Source of the DNA: Candidatus Iainarchaeum sp.
GTDB taxonomy: Archaea > Iainarchaeota > Iainarchaeia > JAGGVJ01
Length of the DNA stretch: 51,814 nucleotides
Assembly: GCA_021158055.1 (NCBI GenBank)
Contig: JAGGVJ010000015.1
Span: forward strand, 1-51,814
Direction of reading: 5' to 3'
Within the stretch, counting starts at the first letter, position 1. Each line of letters opens with the position of its first letter. A model generated the notes under the pieces. That model was not told where the DNA came from. It worked only from the letters and a program-made list of their open reading frames with translations, and did not search any database. Shown here one piece after another: positions 1 to 51,814 of the stretch. Made by a program: the position numbers and the translations under genes.

Positions 1-112
1 GAAAAGGTGTAAGATTGGAAAAGGTGTAAGATTGGAAAAGGTGTAAGATTGGAAAAGGTGTAAGATTGGAAAAGGTGTAAGATTGGAAAAGGTGTAAGAT
101 TGGAAAAGGTGT
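1..112. repeat. Perfect 17-bp tandem repeat (GAAAAGGTGTAAGATTG), 6 full copies plus a partial copy, runs off the window start
   Basis: Direct reading: units at 1, 18, 35, 52, 69 and 86, partial at 103. Confidence 0.97.
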
Positions 113-163
113 GATTGAGAGATAAAAACAGGCAGTAAACAGTAGTTGGGTTTGCTTTGCTTT

Positions 164-754
164 TTACTGTGCTTTTATTTTTTTGATCTGCTGAAGAAAA
201 TTTCGAAGCAGCAAGTGGCCGTTTGAGTTTTCAATTTTGAGTTCCGGGTGAAACTGGAATCCGTATATTTGTTTTTCTTTGTGTTTGACTACTTCTGTTC
301 CGTGTTCTGATTTTGCAAGGGTTTTGAGCCGGTTTCCTGTTTTTGTCACGGCGTGGTAGTGTGCTTCAACTACGTTTAGTTTTTGGTTTTTGATTCCTGT
401 AAATAAAGAGTCGTTTTCTAATAGTTCTATGTCAACGCATCCTTTGATTTTGTTCGGGTAATATGTTGTCATTTCACTTTTGTATTCTTCGCACAGCAAT
501 TGGAAACCAAGGCAGATTGCAAGAATGGGTGTGTTTGAGTTTTTTATGATTTCGCGTTGCTCGTCATAGATCCCGTAGTCTTTTCTTATGGATAAAAAGG
601 ATCCGCCTGAAAGTATGACTGCGTCAAAGTTTTCCGCGTCTCTTGCCTTGAAGTCTGTGCAGTGGATTGTTTCAGCATTTTCCCCTTGTTCTTTTACTGT
701 TTTTTCAAGTTCGTCTATGTGCTGCGAGAAGTTGTTTACGATAAGTATATTTAT
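164..754 (-). CDS. Class I glutamine amidotransferase (GMP synthase subunit A / TrpG-like)
   Basis: ILSGG, AICLGFQ (catalytic Cys) and FQFHPE (His-Glu) motifs; domain begins at INILIVNN; start uncertain (ATA at 754 after GGTG). Confidence 0.85.
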   Translation of the reverse strand: MNILIVNNFSQHIDELEKTVKEQGENAETIHCTDFKARDAENFDAVILSGGSFLSIRKDYGIYDEQREIIKNSNTPILAICLGFQLLCEEYKSEMTTYYPNKIKGCVDIELLENDSLFTGIKNQKLNVVEAHYHAVTKTGNRLKTLAKSEHGTEVVKHKEKQIYGFQFHPELKIENSNGHLLLRNFLQQIKKIKAQ

Positions 755-985
755 TTGAACACCGGATGGTGGATTTTTGTTTTCATTTTTGTTTGCAATA
801 ATAATACAACAAACAACATATAAAAAAGTATTGCATGATTGCAGTGTGAAGTTGGCAAAACGGGATATATGGAAGATATGTGCAAAAACAGAACATACAA
901 AGGACATATGCAAAAAACACGTTCAAAACAGGATTCGAAAACAATTTATGCACCCACAAATATATGTTATACTGGTTGTGATAAT

Positions 986-1741
986 ATGAATGAAGCAATA
1001 TTGAACATTGGCGGTTTGACTGATTTTTCCACTGTTGACTTTCCGGGAAAGCTTGCATCAGTGCTTTTTTTGTGCGGGTGTCCTTTTAGGTGCCCGTGGT
1101 GCTACAACGGTGACCTGGCGCTTTCAAAGAACTGTTTTGAGCTCAGCGTGGGTGTTGTGTTTGAAAAGATTATGTCGTGGAGGGATATGATTGACGCGGT
1201 TGCGGTGACTGGTGGGGAGCCGGTGATGCAGGCAGATGCCTTGATTGACCTTTTTAAAAAACTGCGGGCGGAAGGATTGTCTTTGAAGATTGATTCTGAT
1301 TGCTTTTACCCGGAAAGCCTTGAAAAAATCATTCCTTTTTTGGATTATGTTGCAGTTGACGTGAAGACTTCCCCTGGCAGGCCGCTGGAATACGCGAAAG
1401 TGACCGGGTTTAAGGGGGATGCGGTTGACCTTGTGAAAAAGGTAAGGCAGAGCCTTGAAGTTTTGAGGAAGTCAGGGAAACCCATTGAAGTCAGGACCAC
1501 GATTGTTTCCGATATGAATGATTCAGCCCAGATAATAAAGGAGATTGCGAAAGAAGTCGGGTTTGCTGATTCTTACGTGCTCCAGCAGTTCGAGCCAAGA
1601 GAAGGGCTTTTGGACAAGTCGTTTGAGTCAAAGGAAGTTGTTGAAAGGAAGAAAATGCTTGAGCTTGGTAAAGCCGCAAAAGAAGCCGGCTTGAAGAAAG
1701 TGATTGTGCGGACAAAGGAAAACGGAAGCGAAGTGGTTTGA
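986..1741 (+). CDS. nrdG: Anaerobic ribonucleotide reductase activating radical SAM protein
   Basis: STVDFPG..GCPFRCPWCYN (CxxxCxxC), TGGEP, EVRTT, YVLQQF; ATG at 986. Confidence 0.8.
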   Translation: MNEAILNIGGLTDFSTVDFPGKLASVLFLCGCPFRCPWCYNGDLALSKNCFELSVGVVFEKIMSWRDMIDAVAVTGGEPVMQADALIDLFKKLRAEGLSLKIDSDCFYPESLEKIIPFLDYVAVDVKTSPGRPLEYAKVTGFKGDAVDLVKKVRQSLEVLRKSGKPIEVRTTIVSDMNDSAQIIKEIAKEVGFADSYVLQQFEPREGLLDKSFESKEVVERKKMLELGKAAKEAGLKKVIVRTKENGSEVV

Positions 1742-1763
1742 TTTTTTATTTTTTAGTACTTGT

Positions 1764-1874
1764 TTAGCAAAAATAATTGACATGCTGAACTCTCACGGGT
1801 ATGAATAATGGCAAAAAGAAAGATAGAATTGCCAATCCCTTCGCTTGTTTTTTTCTGAATTTTATTTTACCCAT
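1764..1874 (-). pseudogene. 36-aa ORF MGKIKFRKKQAKGLAILSFFLPLFIP..., possible truncated cassette membrane-protein remnant
   Basis: Translated by hand; basic N-terminus plus hydrophobic stretch, same strand as the cassette. Confidence 0.3.
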
Positions 1875-2068
1875 ATACTGGCTGTCTGACAATTCAACCC
1901 GCAATATTATAAATTGATTGCATGGTTGTGATTTTTGAATTTACCGTAAAAAACATAAAAAATCAGAAAACGTTATGCTTCACCATGATTCCATAATTTC
2001 TGAAATAATTGTCGGACAGTCTATATAATTATATTTGATATAGCGTTGAGGAGAGGGGGCGGAATTGA

Positions 2069-2163
2069 ATATAACGGAATGAGGATAAAAGAAGTTTTCG
2101 TAGCGGAGAAAATTTGGGAAAATTGCGAGCCGAGCAATTTTCCTTTTATCCCTTGTTATACGA
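2069..2163 (-). mobile_element. attC-like recombination site (branched ssDNA hairpin)
   Basis: Minus strand: TCGTATAAC (R'') - GGATAAAAG (L'') - internal hairpin GGAAAATTGC/GCAATTTTCC - CTTTTATCC (L') - GTTATAT (R'). Confidence 0.75.
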
Positions 2164-2641
2164 GGGTAAAATTCTGAAAGAATTTTAAGCGCAGCGTCCC
2201 CAAGCGGAATGAAATGGAGCACAGAGTCGGGCGGAGCAGTGGCGTGATTATCTTTTCCACCTTTTTTCCTTTATGAATATTGATACACATGATAGAAAAT
2301 ACCACCAAATGGGTATTAGTACAATAACTATTTTAATAATAATTGGTGAAGTGAAATCACTATCAACAAAATTTAGTGGCAATAATATAAAATTGTAAAG
2401 ATATTCTTCAAATGCACAAATTGTATTGACAATTGTATTTCCACCTAACCCAAGAATTTCATCAAATACAAAGAAAGAAAAAAGGATTAAAATAACCATA
2501 ATAGGAAATATGATAGTTATAACTATCTTTTTCTTTGTTATTTTGAGAAAATTTTTGATTAGTATTTTCATATTCATATTGTATCTCTTGTAAATTTATA
2601 AAAGTTTGGTTTGAGCCACTGCGTAGCACGATTTCGTATAA
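2075..2641 (-). mobile_element. Putative gene cassette (~567 bp): one ORF plus attC-like site
   Basis: Bounded by two G|TTATA cores (G at 2642 and 2075); R'' complements the cassette 5' end over 9 bp. Confidence 0.7.
2248..2577 (-). CDS. Small AT-rich membrane protein (cassette cargo), 2-3 TM segments
   Basis: Hydrophobic segments IVITIIFPIMVILILFSFFVF and IIIKIVIVLIPIWWYFLSCVSIFI. Confidence 0.75.
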   Translation of the reverse strand: MNMKILIKNFLKITKKKIVITIIFPIMVILILFSFFVFDEILGLGGNTIVNTICAFEEYLYNFILLPLNFVDSDFTSPIIIKIVIVLIPIWWYFLSCVSIFIKEKRWKR

Positions 2642-2656
2642 CAACTTATATACGAA
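2633..2656. mobile_element. attI-like / loxP-like recombinase site TTCGTATA-ACAACTTA-TATACGAA
   Basis: Perfect 8-bp inverted arms around an 8-bp spacer, 32 bp upstream of the recombinase ATG; contains the GTTATAC core on the minus strand. Confidence 0.75.
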
Positions 2657-2657
2657 C

Positions 2658-2671
2658 TTTTATATATAAAA
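2658..2671. promoter_or_regulatory. Palindromic TATA box TTTTATATATAAAA (putative bidirectional Pint/Pc)
   Basis: Self-complementary 14-mer about 25 nt from the integrase ATG and about 25 nt from the att core on the other strand. Confidence 0.55.
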
Positions 2672-2688
2672 TTTGTTGTTAGTTACGT

Positions 2689-3507
2689 ATGGACGAACTT
2701 GAAAGATTAAACATTGAATTGAATTCAAGGGGATTCAGCCATAAAACAAAAAAATCTTATTTGTTTTTCATTGCTGATTTTCTGAAATTCACTAAAAAGA
2801 AGCCTCGTGAGATTCAAAAGGAAGACATTAAAAAATACATATCTTACCTTATTGTCAATAAAAAATATACAAATATCACTGCGAATGTGGCAATAAGCTC
2901 TCTAAAATTCTTTTTCGGCAGGGTTTTGGAAAAAGATGTATGCAAAGGCATAGAGCGCCCGAAAAGGGAAAACAGGCTGCCTACGGTGTTGTCAAAAGGG
3001 GAAGTAAGGAAAATCATAGGTTCTGCAAGCAATATAAAACACAAATTGGTTCTGAAATGCATTTATGGAATGGGTTTAAGGGTTTCAGAAGTTGTCAACT
3101 TGAAATTAGCTGATTTTGATTTTGACAGAGACATGGTAAAGATATGTTCTGCCAAAGGAAACAAAGACAGGTATGTTATGCTGCCAAAGGGCTTGAAATC
3201 GAATTTGATCAGCTATATTGAACTTGAAAAACCGGAAAAATATTTGTTTTCAGGCAGAAAAGCAAAATACACAATCAAATCAGTCCAGAAAATATTTGCA
3301 AATTCATTAAGGAAAACAGGCATTAAAAAAAAAGCAAGCTGCCATACTTTAAGGCATTCTTTTGCAACTCATCTGCTGGAACAGGGAATTGATATCCGGT
3401 ATATTCAGTCTCTCCTTGGACATTCAAGGTTGCAGACAACCCAAATATATACTCATGTAGCAAATAATAAATTAAAAAACATACAAAGTCCTTTAGATAA
3501 TCTGTAG
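2689..3507 (+). CDS. Tyrosine recombinase (N-terminal SAM-like domain), IntI-related but lacking the IntI insertion
   Basis: GLRVSEV (R), KGNKDR (K), HTLRHSFATH (HxxR), LGH, TTQIYTH (Y), C-terminal SPLD. Confidence 0.95.
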   Translation: MDELERLNIELNSRGFSHKTKKSYLFFIADFLKFTKKKPREIQKEDIKKYISYLIVNKKYTNITANVAISSLKFFFGRVLEKDVCKGIERPKRENRLPTVLSKGEVRKIIGSASNIKHKLVLKCIYGMGLRVSEVVNLKLADFDFDRDMVKICSAKGNKDRYVMLPKGLKSNLISYIELEKPEKYLFSGRKAKYTIKSVQKIFANSLRKTGIKKKASCHTLRHSFATHLLEQGIDIRYIQSLLGHSRLQTTQIYTHVANNKLKNIQSPLDNL

Positions 3508-4009
3508 TGTTAAAATTCAAGTTTGAGACTTAAGGCAGGAATGGAGGTGCTTGATACAGGTGATGTAGTAGCGTAACAAATTTTGTTGAAACTTTAATAA
3601 CGCATATGTTGCCTTTTTTATAAATATCTGTTTAATCTTTTTTTGAAGTATATTACGAATTGGTTTATGGCAGTGCTCCGATTATGTATAGGTAGAGTTC
3701 ATTTTTCGAACGTGTTCATGATGATCAGGTGCAGGATTTTTATCAGGGGGTTTTGCGTATGCTTCTGTTGAAATTTTCTATGGGTTCGTGGTGTAAAAAT
3801 AAGCCGCCGGATTTCAGGGAGATACTTGAAAAACGTGAATAAATTTTGCCTGTTATTCTTCCAGCGTAACTTTTTTAATTTCTATCCTTCTATTATATAA
3901 TCAATGTTGTGTTTTGTTATTGATTAATGTTGGTTGATTATGGATTATTGCTTTGGCAATAAAGTTTTATTTTTGGGTTACTTGCATTTCAGTCTTTAAG
4001 GTGGTTTTT

Positions 4010-6733
4010 TTGGCACTTGACAAAAGTAAATTAAGGAAGAAGTTCGCCTCCGAGTGGGAAAAGCATTACAAGCTTGACTTCCTGCTGAAAGAAGGGTTTG
4101 TGAGGCGGACCTGCAGGAAATGCGGAATTAACTTTTGGACCCTTGACCCGGACCGTGATGTGTGCGGCGACGCTGCATGCGTCGGATACGAGTTTCTCGG
4201 AAACCCCCCCACAAAAAAAAGACTGGATTACATAGAGACGTGGAAGACTTTTGAGAACTTTTTTGAGAAACGTGGCCACAAGTCAATAAGCCGCTACCCT
4301 GTGATTTGCAGGTGGAGAAACGACCTGTTTTTTACAATGGCGTCGATCCAGGCTTTCCAGCCATACGTCACATCCGGAGAGGTTGACCCGCCTGGAAACC
4401 CTTTGATTATCCCTCAGCCGTGCCTCAGGTTCAATGACATTCCGAACGTGGGGGTTTCAGGACGCCACCTGACTTGTTTTACGATGATCGGCCAGCACGC
4501 TTTCAACAAGGACAAATTGTTTTACTGGAAGGAAGAGGCACTCGGCAACGATTATGATTACCTGCAGAAAGGTCTTGGCATAAAAAAAGAAGAAATCGTG
4601 TTCCACGAGGAAGTTTGGGCAGGCGGGGGAAATTTTGGCCCGTGCATTGAGTTTTTTGTGCAGGGAAACGAGATCGGAAACTGTGTGTTTATGCAGTTTG
4701 AAGAAACCGATTCAGGTTACAGGGAAATGGACATAAAAGTTGTGGACATGGGTTCGGGTTGGGAGCGCCAGGCATGGATTGTAAGCGAAGAGCCGAATGT
4801 TTACGAGATAGCTTTTAAGCCGGTAGTTGATTACCTGAAAAAACAGACGGGTGCGAAAGTGGACAAAAAACTTTTTTTGGATTATTCAAAGGTTGCGGGT
4901 TCTCTCAACGCAGACGAGACAGACCTTGTAAAAGCACGCATTGGCATTGCAGAACAGCTGGGGGTTGACAAGACACAGCTTTTTGATGAAATCGCCCCGC
5001 TTGAAGCGGTTTACGCAATTTCTGACCACACAAAGTCGCTTTTGTTCGCGGTGACTGACGGCCAGCTTCCCTCAAATTCGGGCGGCGGCTACAACCTGCG
5101 GTTGATTGCAAGGCGGGCTCTTGGTTTTGTCCAGGAGTACGGCTTTGATTTTGATTTTGAAAAGGTTCTTGAGCTTCACGCGTCTTTTCTTAAGCCGGTT
5201 TACCCGGGCCTTGACAATGGAGTCGAAACCACTGCTCTTGTGATTGAAGAGGAAAAGAAAAAATACCTTGAAACCATGCGAAGGGGCCGGGGAAAAGTTG
5301 TGTCTTTGCTTAGGAAGACAAAAGGAAAAATCCCCCGGGAAAAGCTTTTGGAGCTTTACGAGTCAGACGGTGTTTCCATTGAGATGGTTGAAGAAATCGC
5401 AACTGAAGAAAAAATCAGTGTTGAAACCCCCCCTGATTTTTACATGAAGGTTGCTGAAAAGCATTTGGGCAAAAAGGAAAAGAAAGAGAGGAAAGTTGAC
5501 ATTTCAGGCATTGAAAAAACAAAAATCCTTTTTTACGGGGATTCTTACAAAAAAGAGTTCAGTGCAAAAGTCCTCAAGGTCATCGGCAATTTTGTTGTGC
5601 TTGACAAGACCCTTTTCTATCCCGAGGGCGGGGGCCAGCCTGGGGACGCTGGAACAATTTCAGGTTCAAAAGTCCTTGATGTGCAAAAGGAAAATGGTGT
5701 TGTTCTTCACAAGGTTTCAAAACCAGCTGATTTTTCAGCCGGACAGAAGGTCAGGGGAGAGATTGACTGGAAACGCCGCCAAGACCTGATGCTTGCTCAC
5801 ACGGGAGCGCATATTTTGGGCGCTGCCTGCAGGAAAGTTCTTGGAAAGCATGTCTGGCAAAGCGGTTCGCAGAATGATGTCGGGTCGTCGAGGATTGATT
5901 TTTCTCATTTCAGGCACTTGACTTGGGAGCAGATAAACGAAATCGAACTTGAGGCAAACAACCTTATCCGCAGCGCAATTCCTGTTGAGTCAAGGTTTAT
6001 GCTGAAAAATGTTGCGGAAGAAAAATACGGTTTTGTGCTTTATCAGGTTGCAGCGATTCCGGGCCGCGAGATCAGGGTGGTTTCAATCGGTGAAGCTGAC
6101 CACCAGGCGTGCGGGGGAACGCATGTGAAAAACACAAGCGAGCTTGGTCTGCTGAAAATAATCGGTTCCGAGCGGATTGCAGACAACGTTGAAAGGCTTG
6201 AGTTTGCAGTGGGGCAGCAGGCATTGAAACTCATGCAGAAAAAAGAGCAGTCCTTGAGAAACGCAGCGGAAAACCTGGGTGTTCCGGAAAAAGAATTGGT
6301 TAATGCTTCAAAAAAGTTTTTTGACGAGTGGAAGAGTCAGAAAAAACAGATCGAGTCTTTAAAATCAAATATTGCTTCCCGGATTGTTGAAAACCTGGTT
6401 TCGGCCTCGCAGAAAAAAGAGGGTCTGCAATGGATTTTTTTAGAAGTAAAAGATGTTGATTCACTTACTTTGCAGTTGGTTGCAGCAGATCTTGCCAAAA
6501 AAGAGAAGTCGGTTGTGGCAGTGCTTTTGGGTGGCAGTGAAAAAAACAGGTCTGTTTTTGTGTTCGGCTCCGCGGGAAAAAAAGCAGTTGAAAAAGGAGT
6601 CGATGTTTCAAAATATGTGGCAAAAGTGGCCAAGGCAGCGGGCGGAAAAGGAGGGGGAAGGCCTGATTTTGCCCGGGGCGGCGGGTCTGACATGAAAAGC
6701 GCAAGAAAAGCACTTGAAGATGTTTTCAGGTAG
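4010..6733 (+). CDS. alaS: Alanine--tRNA ligase (archaeal type)
   Basis: RWRNDLFFTMASI, QPCLRFNDI, editing HTGAH/CGGTH, GGKGGGRPDFARGGG; TTG at 4010 after AGGTGG. Confidence 0.97.
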   Translation: MALDKSKLRKKFASEWEKHYKLDFLLKEGFVRRTCRKCGINFWTLDPDRDVCGDAACVGYEFLGNPPTKKRLDYIETWKTFENFFEKRGHKSISRYPVICRWRNDLFFTMASIQAFQPYVTSGEVDPPGNPLIIPQPCLRFNDIPNVGVSGRHLTCFTMIGQHAFNKDKLFYWKEEALGNDYDYLQKGLGIKKEEIVFHEEVWAGGGNFGPCIEFFVQGNEIGNCVFMQFEETDSGYREMDIKVVDMGSGWERQAWIVSEEPNVYEIAFKPVVDYLKKQTGAKVDKKLFLDYSKVAGSLNADETDLVKARIGIAEQLGVDKTQLFDEIAPLEAVYAISDHTKSLLFAVTDGQLPSNSGGGYNLRLIARRALGFVQEYGFDFDFEKVLELHASFLKPVYPGLDNGVETTALVIEEEKKKYLETMRRGRGKVVSLLRKTKGKIPREKLLELYESDGVSIEMVEEIATEEKISVETPPDFYMKVAEKHLGKKEKKERKVDISGIEKTKILFYGDSYKKEFSAKVLKVIGNFVVLDKTLFYPEGGGQPGDAGTISGSKVLDVQKENGVVLHKVSKPADFSAGQKVRGEIDWKRRQDLMLAHTGAHILGAACRKVLGKHVWQSGSQNDVGSSRIDFSHFRHLTWEQINEIELEANNLIRSAIPVESRFMLKNVAEEKYGFVLYQVAAIPGREIRVVSIGEADHQACGGTHVKNTSELGLLKIIGSERIADNVERLEFAVGQQALKLMQKKEQSLRNAAENLGVPEKELVNASKKFFDEWKSQKKQIESLKSNIASRIVENLVSASQKKEGLQWIFLEVKDVDSLTLQLVAADLAKKEKSVVAVLLGGSEKNRSVFVFGSAGKKAVEKGVDVSKYVAKVAKAAGGKGGGRPDFARGGGSDMKSARKALEDVFR

Positions 6734-6806
6734 CGGAGATGATTTTTTAGTGGATAATTTTTAGTAAATAGCGGTTCATTCAGTTTATTTTTAGAGGAGA
6801 TGTCTT

Positions 6807-9713
6807 ATGGCAATTGATTTTGTTAAAGTTGCTGTCAAGTGGCAGGAGAAGTGGAAAAACGCAAGGGCGTTTGAGTCAGACCCGAGTTCTTCAAAGGAAG
6901 GATATTACATACAGACAGCGTACCCTTACCCTTCCGGAGCGATGCACATCGGCCACGGAAGAACTTACACTGTTCCGGACGCGATTTTGCGGTTCAGGCG
7001 AATGCAGGGCTTTAACACACTTTATCCGATGGGCTGGCACGTGACAGGCACTCCTGTGATTGCCCAGTGCGAGAAAGTGGCTTTGAAAGACAAAAAAACA
7101 ATTGACATAATGACAAGGGTTTTTAAAATCCCGAAGCAGGATCTCAAGATGCTTACAGAGCCGGTGAGCTTTGTGAATTATTTTGTGGACAAGGCTTCGA
7201 CGGGTTACAAGGCAGGGATGAAAAAGCTGGGGATCGGGATTGACTGGAGGCGCGAGTTGAAGACGATTGACCCGCATTACAGCAAGTTTATTTCATGGCA
7301 GTACAACACGCTCAGGAAAAAAGGCCTTGTGATTGCGGGAAAATTCCCGGTCAGGTACTGTCCGCACGACAAAAACGCTGTTGGCGACCACGATTTGAGC
7401 GAGGGGGAAGGGGTCGATATCGTGGAGTACATGGTGTACAGGTTCAGGTGCGGTGACGTGTTCCTTCCTGCCGCGACGCTTCGGCCGGAAACAGTTTTTG
7501 GGGTCACGAACATGTGGCTGAACCCGAAGGAAGATTACGTGGTGGCGTCTGTTTCAGGTGAGGACTGGGTGGTTTCAAGGACCGCTGCGGAAAAATTAAA
7601 GCACCAGCACCCGGAGTCTGAAGTCAAGGTTAAGTCGGATTTTGATGTTTCAAAGATTTTCGGAAAGACATGCAGGAACCCGGTTACAGGCGATGAGGTT
7701 CCGGTTCTTCCCGCGTCTTTTGTAAGCGGGGAGTTTGCAACGGGGGTTGTCATGTCTGTCCCTGCCCATGCCCCGCTTGATTTCATGGCTGTTGAGGATT
7801 TGAAAAAGGACTCTTCGCTGCTTGAAAAGTTCGGCGTTGACAAGAGTGTGGTTTTAGGGATCAAGCCGGTTGCGCTTATAAAAGTTGAGGGTTACGGCGA
7901 GTTTCCCGCAGTTGATGTGTGTATGCGTCTTAAGGTATTTTCGCAAGACGATCCCAGGTGTGAGGATGCGACAAACGAGATTTACAAAAAAGAGTTTCAC
8001 ACAGGTGTGCTGAATGAGCGGACCGGGAAGTTCAGGGATATTCCTGTTTCAAAGGCAAAGGCGGTGCTTTCAGCCGAGTTCAGGAAAGAAAATTTGATAG
8101 GTTCGTTTTTCGAGCTTTCGGCAAGGCCGGTGACTTGCAGGTGCGGCACTGAAGTGGTGGTCAAGATCCTTGACAACCAGTGGTTTGTGAAGTATTCTGA
8201 CGAAAAGTGGAAGAAAGAAGTCAGAGACCAGATTTCTTCAATGCAGTTTGTTCCGAAAGATTTCAAATCAAGCTTTGATTATACTGTCGGCTGGCTGGAG
8301 AACAAGCCTTGTGCAAGGCAGAAAGGGCTTGGAACTCCAATTCCCTGGGACCCTGATTGGATTGTAGAGCCCCTTGGTGATTCAACCATCTATATGGCTT
8401 ACTTTACCTTGTCTCACATAGTAAAAGAGCTGGATTCCGGGAAACTTGACGATACTGTGTTTGATTTCGTGTTCCTGAAAAAAGGGGATGCAGGTGAAAT
8501 CTCAAAAAGGACTTCAGTTCCGGCTGAAAAGCTTCTTGAGATGCAGGAATCGTTTGATTACTGGTACCCGCTCAGGTTTAATTGTTCTGCAAATGAGCTT
8601 GTGCAAAACCACATGTCTTACTCTATTTTCCAGCACACGGCAATTTTCCCGAAAGGAAAAAGGCAAAACGGGGAGCTTGTGCTTGGAATGGGTCTTTTGG
8701 AGGGAAAGAAGATGAGCTCTTCAAAGGGAAACGTAATTCTTATCGATGACATTGCCGGTTCAATGGGTGCTGACATGGTGCGGTTTTTCCTGTTGAATAT
8801 GGTTGAGCCGTGGCAGGATTTTGACTGGAGGCAAAGGGCTGTTGAGAAGTCAATGAGGGGTGTTCAGGCGTTTTTCAGCGAGGTGCATGAAATTGCTTTG
8901 TCTGTTTCGGATGCAAAAAAGATCGCTGAAGTCGACCTGGAAAGCGATGATTTGTGGATCCTTTCAAAAATCAACAGGAGCCTGAAAAACGCAACGGTGG
9001 CTTTTGAGGCGTTTGAGGTCAGGAAAGCGATTATGTCTGTGTTTTTTGATATGTCAAGGGATTTCAGGATTTACATGGAAAAATCAGTTTCAAGGTCAGA
9101 CACGGAAACTGTTCTGGCAGTGAAAAGATATTTTGCTGATGTTTGGGTTCGTGCCATTGCGCCGGTCACCCCTCACGTGTGCGAGGAGATATGGAGCGCT
9201 CTTGGAAACGATTCTTTTGTGATTGATGCCGCGTGGCCGGAATGCGAACAGGGCTTAATCAACGATGCGATTGAAAAAAGCGTTGAGCTTGTTGAAACTG
9301 TCATTAGTGACATCAAGAATATCTGTGAAATCACCGGCAACCAAAACTTGAAGAAAGCAGTTGTTTTTGTGTCCCAGAAATGGAAGTGGCTTGTGGTAAA
9401 GGAGGCAATGAAGCTTACGACTGAAAAGTTTGATTCGGGAAAGGTAATTTCAGAGGTGATGAAAAACCCTGTTGTGAGAGCCAACGGCAATCAGGTTCCA
9501 AAGTTTGTCCAGTTGATTGCAAAGTCGATTCACGAGTTAAAGGAAACTCTTGTTGAGGTCGACGAGTTTGAAGTCCTTTCAGGCCAGGCAGATTACATTT
9601 CAGAGCAAATCGGCTGCAAGCTAATCGTTGAGTCCGGCGAAAACCCGTCTTTTGATCCTCTTGGCAAAGCAAAGAACGCAAAACCCATGAAACCCGCGAT
9701 ATATCTTGAGTGA
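6807..9713 (+). CDS. leuS: Leucine--tRNA ligase (archaeal type)
   Basis: AYPYPSGAMHIGH, ATLRPET, GVVMSVPAHAP, KMSSSKGN, KPAIYLE. Confidence 0.97.
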   Translation: MAIDFVKVAVKWQEKWKNARAFESDPSSSKEGYYIQTAYPYPSGAMHIGHGRTYTVPDAILRFRRMQGFNTLYPMGWHVTGTPVIAQCEKVALKDKKTIDIMTRVFKIPKQDLKMLTEPVSFVNYFVDKASTGYKAGMKKLGIGIDWRRELKTIDPHYSKFISWQYNTLRKKGLVIAGKFPVRYCPHDKNAVGDHDLSEGEGVDIVEYMVYRFRCGDVFLPAATLRPETVFGVTNMWLNPKEDYVVASVSGEDWVVSRTAAEKLKHQHPESEVKVKSDFDVSKIFGKTCRNPVTGDEVPVLPASFVSGEFATGVVMSVPAHAPLDFMAVEDLKKDSSLLEKFGVDKSVVLGIKPVALIKVEGYGEFPAVDVCMRLKVFSQDDPRCEDATNEIYKKEFHTGVLNERTGKFRDIPVSKAKAVLSAEFRKENLIGSFFELSARPVTCRCGTEVVVKILDNQWFVKYSDEKWKKEVRDQISSMQFVPKDFKSSFDYTVGWLENKPCARQKGLGTPIPWDPDWIVEPLGDSTIYMAYFTLSHIVKELDSGKLDDTVFDFVFLKKGDAGEISKRTSVPAEKLLEMQESFDYWYPLRFNCSANELVQNHMSYSIFQHTAIFPKGKRQNGELVLGMGLLEGKKMSSSKGNVILIDDIAGSMGADMVRFFLLNMVEPWQDFDWRQRAVEKSMRGVQAFFSEVHEIALSVSDAKKIAEVDLESDDLWILSKINRSLKNATVAFEAFEVRKAIMSVFFDMSRDFRIYMEKSVSRSDTETVLAVKRYFADVWVRAIAPVTPHVCEEIWSALGNDSFVIDAAWPECEQGLINDAIEKSVELVETVISDIKNICEITGNQNLKKAVVFVSQKWKWLVVKEAMKLTTEKFDSGKVISEVMKNPVVRANGNQVPKFVQLIAKSIHELKETLVEVDEFEVLSGQADYISEQIGCKLIVESGENPSFDPLGKAKNAKPMKPAIYLE

Positions 9714-9838
9714 AGCATGTATTGTGCCTGAAGTGGATTTTGTTTTTAGTAATTTGACTGCTTTTATGTTACTATCGGGCAGTTGCGACTTTATTTTTAA
9801 AGGTTACTTTTAAATAATCAAATTCATTTAACTTATCT

Positions 9839-11779
9839 ATGTTTGATTTATTCAAGTCGTCAGAGGAAAAGCCATTGCATTCTTTGCCGAAAAACAAAGA
9901 AAAACAGTTGAGCAAGGCAAGTTCTCTGGAGGAAAAGGCGGATGGTATTGAAAAGTCGCTTGAGTCGGATTTGATGAAGTTCAAGGGGATTGTAAAAAGC
10001 CTTGAAAAAGAACTTGACACGCGCAGTTCACGCATTAATTTTCTTGAGTCAAAAATTTCACGGATGGTTGAAAAAAAAGAGTTTAATTCAGCGCTTGCAA
10101 AGTTGAAGGCATTGAAAGGTGAACTTGATTCAACCAGTGCTTCTCTGGCTTCCAAAGAAGAAAAATTCAAAAAGCAGGTTGCAATGCTTAACAAGGCAGT
10201 TTCTGTCTTGAAAACCGAGAAGGTTGAATCGGAAGTTTCTTTGAAACAAGACCTTAAAGATTCAGGCAGTAAAGTAAAGAAGTTCAGTTCGGAACTGGAA
10301 GATCTTAAGTTGGAGTTTGATGAGTTGCAGGACAATTTCATGAAAACTTCTGAAAAGAACAGGGAGTTAAAGGAAAAACTTGACGAACTTAGCTCTTTGG
10401 TTTCGGTGAAGGAAAAAGAAACTTCTGATTTTAAAAAACAAAAGGAACGCGAGTTTAATCAGGCGAAAAATGCGTTGAGGTCTTCTTTTGAGGAGAGTTT
10501 TTCAAAGAAGGAAGGGCTTCTTGTTGAAAAGTTAGGGAATGAGAGAAAGCAGCTTGAAAGAGAAATGGAAGCGAAGAAGTCCAGGGTTGATTCTTTGCTT
10601 TTGTCTGAAAAAAAGCGTGTTTCTGAGTTGAAAGCGGAGTTGTCAAGGGTTGTCAGTGAAAAAGACGGGGAGATTTCCGCGATTCTCGAGGAAAAGGATA
10701 ATCTGGAAAAAGAGATTTCTGCAGGGTTAAATGAGAAGAACCGCAAAAAAATTGAAGGGTTAAACAGTAAAATTGATGAATTTGCCGGGTTAAAATCAGG
10801 GCTTGAGTCAAAAGTAAGCGAATTAAATAAACAGTTGAAATTTGCAGGGGATTCCCTTGAAAAGCAAAAACGCGCAATTACTTCTCATTACGAAAGCGAG
10901 TTGCATTTAGTGAACAGGCAGCTTGCAAAACTTTCCTCTGATTTTAATGCAGCGGATGAAAAGTCCGCTGAACTTGAAGAATTCAACAATTCCTTAAAAC
11001 AACAGGTCAGGGAATCTGCTTCCGCGTTAAACGATGCAAAATCCCACATGGCAAAAGTTGAAAAAGAAGCTGCGGAAAAAATCGCGTTGATTGAAAAGTC
11101 TTCAAAGTCAGAGCTTTTAAAGACAAAAAAAGCACTTGAAACAGAAAACAAAAGGCTTGTTTTCAGAAACCATGATGTTGAAAAACAGCTTGTTGAACTT
11201 GCTTCAAAGAACAGTGTTTTGATTTCTGAGCTTCAGAGAAAAAACGACAATTTGCAGTCCAGGCTTTCAAGCATGGCAAGTGAAGATTTTGCCCTGAAAA
11301 AACAGCTTTCAGACTTGCATTCGAGGTTTTCTGAGGAGAAAAATGAAAGCATGGTTTTTCACAGGGAATTTGATTCTTCAACTAGACAACTGCACGGTGA
11401 AATTGAAAATTTCCGCGCGAAATGCACTGGGTTAAACAAAAAACTTGCCGCGGAAAAAGAATCATTCAGGCAGAAAGAGGCAAAGATTAGGCAGGAAGTA
11501 AGAAGCATTGTTGAAAGCGAGTTTGCTTCAAAAATAAATGCTCTCGAGAAACAAAAAACCAGGCTTTTGAATGGAAACTCAAACATTGCTGAAAAATTAA
11601 CGGAAAGTGAAAACAATCTTTTGAAAAGCAAATTAAAGATAAAAGAAACCAAGGTTCTTCTTGGAGAAACAGCAAAAGAAAACGATTCGTTGAGAAATCT
11701 TCTTGATGAAAAGGACGCGACGATTGGAAGGATAGAAAAACAAATTGAGATGATCGAAAACCATCTCAACCAGCTTTAA
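9839..11779 (+). CDS. Long coiled-coil protein (no ATPase motifs)
   Basis: 646 aa K/E/L/S-rich heptad pattern, no Walker motifs or TM segment. Confidence 0.8.
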   Translation: MFDLFKSSEEKPLHSLPKNKEKQLSKASSLEEKADGIEKSLESDLMKFKGIVKSLEKELDTRSSRINFLESKISRMVEKKEFNSALAKLKALKGELDSTSASLASKEEKFKKQVAMLNKAVSVLKTEKVESEVSLKQDLKDSGSKVKKFSSELEDLKLEFDELQDNFMKTSEKNRELKEKLDELSSLVSVKEKETSDFKKQKEREFNQAKNALRSSFEESFSKKEGLLVEKLGNERKQLEREMEAKKSRVDSLLLSEKKRVSELKAELSRVVSEKDGEISAILEEKDNLEKEISAGLNEKNRKKIEGLNSKIDEFAGLKSGLESKVSELNKQLKFAGDSLEKQKRAITSHYESELHLVNRQLAKLSSDFNAADEKSAELEEFNNSLKQQVRESASALNDAKSHMAKVEKEAAEKIALIEKSSKSELLKTKKALETENKRLVFRNHDVEKQLVELASKNSVLISELQRKNDNLQSRLSSMASEDFALKKQLSDLHSRFSEEKNESMVFHREFDSSTRQLHGEIENFRAKCTGLNKKLAAEKESFRQKEAKIRQEVRSIVESEFASKINALEKQKTRLLNGNSNIAEKLTESENNLLKSKLKIKETKVLLGETAKENDSLRNLLDEKDATIGRIEKQIEMIENHLNQL

Positions 11780-11831
11780 TATTTTTACACAGCACCTGCG
11801 CTTGCTCTGGGATTTTTAACTGCCCTGTATG

Positions 11832-12833
11832 TTATTTTGGGTATTTGATCAGCTGGTTGTCGAGGAATATCTTTGGTCTGTTCACTATCATGTCCGCGTG
11901 AATCGGCGAAGAGTTCTGCCCCCCGAAAGCAGTGTTGTTCCCGAGTGCAAAGTGGCAGGTTCCAAGCACTTTTTCATCAATCAGCGTGTTCCCGATGATG
12001 TTTGCCTTTTCATTGAGGCCGATTCCGAGCTCTGCTATGCAATAAACCGACTTGTCGTTGTTTCCCCCTGCTTTTTCAAGCTCGCCTGCAAGGAGCTGCG
12101 CGTCGGACCCGCCTGAAATGTCAACTACAAAACCGTCTTTTACTGTGAATTCCACGGGTTCGCTGACTCTTTTTCTCCCGGACAGGTAATTTATTGTTGT
12201 GTCAATCACTATTTTTCCGTTTGTTTTTGTTTCAAGCGGGGCGATGTATGCTTCTCCGCCGGGCAGGTTTGTGCCTGCGTTGAACGTTTTCACAAGCCCG
12301 CTTGAAACAAAGCCGTTTCTTCCTGAAATGTCAAGCGACACGTCTGTCCCGCAATCTGTTTTTACGTGTGCTGAATCCGCCTTTGTGAGCTGTTCCGCAA
12401 CATGCACGCAGTTTTCGTGCATTTTGCTGTGGTCGATGTCAATTGCTTCAAAAAACGCATTTGTTTTTCCAAAGTAGTAGTCAAGGCTTGTGATGCTTAA
12501 AAAAATCTTGTGTCTGTTGTAAAGGTAGGTTTTGATCCCGTCTCCAAGCGCACTTTTTATTTTCCCGATTGAGTTTGACATGAGCGATATAACGATGTCA
12601 TGGTTTTTTTGCACTGCGTCTACAACCTGAACCTCTGTTTTTTCATATGGTTTTTTTGCTGTCTGGCTTGTGGTTTCAATGCTTTTGACCTTGGTTGAGA
12701 CGGTTGAGCAGAACAGTTCGCAGAGCTCTTTTGAAAAGTCGCCGTTGTCGCTGATTATCAGCGCGTTTGTGTCTTTGGTCAACCCGCAGCATTCGTCAAT
12801 TACGTTGTTTATGATTTTTTGCTTTGATTCCAT
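11832..12833 (-). CDS. M29-family (aminopeptidase T/II-like) metalloaminopeptidase
   Basis: NLPGGEAYIAP, IAELGIGLN, DEKVLGTCHFALG, IHAD. Confidence 0.88.
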   Translation of the reverse strand: MESKQKIINNVIDECCGLTKDTNALIISDNGDFSKELCELFCSTVSTKVKSIETTSQTAKKPYEKTEVQVVDAVQKNHDIVISLMSNSIGKIKSALGDGIKTYLYNRHKIFLSITSLDYYFGKTNAFFEAIDIDHSKMHENCVHVAEQLTKADSAHVKTDCGTDVSLDISGRNGFVSSGLVKTFNAGTNLPGGEAYIAPLETKTNGKIVIDTTINYLSGRKRVSEPVEFTVKDGFVVDISGGSDAQLLAGELEKAGGNNDKSVYCIAELGIGLNEKANIIGNTLIDEKVLGTCHFALGNNTAFGGQNSSPIHADMIVNRPKIFLDNQLIKYPK

Positions 12834-12848
12834 TGAAATCACCTTTTT

Positions 12849-13838
12849 TTAAAAGAGTTTTTTGGCGTGTTTGTAATCTGTTTTTGTGTTCGATCTTAAG
12901 CTTGTGCTTGATATCTTTTGTCCGTCTTTGTCGGTGGTGTAAGGCAAAATGATGTATGTGAGTTCAAAAAGGTTGTTTTTTTTCCTGATTTCGTTTATTT
13001 TTACTGCGTTTTCAAGGGTTTCTTCGGTCACAACAATGGCATCCCCTGTTTCTGCAGACGGCCCTTTAAAGTCAGCAAGTTCAACTATTTCAAAGTTTGC
13101 CTTGATAGAGTTCAGGTAATCAAAGACGTGTTTTTTCCTGGTTTCAAATTCTTCAATTGATTCTCCGAACTGCTTTTTTCCGGCCATTTTGTTGTTTGTG
13201 ATTCCGACCAAGAGCTTTTTTCCGTAGTAACTGCTTTTTTTCAGGAAAAACTCGTGTCCTTTGTGCAGGCGGTCAAAAGTGCCGCCGATTGTGACGAGGT
13301 CAAAGCGTTCTTTTTTCATTTTTGAAAAAATGCCCCTGCATTTTTCTTTGGTGTTTTTGTCTGCGAAAAGGTAGCTTATTCCCCTGCCGGGAAGCCCGTA
13401 GACGATTATGTCCTGTTTGTCTGCAAGAATGACTGCTGGTATCACAAGCAGATCTTCTTCGCCGTGAACGAAAACGGATTCGTTTTTGCCGCTGTTTATT
13501 GCTTTTTCAAGAACATTCCATGTTTCTTCCGTGATGCTTGCGGGCGGGTTTTCCAGTTCCAGGGTAAAGGGAAGCGAGTTTTTTGCTTTGTTCCTTGCGG
13601 TTCTTCCGTCAAACACCTTGACTTGCCCGTCAAAAGCGCCGCTTACTTCGTCTCCGATGCAGATGAGTTTTCTGTAAGCTGTCTTTGAAAGAATTTTTTT
13701 GAATTTTTCAGTGACTTCTTTTTCGCTTCCTTCAATGATGTGCCCTATTGATTCTTTCAGGCTGCTCCGAAGCTCGTTTGTAAGAAAGCGTGTTTGTTTC
13801 CCGCTGGTTTTGCTTTGTTGTTCCATCGGTTTCATCAT
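12849..13838 (-). CDS. Fused GTP-dependent dephospho-CoA kinase (DUF359) + archaeal phosphopantetheine adenylyltransferase
   Basis: N-half IGDEVS, FDGRTAR, NPPASIT, GEEDLL, VYGLPGRG; C-half GGTFDRLHKGH, VVTEET, KISSTSLR. Confidence 0.9.
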   Translation of the reverse strand: MMKPMEQQSKTSGKQTRFLTNELRSSLKESIGHIIEGSEKEVTEKFKKILSKTAYRKLICIGDEVSGAFDGQVKVFDGRTARNKAKNSLPFTLELENPPASITEETWNVLEKAINSGKNESVFVHGEEDLLVIPAVILADKQDIIVYGLPGRGISYLFADKNTKEKCRGIFSKMKKERFDLVTIGGTFDRLHKGHEFFLKKSSYYGKKLLVGITNNKMAGKKQFGESIEEFETRKKHVFDYLNSIKANFEIVELADFKGPSAETGDAIVVTEETLENAVKINEIRKKNNLFELTYIILPYTTDKDGQKISSTSLRSNTKTDYKHAKKLF

Positions 13839-13925
13839 ATGTAAATTACCCGTGATTGTTTAAATATTTCGTGATTTTCGGTGCAGTGAAAGAGGCATTG
13901 GGGCGAGTGCGGGTTTTAGAAGAAG

Positions 13926-13999
13926 AGCCTCGAGGGAGATTCGAACTCCCGACCTGCTGATTACGAGTCAGCCGCTATACCGAGCTAAGCTATCGAGGC
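13926..13999 (-). tRNA. tRNA-Thr(CGT)
   Basis: Cloverleaf GCCTCGA..TCGAGGC, anticodon arm GCTGA-CTCGTAA-TCAGC, TTCGAAT loop. Confidence 0.96.
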
Positions 14000-14065
14000 A
14001 TAGTGTCTAATTGGTAAGGATTGTTTATTATTTTTTCGATATTTGATTGTTATATGCCTTGTTTT

Positions 14066-16081
14066 TCATTCCGCGTAGTAGCAGACGGAATAGCGGTATC
14101 CTTTGTCAAACAGTTCGTTTAAGTAGTTTTCAAGGGCTTTGGGGGTGACCACCGCTTTTATTTCCATTGATTCTTTTTGCCCTTCGTCTTTGATTTTTGT
14201 TGTCTTGAATTCTGAGAACATGTGTGCTGAAGGTGAGTAGTATTCAAGGTCGCCTATTTTTTCAGTTGATATCAGGTTTTTTTCTGCGAGTTCTTTTATT
14301 GAATCTTCAAATTCTTTGTCTTCCAGTTCCGCTAACAGGCGCAAGGTTTTTTCTGAGAGCCCGTCGTTTTTTATCAAAAGGGAAAAGATTGTTCTTGAGT
14401 TTTTTTCAAGCGATGCCACAACGCTGCTTTTTATTTTTCCTTCTTTGAAGACGAGTTCTCCGCTGCATGCGTCGACCAGGAATATTTTTTCGTTTAGCTC
14501 AACTTTAAAAAACGGTTTGAGTTTTGTGTAGTTTTTCGGGGTTTCTTTGTTTATGAGAGAGATTGTTTTTGAAGAAGGTGTTTTGTCTCCCTGTTTTCCC
14601 CCTTTCTTTGGTTTTTGCAGTTTTTCAGGAACAAAGTGCATGTTGAGCATTTTTACTGCTGCTCCCCCGTGCTCGGTTTTTCTTGTCCGCACGTTTACGG
14701 TCAAAGGTATTTCAACTATTTCCCCCGCAAGTATCGCGTTTCCCACAGAAAGCGATTTTATCCTGTCCATCAGGTCGCTTGAGAACCCTTCAAGTGACTG
14801 GGAAACTGCTTTCAGGTCGTTTGGGTTTCGCATTTTGAGTATGAACTGGGAGTTGCATTGCGAAAGCACGTTTTTGTCGATTCTTGCAGGCCTTTGCGTG
14901 ATCACTGCAAGGCCCAGCCCGAATTTTCTCCCTTCGCTTGCGATGTTCCGGATTATTGTGGAAGAGCACACTTCCCCGAAGCTTCTTTCAGGGCAGAAGT
15001 TGTGGGCTTCTTCAATCACGAGAAGCATCGGCGGTATTATTCCTTGTTTTCTTAGCAGGAATATCTGGTTGAGCAATTTGTAGGCGATTATCTGCTGTAT
15101 TTGAGGCCTTTCCCCTTTGAGGTTCAGGACAGTCATTTGTTTTGGTTTTATGATTTCTTCCATCGGGGTGGGTTTTGTTGAGAAGAACCCGAGGTCTTCT
15201 ATTTCCTGGATTGCGCCGATTAAGCTCCATTTTATGGATGATTCGTTTTCCTCGATTCGTTTCAGCACGTCGTTTAATGAGTAGTCGTTTGGCTCTTTTT
15301 TGAGGTCGTTTATTGCCTCGTAAAGCATCCCTATCTGGTTGTTGCTCATTTTAATTGGGAGCATGTCAAGTATTTCTTTTGAGGAAAGGTTTTTGCCGTC
15401 AATGTTCAGCTGTTCACCGCTTCCCATTGAAAAACAGTATTCTTTGATCCCTTTGTATGCTTTTCTGCTCACTCCGTATCTTTTCATCTGGATGTTTTCG
15501 TTTTTGTCATTGTTTTCCATTGAAAGGGAAGTGTATTCGCCGTGCGGGTCAATGACCACTATTGGGATTCCTTTGTCCATTATTTCTTCGAGAATGACTC
15601 CTGAAAGGTATGACTTGCCTGAACCGCTCATTGCAAGTATTGAAAAATGTTTGGTGATCAGTTTTTCTGCTTCCAGGAATACTTGTATGTCGTTGTGCCC
15701 TTCAAGGAGCCCGATGTACAGGCTGTCGTTTTTTTGTTTTGAGAGACCGAGAATTGATATTATGAGTTCCCTGTTTGCTTTGTAAGTGGTTGATCCGGGT
15801 TTGAACGGGACAAGCGGTTTTTTGAGGAGGTTTCTTTCGTCGCGGTAGCCGATTATTTTTGCAGTGCATGTTACGTCGTCGCTTGAGTTCAAGGTGCTTG
15901 AAGCTGTTCTGGTTATGTCTTTTACTTGGCACAGCACCCACCCGCAGTCTTCGGAGTGCACTTTCAGAAAGTCGTTTTGTTTTATTTTGCTGTCGCAGTG
16001 TATTTTTACTGTGAAGTCATTTCCGGTTACTTTGCTTGTAACCTCTCCGATTTCACCCGGCAAAGAAGTCAGTTTTTGCAT
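14066..16081 (-). CDS. HerA/DUF87-family ATPase with HAS-barrel N-terminus and C-terminal extension
   Basis: AMSGSGKS Walker A, IDPHGEY, IEEAHNF, EGRKFG, TQRPA. Confidence 0.9.
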   Translation of the reverse strand: MQKLTSLPGEIGEVTSKVTGNDFTVKIHCDSKIKQNDFLKVHSEDCGWVLCQVKDITRTASSTLNSSDDVTCTAKIIGYRDERNLLKKPLVPFKPGSTTYKANRELIISILGLSKQKNDSLYIGLLEGHNDIQVFLEAEKLITKHFSILAMSGSGKSYLSGVILEEIMDKGIPIVVIDPHGEYTSLSMENNDKNENIQMKRYGVSRKAYKGIKEYCFSMGSGEQLNIDGKNLSSKEILDMLPIKMSNNQIGMLYEAINDLKKEPNDYSLNDVLKRIEENESSIKWSLIGAIQEIEDLGFFSTKPTPMEEIIKPKQMTVLNLKGERPQIQQIIAYKLLNQIFLLRKQGIIPPMLLVIEEAHNFCPERSFGEVCSSTIIRNIASEGRKFGLGLAVITQRPARIDKNVLSQCNSQFILKMRNPNDLKAVSQSLEGFSSDLMDRIKSLSVGNAILAGEIVEIPLTVNVRTRKTEHGGAAVKMLNMHFVPEKLQKPKKGGKQGDKTPSSKTISLINKETPKNYTKLKPFFKVELNEKIFLVDACSGELVFKEGKIKSSVVASLEKNSRTIFSLLIKNDGLSEKTLRLLAELEDKEFEDSIKELAEKNLISTEKIGDLEYYSPSAHMFSEFKTTKIKDEGQKESMEIKAVVTPKALENYLNELFDKGYRYSVCYYAE

Positions 16082-16455
16082 GTTATTTTCCTTTATAAAT
16101 TTTATTTTCTTTTATAAATTAGTCTGCTTAAATGCAGTTTTAGTTTTATTGATTAAGTTGCTGGTTTCGGCCTGTCGCGTGCAAATCTGTTAGTTAAAGT
16201 TTGTGTTGTTCATATGTTTGCACTATACTCATATGTTGGCGTTCCTTATTTAATATTTAGTTTTGTTTTTTATAAACTGTTTGTTTTTTATTGGTTAATA
16301 AGGTGTGTTGACGTGGTTTTTGTCGCCTTTATCTGCCTGTAAAATGCCTGTGAAGTGGCGGGATTTAAAAGGACAGGCAATAAGTTATTATTTTTTGGCG
16401 TTGTATTTTTTAAGATGTTTTTGTTTGGGGTGGTTTTTTGAAGTTGATAGACGGA

Positions 16456-16692
16456 ATGAAAATGGTTGAAGTTTTGAAAAAGTTTATGCAAAGCAAAGTT
16501 CATGAAGTTGATATTTCGCTTTCTGACGGCCAGAATCTCAGGTTAGTGAATGTTTCAAATTACTGGTTTTTAGATGATGCTTTTGTTTACGAGTCCAGGA
16601 TGGACCGTGAGATAAACTGGCTTTATATGGTCCCATACAATCATATTGTTTTTGTAAGGGCAACGGAAAGCAAGCCAATACGAAAGAAGTAA
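16456..16692 (+). CDS. Small hypothetical protein
   Basis: 78-aa ORF with plausible composition, followed by a hairpin. Confidence 0.6.
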   Translation: MKMVEVLKKFMQSKVHEVDISLSDGQNLRLVNVSNYWFLDDAFVYESRMDREINWLYMVPYNHIVFVRATESKPIRKK

Positions 16693-16728
16693 TTTTGGGT
16701 TTGTTTTTTATATTCTTAAAAAAAGAGT

Positions 16729-16757
16729 GAAGGGGGGCTTAAAGCCCCCTTCTTTTT
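16729..16757. terminator. Hairpin between convergent genes
   Basis: GAAGGGGG(G)CT / AGCCCCCTTC stem followed by T-run; A-rich run on the other side. Confidence 0.6.
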
Positions 16758-16760
16758 AGT

Positions 16761-17828
16761 TTATGCGACAGTGCAGTTGCACCATTGCCCGATTGTTGAA
16801 CAAGTTGCTGCCGGGCAGTTGTATGTTCCTTCCCGGTTGAATCCTGTTACCGGGTTTCCGGATGCGTCCCTTGACCTGATTTTCAGTGCATAGTTTGTGT
16901 CAAGGTCAATTACTACAGACAGCACCTCTCCTTCTGGGATGTTGTCGCCGATTGAATGGGTTAGTTCAAGTGTTGCATCAGAACCGCTTGCTATTGAACC
17001 GCCTTTGTATGTTGCTTCTGTGTATGAGTCGGAGTTTTCATTTGTGTCCCAGCTGACTTTTAAGTTACCTTGCTTGTTTCCGAAAGCATCATTACCTGAG
17101 TAATAGAATTCAGCACCTACGTTTGAGACCACTGGGTCAGTTATGTCTGAAGTGGTGGTAAACAAGTAGTAACTTCCGCCATTGTCGTCGGTTGTTGTCC
17201 CTATTGTGTTTGTTGACACGACTTCAAAGTAGTAATCTGTTGACGGGTCCAGTCCGGTGAGGGTTATTTCATGGCCGGTCACAAGCGCTGATTCTGTTTC
17301 CGTTGAACCGAGGCCTGTTGTTTTCCCGTAGTTTACGGTTGAGTCGGCGATTGTGTCTGTTGTCCACGTGATTGTTGCGCTGTTTCCGCCTGGGCTGAAT
17401 GAAACATTGCTTATGGTCGGGGCATACTGCAGTCCGAAGGTTTCAAGCCCTTTGACCATCAGCCCTGTGCTGGTGGTCAGTTTTACTTCGTGTTTTCCGT
17501 AAGCTATGTTGAATGCGAATGTTCCTGTTTCATCTGTGTTCAGTTCGTCCGGCCCGCTTGTGTAAGGATAGTATACTTTGTCAAGGTAAAATGCAAACCC
17601 GTCTGCTTTTTTGCTCCCGTAATTTTTGATAAATAATGTGTTTCCGCTTGAGCCTTCAATTGAAAGGGTCATTCCTTCCTGCAATGGTGATGTTTCCAGT
17701 TTATCGCTTACTTTGCTTGTTACTCCCTGTCCCATTTGAGTGTATTGATAAAAAGCCACTACTGCAATCAGTGCAGTAATTGCAACTACCAAAACAACTG
17801 ATTCAACTTCGCTTAAACCACGTTTCAT
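16761..17828 (-). CDS. Archaeal type IV pilin-like protein with FN3/PAP-N-like beta-sandwich domains
   Basis: Class III signal MKRG|LSEVESVVLVVAITALIAVVAF; ATITWTTD..STVNYG..HEITLTGLDPSTDYYFEV. Confidence 0.8.
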   Translation of the reverse strand: MKRGLSEVESVVLVVAITALIAVVAFYQYTQMGQGVTSKVSDKLETSPLQEGMTLSIEGSSGNTLFIKNYGSKKADGFAFYLDKVYYPYTSGPDELNTDETGTFAFNIAYGKHEVKLTTSTGLMVKGLETFGLQYAPTISNVSFSPGGNSATITWTTDTIADSTVNYGKTTGLGSTETESALVTGHEITLTGLDPSTDYYFEVVSTNTIGTTTDDNGGSYYLFTTTSDITDPVVSNVGAEFYYSGNDAFGNKQGNLKVSWDTNENSDSYTEATYKGGSIASGSDATLELTHSIGDNIPEGEVLSVVIDLDTNYALKIRSRDASGNPVTGFNREGTYNCPAATCSTIGQWCNCTVA

Positions 17829-18012
17829 GTATTCACCGCTCATTTTTTTGGATTTTTAATAGTTATTATGTAATAATTTAATATTAATCAATGACTATAT
17901 ATCTTAAACGAAAGAATAAGTATATATTTAAATCAATAAGGTTTTAATTAACCACTTGATAGTGGTTCTTTGACTCTTGTTTTGTTTTTCGGCAGTTTTT
18001 GGTGGAAAGTTT

Positions 18013-18984
18013 ATGAAGTCGCTTAGTTTGTGTGTTGTTGGTTCCGGTGAAGAGGACAGGAAAAAAGTGTGCTCCATGCTTGGAAAAAAAGGAACGGTAA
18101 GTGATGTTTCTTTTTACAATTTCAAGGAAGACGATGTGATATTGACAACGATTGAGTCAAGTTCTTTTCCAAAAAAGCTTTCATCGCTTTTTCAGTCAGT
18201 TGCATTGGCTGAGTTTGCGGTGCTTGCGGTCAGCAGGGATTCTTTGGACAGCGGTGCGGGGGAGTGTATTTTGGCCCTTGAGCTTTTCGGGAAGGAAAAA
18301 GGGTTTATTGTGACTGATTATGAAGTGCGTGAGCAGGTGGAGAAAATAGTTTCTTCAAGCAAGGCTCTTTGCGGGTATGAATTTTTTTATTTTGACGAGC
18401 TTGATTCTTTGAAGACCAGGGTTCTTGAACTGCAGCCAGACCACCGGAATCCGGAGGAGGGCTTTTTGATGGTCGGGGATCATTTTTTTGATGTCAAAGG
18501 AATTGGCACGGTTTTTTTGGGCATGGCGCGTTCAGGCAGGGTTTCAAAGCACGACAAGCTTTTGGTCAGCCCCATTGGAAAAGAGCTTATTGTGCGCTCG
18601 ATCCAGATGCAGGGAAAAGACGTTGACGAAGCGGTTTCCCCTGCAAGGCTGGGGCTTGCCGTGCGGGGCGTGTCTGTTGATGATATGAAGCGGGGGTTTC
18701 TTGTGGCAAGTAAAGAGGTGGAGTCAGTTCACTCTGCAAAGATTTCTTTTTCAAAGAGCGCTTTTTATAAAAAAGAGTTTGTTTTCCCGAAAAAAGTAAT
18801 GGCTGCGGTTGACTGCCAGTTTGTGGAGGCGGAAATGGACTCGCTTGAAGAAGGCGTGGCAAGTGTTGTGTTTTCAAAAAAAGTTGCGTTTTCCGGGGGG
18901 CAGTTGGTTGTGTTGTGCGATTTGGATTCAAATGTCAGGATAATCGGCCACGGAAACGTTTTACAGCCAGATGAAAACAGGTAA
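18013..18984 (+). CDS. Archaeal SelB-like factor (aSelBL; degenerate G domain, EF-Tu domains II/III)
   Basis: LGKKGTVSDVSFYN, DHFFDVKGIGTVFLG, VRSIQMQ, RLGLAVRG, RIIGHG. Confidence 0.85.
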   Translation: MKSLSLCVVGSGEEDRKKVCSMLGKKGTVSDVSFYNFKEDDVILTTIESSSFPKKLSSLFQSVALAEFAVLAVSRDSLDSGAGECILALELFGKEKGFIVTDYEVREQVEKIVSSSKALCGYEFFYFDELDSLKTRVLELQPDHRNPEEGFLMVGDHFFDVKGIGTVFLGMARSGRVSKHDKLLVSPIGKELIVRSIQMQGKDVDEAVSPARLGLAVRGVSVDDMKRGFLVASKEVESVHSAKISFSKSAFYKKEFVFPKKVMAAVDCQFVEAEMDSLEEGVASVVFSKKVAFSGGQLVVLCDLDSNVRIIGHGNVLQPDENR

Positions 18985-19008
18985 AGACAGATAAAAACAG
19001 GTGAAAAA

Positions 19009-19578
19009 ATGAGAAAAGAGCTTTCAAGAAAATCAGTTCACATTCTTTTAGGGGCTTTTTTGTTTGCCCCGCTTTTTTTGCTTTCGTTTTTGGAGTTTGT
19101 TTTTTTTATGTTTTTTTTCACGGTTTTTTCTGCTCTTTTTTTCCTTGCAGTTGAAATTAAAGCTGTTCCTGTGTTTGTTTTCAGGTTTGTTCATTTTTTT
19201 GAGCGCGAAAATCATTTTGTCGGGAAAGGGGCTTTGCTTTTCATGGTGGGTGTTTTTCTTTCCGCTGTTTTGATTTTGTTTTTGGGCGCTTCCGGAAAAG
19301 GGCCGGTGATTCTTGCAGCGGCAATCATTTCTCTTTCGCTTGGCGATGCCTTTGCAGCGGTTTTCGGAAGGGCGTTTGGAAAGACAAGGGTGTTTGGAGG
19401 CAGGACTGTTGAGGGTTCTCTTGCGTTTTTCCTGTCGGTTTTTTCTGTTGTTTTCCTGTTGTTCGGCTTTGAGTTTGCCGTTGTCTGTGCTTTTGCAGGT
19501 TCTGTTACAGAGTTGTTGTTTGAAGAAGATAATTTATTAATTCCTTTGTTCATTAGTTTATTGTTGATTTTTATCTGA
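19009..19578 (+). CDS. Dolichol/phytol kinase-like membrane protein (SEC59/VTE5 family)
   Basis: RKSVH, LSLGDAFAAVFGR, RTVEGSLAF, EDNLLIP. Confidence 0.85.
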   Translation: MRKELSRKSVHILLGAFLFAPLFLLSFLEFVFFMFFFTVFSALFFLAVEIKAVPVFVFRFVHFFERENHFVGKGALLFMVGVFLSAVLILFLGASGKGPVILAAAIISLSLGDAFAAVFGRAFGKTRVFGGRTVEGSLAFFLSVFSVVFLLFGFEFAVVCAFAGSVTELLFEEDNLLIPLFISLLLIFI

Positions 19579-19626
19579 GTTGAAAAGTAAAACAATTAAA
19601 AAATAGGGCAGTTAGTGGGGGATTTC

Positions 19627-20322
19627 ATGAGCAACTTTGAGGAAAACAGGTTTAAGATAAAAGAACTTCTTAGGACGTCTGAAAAGACGGGTTACAGGCT
19701 TCAGGCTCTTTTGATGGAGGCAGGCAAGCTTAAGGGTGTAACTGATGAGTTTTTGTCATCGCTTTTGACTGTGAGGCTTTTGTTGAGCGATCACCCCGAG
19801 CAAAAGGAATATGTTGAGGAGATAGTCCAGGATAAAGAGTCTTTGGCGATGTTTCGTGAGATAAAAAAGAACATCGATGACTTGTCAAAGGCAATTGATG
19901 GTTTTGAAGACAGTCTTTTGGCGTCGGAAGTGTTTCTTGAAAATTTCAGGGACTATGTTTTTTACAGGAACACCAATAAGGCATTGTGTTCAACGTTTGT
20001 GACGGCTGTTGCAAAAGAGTTTTCTGTTGACAATTGTTTGCTGAATCCCGAGTTTGTCGGTGATTTTAACGTTGCGAAGGTTGCGGCGGATCTTGGCATA
20101 GAACATGAGAAAAGGCAGTTTTTGGTTGTTCCTTTTGAATCGCTCAGCGATACATTGAGTTATTTTGAGGAAAATTTACCCAAGAAATTGTTTTTCATTG
20201 ACTGCGGCGGACTGAAGATTTCCATGAAAAAAAACAACCTTGTGGTTCGCGGAAGCGCGCCCAAGATAAAGCAGGTTGAAAAAGTGGCTTCAAAGGTCGG
20301 CCTGCCGACTTTGTCTCTTTGA
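19627..20322 (+). CDS. Hypothetical protein
   Basis: Long ORF, operon-like spacing. Confidence 0.7.
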   Translation: MSNFEENRFKIKELLRTSEKTGYRLQALLMEAGKLKGVTDEFLSSLLTVRLLLSDHPEQKEYVEEIVQDKESLAMFREIKKNIDDLSKAIDGFEDSLLASEVFLENFRDYVFYRNTNKALCSTFVTAVAKEFSVDNCLLNPEFVGDFNVAKVAADLGIEHEKRQFLVVPFESLSDTLSYFEENLPKKLFFIDCGGLKISMKKNNLVVRGSAPKIKQVEKVASKVGLPTLSL

Positions 20323-20324
20323 GT

Positions 20325-20397
20325 CTGATTGACCTGACAGGTTTGATGACTTGACCGGTTTGGTTGATTTGATGGGTTTGATTGGTTTGACAGGTTG
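20325..20397. repeat. Degenerate 9-bp tandem repeat (TGAYNGGTT-like), about 8 copies
   Basis: tgacaggtt tgatgact tgaccggtt tggttgatt tgatgggtt tgattggtt tgacaggtt. Confidence 0.7.
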
Positions 20398-20511
20398 TAT
20401 TATTAATGTTTGAGCACATATCTTGTTTGAGCATGTCTTTTGACAGGTAATTTTAACAGGTAAAATAGACAAAATAAAATAAATAAATTATTGACTTTTT
20501 AGGGTGTTTGA

Positions 20512-20814
20512 TTGAAAGAATTTAAGGTTTTTAAGGTTCCGCAAAACAAGCAGTCAGAGCTTAGCACTGTTTTGGACGACGAGTTTTTCAAAAGAAACGG
20601 TTACAACCAGGTGAACGGTAAGGTAAACAACTTGGGGGACAACATTTTTGTTTACGTGGAGGGAGACAAAAAAGCCCTTGAGGAAGCAAAGCTTAAGATT
20701 GCCTTGGTTGAGGGTTCTTCGCAGGCCAGTGAACAGGAAGCTGAAAAAGTAAAAAAAGTTGTTGAAAGCGCGTCTGAAGGGATAGGAAGCGGAATCGGAA
20801 GCATGTTCGGTTAA
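20512..20814 (+). CDS. Small hypothetical protein with Gly-rich C-terminus (GIGSGIGSMFG)
   Basis: 100-aa ORF, TTG start after GGGTG. Confidence 0.75.
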   Translation: MKEFKVFKVPQNKQSELSTVLDDEFFKRNGYNQVNGKVNNLGDNIFVYVEGDKKALEEAKLKIALVEGSSQASEQEAEKVKKVVESASEGIGSGIGSMFG

Positions 20815-20850
20815 ACTGCATTGCTGCATACCTTTTAGTGTCTGCTTTTT

Positions 20851-20951
20851 GCGGGGGTCCCAGAGTCTGGTCAAATGGGATGGACTCAAGATCTTTTGAT
20901 AGGAAATCCATTGGCCTAGCGCCTACGCAGGTTCGAATCCTGCCCCCCGCA
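20851..20951 (+). tRNA. tRNA-Leu(CAA) with a 15-nt intron at 37/38 (20891-20905)
   Basis: GCGGGGG/CCCCCGC acceptor, ATGGA/TCCAT anticodon stem, long variable arm, relaxed BHB. Confidence 0.93.
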
Positions 20952-21035
20952 CTCTTTTTTTGGGATATATAATACAAAAAAATTTAAATACCTAGCTTAC
21001 GGAAATTTAATCAATTTTTTAAAGGATGTGATTAA

Positions 21036-21641
21036 TTGGATCATATAACAAATTTCAAAGAGACAATAGTTGAATTGAGTGAAAAAGACAGATTAAAGGA
21101 AATTTCAGTGCATTTATTTTATGAAATTGATATGTTAAATATTTCTGCAGTTAAAGCAAATAATATGGTTAGCAAAATTTTACATGCAAAAATTAATGAT
21201 TGTGATGACAGTATCATCTGGAAATATCAAGCAAATTTAAATTGTTATTTAGATTCGTATGCAGTTCATGCGCGAAGTTTAACCGAATTTTTAAAATTTA
21301 AAATTAAGAAAGAGGATATTACGTCTGTAAGAGCAGAACATTTTCTTAATGAGAAAAAAAATAATGAATTTAAAAAAATTTGTGATAACGAGTCAAAATT
21401 ATTAAATAATATAGTAAGAAAAGCAAATAAACAAGTCACGCACCTTACATACAATAGAATTCAACCTGAATTTCAAAATGAAAATAAAGGGTGGGAAATG
21501 AGGGATATTTATCGATTTAATGAACTGTTTAAAAATTTTCTTGAGTTAGTTAATGAGGATTTAATCTGTAAAAACCTTATTGACTGGAAAGAAAAGGACA
21601 ATATTTCTAGGCATTATATTTCAAGATATATAGAACGTTAA
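21036..21641 (+). CDS. AT-rich hypothetical, HEPN-like helical protein
   Basis: LDSYAVHARSLTEFL and RKANKQVTHL resemble HEPN segments. Confidence 0.6.
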   Translation: MDHITNFKETIVELSEKDRLKEISVHLFYEIDMLNISAVKANNMVSKILHAKINDCDDSIIWKYQANLNCYLDSYAVHARSLTEFLKFKIKKEDITSVRAEHFLNEKKNNEFKKICDNESKLLNNIVRKANKQVTHLTYNRIQPEFQNENKGWEMRDIYRFNELFKNFLELVNEDLICKNLIDWKEKDNISRHYISRYIER

Positions 21642-21667
21642 TTTTTTATTTTAAACGGTAATTAGTA

Positions 21668-22189
21668 ATGGGTAATTATGTAGAGCAGTATGAACGAATG
21701 ATGCGTTGGTATGGGCGTTTTAAACAAATAAACACTGGAATACCACATAAACGTTCTTCTGATTATTATTTAGATGATATTTATGCGTTTTTTTTAAATT
21801 GTTATAATTTAAAAGATTGGATACTAAATGACGATAGTATTAAGGTGGATAAAAAAATCCTTGAAGATAAAATAACCAAAAATAACTATTTACGGGTGTG
21901 TGCTGATTTAGCTAATTGGTTAAAACATTTATATTTAAAAAAAACTCGTAAAGAGAAAAAAGAACATGATAATATTGAAAAAAGAAAAGACATTACACCA
22001 AAGATTAGGCGAAATGTTACTTTAAATTTAGGTTCAAATGAACCAACCATAGAATTTAAGATTGATATTCGTTCAAAAGAAGATATTATGGCACAAGTGG
22101 AAGTATGCGATGCATTTAAAGTTGCAACTAAATGTGTTGAAGCATGGGATAAATTTATTGACGAGAATATTAAACCCCTTAAAAAATAA
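21668..22189 (+). CDS. AT-rich hypothetical, HEPN-like helical protein
   Basis: AFFLNCYNLKDWI and CADLANWLKH motifs. Confidence 0.6.
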   Translation: MGNYVEQYERMMRWYGRFKQINTGIPHKRSSDYYLDDIYAFFLNCYNLKDWILNDDSIKVDKKILEDKITKNNYLRVCADLANWLKHLYLKKTRKEKKEHDNIEKRKDITPKIRRNVTLNLGSNEPTIEFKIDIRSKEDIMAQVEVCDAFKVATKCVEAWDKFIDENIKPLKK

Positions 22190-22318
22190 AATCAAGAAAA
22201 TAAGGCAAATTAATTTAAAAACTAATGTTGTGATGAAGTTAATTTCTAGCACATAATGAATGTTTTTAAACTAAAATATTTATAATAAATTGTTTATAGG
22301 TTTTTAGGGTGTGAATAA

Positions 22319-23233
22319 ATGAAAAAAGAGATTATGTTGTTATCTGTATTGGTTATTTGCGTGTTTTTGGTTTCAGGTTGCGTGAATAATGCTGAAAAAG
22401 AATCTGGCGAAAAAGTGGATGTTATCGTAAGCATTTTGCCTCAAAAGGCCTTTGTAAAAGCAGTCGGCGGCGAACATGTAAATGTAAAAGCGTTGATTCC
22501 GCCCGGGGGAAGCCCGGCTACATATGAGCCAAGACCAAGTGATTTGGCAAATGTTGAAAAAGCTGAGTTGTATTTTAGGATCGGGCATATCCCGTTCGAG
22601 AAATCTCATGTTGATAAGTTTGCAGGCCTGAACCCGGATATGAAAGTGGTTGATACTTCAAGGGATGTTCCGTTAAGGTACTTTGGGGAACATGAAGAGC
22701 ACACGCATGAAAATGAGCACAGGGAAGAAGAGCACCGTCATGAAGGAGTCGATCCGCATATCTGGCTTTCTCCGATGCAGGTGAAAAAACAGGTTGATGT
22801 GATTGCAGATGCCCTTTCAGAAGTTGATCCAAACAATTCTGCAGAGTATATGAGGAATGCAGAGGCCTTCAAGAAAGAATTGGACGGCCTGCATAGTGAA
22901 TTGAAGTCAATATTCAAAGAATTAAAGACAGGCAAGCTTATGGTCTTCCATCCCGCATGGGGTTATTTTGCAGATGAATATGACTTGGAGCAGATTGCAA
23001 TAGAGCGGGATGGAAAAGAACCCACAGCGATCCAGTTGCAGAACTTGATAGGTGTGGCAAGGGAAGAGGATATCAAGGTGATTTTTATACAATCCCAGTT
23101 CAACAAAAAAATCGCAGAGTCTGTCGCTGAAGAGATCGGTGCCGTGGTGGTCCCTGTTGATGCTCTTTCTGAGGATTATGTCAATAATCTGAGAAATGTG
23201 GCGATGACGATTTCAGAACATCTAAATAAGTGA
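22319..23233 (+). CDS. znuA: Zinc ABC transporter substrate-binding lipoprotein
   Basis: Lipobox VSGC, His-rich loop HEEHTHENEHREEEHRHE, DPHIWLSP, FHPAWGY. Confidence 0.92.
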   Translation: MKKEIMLLSVLVICVFLVSGCVNNAEKESGEKVDVIVSILPQKAFVKAVGGEHVNVKALIPPGGSPATYEPRPSDLANVEKAELYFRIGHIPFEKSHVDKFAGLNPDMKVVDTSRDVPLRYFGEHEEHTHENEHREEEHRHEGVDPHIWLSPMQVKKQVDVIADALSEVDPNNSAEYMRNAEAFKKELDGLHSELKSIFKELKTGKLMVFHPAWGYFADEYDLEQIAIERDGKEPTAIQLQNLIGVAREEDIKVIFIQSQFNKKIAESVAEEIGAVVVPVDALSEDYVNNLRNVAMTISEHLNK

Positions 23234-23250
23234 GTTATCTATTGATTGAT

Positions 23251-23955
23251 ATGGTCCGGGAAGAAATAATCAGATTAGAGAATGTGTCTTTTAGCTATGG
23301 TCAAAAAGAATTTCTTAAAGATATCAATCTTTCAATATATAAAGACGATTTTTTAGGGATAATCGGCCCTAACGGCGGCGGCAAGACTACGCTGTTAAAG
23401 CTGGTTCTTGGATTATTGAAACCGAAAAAAGGCAAAATCCGTGTATTTGGAAAAACCCCGAAAGAGGGCAGGGAGTCAATCGGTTATTTTTCCCAGTTCA
23501 AGGATATTGATTTTGATTTCCCGATAACTGCTTTTGAGATTGTGCTGTTGAGCAGGGTGGGAAAAAAACTATTCAAGAGGTATACCAGGCAAGACAAGGA
23601 AGCAGCTGAAAAAGCGCTTAAAGATTTAGGGATCTGGCATTTAAGGGATAATAAGCTCAGTGAGCTTTCAGGAGGGGAAAAACAAAGGGTCTTTATTGCA
23701 AGGGCATTGGCCAATGAGCCCGAAGTTCTTTTGTTGGACGAACCGATGTCAAATCTTGATATGCATATTCAGGAGGAGTTTTATGGGATTTTGAGGCAGC
23801 TGAACAAAAAAATATCCATTGTGCTTGTTGACCATGACCTGGAAATGCTTTCTAAACATGCTAAAGAGATCGTATGCGTCAATAAATGTAACACGCACAC
23901 GATAAGGTATCATGATATTGATGAACTTAAAATGAGGGAGATATGCAATGTTTGA
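23251..23955 (+). CDS. znuC: Zinc ABC transporter ATP-binding protein
   Basis: GPNGGGKT, LSGGEKQR, LLLDEP. Confidence 0.92.
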   Translation: MVREEIIRLENVSFSYGQKEFLKDINLSIYKDDFLGIIGPNGGGKTTLLKLVLGLLKPKKGKIRVFGKTPKEGRESIGYFSQFKDIDFDFPITAFEIVLLSRVGKKLFKRYTRQDKEAAEKALKDLGIWHLRDNKLSELSGGEKQRVFIARALANEPEVLLLDEPMSNLDMHIQEEFYGILRQLNKKISIVLVDHDLEMLSKHAKEIVCVNKCNTHTIRYHDIDELKMREICNV

Positions 23956-24802
23956 GATACTCCAATACCAGTTTTTTCAGAATGCTTTGATTATTTCAGT
24001 GCTTGCGTCTTTGGCGGCGGGAATTATCGGAACGTACATTGTTGTAAAACGGATGTCTTTGATTTCAGGAAGCATAGCGCACGCTGCATTCGGCGGATTG
24101 GGAATAAGCTATTTTCTTGGCATAAATCCCCTTGCGGGAGGCACGGTTTTCAGTTTGCTTTCAGCATTCAGTATTGCCTTTTTCAGAAAAAGCGCAGGAA
24201 ACAGGCTGGATACTCTGCTTAGCTTTTTGTGGGCTACGGGAATGGCGATAGGCCTGGTTTTTATTTTCCTTACTCCCGGTTATGCAACGGACTTATTTAC
24301 TTATTTATTTGGAAATATACTTCTTGTTTCAGAAGTTGACCTTTTTATGATTTTATTGTTAGATATGGTCATATTATCCACTGTTTTTTTAATGTTCAAT
24401 TCATTTCTTTCAGTCACTTTTGATGAGGAATATTCTGAAACAAGAAATATGCCGGTTACTCTGGTTGATATGATTTTGTTTGGATTGATAGCGTTGACTG
24501 TTGTCGCAACCATAAGGGTGGTGGGGATAGTTCTTATGATAGCGATCCTGACGATTCCTGCTGCAAGCGCGCAGCTTTTTCATAAGACTGTGAAGGGGAT
24601 TATGATTACTTCTTCAGCGATAACTTTGTTTGCGACAGTCACCGGATTATTTGTTTCATATTATTTTGATTTTACTGCGGGGCCGATAATAGTCCTTATA
24701 ATCTCATTTATTTATTTGCTTTCCATTTTGGTGTCAAGGCCTGGTGTTTTTTCTTTTTTTTCATCACATTTTTCATTTCATGTTGATCAAAAGGTTAAAT
24801 GA
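23948..24802 (+). CDS. znuB: Zinc ABC transporter permease
   Basis: SIAHAAFGG, YLFGNIL, VVGIVLMIAILTIPA. Confidence 0.92.
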   Translation: MFEILQYQFFQNALIISVLASLAAGIIGTYIVVKRMSLISGSIAHAAFGGLGISYFLGINPLAGGTVFSLLSAFSIAFFRKSAGNRLDTLLSFLWATGMAIGLVFIFLTPGYATDLFTYLFGNILLVSEVDLFMILLLDMVILSTVFLMFNSFLSVTFDEEYSETRNMPVTLVDMILFGLIALTVVATIRVVGIVLMIAILTIPAASAQLFHKTVKGIMITSSAITLFATVTGLFVSYYFDFTAGPIIVLIISFIYLLSILVSRPGVFSFFSSHFSFHVDQKVK

Positions 24803-24857
24803 GGCTGTTGTGTGGCCTGGAAAAATGAGCGGGTGTTGGAAATCGTATTTTGTTGTG

Positions 24858-26015
24858 TCATTTGAGCGCTGGATACAAAAGTGTGAATGTTGCCGCAATG
24901 ATAAATGTGTAAAAAAACGGGTCTGACCCGGCTGAAAACACAAGCATCAGCACAGGCAGTATCAGCACCCTGCTCATGTTGAAGGTTATTTACCGCCCGA
25001 CGATGAAGTTGAAGTAGTTCTCTTTGGCTGCTATGTCATATGATTTTGCAGACCATGGGATCTGAAGTATTTTTGAGGACAGGTTTTTGTAGGAGTCGAC
25101 CAAGACAACTTTAAGCGAATTGTTTGCAAACAGTCTTGCGATCCATCCGAAAAAATAAAGCGCGGTCCCGATTTTCAGGAGTTTTGCTTTGTCGTGCTTG
25201 TCTGCGAGTTTTCCGATGAAGTAAAAGGCGCTTATTGACAAGACAAAGCTCATTGTAACAATGAACCCGACTTTTTCTGTTGTCAGGAGGAGGTTTATCA
25301 AAAAAATCGGCCAGATCACCCTGTCGATTATTGATTCGATTGCGTAGCCTGAAAAACTCAGTATTTTAGGCATGTGTTTTTTGTCAAGTGCTTTTGAAAA
25401 AGCGTTTTTCAGGTTTAGACGGGGGGTTTTGTAGTTGTCTTTCATGAAAAACAGCGGAACAGTTGCAGTGAAAAGCAGGACGGAGCCGAGGAAAAACAGC
25501 CCTTCGAAGCTGAAGAAGAAAATCACGAGCCCGGCAATGAACGGGGCAAGTATTGTTGCGGTGGTTGCCGATATCCCGATCAGGGACAGTTCTTTTCCGC
25601 GGTGTGAATTGTCGCAGTGCTCAATGTAGTTCAAGTGAAACCCGTAGTTGTAAAAAACCATTCTCAGTGACAAAAGCGCGGGAAGCACGAAGAACAGTAA
25701 GGGGATGTCAGCGATGTATCTTAAGCCGATGTAGTAGAATATGAGAAAAGGCCCTGACAGGAGAATAGAATGCTTTACTCCTATTCTTGAAACTATTTTT
25801 GCCCCGGCAAGCGAGAAGCACACGAAAAAAGCGCTTGCAAGAAAGTAAAAGAAGATGATGTCAGATATCGGAAAACCGAGTCTGAAAAAGTATATGGGCA
25901 CAAAGAGGCTTATAAGCGCCTCTGAAAAAGTCATTAAAAACACGGACACGTAAATGTGGTTTATTTGTTTTTGGTGAAAAAAAGTGTGGATCAGGTGGAA
26001 GTTGTGGTGTGACAT
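24858..26015 (-). pseudogene. MFS transporter interrupted by an in-frame TAA at 24990-24992
   Basis: Frame continues after the stop for 43 aa (ITFNMSRVLILPVLMLVFSAGSDPFFYTFIIAATFTLLYPALK*) with two more TM helices. Confidence 0.8.
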
Positions 26016-26060
26016 TGTATGAAGGTAGTTTGTTTTGGTATTTAAATCATTTTTCAGATA

Positions 26061-26091
26061 AAAAGAAAAACCCGGCGAGTGCCGGGCTTTT
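26061..26091 (-). terminator. Hairpin-plus-U-tract terminator
   Basis: CCCGGC-actc-GCCGGG followed by TTTTTCTTTT on the minus strand, just after the peptidase stop. Confidence 0.65.
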
Positions 26092-26113
26092 ACCGGAGAT
26101 AATAATCATTTTT

Positions 26114-27897
26114 TTAGAGCGTGTATTTTCCTTTTTTTATTATTTTTTTGCCGTCCGCGAAAACAGTGGGTTTGAGTATTATTGCATCCATGTGCAGTTT
26201 GCTTTTCCATTTGGTGCCGGTCAGGCTTCCGTGCGGATCCCCAAACGCGACGTGAACGCTTGGAAATTTTTCGTCTTGCGTGAGGTTTCCGCAAAGCTTT
26301 TTTAGGAAGAGATTTGTTCCGAATGCAAATTCCCCGATTTTGCTTGAGTTTTTATCCGAGCCGAAAACGAGTTTGATGAATTTTTCTTCTGTTTTTTTGT
26401 CACTGCAATAAATGCTGTTTTTTTGCGCAACATTGTTTTTTATTTCTACTGTTAAAGGGTTTTTTGTAAGTACGCCGAGAAATTCAGCGACTCCGTCAAT
26501 CACTATTTTTCCGTTCAGTCCTGTCGGGGCAGTGAGCACTTCGCCGTCAGGAAGGTTGACCCATTTTCCGGGTGTTGGAAACCCGTCAAGTATCGCCCAG
26601 TTGTGCCTGCATTTGAGTGAAAAGTCAGTTCCAAGCTCGGTTGTTACCTGTATTTCCTTTGAATCCTTTACAGCGTTGAAGACTTGTTTTGAAAACTCGC
26701 GTATTTTTTCATAGTCCGCGTTCATGCCTTCGCTTAACAGCTGTTTGTTTAGCTCGACCATTGAAGCCATTATCAGCTTGTTTTTTTCAACGCATTCGTT
26801 TAACGGCCTGTAAAACGTCGGGATTTCTCCGAATACGTAGTCCGCAATCACGAAAACTGCGTCCGAGTTTTTTAGTTTTTCAAGGATAACGTCCGGCACC
26901 TGAAAAGGTCGTTTTCCGTAGTCTTCAAGCACGAGCACTTCAAGGTTTTCAGTGACTTTTTTGATTTCCTTAATCACAAGGTCTGCGGCGTTTTTTGTCT
27001 TGTTATCAGTGATGACTATAATTTTGTCGCCTGGTTTTACTTTGACGCAAACATTTACTGCTTGTTTTGCGCCGTATGCAAGTTTGTCCAAGGCAAAGGC
27101 GGTTCCCAGAAACTTTGTGGAAAAACCCAGTTTTTTGTAGAATTTTTCGTTTGTGCTTTTGTGTTCTGTCTGTAAAAATATGATATCTGCTTTTTTTTCA
27201 ATTGCTTCAGAAACAGTGTTCAGACTCATTGCAGAGCCAAGGTTTTTTCCGCGGTGCTCTTGAAGAACTGCAATATTTGTAACGAGCCCGAATCTTTTTG
27301 AAACCACAAGGGTTGCTATTCCAACTGGTTTTCCGTTAAGCATTCCAAGGTAGTTGGTAATTTTCCATTTGTTTTCCGGGTTTTTGAATGCTTCAAAAAG
27401 GCATTCGCCGTATTCTTTCGGTAGCCCCTAATATGTGTCATCAGTGCTTGTGGCGCCGTAAACCTTGTTGAAAACGTTGATGAAGGTTGACATGTTGTTT
27501 TCTGTTTTGACTTCTTTCATTTTAAATCTGGTTGTTTTTGGGGTCTCAACTGTTTCTTTTTCATAAAACATCCACGCGTCTGTGAATTTGACTTTGAATC
27601 CTTCGTTTTCAAGAATGTCTGAAAAGTTTTTTGGTTTTGCAAAGTCAGTGATGTAAAATTCAGGAATGCAGTTTTTTTATTGTAAAAAGAAATGACTTTT
27701 TTGATGAGGCCTTTAACATCGCTTTCTTTTACGTTCATTTTTGCAGTGAAGTTCCAGTAAACGTCTTTTATCTTGTCGTTCCAGAAAAGAGTTGCGCCGT
27801 TGATTTGTTTTTGCCCCGAGAAGTAGTAATTCATCTGGAGGGTCTGAAGGTATTGTTCCAGTGCTTCTTTCAAGATTTCTTCACTGAGTTTAGCCAT
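26114..27897 (-). pseudogene. GNAT acetyltransferase - M29 aminopeptidase fusion, disrupted by a frameshift (A7 at 27672-27678) and a TAG (27428-27430)
   Basis: Reconstructed continuous frame; GNAT motif A VLQEHRGKNLG; peptidase NLPDGEV, GEFAFG, DEK, VHVAFG, LHMD. Confidence 0.8.
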
Positions 27898-27998
27898 GAA
27901 TTTTATAGGTGGAATCCGTATATTAATCCTTATATAATTTGTTCTCTTTGAACCGGCTGTTGCTTTCCCATGGCATTTCCATTGTTGATTGCTTGTTC

Positions 27999-29054
27999 CT
28001 AAAAAAGCCCCGTGCTTAAGTATTTTAAGCCGTTGTCAGGGAATATTGTGATTATCCTGTTCCCGCGTCCAAGCTCGATTGCTTTTTTTCTTGCAATGTA
28101 CATTGCGGCTCCCGAACTCATTCCTACCAGAAGGCCTTCTTTTTTTGCAAGTTCCCGTGCCACGTCAAATGTTTTTGGAATTTCGTCTTTTTTTAGTTCT
28201 ATTATTTCGTCAAAGTGTTTGTTTTCGTAAAGCTGTGTTGCATATGCGTCGTTTGGGTGCCTGAGTCCCTGGATTGTTGCACCGATTTCGGGTATTACGC
28301 CGACAATTTGTATTCTGGGATTGAATTCCTTTAACTTTTTTGATATTCCGACGCCTGTTCCTGCGGTTCCAACTCCCATCACAACCATGTCCAGTTCTCC
28401 GTTTGTCTGGACGAGTATTTCGCTTGCAGTTGTATTGAAGTGGGCTTCGATGTTTGCCGGGTCTTTGAACTGGTTTATGTCGATGTATTTTTCCGGGTTT
28501 CTCTGGATCATCCTGCATTTCATTTCTATTGCTCCGCCTGTTCCTTTTTCTCCAGCTGAGAGCGTGAGTTTTGCGCCGTATGCCTTGATTATTTTTCGTC
28601 TTTCAATGCTTGCGCTTTCAGGCATCACGATTTCTATAGGGTATCCTTTGGCGGCCGCAATCATGGCAAGCGCGATTCCTGTGTTTCCCGAGGTTGCTTC
28701 AAGAATTGTTTTCCCTTCTTCAATTTTCCCTTCTTCTTCTGCTTTTTCAATGATCCGAAACGCCACCCTGTCTTTTATGGATGAGCCGATGTTGTACCAT
28801 TCAAGCTTGGCGTAGACGTCGGCAGTGTTTTTGGGGAGTATTTTGTTGATTCTTATCAGCGGCGTGTTTCCGATTAAACTTGTTATGTCCTGTTTTGCGT
28901 CAAAGTAAGGTATGCGCATGTTTTGTTGCATTTTTTCTTTGGTATCATCCCTGATTTGCGCTGTTGATTTATGCATCAGTGTTTCCTGAACTTCTTTTTC
29001 AAATATTGTTTCACTATTTTTTTTGTTATAGTTTGTTGCCGGTTTTATCTTCAT
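27999..29054 (-). CDS. PLP-dependent cysteine synthase (CysK/CysM family)
   Basis: IGNTPL, SSIKDR (PLP Lys), EATSGNTG, GVGTAGT, GMSSGAA, KYLST; start uncertain. Confidence 0.92.
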   Translation of the reverse strand: MKIKPATNYNKKNSETIFEKEVQETLMHKSTAQIRDDTKEKMQQNMRIPYFDAKQDITSLIGNTPLIRINKILPKNTADVYAKLEWYNIGSSIKDRVAFRIIEKAEEEGKIEEGKTILEATSGNTGIALAMIAAAKGYPIEIVMPESASIERRKIIKAYGAKLTLSAGEKGTGGAIEMKCRMIQRNPEKYIDINQFKDPANIEAHFNTTASEILVQTNGELDMVVMGVGTAGTGVGISKKLKEFNPRIQIVGVIPEIGATIQGLRHPNDAYATQLYENKHFDEIIELKKDEIPKTFDVARELAKKEGLLVGMSSGAAMYIARKKAIELGRGNRIITIFPDNGLKYLSTGLF

Positions 29055-29568
29055 TTTATGCTCTCCAATAGATTATATCAAAATTATATCAAAAAATGTT
29101 GTCGGCTGCCCCTCAAAGTCAGCAGTTGAATGAACCCCGGTTGGAAAAACAGGTGTTTGGTTGCTTTAAAAAAAAGCAGGTATGGGGAAGTATTCTTAGG
29201 GTGTGAGAAAATATTTTTAGAACTTGTTTTTGAATTGGTTGTCTTTCTGAAAAAGCAAAAGTGATCGGTTTGCGAATTGATTTTGTTTTGAATTCGCCAA
29301 GCGTATATTCATAAATTTGTTTGAAGCTTCTTTGCATTTCCTGAAATTGTGTTGTTATAATTTCTAAAAGTAGATTGTTTATATCAGCTTTGACAAAGGC
29401 CTTCACTATTCATTTAATCGCTCCTAGTTTTGCTTTAGTTAATAAAATTTAAAGGGGCATGATTATATTTAAATGTTAGCATATGGGCAGTTGTTTTTGT
29501 TATGGTGGTGCTTTCAGCCGGTGTGTTGTAACTTTGACTGATTTTTCAATTTTGACTTCTTGTTTATT

Positions 29569-30141
29569 TTAATCGATTTGTTTGACTATTTCTTTCCAGG
29601 AGTTTACCCTGTAGATGTTCTCGGGAAGTTTTTCTTGGTTCCAGGGGTAATCAAGCAGTATTACTTTTGTGCCGTTGAAAGAGCAGTTTATTGCATATTC
29701 CGCGCGGTCTTCTATGAGAATATTCACACCCAGGTTAGAGCACACCTCTGCTTTTGTTTTCTTTTTTCCTTTTTTTGAGTAGTTGTTTGTGAAGTAAATG
29801 TCTGAAAAAGTGTTTGGGAAATAGTGTTCAACCCATTTTTTTGTGGGTTCTTTGATGTCGTTCTGCCTTGCTGTCAGGATCACAAGCTCGTGGTTTTTTT
29901 CCAGTTCACTGATTCCTTTTATTGCCCCGGGCACCGGTTTTATGTTTTTGAAGTAAGGTGTTTTGTAAAACGCGTACAGTTTTTCAATGAGTTCTTTTTC
30001 TGTGCCTTCAAGTAATTCGTGAAAGGCCTGGTTTTGCATGTTTTTTATTGAAAGGCATGTTTTGTATGTGTCGTTGTGAAACTCAAGAAAGGCAGATAAA
30101 TAACCTGCAAGCACTTCGTCCAAGTCTGTCGCTATAAGCAT
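29569..30141 (-). CDS. HAD-family 5'(3')-deoxyribonucleotidase-like protein
   Basis: DLDEVL, ILTAR, IEDR, PWN. Confidence 0.85.
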   Translation of the reverse strand: MLIATDLDEVLAGYLSAFLEFHNDTYKTCLSIKNMQNQAFHELLEGTEKELIEKLYAFYKTPYFKNIKPVPGAIKGISELEKNHELVILTARQNDIKEPTKKWVEHYFPNTFSDIYFTNNYSKKGKKKTKAEVCSNLGVNILIEDRAEYAINCSFNGTKVILLDYPWNQEKLPENIYRVNSWKEIVKQID

Positions 30142-30196
30142 GTGATTTCCCCTGGTTTTTATTTTTAAGCAGTTGAATCTGTTTCTTTTTATTTTT

Positions 30197-30781
30197 TCAG
30201 TACTTTTCGCATTTTATTTCAAAGTATTTTTGAGGGTGGTCGCATGAAGGGCATTTTTCAGGCGCGGTTTCGCTTTCGTGGACATACCCGCATTTTCTGC
30301 ATACCCAGGAGACCGTTGATTCTTTTTTGAACAGTGTTTTCCCTTCAATTTCTTTGAGCAGTTTTGAGAACCTCTCTTTGTGGTGCTTTTCAGCTTCTGC
30401 TATTGCCTTAAGGCGTCTTGAAATGTCAGGCAGCCCTTCTTTGTCTGCAGTGTCTGCGAATTCAGGGTACATTTCCGCGTATTCATGTGTTTCCCCTGCA
30501 ATTGATGCTTTCAGGTTTTCTGCAGTGTTTTCCAGAGCGATTGGAACACCTGTTTCAATCTTGATTTCCGGTTTTGGATCTGCGCTTTTTTTGTTTAATT
30601 CATTGATTAGCCTGAACAGCCATTTGGCGTGTTCCTGTTCGTTTTCTGCTGTCAGGAGAAAGATTTCGGAAATTTGTTCAAAGCCTTCTTTTTTCGCGAT
30701 TTTTGCATAAAACGAGTATCTGTTTCTTGCCTGGCTTTCTCCGACGAATGCCTTGCATAGGTTTTCAATTGTTTTTTCCAT
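30197..30781 (-). CDS. rbr: Rubrerythrin
   Basis: GESQARNRY, EQEH, EKHH, WVCRKCGY..CPSC. Confidence 0.95.
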   Translation of the reverse strand: MEKTIENLCKAFVGESQARNRYSFYAKIAKKEGFEQISEIFLLTAENEQEHAKWLFRLINELNKKSADPKPEIKIETGVPIALENTAENLKASIAGETHEYAEMYPEFADTADKEGLPDISRRLKAIAEAEKHHKERFSKLLKEIEGKTLFKKESTVSWVCRKCGYVHESETAPEKCPSCDHPQKYFEIKCEKY

Positions 30782-30931
30782 TGCATTTCACTCCGTTGTT
30801 TTTCAGTTGCGCTTGTGGTTTTGCATTGTTTGCATGTAATATACTAATATCTTGAATCTTAAGTCATTTAATACTTTTTTATCTGATGCGGTTGTTGGGG
30901 GGTTGTTTGGCGCAGTTCCCGGTTTTTGCGC

Positions 30932-31660
30932 TCACAGGCTTTTCAGGGTTTTTGCAACCCGGGATTTTATTTCTTTTGCAAATCGTGTTTCAAGCAGTTT
31001 TTCCGCGTTTCCGACTGCGTCTTCCAGTTTCGGGTCAAAGTTTATCTGTCCGATGAACGGGATGTCAAATTTTTCTGCAAGTTCTCTCGAGGCACTCGGT
31101 TCACCGCGGCTCATGTTTTCCAGGACACCGATTATCTGTGCGTTTGACTGTCTGAGCACTTCAATGTGTTTTTTTGCGATCTCAACAGTTGTTTTTGAGG
31201 GCGTGGTCATCACAAGAAAATTGCTTTTCATAAGGTTTATTGTGTCAAGGAGTGTGTCACCCAGCCCGGGGGGCATGTCAATCACCAGGAAATCAAGGTC
31301 GCCCCATAAGGTGATTGCAAGCAGTTCTGTGATTGCGTTTGTGATGTCTGTTCCGCGCATGGGGGTGGCTGTCTCTTGCGTGAAGCAAGTGATTGACATG
31401 AACTTTACGCCGTTGATTGTGATCGGGACTGCCCCGTTTTCTTCTTTCGGAAAAGTGTTTTTCGCGCCGAGTATGGTTTGTGTTGATGCCCCGCAAAAGT
31501 CAAGGTCAAGCAACCCGGTTTTGTAGCCTGCGTCTGCCAGGACAAGCGAAAGCACGGTTGAAGTTACGCTTTTTCCTATGCCTCCTTTTCCGCCTGAAAC
31601 AGCGATGGTTTGCTTGATGCTTTTGAGCCTTTCTTTAATTATTCCTGGTCGCGGGTCCAT
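30932..31660 (-). CDS. Mrp/NBP35-family ATPase (Thermococcales-type HypB-like)
   Basis: MDPR N-terminus, GGKGGIGKS, DLDF, IDMPPG, ENM; adjacent to hypA. Confidence 0.88.
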   Translation of the reverse strand: MDPRPGIIKERLKSIKQTIAVSGGKGGIGKSVTSTVLSLVLADAGYKTGLLDLDFCGASTQTILGAKNTFPKEENGAVPITINGVKFMSITCFTQETATPMRGTDITNAITELLAITLWGDLDFLVIDMPPGLGDTLLDTINLMKSNFLVMTTPSKTTVEIAKKHIEVLRQSNAQIIGVLENMSRGEPSASRELAEKFDIPFIGQINFDPKLEDAVGNAEKLLETRFAKEIKSRVAKTLKSL

Positions 31661-31704
31661 TCAATCACTTTTGTGTTGCTTTTTGCATTTAATTTTCCAC
31701 TGGT

Positions 31705-32118
31705 TTATTTGCCGATGATGTTGTTGATCCATACTCCCCGCCCGTTTGTTATTTCAAAGTCGGGGCTGTTGCATTTCGGGCATTTGATGAAAGCGTGTGA
31801 TACTTCGGGAACAAAGTGGATTGATTCGACTTTTTCTTCGTCAAGCTCGTTTAACGCGTTGAGATAATCCCATTCGTGCTTGCAGGATTTGCATTTGAGG
31901 ATTGCGTTTTCTTTTTCAAGCGTGATTTTTGTGTTTTTGTCTACTGGTTTACTTTTTTCTTTGAGCATTTCTTCAAGCGCAAACAAAAACGGGTCTTCTT
32001 CAATTTGCTGGAGCTCTCCGATTGATATTTCAATTTCCGTAATGTGCTCAAAACCGGTTTTTTCCGCAAATTCAACTGCTGTTGAAATAACTGCTTCTGC
32101 CAGTGCCCATTCGTGCAT
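31705..32118 (-). CDS. hypA: Hydrogenase nickel incorporation protein HypA
   Basis: MHEWALA N-terminus, CKSC..CPKC, GRGV. Confidence 0.93.
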   Translation of the reverse strand: MHEWALAEAVISTAVEFAEKTGFEHITEIEISIGELQQIEEDPFLFALEEMLKEKSKPVDKNTKITLEKENAILKCKSCKHEWDYLNALNELDEEKVESIHFVPEVSHAFIKCPKCNSPDFEITNGRGVWINNIIGK

Positions 32119-32167
32119 GAAATCCCTTGTTTTTGTTTTGAATCTTTTTTTAACTGACTGTTTTAGA

Positions 32168-32683
32168 TTAACTGTTGTAATTGTTGTCTGCCTGGTTGAT
32201 GGCTTTTTTGAATGCGTCGTGCATGTCTTGATCAAAAGCCACAAAGACCACTTTTTTGACTGTTTTTGACCTGAATTCTTTTGCCGTTGAAACCATTGCT
32301 TCTGCTGCCTTGTCGGCCGGGACCCGTCCGGTGCCTGTTCCAAGCCCGGGAACAGCGATTTCTGCAATCTTGTTTTTTTGCGCGCATTCAAGCACTGCTT
32401 TCATCGCAAGCAAGGTGTTTTCCACGCTGACTTTTTCAGTGGGCTTTTCCATTGTCGGCGCGTGAATCACATATTTTGCAGGCAGTTTTCCTGCTTTTGT
32501 GATAACTGCTTTCCCGACTTTTACCGGGATGTATTTTTGAGCTTTGTTTTTTATTTCCTGCCCGCCTACCTTGAGGATTGCCCCTGCAAGACCGCCTCCC
32601 ATGGTGATGTTTGAGTTTGCTGGGTTGACGATGGCTTCAAGACAGAGTTTTGTGATGTCTGCCCTGACGGTTTCTGTTTGCAT
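32168..32683 (-). CDS. Macro domain protein (ADP-ribose binding/hydrolase)
   Basis: DIT, AIVNPAN, GGGLAGAI, VIHA, PGLGTG. Confidence 0.92.
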   Translation of the reverse strand: MQTETVRADITKLCLEAIVNPANSNITMGGGLAGAILKVGGQEIKNKAQKYIPVKVGKAVITKAGKLPAKYVIHAPTMEKPTEKVSVENTLLAMKAVLECAQKNKIAEIAVPGLGTGTGRVPADKAAEAMVSTAKEFRSKTVKKVVFVAFDQDMHDAFKKAINQADNNYNS

Positions 32684-32774
32684 AAAAGATTATTGTCAAA
32701 GAAGTGATTTATAGTTATTGGACCACAAAAGCACAAGATTGGTTTTATGAATATTTTTATAGTCTGCAATTGAC

Positions 32775-33758
32775 TTGTTATTTGTGAAAGGGATATCTGA
32801 ATATGCTTCTAATCTATTGACTGTTTTTCCGGATTTTGAACCGGGTTCAGAAGATGCTGGATTTATTGAAAAAAACGGAAAAGCACAGTGGATAACAAAG
32901 ATGCTTTTGAGGAAAAGATTCAGGAAAACAAGAGTGTTTGAGGAAAACAAAGCGGATGTCCTGAAAAAAGTTGAGTTGAGCATAAAAGAGAACAAGGCCC
33001 TGCATTTTATGGCTGAATTGTTTGCCCCTGTTTTAAAGGTGCATGAACCGGGAGCCGTATTGGATTATGGTTCCGAAGACGTGATAATGACTTTGATGGA
33101 TAACTATCCGAAAGCTGATCTGGACAGGTATGCAAAAAGTTTTGAGCGGTTGATAAAAGTTTATTCAGATTGCATTCCAAGCAATTTCACCATTGATTAT
33201 GTCCGGACAGGGGAAAAATATGACAGCGGGAAACTTAAGCAAATGGTTGTGAGCAGGATCCCTGAAAAGAAAAAGGAATGGGAAGGTTTATCCGAAGATG
33301 AAAGAAACATTCATCTGCATCGGAGCAGACGCTCGATCTTGTGGGCCGGGCAGGAGGACTGGACGCATTTAAGCAATGGAGAAAGAGAAGAAAAAATTGA
33401 GGAATCCAAAATAATTGAGGACACGTTTTACGAGGTTGAAGCTGATTTTCTGGGTGATTATTTCACGGGCGGCAATCGCATTCCCCTTGTTTTTTCTTGG
33501 GGGCTGTGTGATGAGAATTTTGAGCACTGGCTTACCTTGGGGTCTGTTTCTTCGTCTTCAGTTGATTTTTGGATCGGAAAAGGCGTTATTGAATTCAGGG
33601 CTGACGGAAAGATGGTTCTAAGGGTTGTTTCAAAAGAACAATACGAATCAATAAAGGAAAAGCTTGAGGAAGTAAAGATTGAGCTGGATGCCCTGGAACA
33701 GTTAAAGAATTTTAAATCTGTTGAAGTGTATGAGGGTGTGCTTGAGTTTAAAAAGTGA
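32775..33758 (+). CDS. Hypothetical protein
   Basis: 327-aa ORF, no family recognised. Confidence 0.75.
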   Translation: MLFVKGISEYASNLLTVFPDFEPGSEDAGFIEKNGKAQWITKMLLRKRFRKTRVFEENKADVLKKVELSIKENKALHFMAELFAPVLKVHEPGAVLDYGSEDVIMTLMDNYPKADLDRYAKSFERLIKVYSDCIPSNFTIDYVRTGEKYDSGKLKQMVVSRIPEKKKEWEGLSEDERNIHLHRSRRSILWAGQEDWTHLSNGEREEKIEESKIIEDTFYEVEADFLGDYFTGGNRIPLVFSWGLCDENFEHWLTLGSVSSSSVDFWIGKGVIEFRADGKMVLRVVSKEQYESIKEKLEEVKIELDALEQLKNFKSVEVYEGVLEFKK

Positions 33759-33903
33759 TGTGCTGTCAATGTTTGATTGTAAAACAAATTAATACTACTT
33801 TGAACCAATGTTATATGTATTTTTAGTTTTTTTCAAGGGATTTTGCTTTGGATTGCCTTGAATTGCCTTGAAAACAAAGCAAAATTTTAAAACTTTATTG
33901 CAA

Positions 33904-33981
33904 GCTCCTGTAGTCTAGTCCGGTCAAGGATACTGCCCTCTCGAGGCAGCGACTCGGGTTCAAATCCCGGCGGGAGCACCA
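33904..33981 (+). tRNA. tRNA-Glu(CTC), CCA encoded
   Basis: GCTCCTG/CGGGAGC acceptor, CTGCC-CTCTCGA-GGCAG arm, ends ACCA. Confidence 0.96.
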
Positions 33982-34033
33982 TTTAACTTTTTTTGCACAT
34001 ACTTTTTTATGTTTCTGTTTTGATTTTTTAGTC

Positions 34034-34783
34034 ATGGAAAAAGTGTTTTTCAGCAATTCAAGGGGAATAAAGTTGTCGGGGGTAATCCACGCGGGCAATT
34101 TGGACTGCTGCGTGTTGATATCCCATGGTAGTTTCGCAAACAAAAACCGCGAGAGGCTGGTCAGATTAGCCGGTGCCTTGAACGAGTGCGGTTTTTCGGT
34201 TTTTCGCTTTGATTTCAGCGGTTGCGGTGAAAGCCAGGATTTGCCGATAACTGTTTTTCAGGAAGTCGATGACCTGAAGTCCGCAATTGCCTTTATGAAA
34301 GCCAGGGGTTGCACGAGGTTTGGCTTGATGGGTGAGAGTCTTGGCGGGCTTGTGTCCTTGCTGGCCTGTGACAGCAGCGTTTACTCAATGGTTTTGTGGG
34401 TCCCGTTTACAGATGCCAAGAAGTTATCCATGCTTGAAGACCCGAAAGTCAAAGAGGAACTTGAACGTGAAGGAAAAATTGTTTTTCAGAAGGACGGAAA
34501 AGCACTGGTTGTCCCAAGACAGTACTTTGTTGAAAGAGAGCGCGTGAATCAAAAAGATCTGCTTGCAGGCATCAGAATCCCTGTGCTGATTATTCATGGG
34601 ACAGACGATGGCACTGTTCCGTTGGCCCAGTCAAGGCAGGCCGTAAAACTGCTTCCGAAAGGCTCTGAATTGTTTGAAGTCAGGGGAGGCTCGCATACTT
34701 TGGATAAGTCAATGGATTTACTCAGTAAGGTAATTGAAAAAACAGTTGATTGGATGGCAGGTCATTTAAATTGTAAGACTTGA
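34034..34783 (+). CDS. Alpha/beta hydrolase
   Basis: SHG, FDFSGCGES, GESLG nucleophile elbow, HGTDD, GSH. Confidence 0.9.
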   Translation: MEKVFFSNSRGIKLSGVIHAGNLDCCVLISHGSFANKNRERLVRLAGALNECGFSVFRFDFSGCGESQDLPITVFQEVDDLKSAIAFMKARGCTRFGLMGESLGGLVSLLACDSSVYSMVLWVPFTDAKKLSMLEDPKVKEELEREGKIVFQKDGKALVVPRQYFVERERVNQKDLLAGIRIPVLIIHGTDDGTVPLAQSRQAVKLLPKGSELFEVRGGSHTLDKSMDLLSKVIEKTVDWMAGHLNCKT

Positions 34784-34830
34784 GAAGGGCTTTGTTTTGA
34801 ATTTGAAAACTTGAAGTTTTGAGTGGTTTT

Positions 34831-35607
34831 ATGAGAATTTTGTCTTGGAACGTGAACGGGATTCGCTCGGTTTACAGCAAGGGATTTTTGGACTGGTTTA
34901 AACAAGAAAACCCGGATATCTTGTGCGTTCAGGAAACAAAAGCACAGCCGGATCAAGTTCCAGCTGAGTTGTTGGATTTTGACGATTATTTTTCTTTCTG
35001 GAACTCAGCGCAAAAAAAGGGTTACAGCGGAGTTGGGGTGTTTTCAAAACAAGAGCCGCTTGAAGTAAAAGACAAGCTGGGCTTCAGGGATTTTGACAGC
35101 GAGGGGCGTTTCCTTGTTTTGAAGTATCCCAAATTCACTTTGGTAAATGTGTATATGCCTCAGGGCGGGCGCACAAAAGAAAAAATTCCCTTCAAGCTTG
35201 AGTCATACTCTTTTTTTCTTGAGTTTCTGGACAGTTTTGAAAAAGAAGAACCCATTTTGCTTTGCGGTGACTTCAACATCGCTCACACTGAAGTTGATTT
35301 GGCAAGGCCGAAGCAGAATCAGAACAATACAATGTTCACACTAGGGGAACGGAAGCAAATTGATGCGATTGCAGAAAAAGGGTTTGTGGACACTTTCAGG
35401 AAATTTCACAGCGAAGGCGGGAATTACACCTGGTGGCCGTATTTTGCAAATGCAAGGCCGCGAAATATCGGCTGGAGAATTGATTACTGTTTTGCTTCAA
35501 AATCGCTTTCTGAAAGCGTGAAAGATGCGTTTATTCTTCCCAAAGTGATGGGCTCGGACCATTGCCCTGTCGGGGTTGAGCTTGAAGATTTTAATAAAAA
35601 TTTGTGA
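34831..35607 (+). CDS. xth: Exodeoxyribonuclease III
   Basis: SWNVNG, QETK, GDFN, GWRIDY, SDHCP. Confidence 0.95.
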   Translation: MRILSWNVNGIRSVYSKGFLDWFKQENPDILCVQETKAQPDQVPAELLDFDDYFSFWNSAQKKGYSGVGVFSKQEPLEVKDKLGFRDFDSEGRFLVLKYPKFTLVNVYMPQGGRTKEKIPFKLESYSFFLEFLDSFEKEEPILLCGDFNIAHTEVDLARPKQNQNNTMFTLGERKQIDAIAEKGFVDTFRKFHSEGGNYTWWPYFANARPRNIGWRIDYCFASKSLSESVKDAFILPKVMGSDHCPVGVELEDFNKNL

Positions 35608-35673
35608 TAATTGTGATAAATTAGAGTTTATTAAAATACTTGTTTTCCTTTATTTGTGTGTATTGAAATAAAG

Positions 35674-36519
35674 ATGAGTTTTATGCAACGTATAAATGGC
35701 ACTATTGAAACTCCCACTTTTGTTAAGTGGGCAGGTGGAAAGTCTCAGCTTCTTAAGCAGTTTGATCAATTTTTCCCTGAAAAAATAAATTTTTACATTG
35801 AACCGTTTTTAGGAAGCGGGGCGGTGTTTTTTTATATAAAAAGAAAATTTAATCCCAAAAAAGTTATCCTTTCTGATGTAAATGAAGAATTAATAAACGC
35901 GTTTGTTATGGTTAGGGATAATGTTGAAGAACTTATTGATTTATTAAAAAAACATAAAGAATTGCATTGTAAAGAGTATTTTTATAAAATAAGAGCGCAG
36001 GAGCCAAAGGGTTTAAATAATGTTGAATCTGCAGCTAGATTTATTTATTTAAATAAAACGTGTTTTAACGGACTTTATCGGGTAAACAAATCAGGTAAGT
36101 TTAATGTTCCAATTGGGAGTTATAAAAACCCGGGTATTTTAAAAGAAGATGTTTTGAAAGAAGCAAACAAACTTCTTCAGTGTGTGGATATAAGAGTTGC
36201 ATCTTTTGAAAAAGTAGTTGATTTAGCAAAAAAACACGCTTTTGTTTATTTTGATCCACCTTATTACCCGTTAAAAAGAACTTCCTTTACGACCTACACA
36301 AAAGAGGTTTTTTTGGAAGATGAACAAAAAAAACTTTTGAGTGTAGTTAATGAACTTCATAAAAAAGGCTGCAAAGTAATGTTAAGTAATAGTGATCATC
36401 CATTTATCAAATCACTTTATTCTGAATTTAAACTAAGTGAAGTTTCTGCGCGCAGAATGATAAATTGCAATGCAACAAAAAGAGGGCCGATAACAGAGTT
36501 AGTTGTGTTGAATTATTAG
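35674..36519 (+). CDS. Dam/DpnM-type m6A DNA methyltransferase (GATC)
   Basis: KWAGGK, EPFLGSGAV, FNGLYRVN, DPPY. Confidence 0.93.
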   Translation: MSFMQRINGTIETPTFVKWAGGKSQLLKQFDQFFPEKINFYIEPFLGSGAVFFYIKRKFNPKKVILSDVNEELINAFVMVRDNVEELIDLLKKHKELHCKEYFYKIRAQEPKGLNNVESAARFIYLNKTCFNGLYRVNKSGKFNVPIGSYKNPGILKEDVLKEANKLLQCVDIRVASFEKVVDLAKKHAFVYFDPPYYPLKRTSFTTYTKEVFLEDEQKKLLSVVNELHKKGCKVMLSNSDHPFIKSLYSEFKLSEVSARRMINCNATKRGPITELVVLNY

Positions 36520-36528
36520 GTGTTATTT

Positions 36529-37461
36529 ATGAAATATCTGCAACATTATAAGGAGATTGGGTTGGAAAATAATAGTAATTTGATATTTGATTATTTTATG
36601 AGTAGTTTAACAGAATCAATTGTTACGTGGGATTATTTTGTTGATTTTGAAAAAGTAAAGAAAAATGTGGTTGCAGTAGAGAAAGAATTGAATCTTCTTA
36701 ATGTGTTAATTGGAAAAAAAGATATTGAAAGGGAATTTATTGATTTAATTATGGAATATCCAAAAGTAAGGAATGTATTACCAATACTCATTGCAATAAG
36801 GAATAATAAACTCAAAGATTTAAAGATAACAACTGATTTAGAAAATTTGACTTCAGAAGATGTGCATGTTTTATTTGATCCAAAAATTAATGTTGCGGGA
36901 AAAAACCAACAATTACTTCTTAAATTTTTTAGGGATTCTGGTTTAAAAGAAATTTTAATGGATAAAACAGTAAAGAATTTGGTGGACTACTGCTTTGGGG
37001 TAGAAGTGGGCATGGACACAAATGCAAGGAAAAATAGAACCGGGAGCTTAATGGAAAAAATTGTTGAAGGGCAAATAGGAAAGTTTTGTAAAAAAAATGG
37101 AATTCAATATTGTCCTCAGGCAACAAAGTCAAAAATCAAAAGTTTGTGGGGTGTTGATGTTGAATTAGATAAAACAAACCGCATATTTGATTTGGCAGCC
37201 TATAATAATACAACTCACAAATTATTCTTGTTTGAAACAAATTTTTATGGTGGCGGGGGTTCAAAACTCAAATCAACTGCCGGTGAATACCAGTATCTAA
37301 ATGATTTTTTAGGCAAACAGGGGATTTCGTTGATATGGATAACCGATGGTTTAGGGTGGACTGCTGCAAAAAAACCATTACAAGAAACATTTGTTCATAA
37401 TGAATATGTGTTTAATTTGGATTTGATTAAAAAAGGCGTTTTAAAAGAAGTTCTTTTGTAA
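36529..37461 (+). CDS. DpnII/MboI-family type II restriction endonuclease
   Basis: GVEVGMDTNARKNRTG, ETNFYGGGGSK, WITDGLGW. Confidence 0.92.
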   Translation: MKYLQHYKEIGLENNSNLIFDYFMSSLTESIVTWDYFVDFEKVKKNVVAVEKELNLLNVLIGKKDIEREFIDLIMEYPKVRNVLPILIAIRNNKLKDLKITTDLENLTSEDVHVLFDPKINVAGKNQQLLLKFFRDSGLKEILMDKTVKNLVDYCFGVEVGMDTNARKNRTGSLMEKIVEGQIGKFCKKNGIQYCPQATKSKIKSLWGVDVELDKTNRIFDLAAYNNTTHKLFLFETNFYGGGGSKLKSTAGEYQYLNDFLGKQGISLIWITDGLGWTAAKKPLQETFVHNEYVFNLDLIKKGVLKEVLL

Positions 37462-37532
37462 ATAAATTAAGTTTTATATTTAAAGCTATTTTTTAAAAGT
37501 TCATTATTTTTATGTGTTGTGTTGCAAAACTG

Positions 37533-38146
37533 TCATTCAAAATACCATAGCATTTCAAGATTTTTTTCATATTTTTTGTGTTTTTTGTTTTCTTTTATGG
37601 TATACTGTGCTTTTGGCGGTTGTCCTCTGCAGACACTCATGCACAGATTGTCTATTTCCTTTGGATTGTCTATGAATTCCCTAATCCATCCCTGGAGAAA
37701 CAAGGTCTTGGGCTCAAAGTTACTTTCGCGATTGTAATTGAATTTCTGTTCAATTAAAAACAACTGGGATAGTGTTGCAATTGTATTCAAAGAATTAAGA
37801 TAATGCTCAAAAGATTCATTTTTCAAAACAAGTGTTTCACTTTCGGGATCCGCGCCATAAAAAACGTTATCAAAGACAGATGACATTTGCCGTTTTAAGT
37901 CGGGTCTGGAACGTATTCTAAGATTTAAGTCAATCATTATTCTCAAGTGGTTTGGCCTGAATTCCCGGGTTCCTTCTTTCAGCCAAATCTGAAAGTTTTT
38001 TTGACATCATACTTGTTTTTCAAATTTTTAGGTAAAACTGAAGGACGTAAAACATAAATCTCTGTACCATTTTCATCTGTAAAAACAACTTTTTTTGCGT
38101 CAAAGTCAAGTTCTTTTATTATTTTTAGCATTTCTTTGTGTTTCAT
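37533..38146 (-). pseudogene. ~204-aa hypothetical protein split by a frameshift in an A7 run (37996-38002)
   Basis: MKHKEMLKIIKELDFD...KYDVKK joins NFQIWLKEGTREFRPNHLRIMIDLNLR... by a -1 shift. Confidence 0.7.
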
Positions 38147-38390
38147 TTAAGATCTCCCTGCCTTTTGAAGTAATTTTGTATAACCTGCCAATTTTATCCA
38201 ATGGGTTGAGGCATTCAACAAGTTTTTTTCCATGTAATTCTTTAATTGTAAATGATGCCTGTGAAATAGCAATATTCAGATTTCTGGAAATATCATTTGC
38301 AGCCAGTGGCTCTTTAGAGACATGCAACTCAAATAATACAGTCTTCCTGCGAGAACCCCTTTTTAGCCAAGCGTAAAGTACCCAATCCAT
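38106..38390 (-). CDS. Winged helix-turn-helix transcriptional regulator
   Basis: LAANDISRNLNIAISQASFTIKEL..LVEC..GRLYKITSKG. Confidence 0.85.
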   Translation of the reverse strand: MDWVLYAWLKRGSRRKTVLFELHVSKEPLAANDISRNLNIAISQASFTIKELHGKKLVECLNPLDKIGRLYKITSKGREILNETQRNAKNNKRT

Positions 38391-38481
38391 GCAAAAAGAT
38401 AGGTATATAAAGTTTAAATAACTAAAATGTTAATAATAAGTTAAGAATATATTAAGAATTACAATAGAAAAGGGTGGTATT

Positions 38482-38625
38482 GTGGATAAATATGCAAAAA
38501 AATACCTGAAAATGATAAAACAGGCAAAAACCGACGAAGAATTAATTGGCATAATCAATAAGGTATATGAAAATGGTTTTGAAGACGGGTGCAACGAAGG
38601 TAAGAATACAACCAATGATGAGTAA
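38482..38625 (+). CDS. 47-aa small protein MDKYAKKYLKMIKQAKTDEELIGIINKVYENGFEDGCNEGKNTTNDE
   Basis: GTG start after AGGGTGG RBS; translated by hand (below the ORF-track cutoff). Confidence 0.6.
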   Translation: MDKYAKKYLKMIKQAKTDEELIGIINKVYENGFEDGCNEGKNTTNDE

Positions 38626-38746
38626 TGGATAAAGCATTAAAATAATAGGCATTCAACGCTTAAGATTGTTAAAATTGGTAATTTGTTGTTTACCGGCATT
38701 GTACTTACATAAGTTATTTTAGTGGCTATTCATTTAAATTTTATTT

Positions 38747-39595
38747 ATGTCATTTGGCGGGATTTGTATTGAAGATTGTAAACGATATTATTTTGATGAA
38801 AACATAACGTTATTTCAGGGAGACTGTCTTGAAGTCCTTCAAAAGTTAGATGAAAATTCAGTTGATTTAATCTTTGCAGACCCACCATACAATTTGTCTA
38901 ATGGTGGTTTGACTTGCAAGGCGGGAAAATTTGTTTCAGTAAATAAAGGCAACTGGGATAAATCCCGGGGAGTAATGGGTGATTTTAATTTCACAGTTCT
39001 TTGGCTTAAAGAATGTCGCAGGGTATTGAAACCAAATGGGACGATTTGGGTTTCAGGAACACACCACAATATTCATCAAGTGGGGTTTGCATTGCAGACC
39101 TTGAAGTTTCACTTGATGAATGAGATTGTCTGGTTTAAACCAAATGCAAGTCCCAATTTATCATGCCGTTATTTTACTCACAGCCACGAAACATTGATTT
39201 GGGCAAAAAAAGAAAAATCTGAAAAACACAAATTTAATTATCCCCTCATGCGTTTTTGGGATTCAGACCTTTTGAATAAAAAAGGAAAACAAATGCGCAG
39301 TGTTTGGACAATCCCTTTAACACCTTTAAAGGAAAAAACCGCTGGAAAGCACCCGACTCAAAAGCCTATTGAACTTTTAAAAAGGATTATTACAGCAAGC
39401 ACGGATGAAGGCGCAGTGGTTTTGGATCCTTTCAATGGCTCTGGAACCACGGGTGTTGTTGCAAACATGCTTGGGAGAAAATATATTGGTATTGAAAAAG
39501 AAAAGGAGTACCTTGATTTAACTCTTAAGCGATTGAATGCCCAAAAAGAGCAAGCAGTTTGCTCTTTAGAATCATTCAGCGTTAGTACGCCTTAG
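38747..39595 (+). CDS. DpnA/MboC-type beta-class amino DNA methyltransferase
   Basis: DLIFADPPY, SVNKGNWD, HPTQKP, LDPFNGSGTT. Confidence 0.92.
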   Translation: MSFGGICIEDCKRYYFDENITLFQGDCLEVLQKLDENSVDLIFADPPYNLSNGGLTCKAGKFVSVNKGNWDKSRGVMGDFNFTVLWLKECRRVLKPNGTIWVSGTHHNIHQVGFALQTLKFHLMNEIVWFKPNASPNLSCRYFTHSHETLIWAKKEKSEKHKFNYPLMRFWDSDLLNKKGKQMRSVWTIPLTPLKEKTAGKHPTQKPIELLKRIITASTDEGAVVLDPFNGSGTTGVVANMLGRKYIGIEKEKEYLDLTLKRLNAQKEQAVCSLESFSVSTP

Positions 39596-41021
39596 CCAGA
39601 TAAGTAACCTTTTTTGCTTCTTTTCCGCACATTGCACACTTGCCGTTTGGTTTTTCGCTTTGCCTTGCAAGGGTTCCGCGCACTTCAAGACCTGTCATGT
39701 CCTGTATTTTGTCTGCGCATTCCTGGCTTCCGCAAAAGTTTATCCGCACAATCCCCCCGAGCTTTGCTTTTGCCAGGAGTTCTTCAGTGGTTTTTGCGTT
39801 GTGAAGGTTGTCTTTAAGTGCTTTGTCTGCTTTTTTGCGCATGTTGTCGGCGATTGATTCTTTTTGCCTTGTGATTTCCTCGAACAGTTTTTCAAGTTTA
39901 ACGTTCTTTTTTTCTTTTGTGTCGCGGCGTACAACCACGGCGGATTTGTTTTTGATGTCTCTTGGCCCAAGCTCTACCCTGATCGGCACTCCTTTCATTT
40001 CCCATTCGCTGAATTTCCAGCCGGGAGTGTTTTCGCTGTCGTCGACGTGAACCCGAAGTCCGTTGGAGCGGAGCTCTTCAAGCAGTTGCGTTGCTTTTTC
40101 AAGAACGTGTTTTTTGGTTTCTGAAGAGTAAATCGGGACAATTATCACCTGGTAAGGCGCGATTTCCCACGGCATTATGAGGCCGTGGTTGTCCCCGTGG
40201 ACGCTTACGATCGCCGCGAGGATTCTCCAGATTCCGGGACCGTAACAGGTCTGGTAGGCAAATTCTTCTTTTTCGCTTTCGTTTTTGAATTTTATGTCAA
40301 AGGGTTTCGAGAATTTTTGCCCCAGGTTGTGAGTGGAGGACAACTGCATGACTTTCAGGTCAGGCATGAGTGTGTCTGTTGCGTGACTGTATTCGGCGCC
40401 GGGAAACTTGTCCCATTCAGGCCGCTTGAACACCAGGAAAGGAAGCCCGAGTTTTTTGTGAAGCACTTCCTCAGATATTTCCATGTCTTCCTTTAACCGG
40501 TTGTCAGCGTCTTCCATGCTTTTGAAAACGCAGTGGGTTTCAATGAACAGAAACTCGCGCCCGCGGATAAGGGGCCTTGTCGCTTTTGTCTCGTGCCTGT
40601 ATACTGCGACGCTTTGGTAGTATTTGATCGGCAGGTCGCGGTAAGAGCGCACCCAAAGCGAGTAAAGTGAATAAAACGCGGTTTCACTTGTCGGCCGAAG
40701 GCACATGCGCTCGGCAAGCTTGTTTTCTCCGCCGTGTGTCACCCAGAATACTTCTTTTTCAAATGCCTTGACGTGTTCTCCTTCAAGCTTCAGCAGCGAT
40801 TCGGGAATGACTACCGGGAAAAGCACGGGCTGGTGATCGTTTGCTTCAAGCTGTTCTTCAAATGTCCTGAAAAGTTGTTTCAATGCGATGGTTGCCCACG
40901 GCCTGTGGACAATAAACCCTTTTACGCCGTATCGCTGGTCGACCATTTCGGTTTGTTTTATTATTTCGTTGTACCATTCGCTGAAATCTTTGTTTTTGTC
41001 TATTTCGAATTTTTTTCTCAT
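39582..41021 (-). CDS. proS: Proline--tRNA ligase (archaeal/eukaryote type)
   Basis: FSEWY, LRPTSET, RHETKATRPLIRGREF, GVPIRVELGPRD, C-terminal AKAY. Confidence 0.97.
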   Translation of the reverse strand: MRKKFEIDKNKDFSEWYNEIIKQTEMVDQRYGVKGFIVHRPWATIALKQLFRTFEEQLEANDHQPVLFPVVIPESLLKLEGEHVKAFEKEVFWVTHGGENKLAERMCLRPTSETAFYSLYSLWVRSYRDLPIKYYQSVAVYRHETKATRPLIRGREFLFIETHCVFKSMEDADNRLKEDMEISEEVLHKKLGLPFLVFKRPEWDKFPGAEYSHATDTLMPDLKVMQLSSTHNLGQKFSKPFDIKFKNESEKEEFAYQTCYGPGIWRILAAIVSVHGDNHGLIMPWEIAPYQVIIVPIYSSETKKHVLEKATQLLEELRSNGLRVHVDDSENTPGWKFSEWEMKGVPIRVELGPRDIKNKSAVVVRRDTKEKKNVKLEKLFEEITRQKESIADNMRKKADKALKDNLHNAKTTEELLAKAKLGGIVRINFCGSQECADKIQDMTGLEVRGTLARQSEKPNGKCAMCGKEAKKVTYLAKAY

Positions 41022-41306
41022 GCTTTCACCAAAAATCATTTCCGTGACATAAAATATACACTGCTGGTTTTTATTTTTAAGTGATTTGATTATCTTAAGC
41101 GGTTTGATTTGCTTGAAGTGTTTTTCAACAATTGTCAATAAAAGTGTTTTTAGTGAACTTTTTTAGTAAACTTATTATTTCATGGAAAGTAAATTATGTG
41201 TATTGTATAATATGCAGTATGTATTTTGTATGTGTGTGTTGTGTGTTGTACACATGTGTTGCACTTATGTGATGTGTATTATGTATCTTAAACAGTAAGT
41301 GGTTTA

Positions 41307-41909
41307 ATGGCAAAGAAGAAAAAGCACTCAAAAGATGAAAATAAAAAAGTCTTGGACGACACAGGTTCAGATGGCAAAGCCGCGCAGGAAAAGAGTGCGA
41401 AGCATGGTGAAGATAAACCCGGGCAGGTTGTCGGCAAAGAGGATTCGCTTCTTTCAAGCCGGTCAAAAACTGTAATGGACAAGGAAGAGGATTTTCTTTT
41501 CAAGGTTCTTGTTGCGGCGTTTTTAGTGGTGCTTGTTTTTTTGGTTTACTCGGTCGCAACCCAAAAACCTGTCTATTATTCCCAGCTTTATTTCAATGAA
41601 CAGTCCCTTCCAGGTGAAGTTGATGCAAATTCAAGTTTTTCGTTTTCGTTCGTGATTGAAAACCACGAGAAAGAAGCGTTTCAGTATCTTTACATGCTGA
41701 CAATAAACAATGAAACTTCGGATCAGTTTACATACATGGTTCCAAGCGAAGTTGAACAGGGGGACAGGATAGAGCAGAACATAAAAATGGCTTTGGGTCC
41801 GTCAGACGAACCTGTTAAAGTCGGGATAAAAGTGCCTACCCCGAGTTCGGATGAGCCTCTTGAAATTCATTTTTGGGTTGACGTGGTTGATGAAGCAAGT
41901 GAAAATTGA
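41307..41909 (+). CDS. Single-TM membrane protein, DUF1616-like
   Basis: TM segment then YSQLYF..IENHE..Y..IHFWV pattern. Confidence 0.65.
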   Translation: MAKKKKHSKDENKKVLDDTGSDGKAAQEKSAKHGEDKPGQVVGKEDSLLSSRSKTVMDKEEDFLFKVLVAAFLVVLVFLVYSVATQKPVYYSQLYFNEQSLPGEVDANSSFSFSFVIENHEKEAFQYLYMLTINNETSDQFTYMVPSEVEQGDRIEQNIKMALGPSDEPVKVGIKVPTPSSDEPLEIHFWVDVVDEASEN

Positions 41910-41986
41910 CAGGTCTGCACTTGAGGGTGTTGAAATCTTGAGGGCGTTGAAATTGCGTGATTGCAGTGAAATGATTTGGTGAAAAA

Positions 41987-42463
41987 ATGCTTTTTGGAAT
42001 TGTTGACAGTGCAGATATTTTGATTGACTTTGCCCCTGCTATTGAACAAAAGCTCAGGGAAGAAGTGATTAATTTTCAGTTTGTCCGCAGGACTGCCATA
42101 AACAAGCTTGGTCTTCCGGCAGCAGTTAAAGAAGTGTTGTCGCAGGAAGTGGACGCGGTAATAGTTATGGCCACCGTGACTGAAGAAGAGTCAAAGAAAA
42201 GCTCTTTCAAGTCAGTTATTGATGCGATCATATCAATTGAGCTTGAGTGCGAAAAAGACATTTTCAAGGTTTTTGTTTTTTCTGACGAGTTAAGATCCGA
42301 TGTGTCTTTTGAAGAAAAGAAAAAAGAGGTTGCAGAAACCTGGAGCAGGCTTATCCTTGACAAGTTGTTTAACCCGGACAAACTCGCTGAAAAAAAAGGC
42401 AGCATGGAAGCCGAGTCAGATGTTGAAATCAAGTTCGGGGATTTGCTTTCACCGGATAAGTGA
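41987..42463 (+). CDS. Divergent lumazine synthase / archaeal riboflavin synthase (RibC)-fold protein
   Basis: GIVDS..D, RRT...LPAAVK, DAVIVMA, VFVFSDE match the RibC pattern. Confidence 0.6.
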   Translation: MLFGIVDSADILIDFAPAIEQKLREEVINFQFVRRTAINKLGLPAAVKEVLSQEVDAVIVMATVTEEESKKSSFKSVIDAIISIELECEKDIFKVFVFSDELRSDVSFEEKKKEVAETWSRLILDKLFNPDKLAEKKGSMEAESDVEIKFGDLLSPDK

Positions 42464-42514
42464 CGTGGTTTTTGCTTAAGCCGTTGTCGAGATTATTGTT
42501 GAGATTATATACGA

Positions 42515-43459
42515 TTATATCTGTTTCACAAATTTGCCTGCGTTTAACGCGGCCACTGCCCCGTCTGCTGTTGATGTTGCAATCTGCTTGGTTTTTCCTC
42601 TTATGTCTCCGGCTGCAAAAATGCCTTTCACGTTTGTTTCCATGGATTCGTCTGTCAAAATGTGCCCTGTTTCGTCGAGTTTTACTCCTGTCCCTTCAAG
42701 CATTTCGTTTGAAGGCACTGTTCCGACGTAAATGAAAACGCCGTTTACTTCAATTGTTTTTGTCTCGTTTGTTTTCACGTTTTCAACAACAATCGAGTTG
42801 ACAAGCCCTTCTCCTTTCACTTCTTTAAGGACAGAGTCCCATATGACAGTTATTTTCGGGTTTTGCACGGCTTTTTCTGCCAAAATTTTTTCTGCGCGAA
42901 GTTCGTCTCTCCTGTGGACAATGTATACTTTTGAACTTGTGCCTGCAAGAAATATGGCTTCTGTTATTGCCGCGTTGCCTCCTCCGATGACTGCAACTGC
43001 CTTGTCTTTGAAGAACGCGCCGTCGCACACTGCGCAATATGAGATTCCTCTTCCGAAAAATTCTTTTCCCCCTTTTACATTGAGTTTCCGGCTTTTTGCC
43101 CCGGACGCGATTATGACTGCCTTGCATGTGATTTTGCTTCCGTCGGACAATACAAGGGTTTTTTCATCTGAGCCGTTTTCTATTGTTACCACGGTTTTTT
43201 CAGTGATTTTCACTCCGAATGATTCTGCCTGTGTTTTCATTTTTTCAGCCAGTTCCATTCCGCTCACGGGTCCGGGAACCCCGGGGTAGTTTTCGATGTG
43301 GGGGGTGAGTGCCATTTGCCCGCCTGTGACCGCGCCTTCAAATATGGCTGTTTCAAAGCCCAGTCTTGCAGAGTAAATGCCTGCGGTCATCCCGGCAGGT
43401 CCCGCGCCGATTATTGCAATGTCGCATTTTGTCTGGTTTTCGTTTTTTATGTTTTCCAT
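42515..43459 (-). CDS. trxB: Thioredoxin reductase
   Basis: GAGPAG, SYCAVCDG, GGGNAA, HRRDELRA, FAAGD. Confidence 0.95.
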   Translation of the reverse strand: MENIKNENQTKCDIAIIGAGPAGMTAGIYSARLGFETAIFEGAVTGGQMALTPHIENYPGVPGPVSGMELAEKMKTQAESFGVKITEKTVVTIENGSDEKTLVLSDGSKITCKAVIIASGAKSRKLNVKGGKEFFGRGISYCAVCDGAFFKDKAVAVIGGGNAAITEAIFLAGTSSKVYIVHRRDELRAEKILAEKAVQNPKITVIWDSVLKEVKGEGLVNSIVVENVKTNETKTIEVNGVFIYVGTVPSNEMLEGTGVKLDETGHILTDESMETNVKGIFAAGDIRGKTKQIATSTADGAVAALNAGKFVKQI

Positions 43460-43580
43460 GTGAATCACTTTGTGTTTTTATTAGATTTGTATATGATTAA
43501 TTGATTTAAACATATTAAGTAATTAAGTAGTTTAATTATTTTTTTATATGTAAGAAGAAGTGTGTCTGGAAGTGTGTTGC

Positions 43581-44609
43581 GTGGATGTTTTTGATTCCGG
43601 GGGAATAAATGTTGGTGTCGGCCGGAAAAATATTCTTTTTGACCCCCATAGGAAAAACAAGGGCAGTGATTTTGTTTTTGTCTCTCACGGCCACCTTGAC
43701 CACGCGAACGTGAATTCAGAGGGAAAGTATCTGATGAGCGCGGAGACGGCGCAAGTTGTAAAAGCACGCCTTGGAAAAGAACCGGGTTCGGTTCAGCTTG
43801 TTGACACAAGCACAAGATTAAAAGTTGATGATTCTACAACAATGCGTTTTTTTGACGCGGGGCACATTCTTGGATCTTTCCAGGCCATGGTTGAAAACTC
43901 GACTTCTGTTCTTTACACCGGTGATTTCAAGCTGCAGGAAAGTGTGCTTTTTGGCCGCGCGGAGACCCCGAGCGCAGACGTGCTGGTGATGGAAACCACT
44001 TTTGCCACCCCTGGCTGCAGTTTTCCTGACAGGAACGAGGTTTATTCTGAAATGGAGTCGTGGATAAAGACAAACCTCGCCCATGACAGAAACGTTATTC
44101 TTGGAGGTTATGCGCTTGGGAAAAGCCAGGAGCTCACAAGGATTGCAAGCGATTGCCTGGGCGGGGACGCGGTTGTAGTGCACCCACAGGTTGCAGGGCT
44201 GAACAGGATTTATGAGGATTTCGGAGTCAAGCTCGGGAATTTCATTGACTCGTCAGGTCCGGAGGCGAGAAAGTATTGCAAAAGCGGTCCGTTTGTCGGA
44301 GTTGTCCCGTCAACCATTCTCGGGAAAGGCCTGAAGCAGGGCATCCGGATTGACACGAAAAGAAAAACAGTTGCGGCAGTTGCTTCCGGTTGGGCGCGTT
44401 TTTCGAATTATCTGAAGAGGTTTGGTGCAGAGCGCGGCTTTGTGTTAAGCGACCACTGTGATTTCAATCAGTTGCTTGAGTTTGTGGAAGAAGTGAACCC
44501 GAGAAAGGTTTTTACGCATCACGGAAACAGCGCGGTGTTTGCAAAAGAAATCCGGCAAAGGTTTGGAATTGAGGCGTCGGAGATTCCGAAAAAGGTTTTG
44601 GGTTCTTAA
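43581..44609 (+). CDS. MBL-fold/beta-CASP nuclease
   Basis: SHGHLDH, AGHILGS, YTGD, ETTF, LGKSQE, LSDHCD, HHG; start uncertain. Confidence 0.88.
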   Translation: MDVFDSGGINVGVGRKNILFDPHRKNKGSDFVFVSHGHLDHANVNSEGKYLMSAETAQVVKARLGKEPGSVQLVDTSTRLKVDDSTTMRFFDAGHILGSFQAMVENSTSVLYTGDFKLQESVLFGRAETPSADVLVMETTFATPGCSFPDRNEVYSEMESWIKTNLAHDRNVILGGYALGKSQELTRIASDCLGGDAVVVHPQVAGLNRIYEDFGVKLGNFIDSSGPEARKYCKSGPFVGVVPSTILGKGLKQGIRIDTKRKTVAAVASGWARFSNYLKRFGAERGFVLSDHCDFNQLLEFVEEVNPRKVFTHHGNSAVFAKEIRQRFGIEASEIPKKVLGS

Positions 44610-44666
44610 ATGAACAAGTTAAATAAACAAAGTTAAATGAAGAAAAAAGCAGTTTGCAAAAAGTTT

Positions 44667-46028
44667 TTATTTTTCAAGTCCTTTTTTGACTGCTTCGATG
44701 CATTGCTTTGGCTCAAGCCGCCCTTTGGTTTTTGCCATCACTTTCCCGACAAGGAAGTTAAGCGACTCGGTTTTTCCCGCGCGGTAGTCTTCGGCTGCTT
44801 TTTTGTTTTCAAGCATGACTTCTTTTGCTATTGAGTCGACGTCAAACCCTGCTTTTCCCCCGTGTTCTTCAAGGATTGCTTTTGCCGAAACCTGTTCGTC
44901 AAGCATTTTTCTCAGTATGTCGACTCCCGTGTGCTTTGTAATGCTGCGTTTTTCAAGCGCAGTCAAAAGCTTGGTTATTTCTTTGGTTGAAAGTTTGCTT
45001 TCAATGAATGTTTTTGTCCTGAAGTTGAGTTCGCGTTTCAGGTGGTTCACAAACCATTTTGAGGCAAATTTAGCGTTTACCTTGCCTGCGACTTTTTCAA
45101 ATGCGTCTGCAAGGTCGCGTTCGCTTGCGATCGTGTCTGCTTCAAGTTTGGGGATCCTGTATTCTTCCTTCAGTCTTTTTGCTTTGGTTGTCGGGGTTTC
45201 CGGAAGGTCTTGTTTTAGTTTTTCAACAGATTCAGCTGATATTTCAAGCGGGGGGATGTCCGGATCCGGCAAGAACCGGTAGTCATCTCCGGTTTCTTTT
45301 TCCCGGAGAAACGTGGTTATCATTTGGGTGTCTTCAAAGTGCCTTGTTTCCATTTTTTTTATGGGGGTCCCTTGTCTTGCAAGGTTTTTTTGCCGTATTT
45401 CCTCAAAGCACAGTGCTTTTAAGACTCCTTTGATTGAATTTATGTTTTTGACTTCCACTCTTTCGTTTCCGTCAGTTGAAATGTTTGCGTCGACCTTGAA
45501 GAGCCCTCCTTCCGGTTTTGCCGCGTCAAGGTATTCGATGACTGTTTTCATTTTCTTGAGGAAGTCCCGCGCTTCTTTAGGTGTTTTCATGTCGGGTTCT
45601 GTGACTATTTCTATGAGGGGTATTCCGCTTCTGTTGTAGTCGACTTCCCCTGTCCGGAGTTCGTAGCGCCCCGGGTCTTCTTCAAAGTGAACTTCGCGTA
45701 TCCTGACTCCGTAAAGCTCTCCTTCAACCGCGAATGGGCGGGAGGTTCTCTGATAGTTTGCGGGAAGGTCAGGGTAAAAGTAGTGTTTTCTTTCCACAAA
45801 AAGTTCTTTTCCGGTGTTTATTTTGCACCCCAGGAGCAAAGCGGTTTTCAGTGCAAGTTCAAGTGCGCGCTCGTTTATTCCCATCGGTTTTGATCCTGGT
45901 TGCGCTGTGCAGATCGGGCAGATGAGCGTGTTTGGTTTCGCGTCAAGGAAGTTTGTGTTGCATTCGCAGAACATTTTTGTGTTTGTCTTTAGCTGAACGT
46001 GGATTTCAAGACCTATTTTTGTGGCCAT
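44667..46028 (-). CDS. gatB: Asp/Glu-tRNA amidotransferase subunit B
   Basis: IGLEIHVQL, RKHYFYPDLP, YNRSGIPLIEIVTEPD, EVKNINS. Confidence 0.96.
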   Translation of the reverse strand: MATKIGLEIHVQLKTNTKMFCECNTNFLDAKPNTLICPICTAQPGSKPMGINERALELALKTALLLGCKINTGKELFVERKHYFYPDLPANYQRTSRPFAVEGELYGVRIREVHFEEDPGRYELRTGEVDYNRSGIPLIEIVTEPDMKTPKEARDFLKKMKTVIEYLDAAKPEGGLFKVDANISTDGNERVEVKNINSIKGVLKALCFEEIRQKNLARQGTPIKKMETRHFEDTQMITTFLREKETGDDYRFLPDPDIPPLEISAESVEKLKQDLPETPTTKAKRLKEEYRIPKLEADTIASERDLADAFEKVAGKVNAKFASKWFVNHLKRELNFRTKTFIESKLSTKEITKLLTALEKRSITKHTGVDILRKMLDEQVSAKAILEEHGGKAGFDVDSIAKEVMLENKKAAEDYRAGKTESLNFLVGKVMAKTKGRLEPKQCIEAVKKGLEK

Positions 46029-47443
46029 TTGATTTCACCCCGCTTCAGTTCAAGAGTCTGCATTGCCTGCAAGACTTCAAGGTCTTTGTTTTGCCCGCCG
46101 GCTATCTGCACGCCCACCGGAAGGCCGTGAGAGAAACCGAACGGAACCACTCCGGCTGGTATTCCTGACAGGTTTGCAAAGCTGACAAGCGTGTCTGCAA
46201 GGTACATTGCAAGCGGGTCGTCTATCTTTTCTTTGATTTCAAACGCAGTGAACGGGGCGGCAGGGCTTACCATGAAGTCTGCTTTTGAGAATATTTTTTC
46301 GTATTTCTGCTTTATGATGTTTTTTGCCTGAAGCGCTTTTGAGTACCATTTTCCCTGGAATTCTTTCATGGAAATGAATGTCCCGAAAAGTATTCTTCGC
46401 TTGACTTCTTTTCCAAGCGACTGTTCCCTGTTGGCCGAGACTGTTTCGTTGAGTGTCGAGTCGGTTTCTGTCCTGAAACCGTATTTCAGCCCGTCGAATT
46501 TTTGCATTGCGCTTGCGAATTCCGCGTACATGTTCAGGTAGTATGTTGCAACGCAGAATTTTGTGTCAGGCACGCTTATTTCAATGCGGTCTGCGCCGCG
46601 GTCTTCCATTTCTTCCACTGCGTCGAGCACTATTTGCGAGACTGTTGTTTCGCTTCCTTCAAAGAACTCTTTTGGAACAGCGATTGTTTTTCCCTCAAAG
46701 GAAAAGTTGTCGAGTTTTGTTGTGAAGTCAAATTGTTTTTGTTTTGTGGAGACATTGTCTTTCGGGTCGTTGCCTGCCATTGACTCGAGAAGAATTGCCG
46801 CGCCGTAGACGTCTCTTGCCATCGGTCCCGGGGTTTCTATCCCCATTGTCATGTCTGACAGGCCGTACCTGCTTACAAGGCCGTAAGTGGGTTTGAATCC
46901 GACGACCCCGCAGAAAGTCGCGGGAGACCTGATGGAGCCCCCTGTGTCGCTGCCGATTGACAGGTCGCACAGCCCTGCTGCGAGCGCGGCCCCGGCTCCT
47001 GAAGAGCTTCCTCCGGGAACTCTTGAGTTGTTCCACGGGTTGAGGGTGGGGCCGAAAAAGCTTGTTTCTCCGCTTCCGCCGCAGGCAAATTCGTCCATGT
47101 TTGTTTTGCCGATGATAATTGCCTGTTCTTCAAGTACGCGTTCTGTAATTGTGGCGTTGTAGGGGGCAGTGTAGTTTTCAAGCATTTTTGAACCGCAGGT
47201 CATCCTGATGCCTTTGACTGCAATGTTGTCTTTTACCGAGACAAGCAGTCCTGCAAGTTTTCCTGCTTTTTGTTTTGAAATGTTTTCTTTGAGCTTTTTT
47301 GCTTTTTCAATGACTTGTTTTTCGTTTACCGTGATAAACGCGTTTATGTTTGAGTCGGTTATTTTTTGAAGAAACTTTTGGCTTTCTTCTTCGATGTCTA
47401 TTTCCTGGCTTTTTATTTTTTCAAGCTTTGTTTTTGTGTTCAT
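46013..47443 (-). CDS. gatA: Asp/Glu-tRNA amidotransferase subunit A
   Basis: KTNMDEF, PGGSSSG, SDTGGSIR, EVKRRI. Confidence 0.96.
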   Translation of the reverse strand: MNTKTKLEKIKSQEIDIEEESQKFLQKITDSNINAFITVNEKQVIEKAKKLKENISKQKAGKLAGLLVSVKDNIAVKGIRMTCGSKMLENYTAPYNATITERVLEEQAIIIGKTNMDEFACGGSGETSFFGPTLNPWNNSRVPGGSSSGAGAALAAGLCDLSIGSDTGGSIRSPATFCGVVGFKPTYGLVSRYGLSDMTMGIETPGPMARDVYGAAILLESMAGNDPKDNVSTKQKQFDFTTKLDNFSFEGKTIAVPKEFFEGSETTVSQIVLDAVEEMEDRGADRIEISVPDTKFCVATYYLNMYAEFASAMQKFDGLKYGFRTETDSTLNETVSANREQSLGKEVKRRILFGTFISMKEFQGKWYSKALQAKNIIKQKYEKIFSKADFMVSPAAPFTAFEIKEKIDDPLAMYLADTLVSFANLSGIPAGVVPFGFSHGLPVGVQIAGGQNKDLEVLQAMQTLELKRGEIKWPQK

Positions 47444-47480
47444 CTAAACTGTCTCCGCCGGAATTTTTTCAGCTTTCAAT

Positions 47481-47768
47481 TCAGAGGTTTTTCGGAACTT
47501 TGAAGTAGTCTGCGCTTCGTTTCGGGGCAAGGTCCAGTATTGATTTTGCGCCTTCAAATGTTTTTGCTGTCCCGTCTTTCCGAAGCGGGTTCCTGTTCAG
47601 TGTGAGGTAAAGCGAAAGGTCTTTTGGCGCGTAGTCCTGGTTTATTTTTGAGAAAAAGGTAAACAGTTTTTCTGAGTCCAGTGAAAATTCCTTGAGTTCT
47701 CCTTGGCTTAGTTTCAGCCTGCAGACCTCTGATACTCTTTTGAGGGTTTTTTCGTCGATTTTGTTCAT
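47481..47768 (-). CDS. gatC: Asp/Glu-tRNA amidotransferase subunit C
   Basis: RL..LRKD..AP..YFKVPK, immediately upstream of gatA. Confidence 0.85.
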   Translation of the reverse strand: MNKIDEKTLKRVSEVCRLKLSQGELKEFSLDSEKLFTFFSKINQDYAPKDLSLYLTLNRNPLRKDGTAKTFEGAKSILDLAPKRSADYFKVPKNL

Positions 47769-47824
47769 TTTTTCACCTGCATGAAATAATTGTTGATTGT
47801 CGTTTCGCGTGTAATTGTGCGGTT

Positions 47825-47900
47825 TGGTGGGCCCGGCCAGAATTGAACTGGCGATCTCCGCCATGTGAAGGCGGCATCATAGCCACTAGACCACGGGCCC
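47825..47900 (-). tRNA. tRNA-Val(CAC), CCA encoded
   Basis: GGGCCCG/CGGGCCC acceptor, CCGCC-TTCACAT-GGCGG arm. Confidence 0.96.
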
Positions 47901-47909
47901 GTTATCGGT

Positions 47910-48254
47910 TTAGTGAATGTATGTTGACTGGTGTTTTTTGGACTTGTCTGATTTTTTTTCTTTGATTTCAGGTGCTTGATTCGGGTCATCCGGTATTTTT
48001 CCGAATTTTTCCTCATATTTTTCCATGTTTTCGTTGAGCATTTTTGTGAAATTTTTCATTATCTGTGGGTTCATTATGAGCCTTGAAAACACGTACATCC
48101 GGAATTCTGCCATTCCTGTCTGGTCGGGAAGCATTTGCCCGAGCTCTATAAGGAACTCGTGTTGACCATGGCTTGCTGTGAAGCTGTTTGGACTGAGGGC
48201 TATTTTTGCTGACCCTCCGATTTCTTTTACGGCTTTTTTTTTGTCTTCTTCCAT
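47910..48254 (-). CDS. DUF3467-like protein
   Basis: NSF..H..HEFLIELGQ, SRLIMNPQ.MK, NMEKYEEKFGKI. Confidence 0.75.
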   Translation of the reverse strand: MEEDKKKAVKEIGGSAKIALSPNSFTASHGQHEFLIELGQMLPDQTGMAEFRMYVFSRLIMNPQIMKNFTKMLNENMEKYEEKFGKIPDDPNQAPEIKEKKSDKSKKHQSTYIH

Positions 48255-48293
48255 TGTTTTCACTTTCTGTATTTTTTGCATTAAACGTTTTAG

Positions 48294-48366
48294 TAGCCCC
48301 GGAGAGATTCGAACTCCCGTCAACAGGTCCAGAACCTGTCATCCTTGGCCGCTAGACTACGGGGCT
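48294..48366 (-). tRNA. tRNA-Gln(CTG)
   Basis: A1-U72 acceptor AGCCCCG/CGGGGCT, ACAGG-TTCTGGA-CCTGT arm. Confidence 0.96.
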
Positions 48367-48490
48367 TTTAAAAACAGCTTGGTGTAAATATTGGTATATA
48401 ATTATGCATAAAACAGATTAATATTAGTATTAGTTGTATGTGACTGGATTTAAACTTTAACTTTTTTTGTTTGAAATGAGTCCTTTGCGG

Positions 48491-50329
48491 TTATCCGTTA
48501 AGGTTCACATTGTATTTCCAGTTGCATTTTTCAACAGTGTCGATTGTGAGGCATGCTTTTATGTCGTATGTTCCGGGTTCTACCGGAAGGAATGCGTGTC
48601 CGTCGCTGTCGGTTTCCACTGTTTGTATGAGTTGCCCGTTCTGGTAGGCGTAGACTGTTGCGGGCGGGTTGGTTGGTTTTCCAAGGCATTCGGTTACGTA
48701 GATGCTGTAGCCCCCTGTGAATTCCTGGATTGTGTCAAGGGTTATTGTCAGGGCCGGGTTTTCGTTGGTTGGCGGTGCGCTGATCCCCATTATTAATGCT
48801 CTTGAGTTCCCGTGCCTGTCTACTGCTCCGAGGTCAACGTATGCGCCGAAGGTTCCGTCTCCGTTTCCGGGCATGTAGTATGCGTGTTCTCCGTTGTAGT
48901 TTGTGAAGACGAGGTCCTGGTGGCCGTCATGGTCAAAGTCAAAGTTGTCTCCAGGGCAGTGGTGGTTGATGTCGAACGGCGTTCCGTTTGTCAAGAGTTG
49001 TGTTCTTGGCTGGAATGTTCCGTCCCCGTTTCCTTTGTGGAACCACATTCTTCCTCCGCCTCCCTCGCAGCTTACGATGTCCGGGTTGGTGTCTTCGTCA
49101 AAGTCTGCTGCTGTCGCCTGGTACGGGTCGTCTCCGATGTCTTCAATGTAGTGCGTGGTGAAGCTGCCTGTCCCGTCCCCGAGCATTACGTAAAGGTATC
49201 CGCTGTTGTATCTTGTTATTGCAAAGTCCATGTTTCCGTCTTTGTTGAAGTCAGCAGTGTCTTTCGCCCGCAGGTATGACCCGGGTCCGGGTATTGCAGT
49301 GTCTGTGAAGTTTCCTGTTCCGTCTCCCGTGAATAAGTGGAGGTTGTTGTCGTTTCCTGATGCGATGAAGTCGGCGTGTGTGTCGTTGTTGAAGTCTGCT
49401 GTTGCCATGTCCATTGCACCCCAGTCGGAGTTGATTGTTCCGATTTGAACCGGCGCGTCAAAAGTGTTGCCTGCGTTTTGCAGGTGGATTTTGATTGCTG
49501 TTGTTGAACCCAGGTCTTCGCCGCTTACAAAGTCCATTAATCCGTCTTCGTTGAAGTCATTTATTGCAAGCCCCCATCCTCTTGGCCCGAACCTTCCCAC
49601 GTATTCTGTTAAAAAAGTCCCGTCCCCATTGCTCTTGAACATGGTGATGTCTCCCTGGTCGTGGGTGGATATAAGGAAAAACTCGTTTGGACCTGTGATC
49701 AGGGGTATGGAGTAGCTTGGCTGTAGCATTTCCCCGTCTTCCAGGTCATCAAAGTATATCAAAAAATATTTTGTTGTGCCTGCGGAGATGTCACCTTCTA
49801 TCAGCCACTTGACATTGTGTGCAAATCTGCTTTTGTCGCTTGGGCTGGTGGTTGCGTCAGTTGCAATGTTTGGAGGGGTTTGGGGGGTGATGCTCATTGT
49901 ATATTCCATGCCAAGAACATAAAAATTGGTTTCCGCAATGTTTGAGGGGTTTCCTGTCGGGTCGAGGTGTGTTGTGGTTGGTGTTGATGTGGTGTTTAGT
50001 TTTATTGTGTGTTCTGCTCCGGTTTGGTAGTATGTGTTGTTTGCTTTTCCGCTTGGTGCGCTTGTTGGGTCGAGGTGTGTTGTGGTTGGTGTTGTGGTGT
50101 TTAGTTTTATTGTGTGTTCTGCTCCGGTTTGGTAGTATGTGTTTGTTGCCTGCCCGCTTGGGTTCCCTGTCGGGTCCAGCGGTGTTGAACCGGGGTCGGA
50201 CAGGTTTGTGATGCTTATTGAGTATTCGGATGACTCCACAGTGTAGTCTGCCAGTGCAAGGGGTGTGAGCAGGAATGCAAAGGCAATTGTCAGGATTGAA
50301 CTTATGTTGAAGAGCGTGGATTTTTTCAT
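48491..50329 (-). CDS. Secreted FG-GAP/VCBS beta-propeller protein with N-terminal HLDP repeats
   Basis: Signal peptide; repeated ADFNxDGxxD and GDGTGxF; three (H/P)LDPT..PS..A...YY repeats. Confidence 0.85.
   Translation of the reverse strand: MKKSTLFNISSILTIAFAFLLTPLALADYTVESSEYSISITNLSDPGSTPLDPTGNPSGQATNTYYQTGAEHTIKLNTTTPTTTHLDPTSAPSGKANNTYYQTGAEHTIKLNTTSTPTTTHLDPTGNPSNIAETNFYVLGMEYTMSITPQTPPNIATDATTSPSDKSRFAHNVKWLIEGDISAGTTKYFLIYFDDLEDGEMLQPSYSIPLITGPNEFFLISTHDQGDITMFKSNGDGTFLTEYVGRFGPRGWGLAINDFNEDGLMDFVSGEDLGSTTAIKIHLQNAGNTFDAPVQIGTINSDWGAMDMATADFNNDTHADFIASGNDNNLHLFTGDGTGNFTDTAIPGPGSYLRAKDTADFNKDGNMDFAITRYNSGYLYVMLGDGTGSFTTHYIEDIGDDPYQATAADFDEDTNPDIVSCEGGGGRMWFHKGNGDGTFQPRTQLLTNGTPFDINHHCPGDNFDFDHDGHQDLVFTNYNGEHAYYMPGNGDGTFGAYVDLGAVDRHGNSRALIMGISAPPTNENPALTITLDTIQEFTGGYSIYVTECLGKPTNPPATVYAYQNGQLIQTVETDSDGHAFLPVEPGTYDIKACLTIDTVEKCNWKYNVNLNG
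49959..50143. repeat. Near-identical intragenic direct repeat (49959-50038 vs 50067-50143)
   Basis: Identical apart from a 3-nt indel. Confidence 0.9.
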
Positions 50330-51363
50330 TTTGGAGTTACCTCGCTTACATTTTCATTTATTACTCTTCCTTGCGCGTCTACTTCAACTATCCGGACAGA
50401 GTTTTCGTCGAAAGTGGTTGTTTTGCCGAGTGTTTCAAGGTATTCCATGAAGTTGATTTCTTTTTTGACCCACAGGTCTTTTGCGTCACTTTCAATGGTT
50501 ATGCTTATTGGTATCTGGTATTTCCATTTTTCGTTTGCCCACATGTTGCCTGAAAGATTGTTTATTGTTATGTTTATGGGGGTGGGGTCAAGCGGAGCTC
50601 CGGTGTACCCTTCAGGAACCAGGTCCATTGAGTAAGTTGATTTCAGTATATTGAAAAAATCCAGCCGGTACTCATCTGTGCTGTTATTGAAAGATACAAG
50701 CATTCCGCCGCTTGAATTGGTTATGGATCGGGTTTCAATTTCACTTGTGTTTTCGTTTGATGCGTCAGCCTGCACGTTTTCTACGGGTTGTCCGGAAGAG
50801 TTGGTAATATAAAATTTTTTTATGTTTTTCGGACTGCTTAGACTTGGTTGTATTTTGTATTCCTGGGATTGAACATAAAATGTTTTCGATGCGCTTTGTT
50901 CGGTTGCCTGTGACGGGTCAAGGTGGGTTGACTGTGGTGCTTGAATCACCGGCAGTATTTTGTATTCGTAGGAGTGGGTGTAAAATGTGGTGTCTGCCTG
51001 CGCGCTCGGGGCGCTTGCCGGGTTCAGGTGTGCTGAAGCAGGTGCTGAGATAACAGGTTCCATCTTGAATTCGTGCGAGGCAGTGTAAAAGTTGTTTGCT
51101 GCTTGTCCCAGTGGTGCCCCGCTCGGGTTCAGGTAACCTGGCATAGGCGCCGGGAGTGCCGGCTGCATTTTGTATTCGTAGGAGTGGGTGTAGAATGTGG
51201 TGTCTGCCTGCGCGCTCGGGGAGAACGAGGGGTCCAGGTGGGTGCTTGTCGGCGGCGTTTGAGTGTACTCGAAGTTAAACTCGGCTGACTCTATTGTGTG
51301 TTGTGCTGCCGAAAAGGCAGGGGCAAACATCAGCCAAGCAACTACTAAGACCCAAAAGCGCAA
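50326..51363 (-). CDS. Secreted protein with four ~35-aa HLDP repeats and a C-terminal DUF2341-like half domain
   Basis: Signal peptide; HLDPSFSPSAQADTTFYTHSYEYK-type repeats; WKYQIPISI..FDENSVRIVE. Confidence 0.8.
   Translation of the reverse strand: MRFWVLVVAWLMFAPAFSAAQHTIESAEFNFEYTQTPPTSTHLDPSFSPSAQADTTFYTHSYEYKMQPALPAPMPGYLNPSGAPLGQAANNFYTASHEFKMEPVISAPASAHLNPASAPSAQADTTFYTHSYEYKILPVIQAPQSTHLDPSQATEQSASKTFYVQSQEYKIQPSLSSPKNIKKFYITNSSGQPVENVQADASNENTSEIETRSITNSSGGMLVSFNNSTDEYRLDFFNILKSTYSMDLVPEGYTGAPLDPTPINITINNLSGNMWANEKWKYQIPISITIESDAKDLWVKKEINFMEYLETLGKTTTFDENSVRIVEVDAQGRVINENVSEVTPK
50957..51221. repeat. 55-bp intragenic direct repeat (50957-51011 vs 51167-51221)
   Basis: One mismatch; 210-bp offset equals two 35-aa units. 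Confidence 0.9.
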
Positions 51364-51399
51364 ACAGATTATCTCCTATTTGTTGTGTTGCCTGCGTTT

Positions 51400-51813
51400 C
51401 TAGCTGTAGAAGCTTATGAAAGCCGTTTTAATATATCCATAGTAGGATACATAAGCATGTACACGGTATTTTTGGTTATTTTCCATGGATGTGGTTGTAT
51501 TTGTGCATAATATTTGAGTTACATTTGTTGCAACATTTACATTGGGGTCAGTTGTCTTGTTCCATTGCACATAACTAGATTTATAACTTGGGTGCAGGTA
51601 ACCGCTGTAACAGAGGGCTGAGTTGTAGGTAGTTACATCGTGTTTTGTCACGAACCATTCTGTGCCCCTGTTATTATAGTCATAGCTTCCGGTTACAATC
51701 AATCCTGTTGCGCTCGGGTAAAACCCTGAGTAGTAAGCAACATCACTTTTTGAGTAAGTGTAAGGTGATGCCTCAACTGTGCAGCTTTTGTGCCCTGCTC
51801 TCGTAATTATCCT
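51400..51813 (-). CDS. C-terminal part of a Y/T/N-rich, probably extracellular protein (5' end outside the window)
   Basis: Frame is open from 51702 to the window edge. Confidence 0.7.
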   Translation of the reverse strand, partial: RIITRAGHKSCTVEASPYTYSKSDVAYYSGFYPSATGLIVTGSYDYNNRGTEWFVTKHDVTTYNSALCYSGYLHPSYKSSYVQWNKTTDPNVNVATNVTQILCTNTTTSMENNQKYRVHAYVSYYGYIKTAFISFYS

Positions 51814-51814
51814 A

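Follow-up and report, generated by a model that had tools for sequence, protein, structure and literature searches.

Integrons, together with attC clusters that have no integrase, have been described in archaea (Ghaly et al. 2022, PMC9668308), and archaeal chromosome dimers are resolved by XerA acting at dif (Cortez et al. 2010, PMC2958812). In the Thermococcales, according to the latter account, dif does not lie adjacent to xerA. The I2 insertion of the integron integrase IntI is reported to be necessary for integron recombination (PMC9668308, PMC7790495), and the origin of integron activity from Xer-like enzymes has so far been studied through directed evolution only. In the account of Smyshlyaev et al. 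(PMC8138268) the insertion is 'not fully conserved' in an integron-like subgroup, and the Xer-related enzymes found in candidate phyla are brought together in a subgroup named 'Cand'. Our literature search found no paper tying Xer-type or short recombinases to attC arrays. On plasmids of Acinetobacter, pdif modules lie between two complete duplex sites and are moved by XerCD.

The window, by which we mean the whole stretch of 51,814 nt that was analysed, belongs to a genome of 1.15 Mb (G000; 95% complete, 45 contigs) whose host is a DPANN-type archaeon, the named AlaRS relatives at 45-49% identity being Micrarchaeota, Anstonellales, Bilamarchaeum and Diapherotrites. It carries a recombinase ORF at 2689-3507 on the + strand (272 aa, with PF00589 and PF13495 matches) and, just upstream, a 28-bp site at 2631-2658 that is both attI-like and dif-like, with arms at 2631-2641 and 2648-2658 and a centre at 2642-2647. 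On the - strand follows an ORF at 2248-2577, encoding a hydrophobic protein of 109 aa, and then an attC-like hairpin at 2069-2166, whose best fold is that of the + strand, which for the ORF is the bottom strand. A preliminary description of this DNA had listed a recombinase, an upstream site, a divergent ORF and a hairpin, and each is present where it was placed; the cassette length of 567 bp given there also stands, since ORF and hairpin together make up a unit at 2075-2641, read on the - strand, which is the only cassette in the window. We propose, with a probability of about 0.7, that the locus belongs, with its single cassette, to an integron-like system of wide distribution.

As in integrons, the recombinase gene is divergent from the cassettes and the insertion site lies directly upstream of it, the cassette's own end abutting the site 46 nt before the ATG. 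The cassettes are compact and carry a single ORF, each is followed by an imperfect inverted repeat that folds, and all share one orientation within an array. The putative crossover sits beside AAC/GTT boxes, so that the next unit supplies the rest of the outer box; the cargo is diverse and mostly unknown, and the hairpin family spans both domains. Unlike an integron, the locus has a recombinase that lacks the IntI-specific insertion and scores as XerA, an insertion site that is a near-palindromic dif-like 28-mer, and a hairpin with conserved internal sequence and a three-way junction. With archaeal XerA/dif it shares the protein family, the length, the domain order and a 28-bp 11-6-11 target; both a protein accepted by the curated XerA model and a unique site of this form are present. 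Unlike in the Thermococcales, the site abuts the gene; it also takes one arm from a mobile cassette, the composition of the locus is foreign to the genome, and the recombinase departs from archaeal XerA/dif in its tree position outside the clade of its class (weak support, AU p = 0.31). The locus resembles the pdif modules as a small gene module bounded by Xer-type sites, but one of its boundaries is a hairpin of ~100 nt with its half-boxes split 80 nt apart, where two flanking duplex Xer-type sites would be expected of a dif module or of IMEX. As in IMEX (the CTX phage with XerCD, PMC7790495), the folded strand seems to imitate a Xer-type duplex site and the mobile unit has no recombinase of its own; unlike IMEX, these are single-gene cassettes, stacked in arrays beside a recombinase gene, whose ends act like those of integron cassettes.

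The insertion site, ATTTCGTATAACAACTTATATACGAACT, reads 11-6-11 with 9 of its 11 arm positions complementary and ends 30 nt ahead of the recombinase ATG. It is the sole match in G000 to CGTATAA-N6-TTATACG when at most one mismatch is allowed. The nearest contig end is 2.6 kb away, which makes placement by GC skew uninformative. Its left arm is borne by the cassette, while the recombinase-proximal arm matches stem 1 of the hairpin at 8 of 11 positions. The outer boxes of the hairpin are found at 2067-2075 and 2153-2163. Read on the - strand, the box at 2155-2163 is TCGTATAAC, and its exact 9-nt complement GTTATACGA is the - strand of 2634-2642, 46 nt ahead of the ATG, whereas the box past the hairpin (- strand of 2065-2073, GTTATATTC) matches the outer box at only 6 positions. 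This bears out the earlier claim that the R'' box pairs 9/9 with the cassette's own start but over only 6 with the R' that follows. The inverted word common to hairpin and site extends to 11 nt (2153-2163, 2634-2644); since an inverted 11-mer copy within 600 nt occurs at 69 of 50603 window positions, corresponding to ~2-3% for a 28-bp site, this word alone is a modest signal. We place the putative crossover between 2641 and 2642.

The hairpin itself consists of stem 1 (approximately 2083-2091/2143-2151), stem 2 (2092-2099/2108-2115) and stem 3 (2116-2126/2134-2143). The DNA of 2060-2170 folds with -14.4 kcal/mol, where shuffled sequences give -6.97 +/- 2.51 (z = -2.96) and 2 of the 200 do as well, and a covariance model, R1, scores 99.3 bits at the window hairpin. 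The family consensus is a three-way junction. Among 148 family members, 94.5% of cells pair and 27 of the 28 pairs change on both sides, with a covariation score of 0.555, where shuffles reach 0.148 and slid controls no more than 0.081, in an alignment that was fitted to the model itself. A G-T pair is conserved in 131 of the 148 hairpins, and with that pair excluded G-T still exceeds A-C by 89 to 49, both on the strand antisense to the ORFs. Conserved, too, are the TAAC/GTTA boxes and the internal sequences GAAGTTT and AAATTTGGG. Our computations show that the structure of the hairpin family is conserved. The outer boxes of attC sites have the consensus RYYYAAC/GTTRRRY, from which the boxes here differ at one position each. 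Two other identities for the hairpin were considered and rejected: an RNA gene (tRNA half, SRP RNA or RNase P RNA), for which ARAGORN was blank and Rfam gave no match at the gathering threshold or at E <= 10, and a coding sequence, ruled out because the two copies in the genome differ by an indel of 4 nt.

How far does the hairpin family extend? An exact-pattern scan of genome contigs returned no fewer than 119 stretches, from assemblies of DPANN and other archaea and of CPR and other bacteria. We examined 80 loci, picked by a pattern derived from the hairpin family itself and coming in many cases from binned metagenomes whose taxon labels may be wrong; the model matched in 74 of them, and 37 held two or more hairpins. 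In every one of these 37 multi-hairpin loci the hairpins all share one orientation, that is, one-ORF cassettes are stacked as in an integron. Of the 68 intervals between hairpins, 57 have their longest ORF on the other strand than the hairpin model; the median spacing is 868 bp, and the single ORFs between hairpins are unrelated cargo. At locus L064, for example, the intervals between the 5 hairpins are taken up by a GNAT gene, a 92-aa ORF, a HIT gene and the small cargo ORF of our window. Of 24 array cassettes, 17 have an outer box that pairs better with their own far end than with the flank beside it, 4 show the reverse and 3 are ties (sign test p = 0.007). Computation shows both that the hairpins of this family form arrays and that the outer box complements the far end of its own cassette. 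Closer to the host the family is sparse: hairpin matches occur in just 8 of 151 genomes of the same class, in 6 families besides that of G000, and searching the DNA of 40 relatives for it gave chance-level matches only. G000 has two hairpins in all, the second of them on contig C43, far from any recombinase.

The cassette has also moved between contexts. Positions 2083-2645 are 91.6% identical to a contig, L062, on which PheT, RNR and a third protein are only 50%, 44% and 39% identical to their orthologues in G000; L062 in turn shares 99.5% identity with L118, a contig from a single-cell genome, and variant cassette copies occur in vent and seawater runs. Homology of the cassette to other contexts stops at 2645 (L062), 2643 (L064) and 2643 (a contig of run X3), so that in three independent contexts the limits fall inside the 6-bp centre of the site; this comparison agrees with a junction at the crossover predicted beforehand, 2641|2642. 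In assembled Logan contigs from 4 runs there were no joints indicating a circle or an empty site, and assembled contigs cannot show rare forms. At each of the 12 metagenome loci with the cargo ORF, xerA, the radical-SAM gene and alaS are all absent within 4 kb. The cargo protein has 21 homologues at 54-94% identity with 18 invariant positions, and it matches no Pfam or NCBIfam family; its gene has a GC content of 23.6% and, at locus L063, lies in GC-rich flanks without this hairpin. These computed comparisons show a cassette that is mobile and was horizontally transferred.

We now turn to the recombinase. Aligned with VchIntIA (2a3v), its residues 11-181 correspond to chain positions 13-185 and its residues 198-271 to 246-319, which leaves 16 residues where VchIntIA has 60; the IntI insertion that would mark an integron integrase is absent, as the preliminary description had stated. 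The match to the IntI model TIGR02249 is broken into two parts, with model positions 181-239 left out, and the whole protein reaches 237.5 bits against a cut-off of 265, while the NCBIfam XerA model NF040815 is passed with 245.9 bits (cut-off 220), and the alignments to the XerA of Thermoplasma (5hxy, 167.6 bits) and of Pyrococcus (4a8e, 151.2 bits) are unbroken. The C-terminal SPLD had been called IntI-like; the motif is indeed there, but it is not specific to IntI, since most of 21 same-class XerA-type proteins end likewise. NF040815 is also passed by 5 of 9 scanned hairpin-adjacent enzymes, 3 of these from bacteria-labelled assemblies, and so is not specific for a housekeeping role. The gene has a GC content of 33.9%, compared to 42.1% for the genome (4.8th percentile of 819-nt windows), and the region 1742-3952, at 32.4%, is in the lowest 1.0% of the genome's 2211-nt windows; recombinase gene and surroundings are compositionally foreign to the genome. 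In a tree that lacked outgroups from IntI, XerC/D or characterised XerA, 20 of the 21 same-class XerA form a clade that leaves out the recombinase, which joins the hairpin-adjacent enzymes (SH-aLRT 85) on a long branch. This placement is suggestive and not decisive, as a grouping with the XerA of its class is not rejected by the AU test (p = 0.31).

Homologous short recombinases, 37-47% identical to ours, are found at 17 loci in other assemblies. At all 17, every family hairpin lies upstream of the recombinase and on the recombinase's strand, and the arrays hold unrelated single ORFs; a lack of hairpins or variable cargo at homologous integrases had been named in advance as telling against the integron-like reading, and both are present. 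The exact 9-mer of the cassette's own end, complementary to the outer box of the last hairpin, stands between that hairpin and the recombinase gene at 13 of 18 loci (at 12 of the 17 other recombinase loci in its equivalent form), and in 12 it lies 46-178 nt before the start. The hairpin-adjacent recombinases have 262-280 aa (15 complete), and of the 9 that were scanned all fall under the TIGR02249 cut-off, with NF040815 the best match for 8. Computation shows that the arrangement of recombinase, site, cassette and hairpin recurs.

How could such a locus work? In our proposal the mobile gene cassette would be the 567-bp unit 2075-2641, the 109-aa ORF with its hairpin. It would have entered as a circle, by site-specific recombination of the hairpin site with the attI-like site ~46 nt upstream of the recombinase gene, with crossovers beside the conserved TAAC/GTTA boxes, at 2641|2642 and 2074|2075. 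The enzyme would be the adjoining short XerA-type tyrosine recombinase, or a member of its family, which has no IntI-specific I2 insertion. On the hairpin it would have two binding boxes, an outer one made of the paired cassette ends and an inner one made of stem 1, which together would mimic the duplex attI/dif-like site. The adjacent recombinase is accordingly a candidate integrase, the hairpin presumably reacts as folded single-stranded DNA, and a second strand exchange would have to be avoided without I2. Since I2 is reported as necessary, the action of an I2-less enzyme on a folded strand is mechanistically unproven.

The alternative that survives best holds that the gene is a housekeeping XerA, that 2631-2658 is the chromosomal dif, and that the cassettes are IMEX-like parasites of the host Xer, with no dedicated capture system. 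The XerA-model score speaks for it, as do the status of the recombinase as sole PF00589 match, in single copy, in a 95%-complete genome (searches of G000 with PF00589 and the IntI model found no other tyrosine recombinase) and an AU test that permits vertical descent. The site has the classical 11-6-11 form of dif as given in PMC2958812, and the CTX phage is reported to integrate as a single-stranded hairpin mimicking dif (PMC7790495). Moreover, all 5 of the same-class relatives that have both xerA and a CGTATAA-N6-TTATACG site carry one such site on the xerA contig, at a distance of 0.6-13.7 kb; in G008 and G010 it stands beside an ORF of equal length, 123 aa. However, this pattern is no more frequent than its reversed control (9 genomes, versus 17 control matches in 13 genomes), and the same-class xerA/dif regions hold no family hairpins (best E-value 0.21 with filters off, over 60.5 kb). 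Against a housekeeping enzyme stand also the fixed short distance and single geometry of all 17 homologous enzymes relative to their arrays, a placement that we would rather read as the pattern of a platform; 3 of 5 other platform genomes have, besides, a further XerA-like paralogue without a hairpin within 1.5 kb; and the gene and its surroundings are foreign in composition. On the clustering with housekeeping XerA that had been named in advance as telling against the integron-like reading, the evidence divides, the model score being for it, the tree position against it and the AU test permitting it. A plain XerA/dif reading was demoted after the cassette had been found in unrelated contexts. 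All in all we regard the housekeeping alternative as unlikely. In these relatives the intervals between xerA and dif have mixed gene orientations and look like ordinary chromosome.

Considerably less probable is that a canonical IntI moves the cassettes in trans, as for the integrase-less attC clusters, with the neighbouring Xer-type gene uninvolved. Most reported archaeal attC arrays have no adjacent IntI, with 6 IntIs in 75 genomes, and IntI1 can use archaeal attCs in E. coli (PMC9668308); in our data, too, within the sequence examined, the recombinase is absent at 56 of 74 hairpin loci and at L062, L064 and L078-L084, which also counts against the integron-like reading proposed here. Yet at the 80 loci this query detects no IntI-length homologue at E <= 1e-4, the sole longer recombinase match being the 321-aa protein of L164, which scores best as XerD/XerC, and G000 has no above-cut-off match to the IntI model. 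An IntI in trans would also leave unexplained the geometry seen at 17 of 17 loci and the junction result at 13 of 18. That the hairpin is no recombination site but a miniature repeat, or an element in the RNA of the gene upstream such as a terminator or a 3' UTR structure, is barely credible. It is always downstream of ORFs, in one orientation and with strongly conserved structure, but the conserved G-T pair and the G-T excess lie antisense to the ORFs, its outer boxes are where homology breaks off, the outer box matches the far end of the cassette and not the neighbour, the hairpin is associated with a recombinase, and no Rfam family matches.

Returning to the integron-like reading, we suggest more generally, as a proposition that stands at about even odds, that short I2-less XerA-type recombinases are the native integrases of a large pool of cassettes shared among DPANN, CPR and other organisms. 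This would explain why a recognisable IntI is missing from most archaeal attC arrays and would provide a living example of the Xer-like precursor state; in genomes with a single copy, G000 among them, the same enzyme may also resolve dimers at the half-cassette site. Integron finders based on the integrase would probably score such platforms as integrase-less. If a natural and widespread platform does combine an I2-less Xer-type enzyme with a dif-like attI and structured cassette sites, the evolutionary transition from a Xer-like enzyme to an integron integrase would become directly testable, an integrase would be suggested for many 'orphan' archaeal attC arrays, and there would be a path along which ultra-small archaea and bacteria exchange genes.

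Our analysis indicates that the locus very likely carries a gene cassette and its recombination sites. The tyrosine recombinase (272 aa, 2689-3507, plus strand, PF13495 and PF00589 domains) is preceded by a 28-mer site, ATTTCGTATAACAACTTATATACGAACT (2631-2658), which ends 30 nt before the recombinase ATG; in it a 6-nt centre separates two arms of 11 nt that are complementary at 9 positions of 11. Divergent from the recombinase is a hydrophobic ORF of 109 aa (2248-2577, minus strand) that matched no Pfam or NCBIfam family, and beyond it stands a hairpin with a three-way junction fold (2069-2166). The preliminary description had read this arrangement as an integron-like cassette system with a non-IntI recombinase; its boxes all lie exactly where it placed them, the proposed cassette (2075-2641) has the length it gave, 567 bp, and overall its observation is confirmed and its interpretation supported. 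Region 1742-3952 has a GC content of 32.4%, which puts it among the lowest 1.0% of 2211-nt windows in a genome of 42.1% GC; the recombinase gene alone has 33.9% (4.8th percentile). This low-GC 2.2-kb stretch takes in 327 and 445 nt of non-coding DNA flanking the platform, that is, recombinase, attI-like site and cassette.

A plain XerA/dif locus was our initial reading, suggested by the XerA-type genes and dif-like sites of same-class relatives; it became the less likely one once the 109-aa ORF family turned up in loci without xerA nearby: the family has 21 homologues (54-94% identity), and in none of 12 metagenome loci did xerA, the radical-SAM gene or alaS lie within 4 kb of the ORF. Window positions 2083-2645 are 91.6% identical to locus L062 and positions 2064-2643 are 86.4% identical to locus L064, while the rest of these two loci showed no DNA-level match to the window's genome but a weak 69% RNR one; orthologous proteins of L062 and this genome are 50% (PheT), 44% (RNR) and 39% (a third protein) identical. 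Binning error is not the explanation, since L062 is 99.5% identical to a single-cell-genome contig. On a contig from a seawater run, which matches 2506-2643 at about 98% identity, homology is lost at 2643. Taken together, these limits mean that in three independent contexts homology stops within the central 6 nt of the 28-mer, 1-3 nt from the crossover (2641|2642) that had been predicted. Two further loci, L063 and L065, carry the ORF in still other flanks without the family hairpin. In L063 (3950-4470) the copy is 94.5% identical, has GC-rich flanks and is followed by a different inverted repeat, from which we conclude that the cargo gene also moves by other routes, whether with sites of another type or otherwise.

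The hairpin itself belongs to a large family. A covariance model derived from six copies, in which 7 of 29 pairs are compensatory, matched two copies in the window's genome and members in 8 of 151 same-class genomes, in 6 families besides the genome's own. The second copy (C43:29814-29916, or about 1490-1589 of locus L002, minus strand; 86% identical, 105 bits) follows a 232-aa membrane-protein ORF at a distance of about 100 nt. It has no outer box on the GTTA side and no recombinase nearby, and may represent the end of a cassette that was stranded or has decayed. Scanning genome_contigs for the exact pattern TAAC, GAAGTTT and AAATTTGGGAAA with gaps returned at least 119 stretches; among the matches listed are archaeal labels (Woese-, Pace-, Nano-, Aenigm- and Nanohal-archaeota, Methanosarcinales, Thermoplasmatales) and bacterial ones (many Patescibacteria, Gammaproteobacteria, Bdellovibrionales, two complete Poribacteria chromosomes). 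In 80 loci drawn from these stretches the model made 148 matches; with opposite-strand echoes removed, 74 loci have a hairpin and 37 have two or more, always in a single orientation (37/37); L064, for example, has five in the same orientation, and between them lie a GNAT gene, a 92-aa ORF, a HIT gene and the 109-aa ORF homologue. In an alignment of 148 members, itself fitted to the model, paired cells make up 94.5%, and at 27 of 28 pairs both partners vary. The covariation score of 0.555 was reached by none of 500 shuffles (0.148) and compares with at most 0.081 for slid controls. One G-T pair is kept in 131 of 148 members and elsewhere G-T exceeds A-C by 89 to 49, which implies that folding is favoured on the strand antisense to the cassette ORFs; the longest ORF of an inter-hairpin interval lies on the opposite strand in 57 of 68 cases (median spacing 868 bp, median ORF coverage 75%). 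Ten cargo ORFs sampled include a methyltransferase, DUF6653, DUF4234, HIT and NUDIX, and five have no family. In hydrothermal-vent communities the hairpin family is abundant: summed contig depth of the hairpin segment in vent runs is 93-161 against 10-18 in its flanks, and family members occur on many other contigs. In runs X1, X2 and X18 the summed contig depth of 2076-2169 is 5-10 times that of the flanks, with many loose ends into unrelated sequence.

How closely is the recombinase tied to these hairpins? A tblastn search of the 80 loci with the window enzyme found 17 with a homologue 37-47% identical, the complete ones 262-280 aa long and two running off the contig. The arrays near homologous integrases that had been anticipated are there: in 17 of 17 loci all hairpins lie upstream of the short recombinase, on its strand, and none downstream. 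The last hairpin is 607-1775 bp from the start codon in 14 of the 17, and 522 bp in the window. The sole exception to this geometry, beyond the 17 loci, is a Saccharibacteria-labelled contig (L164, 981-2047) with a 321-aa XerD/XerC-like gene and an opposite-orientation family hairpin 10 nt before its start. Eight of nine short hairpin-adjacent enzymes score best on the XerA model NF040815 (203-250 bits, five at or above cut-off), and all nine fall below the IntI cut-off. Between the last hairpin and the recombinase we looked for an exact 9-mer complement of that hairpin's GTTA and the 5 nt that follow; 13 of 18 loci, the one in the window among them, have it. It precedes the start codon by 46-178 nt in 12 of the 13 and by 609 nt in L162. 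Moreover, the pairing of the 6 nt that follow GTTA was compared in 24 array cassettes: the far end of the same cassette is the better partner in 17, the physically adjacent flank in 4, and the two are equal in 3 (means 3.79 for the far end and 2.25 for the flank, of 6; sign test p = 0.007). This excess is the signature expected if circular cassettes cross over beside the TAAC/GTTA boxes, and it extends to arrays what had been proposed from a single locus. We consider it likely, with a probability of roughly 0.7, that the neighbouring Xer-type enzyme performs the cassette reaction. One archaeal assembly, G153 (loci L210, L218), has two separate XerA-like genes each with an upstream family hairpin and a third without, which suggests more than one platform per genome.

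The recombinase scores 245.9 bits against NF040815 (recomb_XerA_Arch, cut-off 220) and 237.5 bits against the integron-integrase model TIGR02249 (cut-off 265), the latter match being split in two, with model positions 181-239 left out. It aligns in a single stretch to the solved XerA structures of Thermoplasma (167.6 bits) and Pyrococcus (151.2 bits), and in two stretches to that of Vibrio IntI4 (164.6 bits), between which IntI4 has 60 residues and the window enzyme 16; the IntI-specific insertion I2 is therefore absent, as had been claimed. The SPLD ending reported with it is present, but is not specific to IntI, since it is common to most same-class XerA-type proteins. Archaeal attC arrays have been published, mostly without IntI (6 IntIs in 75 genomes), as has cross-domain attC identity, with Aenigmatarchaeota among the carriers (PMC9668308). 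The archaeal IntIs described there have an additional domain, which the window recombinase lacks. In the literature covered we found no recurrent platform of a short Xer-type recombinase with a dif-like insertion site; the hairpin family may already be among the attCs listed with that paper.

How could an enzyme without I2 use such a hairpin? As framed in PMC7790495, a second strand exchange on a folded substrate is lethal and must be avoided, which poses a problem for such an enzyme. The 5' half of the hairpin shares its layout with the attI-like site: TAAC comes first and a short spacer next, followed by ATAAAAGAAGT in stem 1 and by ATATACGAACT in the site, equal at 8 of 11 positions (read by eye), and in the clade of L157, L126 and L150 the proximal arm of the site resembles the family stem-1 consensus. 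Given this likeness, the folded strand would offer an outer box, where the two ends of the cassette pair, together with stem 1 as the inner box, arranged as in the duplex site. A cruciform or duplex pathway may operate instead of a folded single strand.

The host is a DPANN-type archaeon, its AlaRS 45-49% identical to Micrarchaeota, Anstonellales, Bilamarchaeum and Diapherotrites entries (top non-self matches 50-51%). At 20851-20951 (plus strand) Rfam finds a 101-nt tRNA (44.7 bits), absent from the ARAGORN list, whose unusual length suggests an intron.

Is the recombinase then the host's housekeeping XerA? The genome (1.15 Mb, 95% complete) has no other PF00589 match, and same-class relatives carry one XerA-type gene each in 26 of 41 genomes (23 of 25 high-quality ones). 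Nine of 41 same-class genomes have a single copy of the palindrome CGTATAA-N6-TTATACG (at most one mismatch), a count no higher than that of a reversed-pattern control (17 matches in 13 genomes). All five relatives with both palindrome and xerA (G008, G010, G034, G024, G003; L205-L209) have the two on one contig, 0.6-13.7 kb apart. The palindrome is a candidate dif for this class that, in contrast to the dif of Thermococcales, is linked to xerA; its neighbour in both G008 and G010 is an ORF of 123 aa. We found no family hairpins in the same-class xerA/dif intervals. The possibility, raised earlier, that the enzyme clusters with housekeeping XerA is borne out in part: it passes NF040815, and constraining it with its class is not rejected (AU test, p = 0.31), whereas in a 38-protein tree it falls outside the clade of 20 of 21 same-class proteins (SH-aLRT 93), on a long branch with five hairpin-adjacent enzymes of bacterial-labelled assemblies (SH-aLRT 85). 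Three of five other platform-bearing genomes have an extra XerA-like paralogue without a hairpin within 1.5 kb, the remaining two being single-copy like the window's genome. Considering the tree, GC content, these paralogues and the hairpin-free intervals, we favour an acquired platform enzyme, and the same enzyme may also serve the cell as a resolvase.
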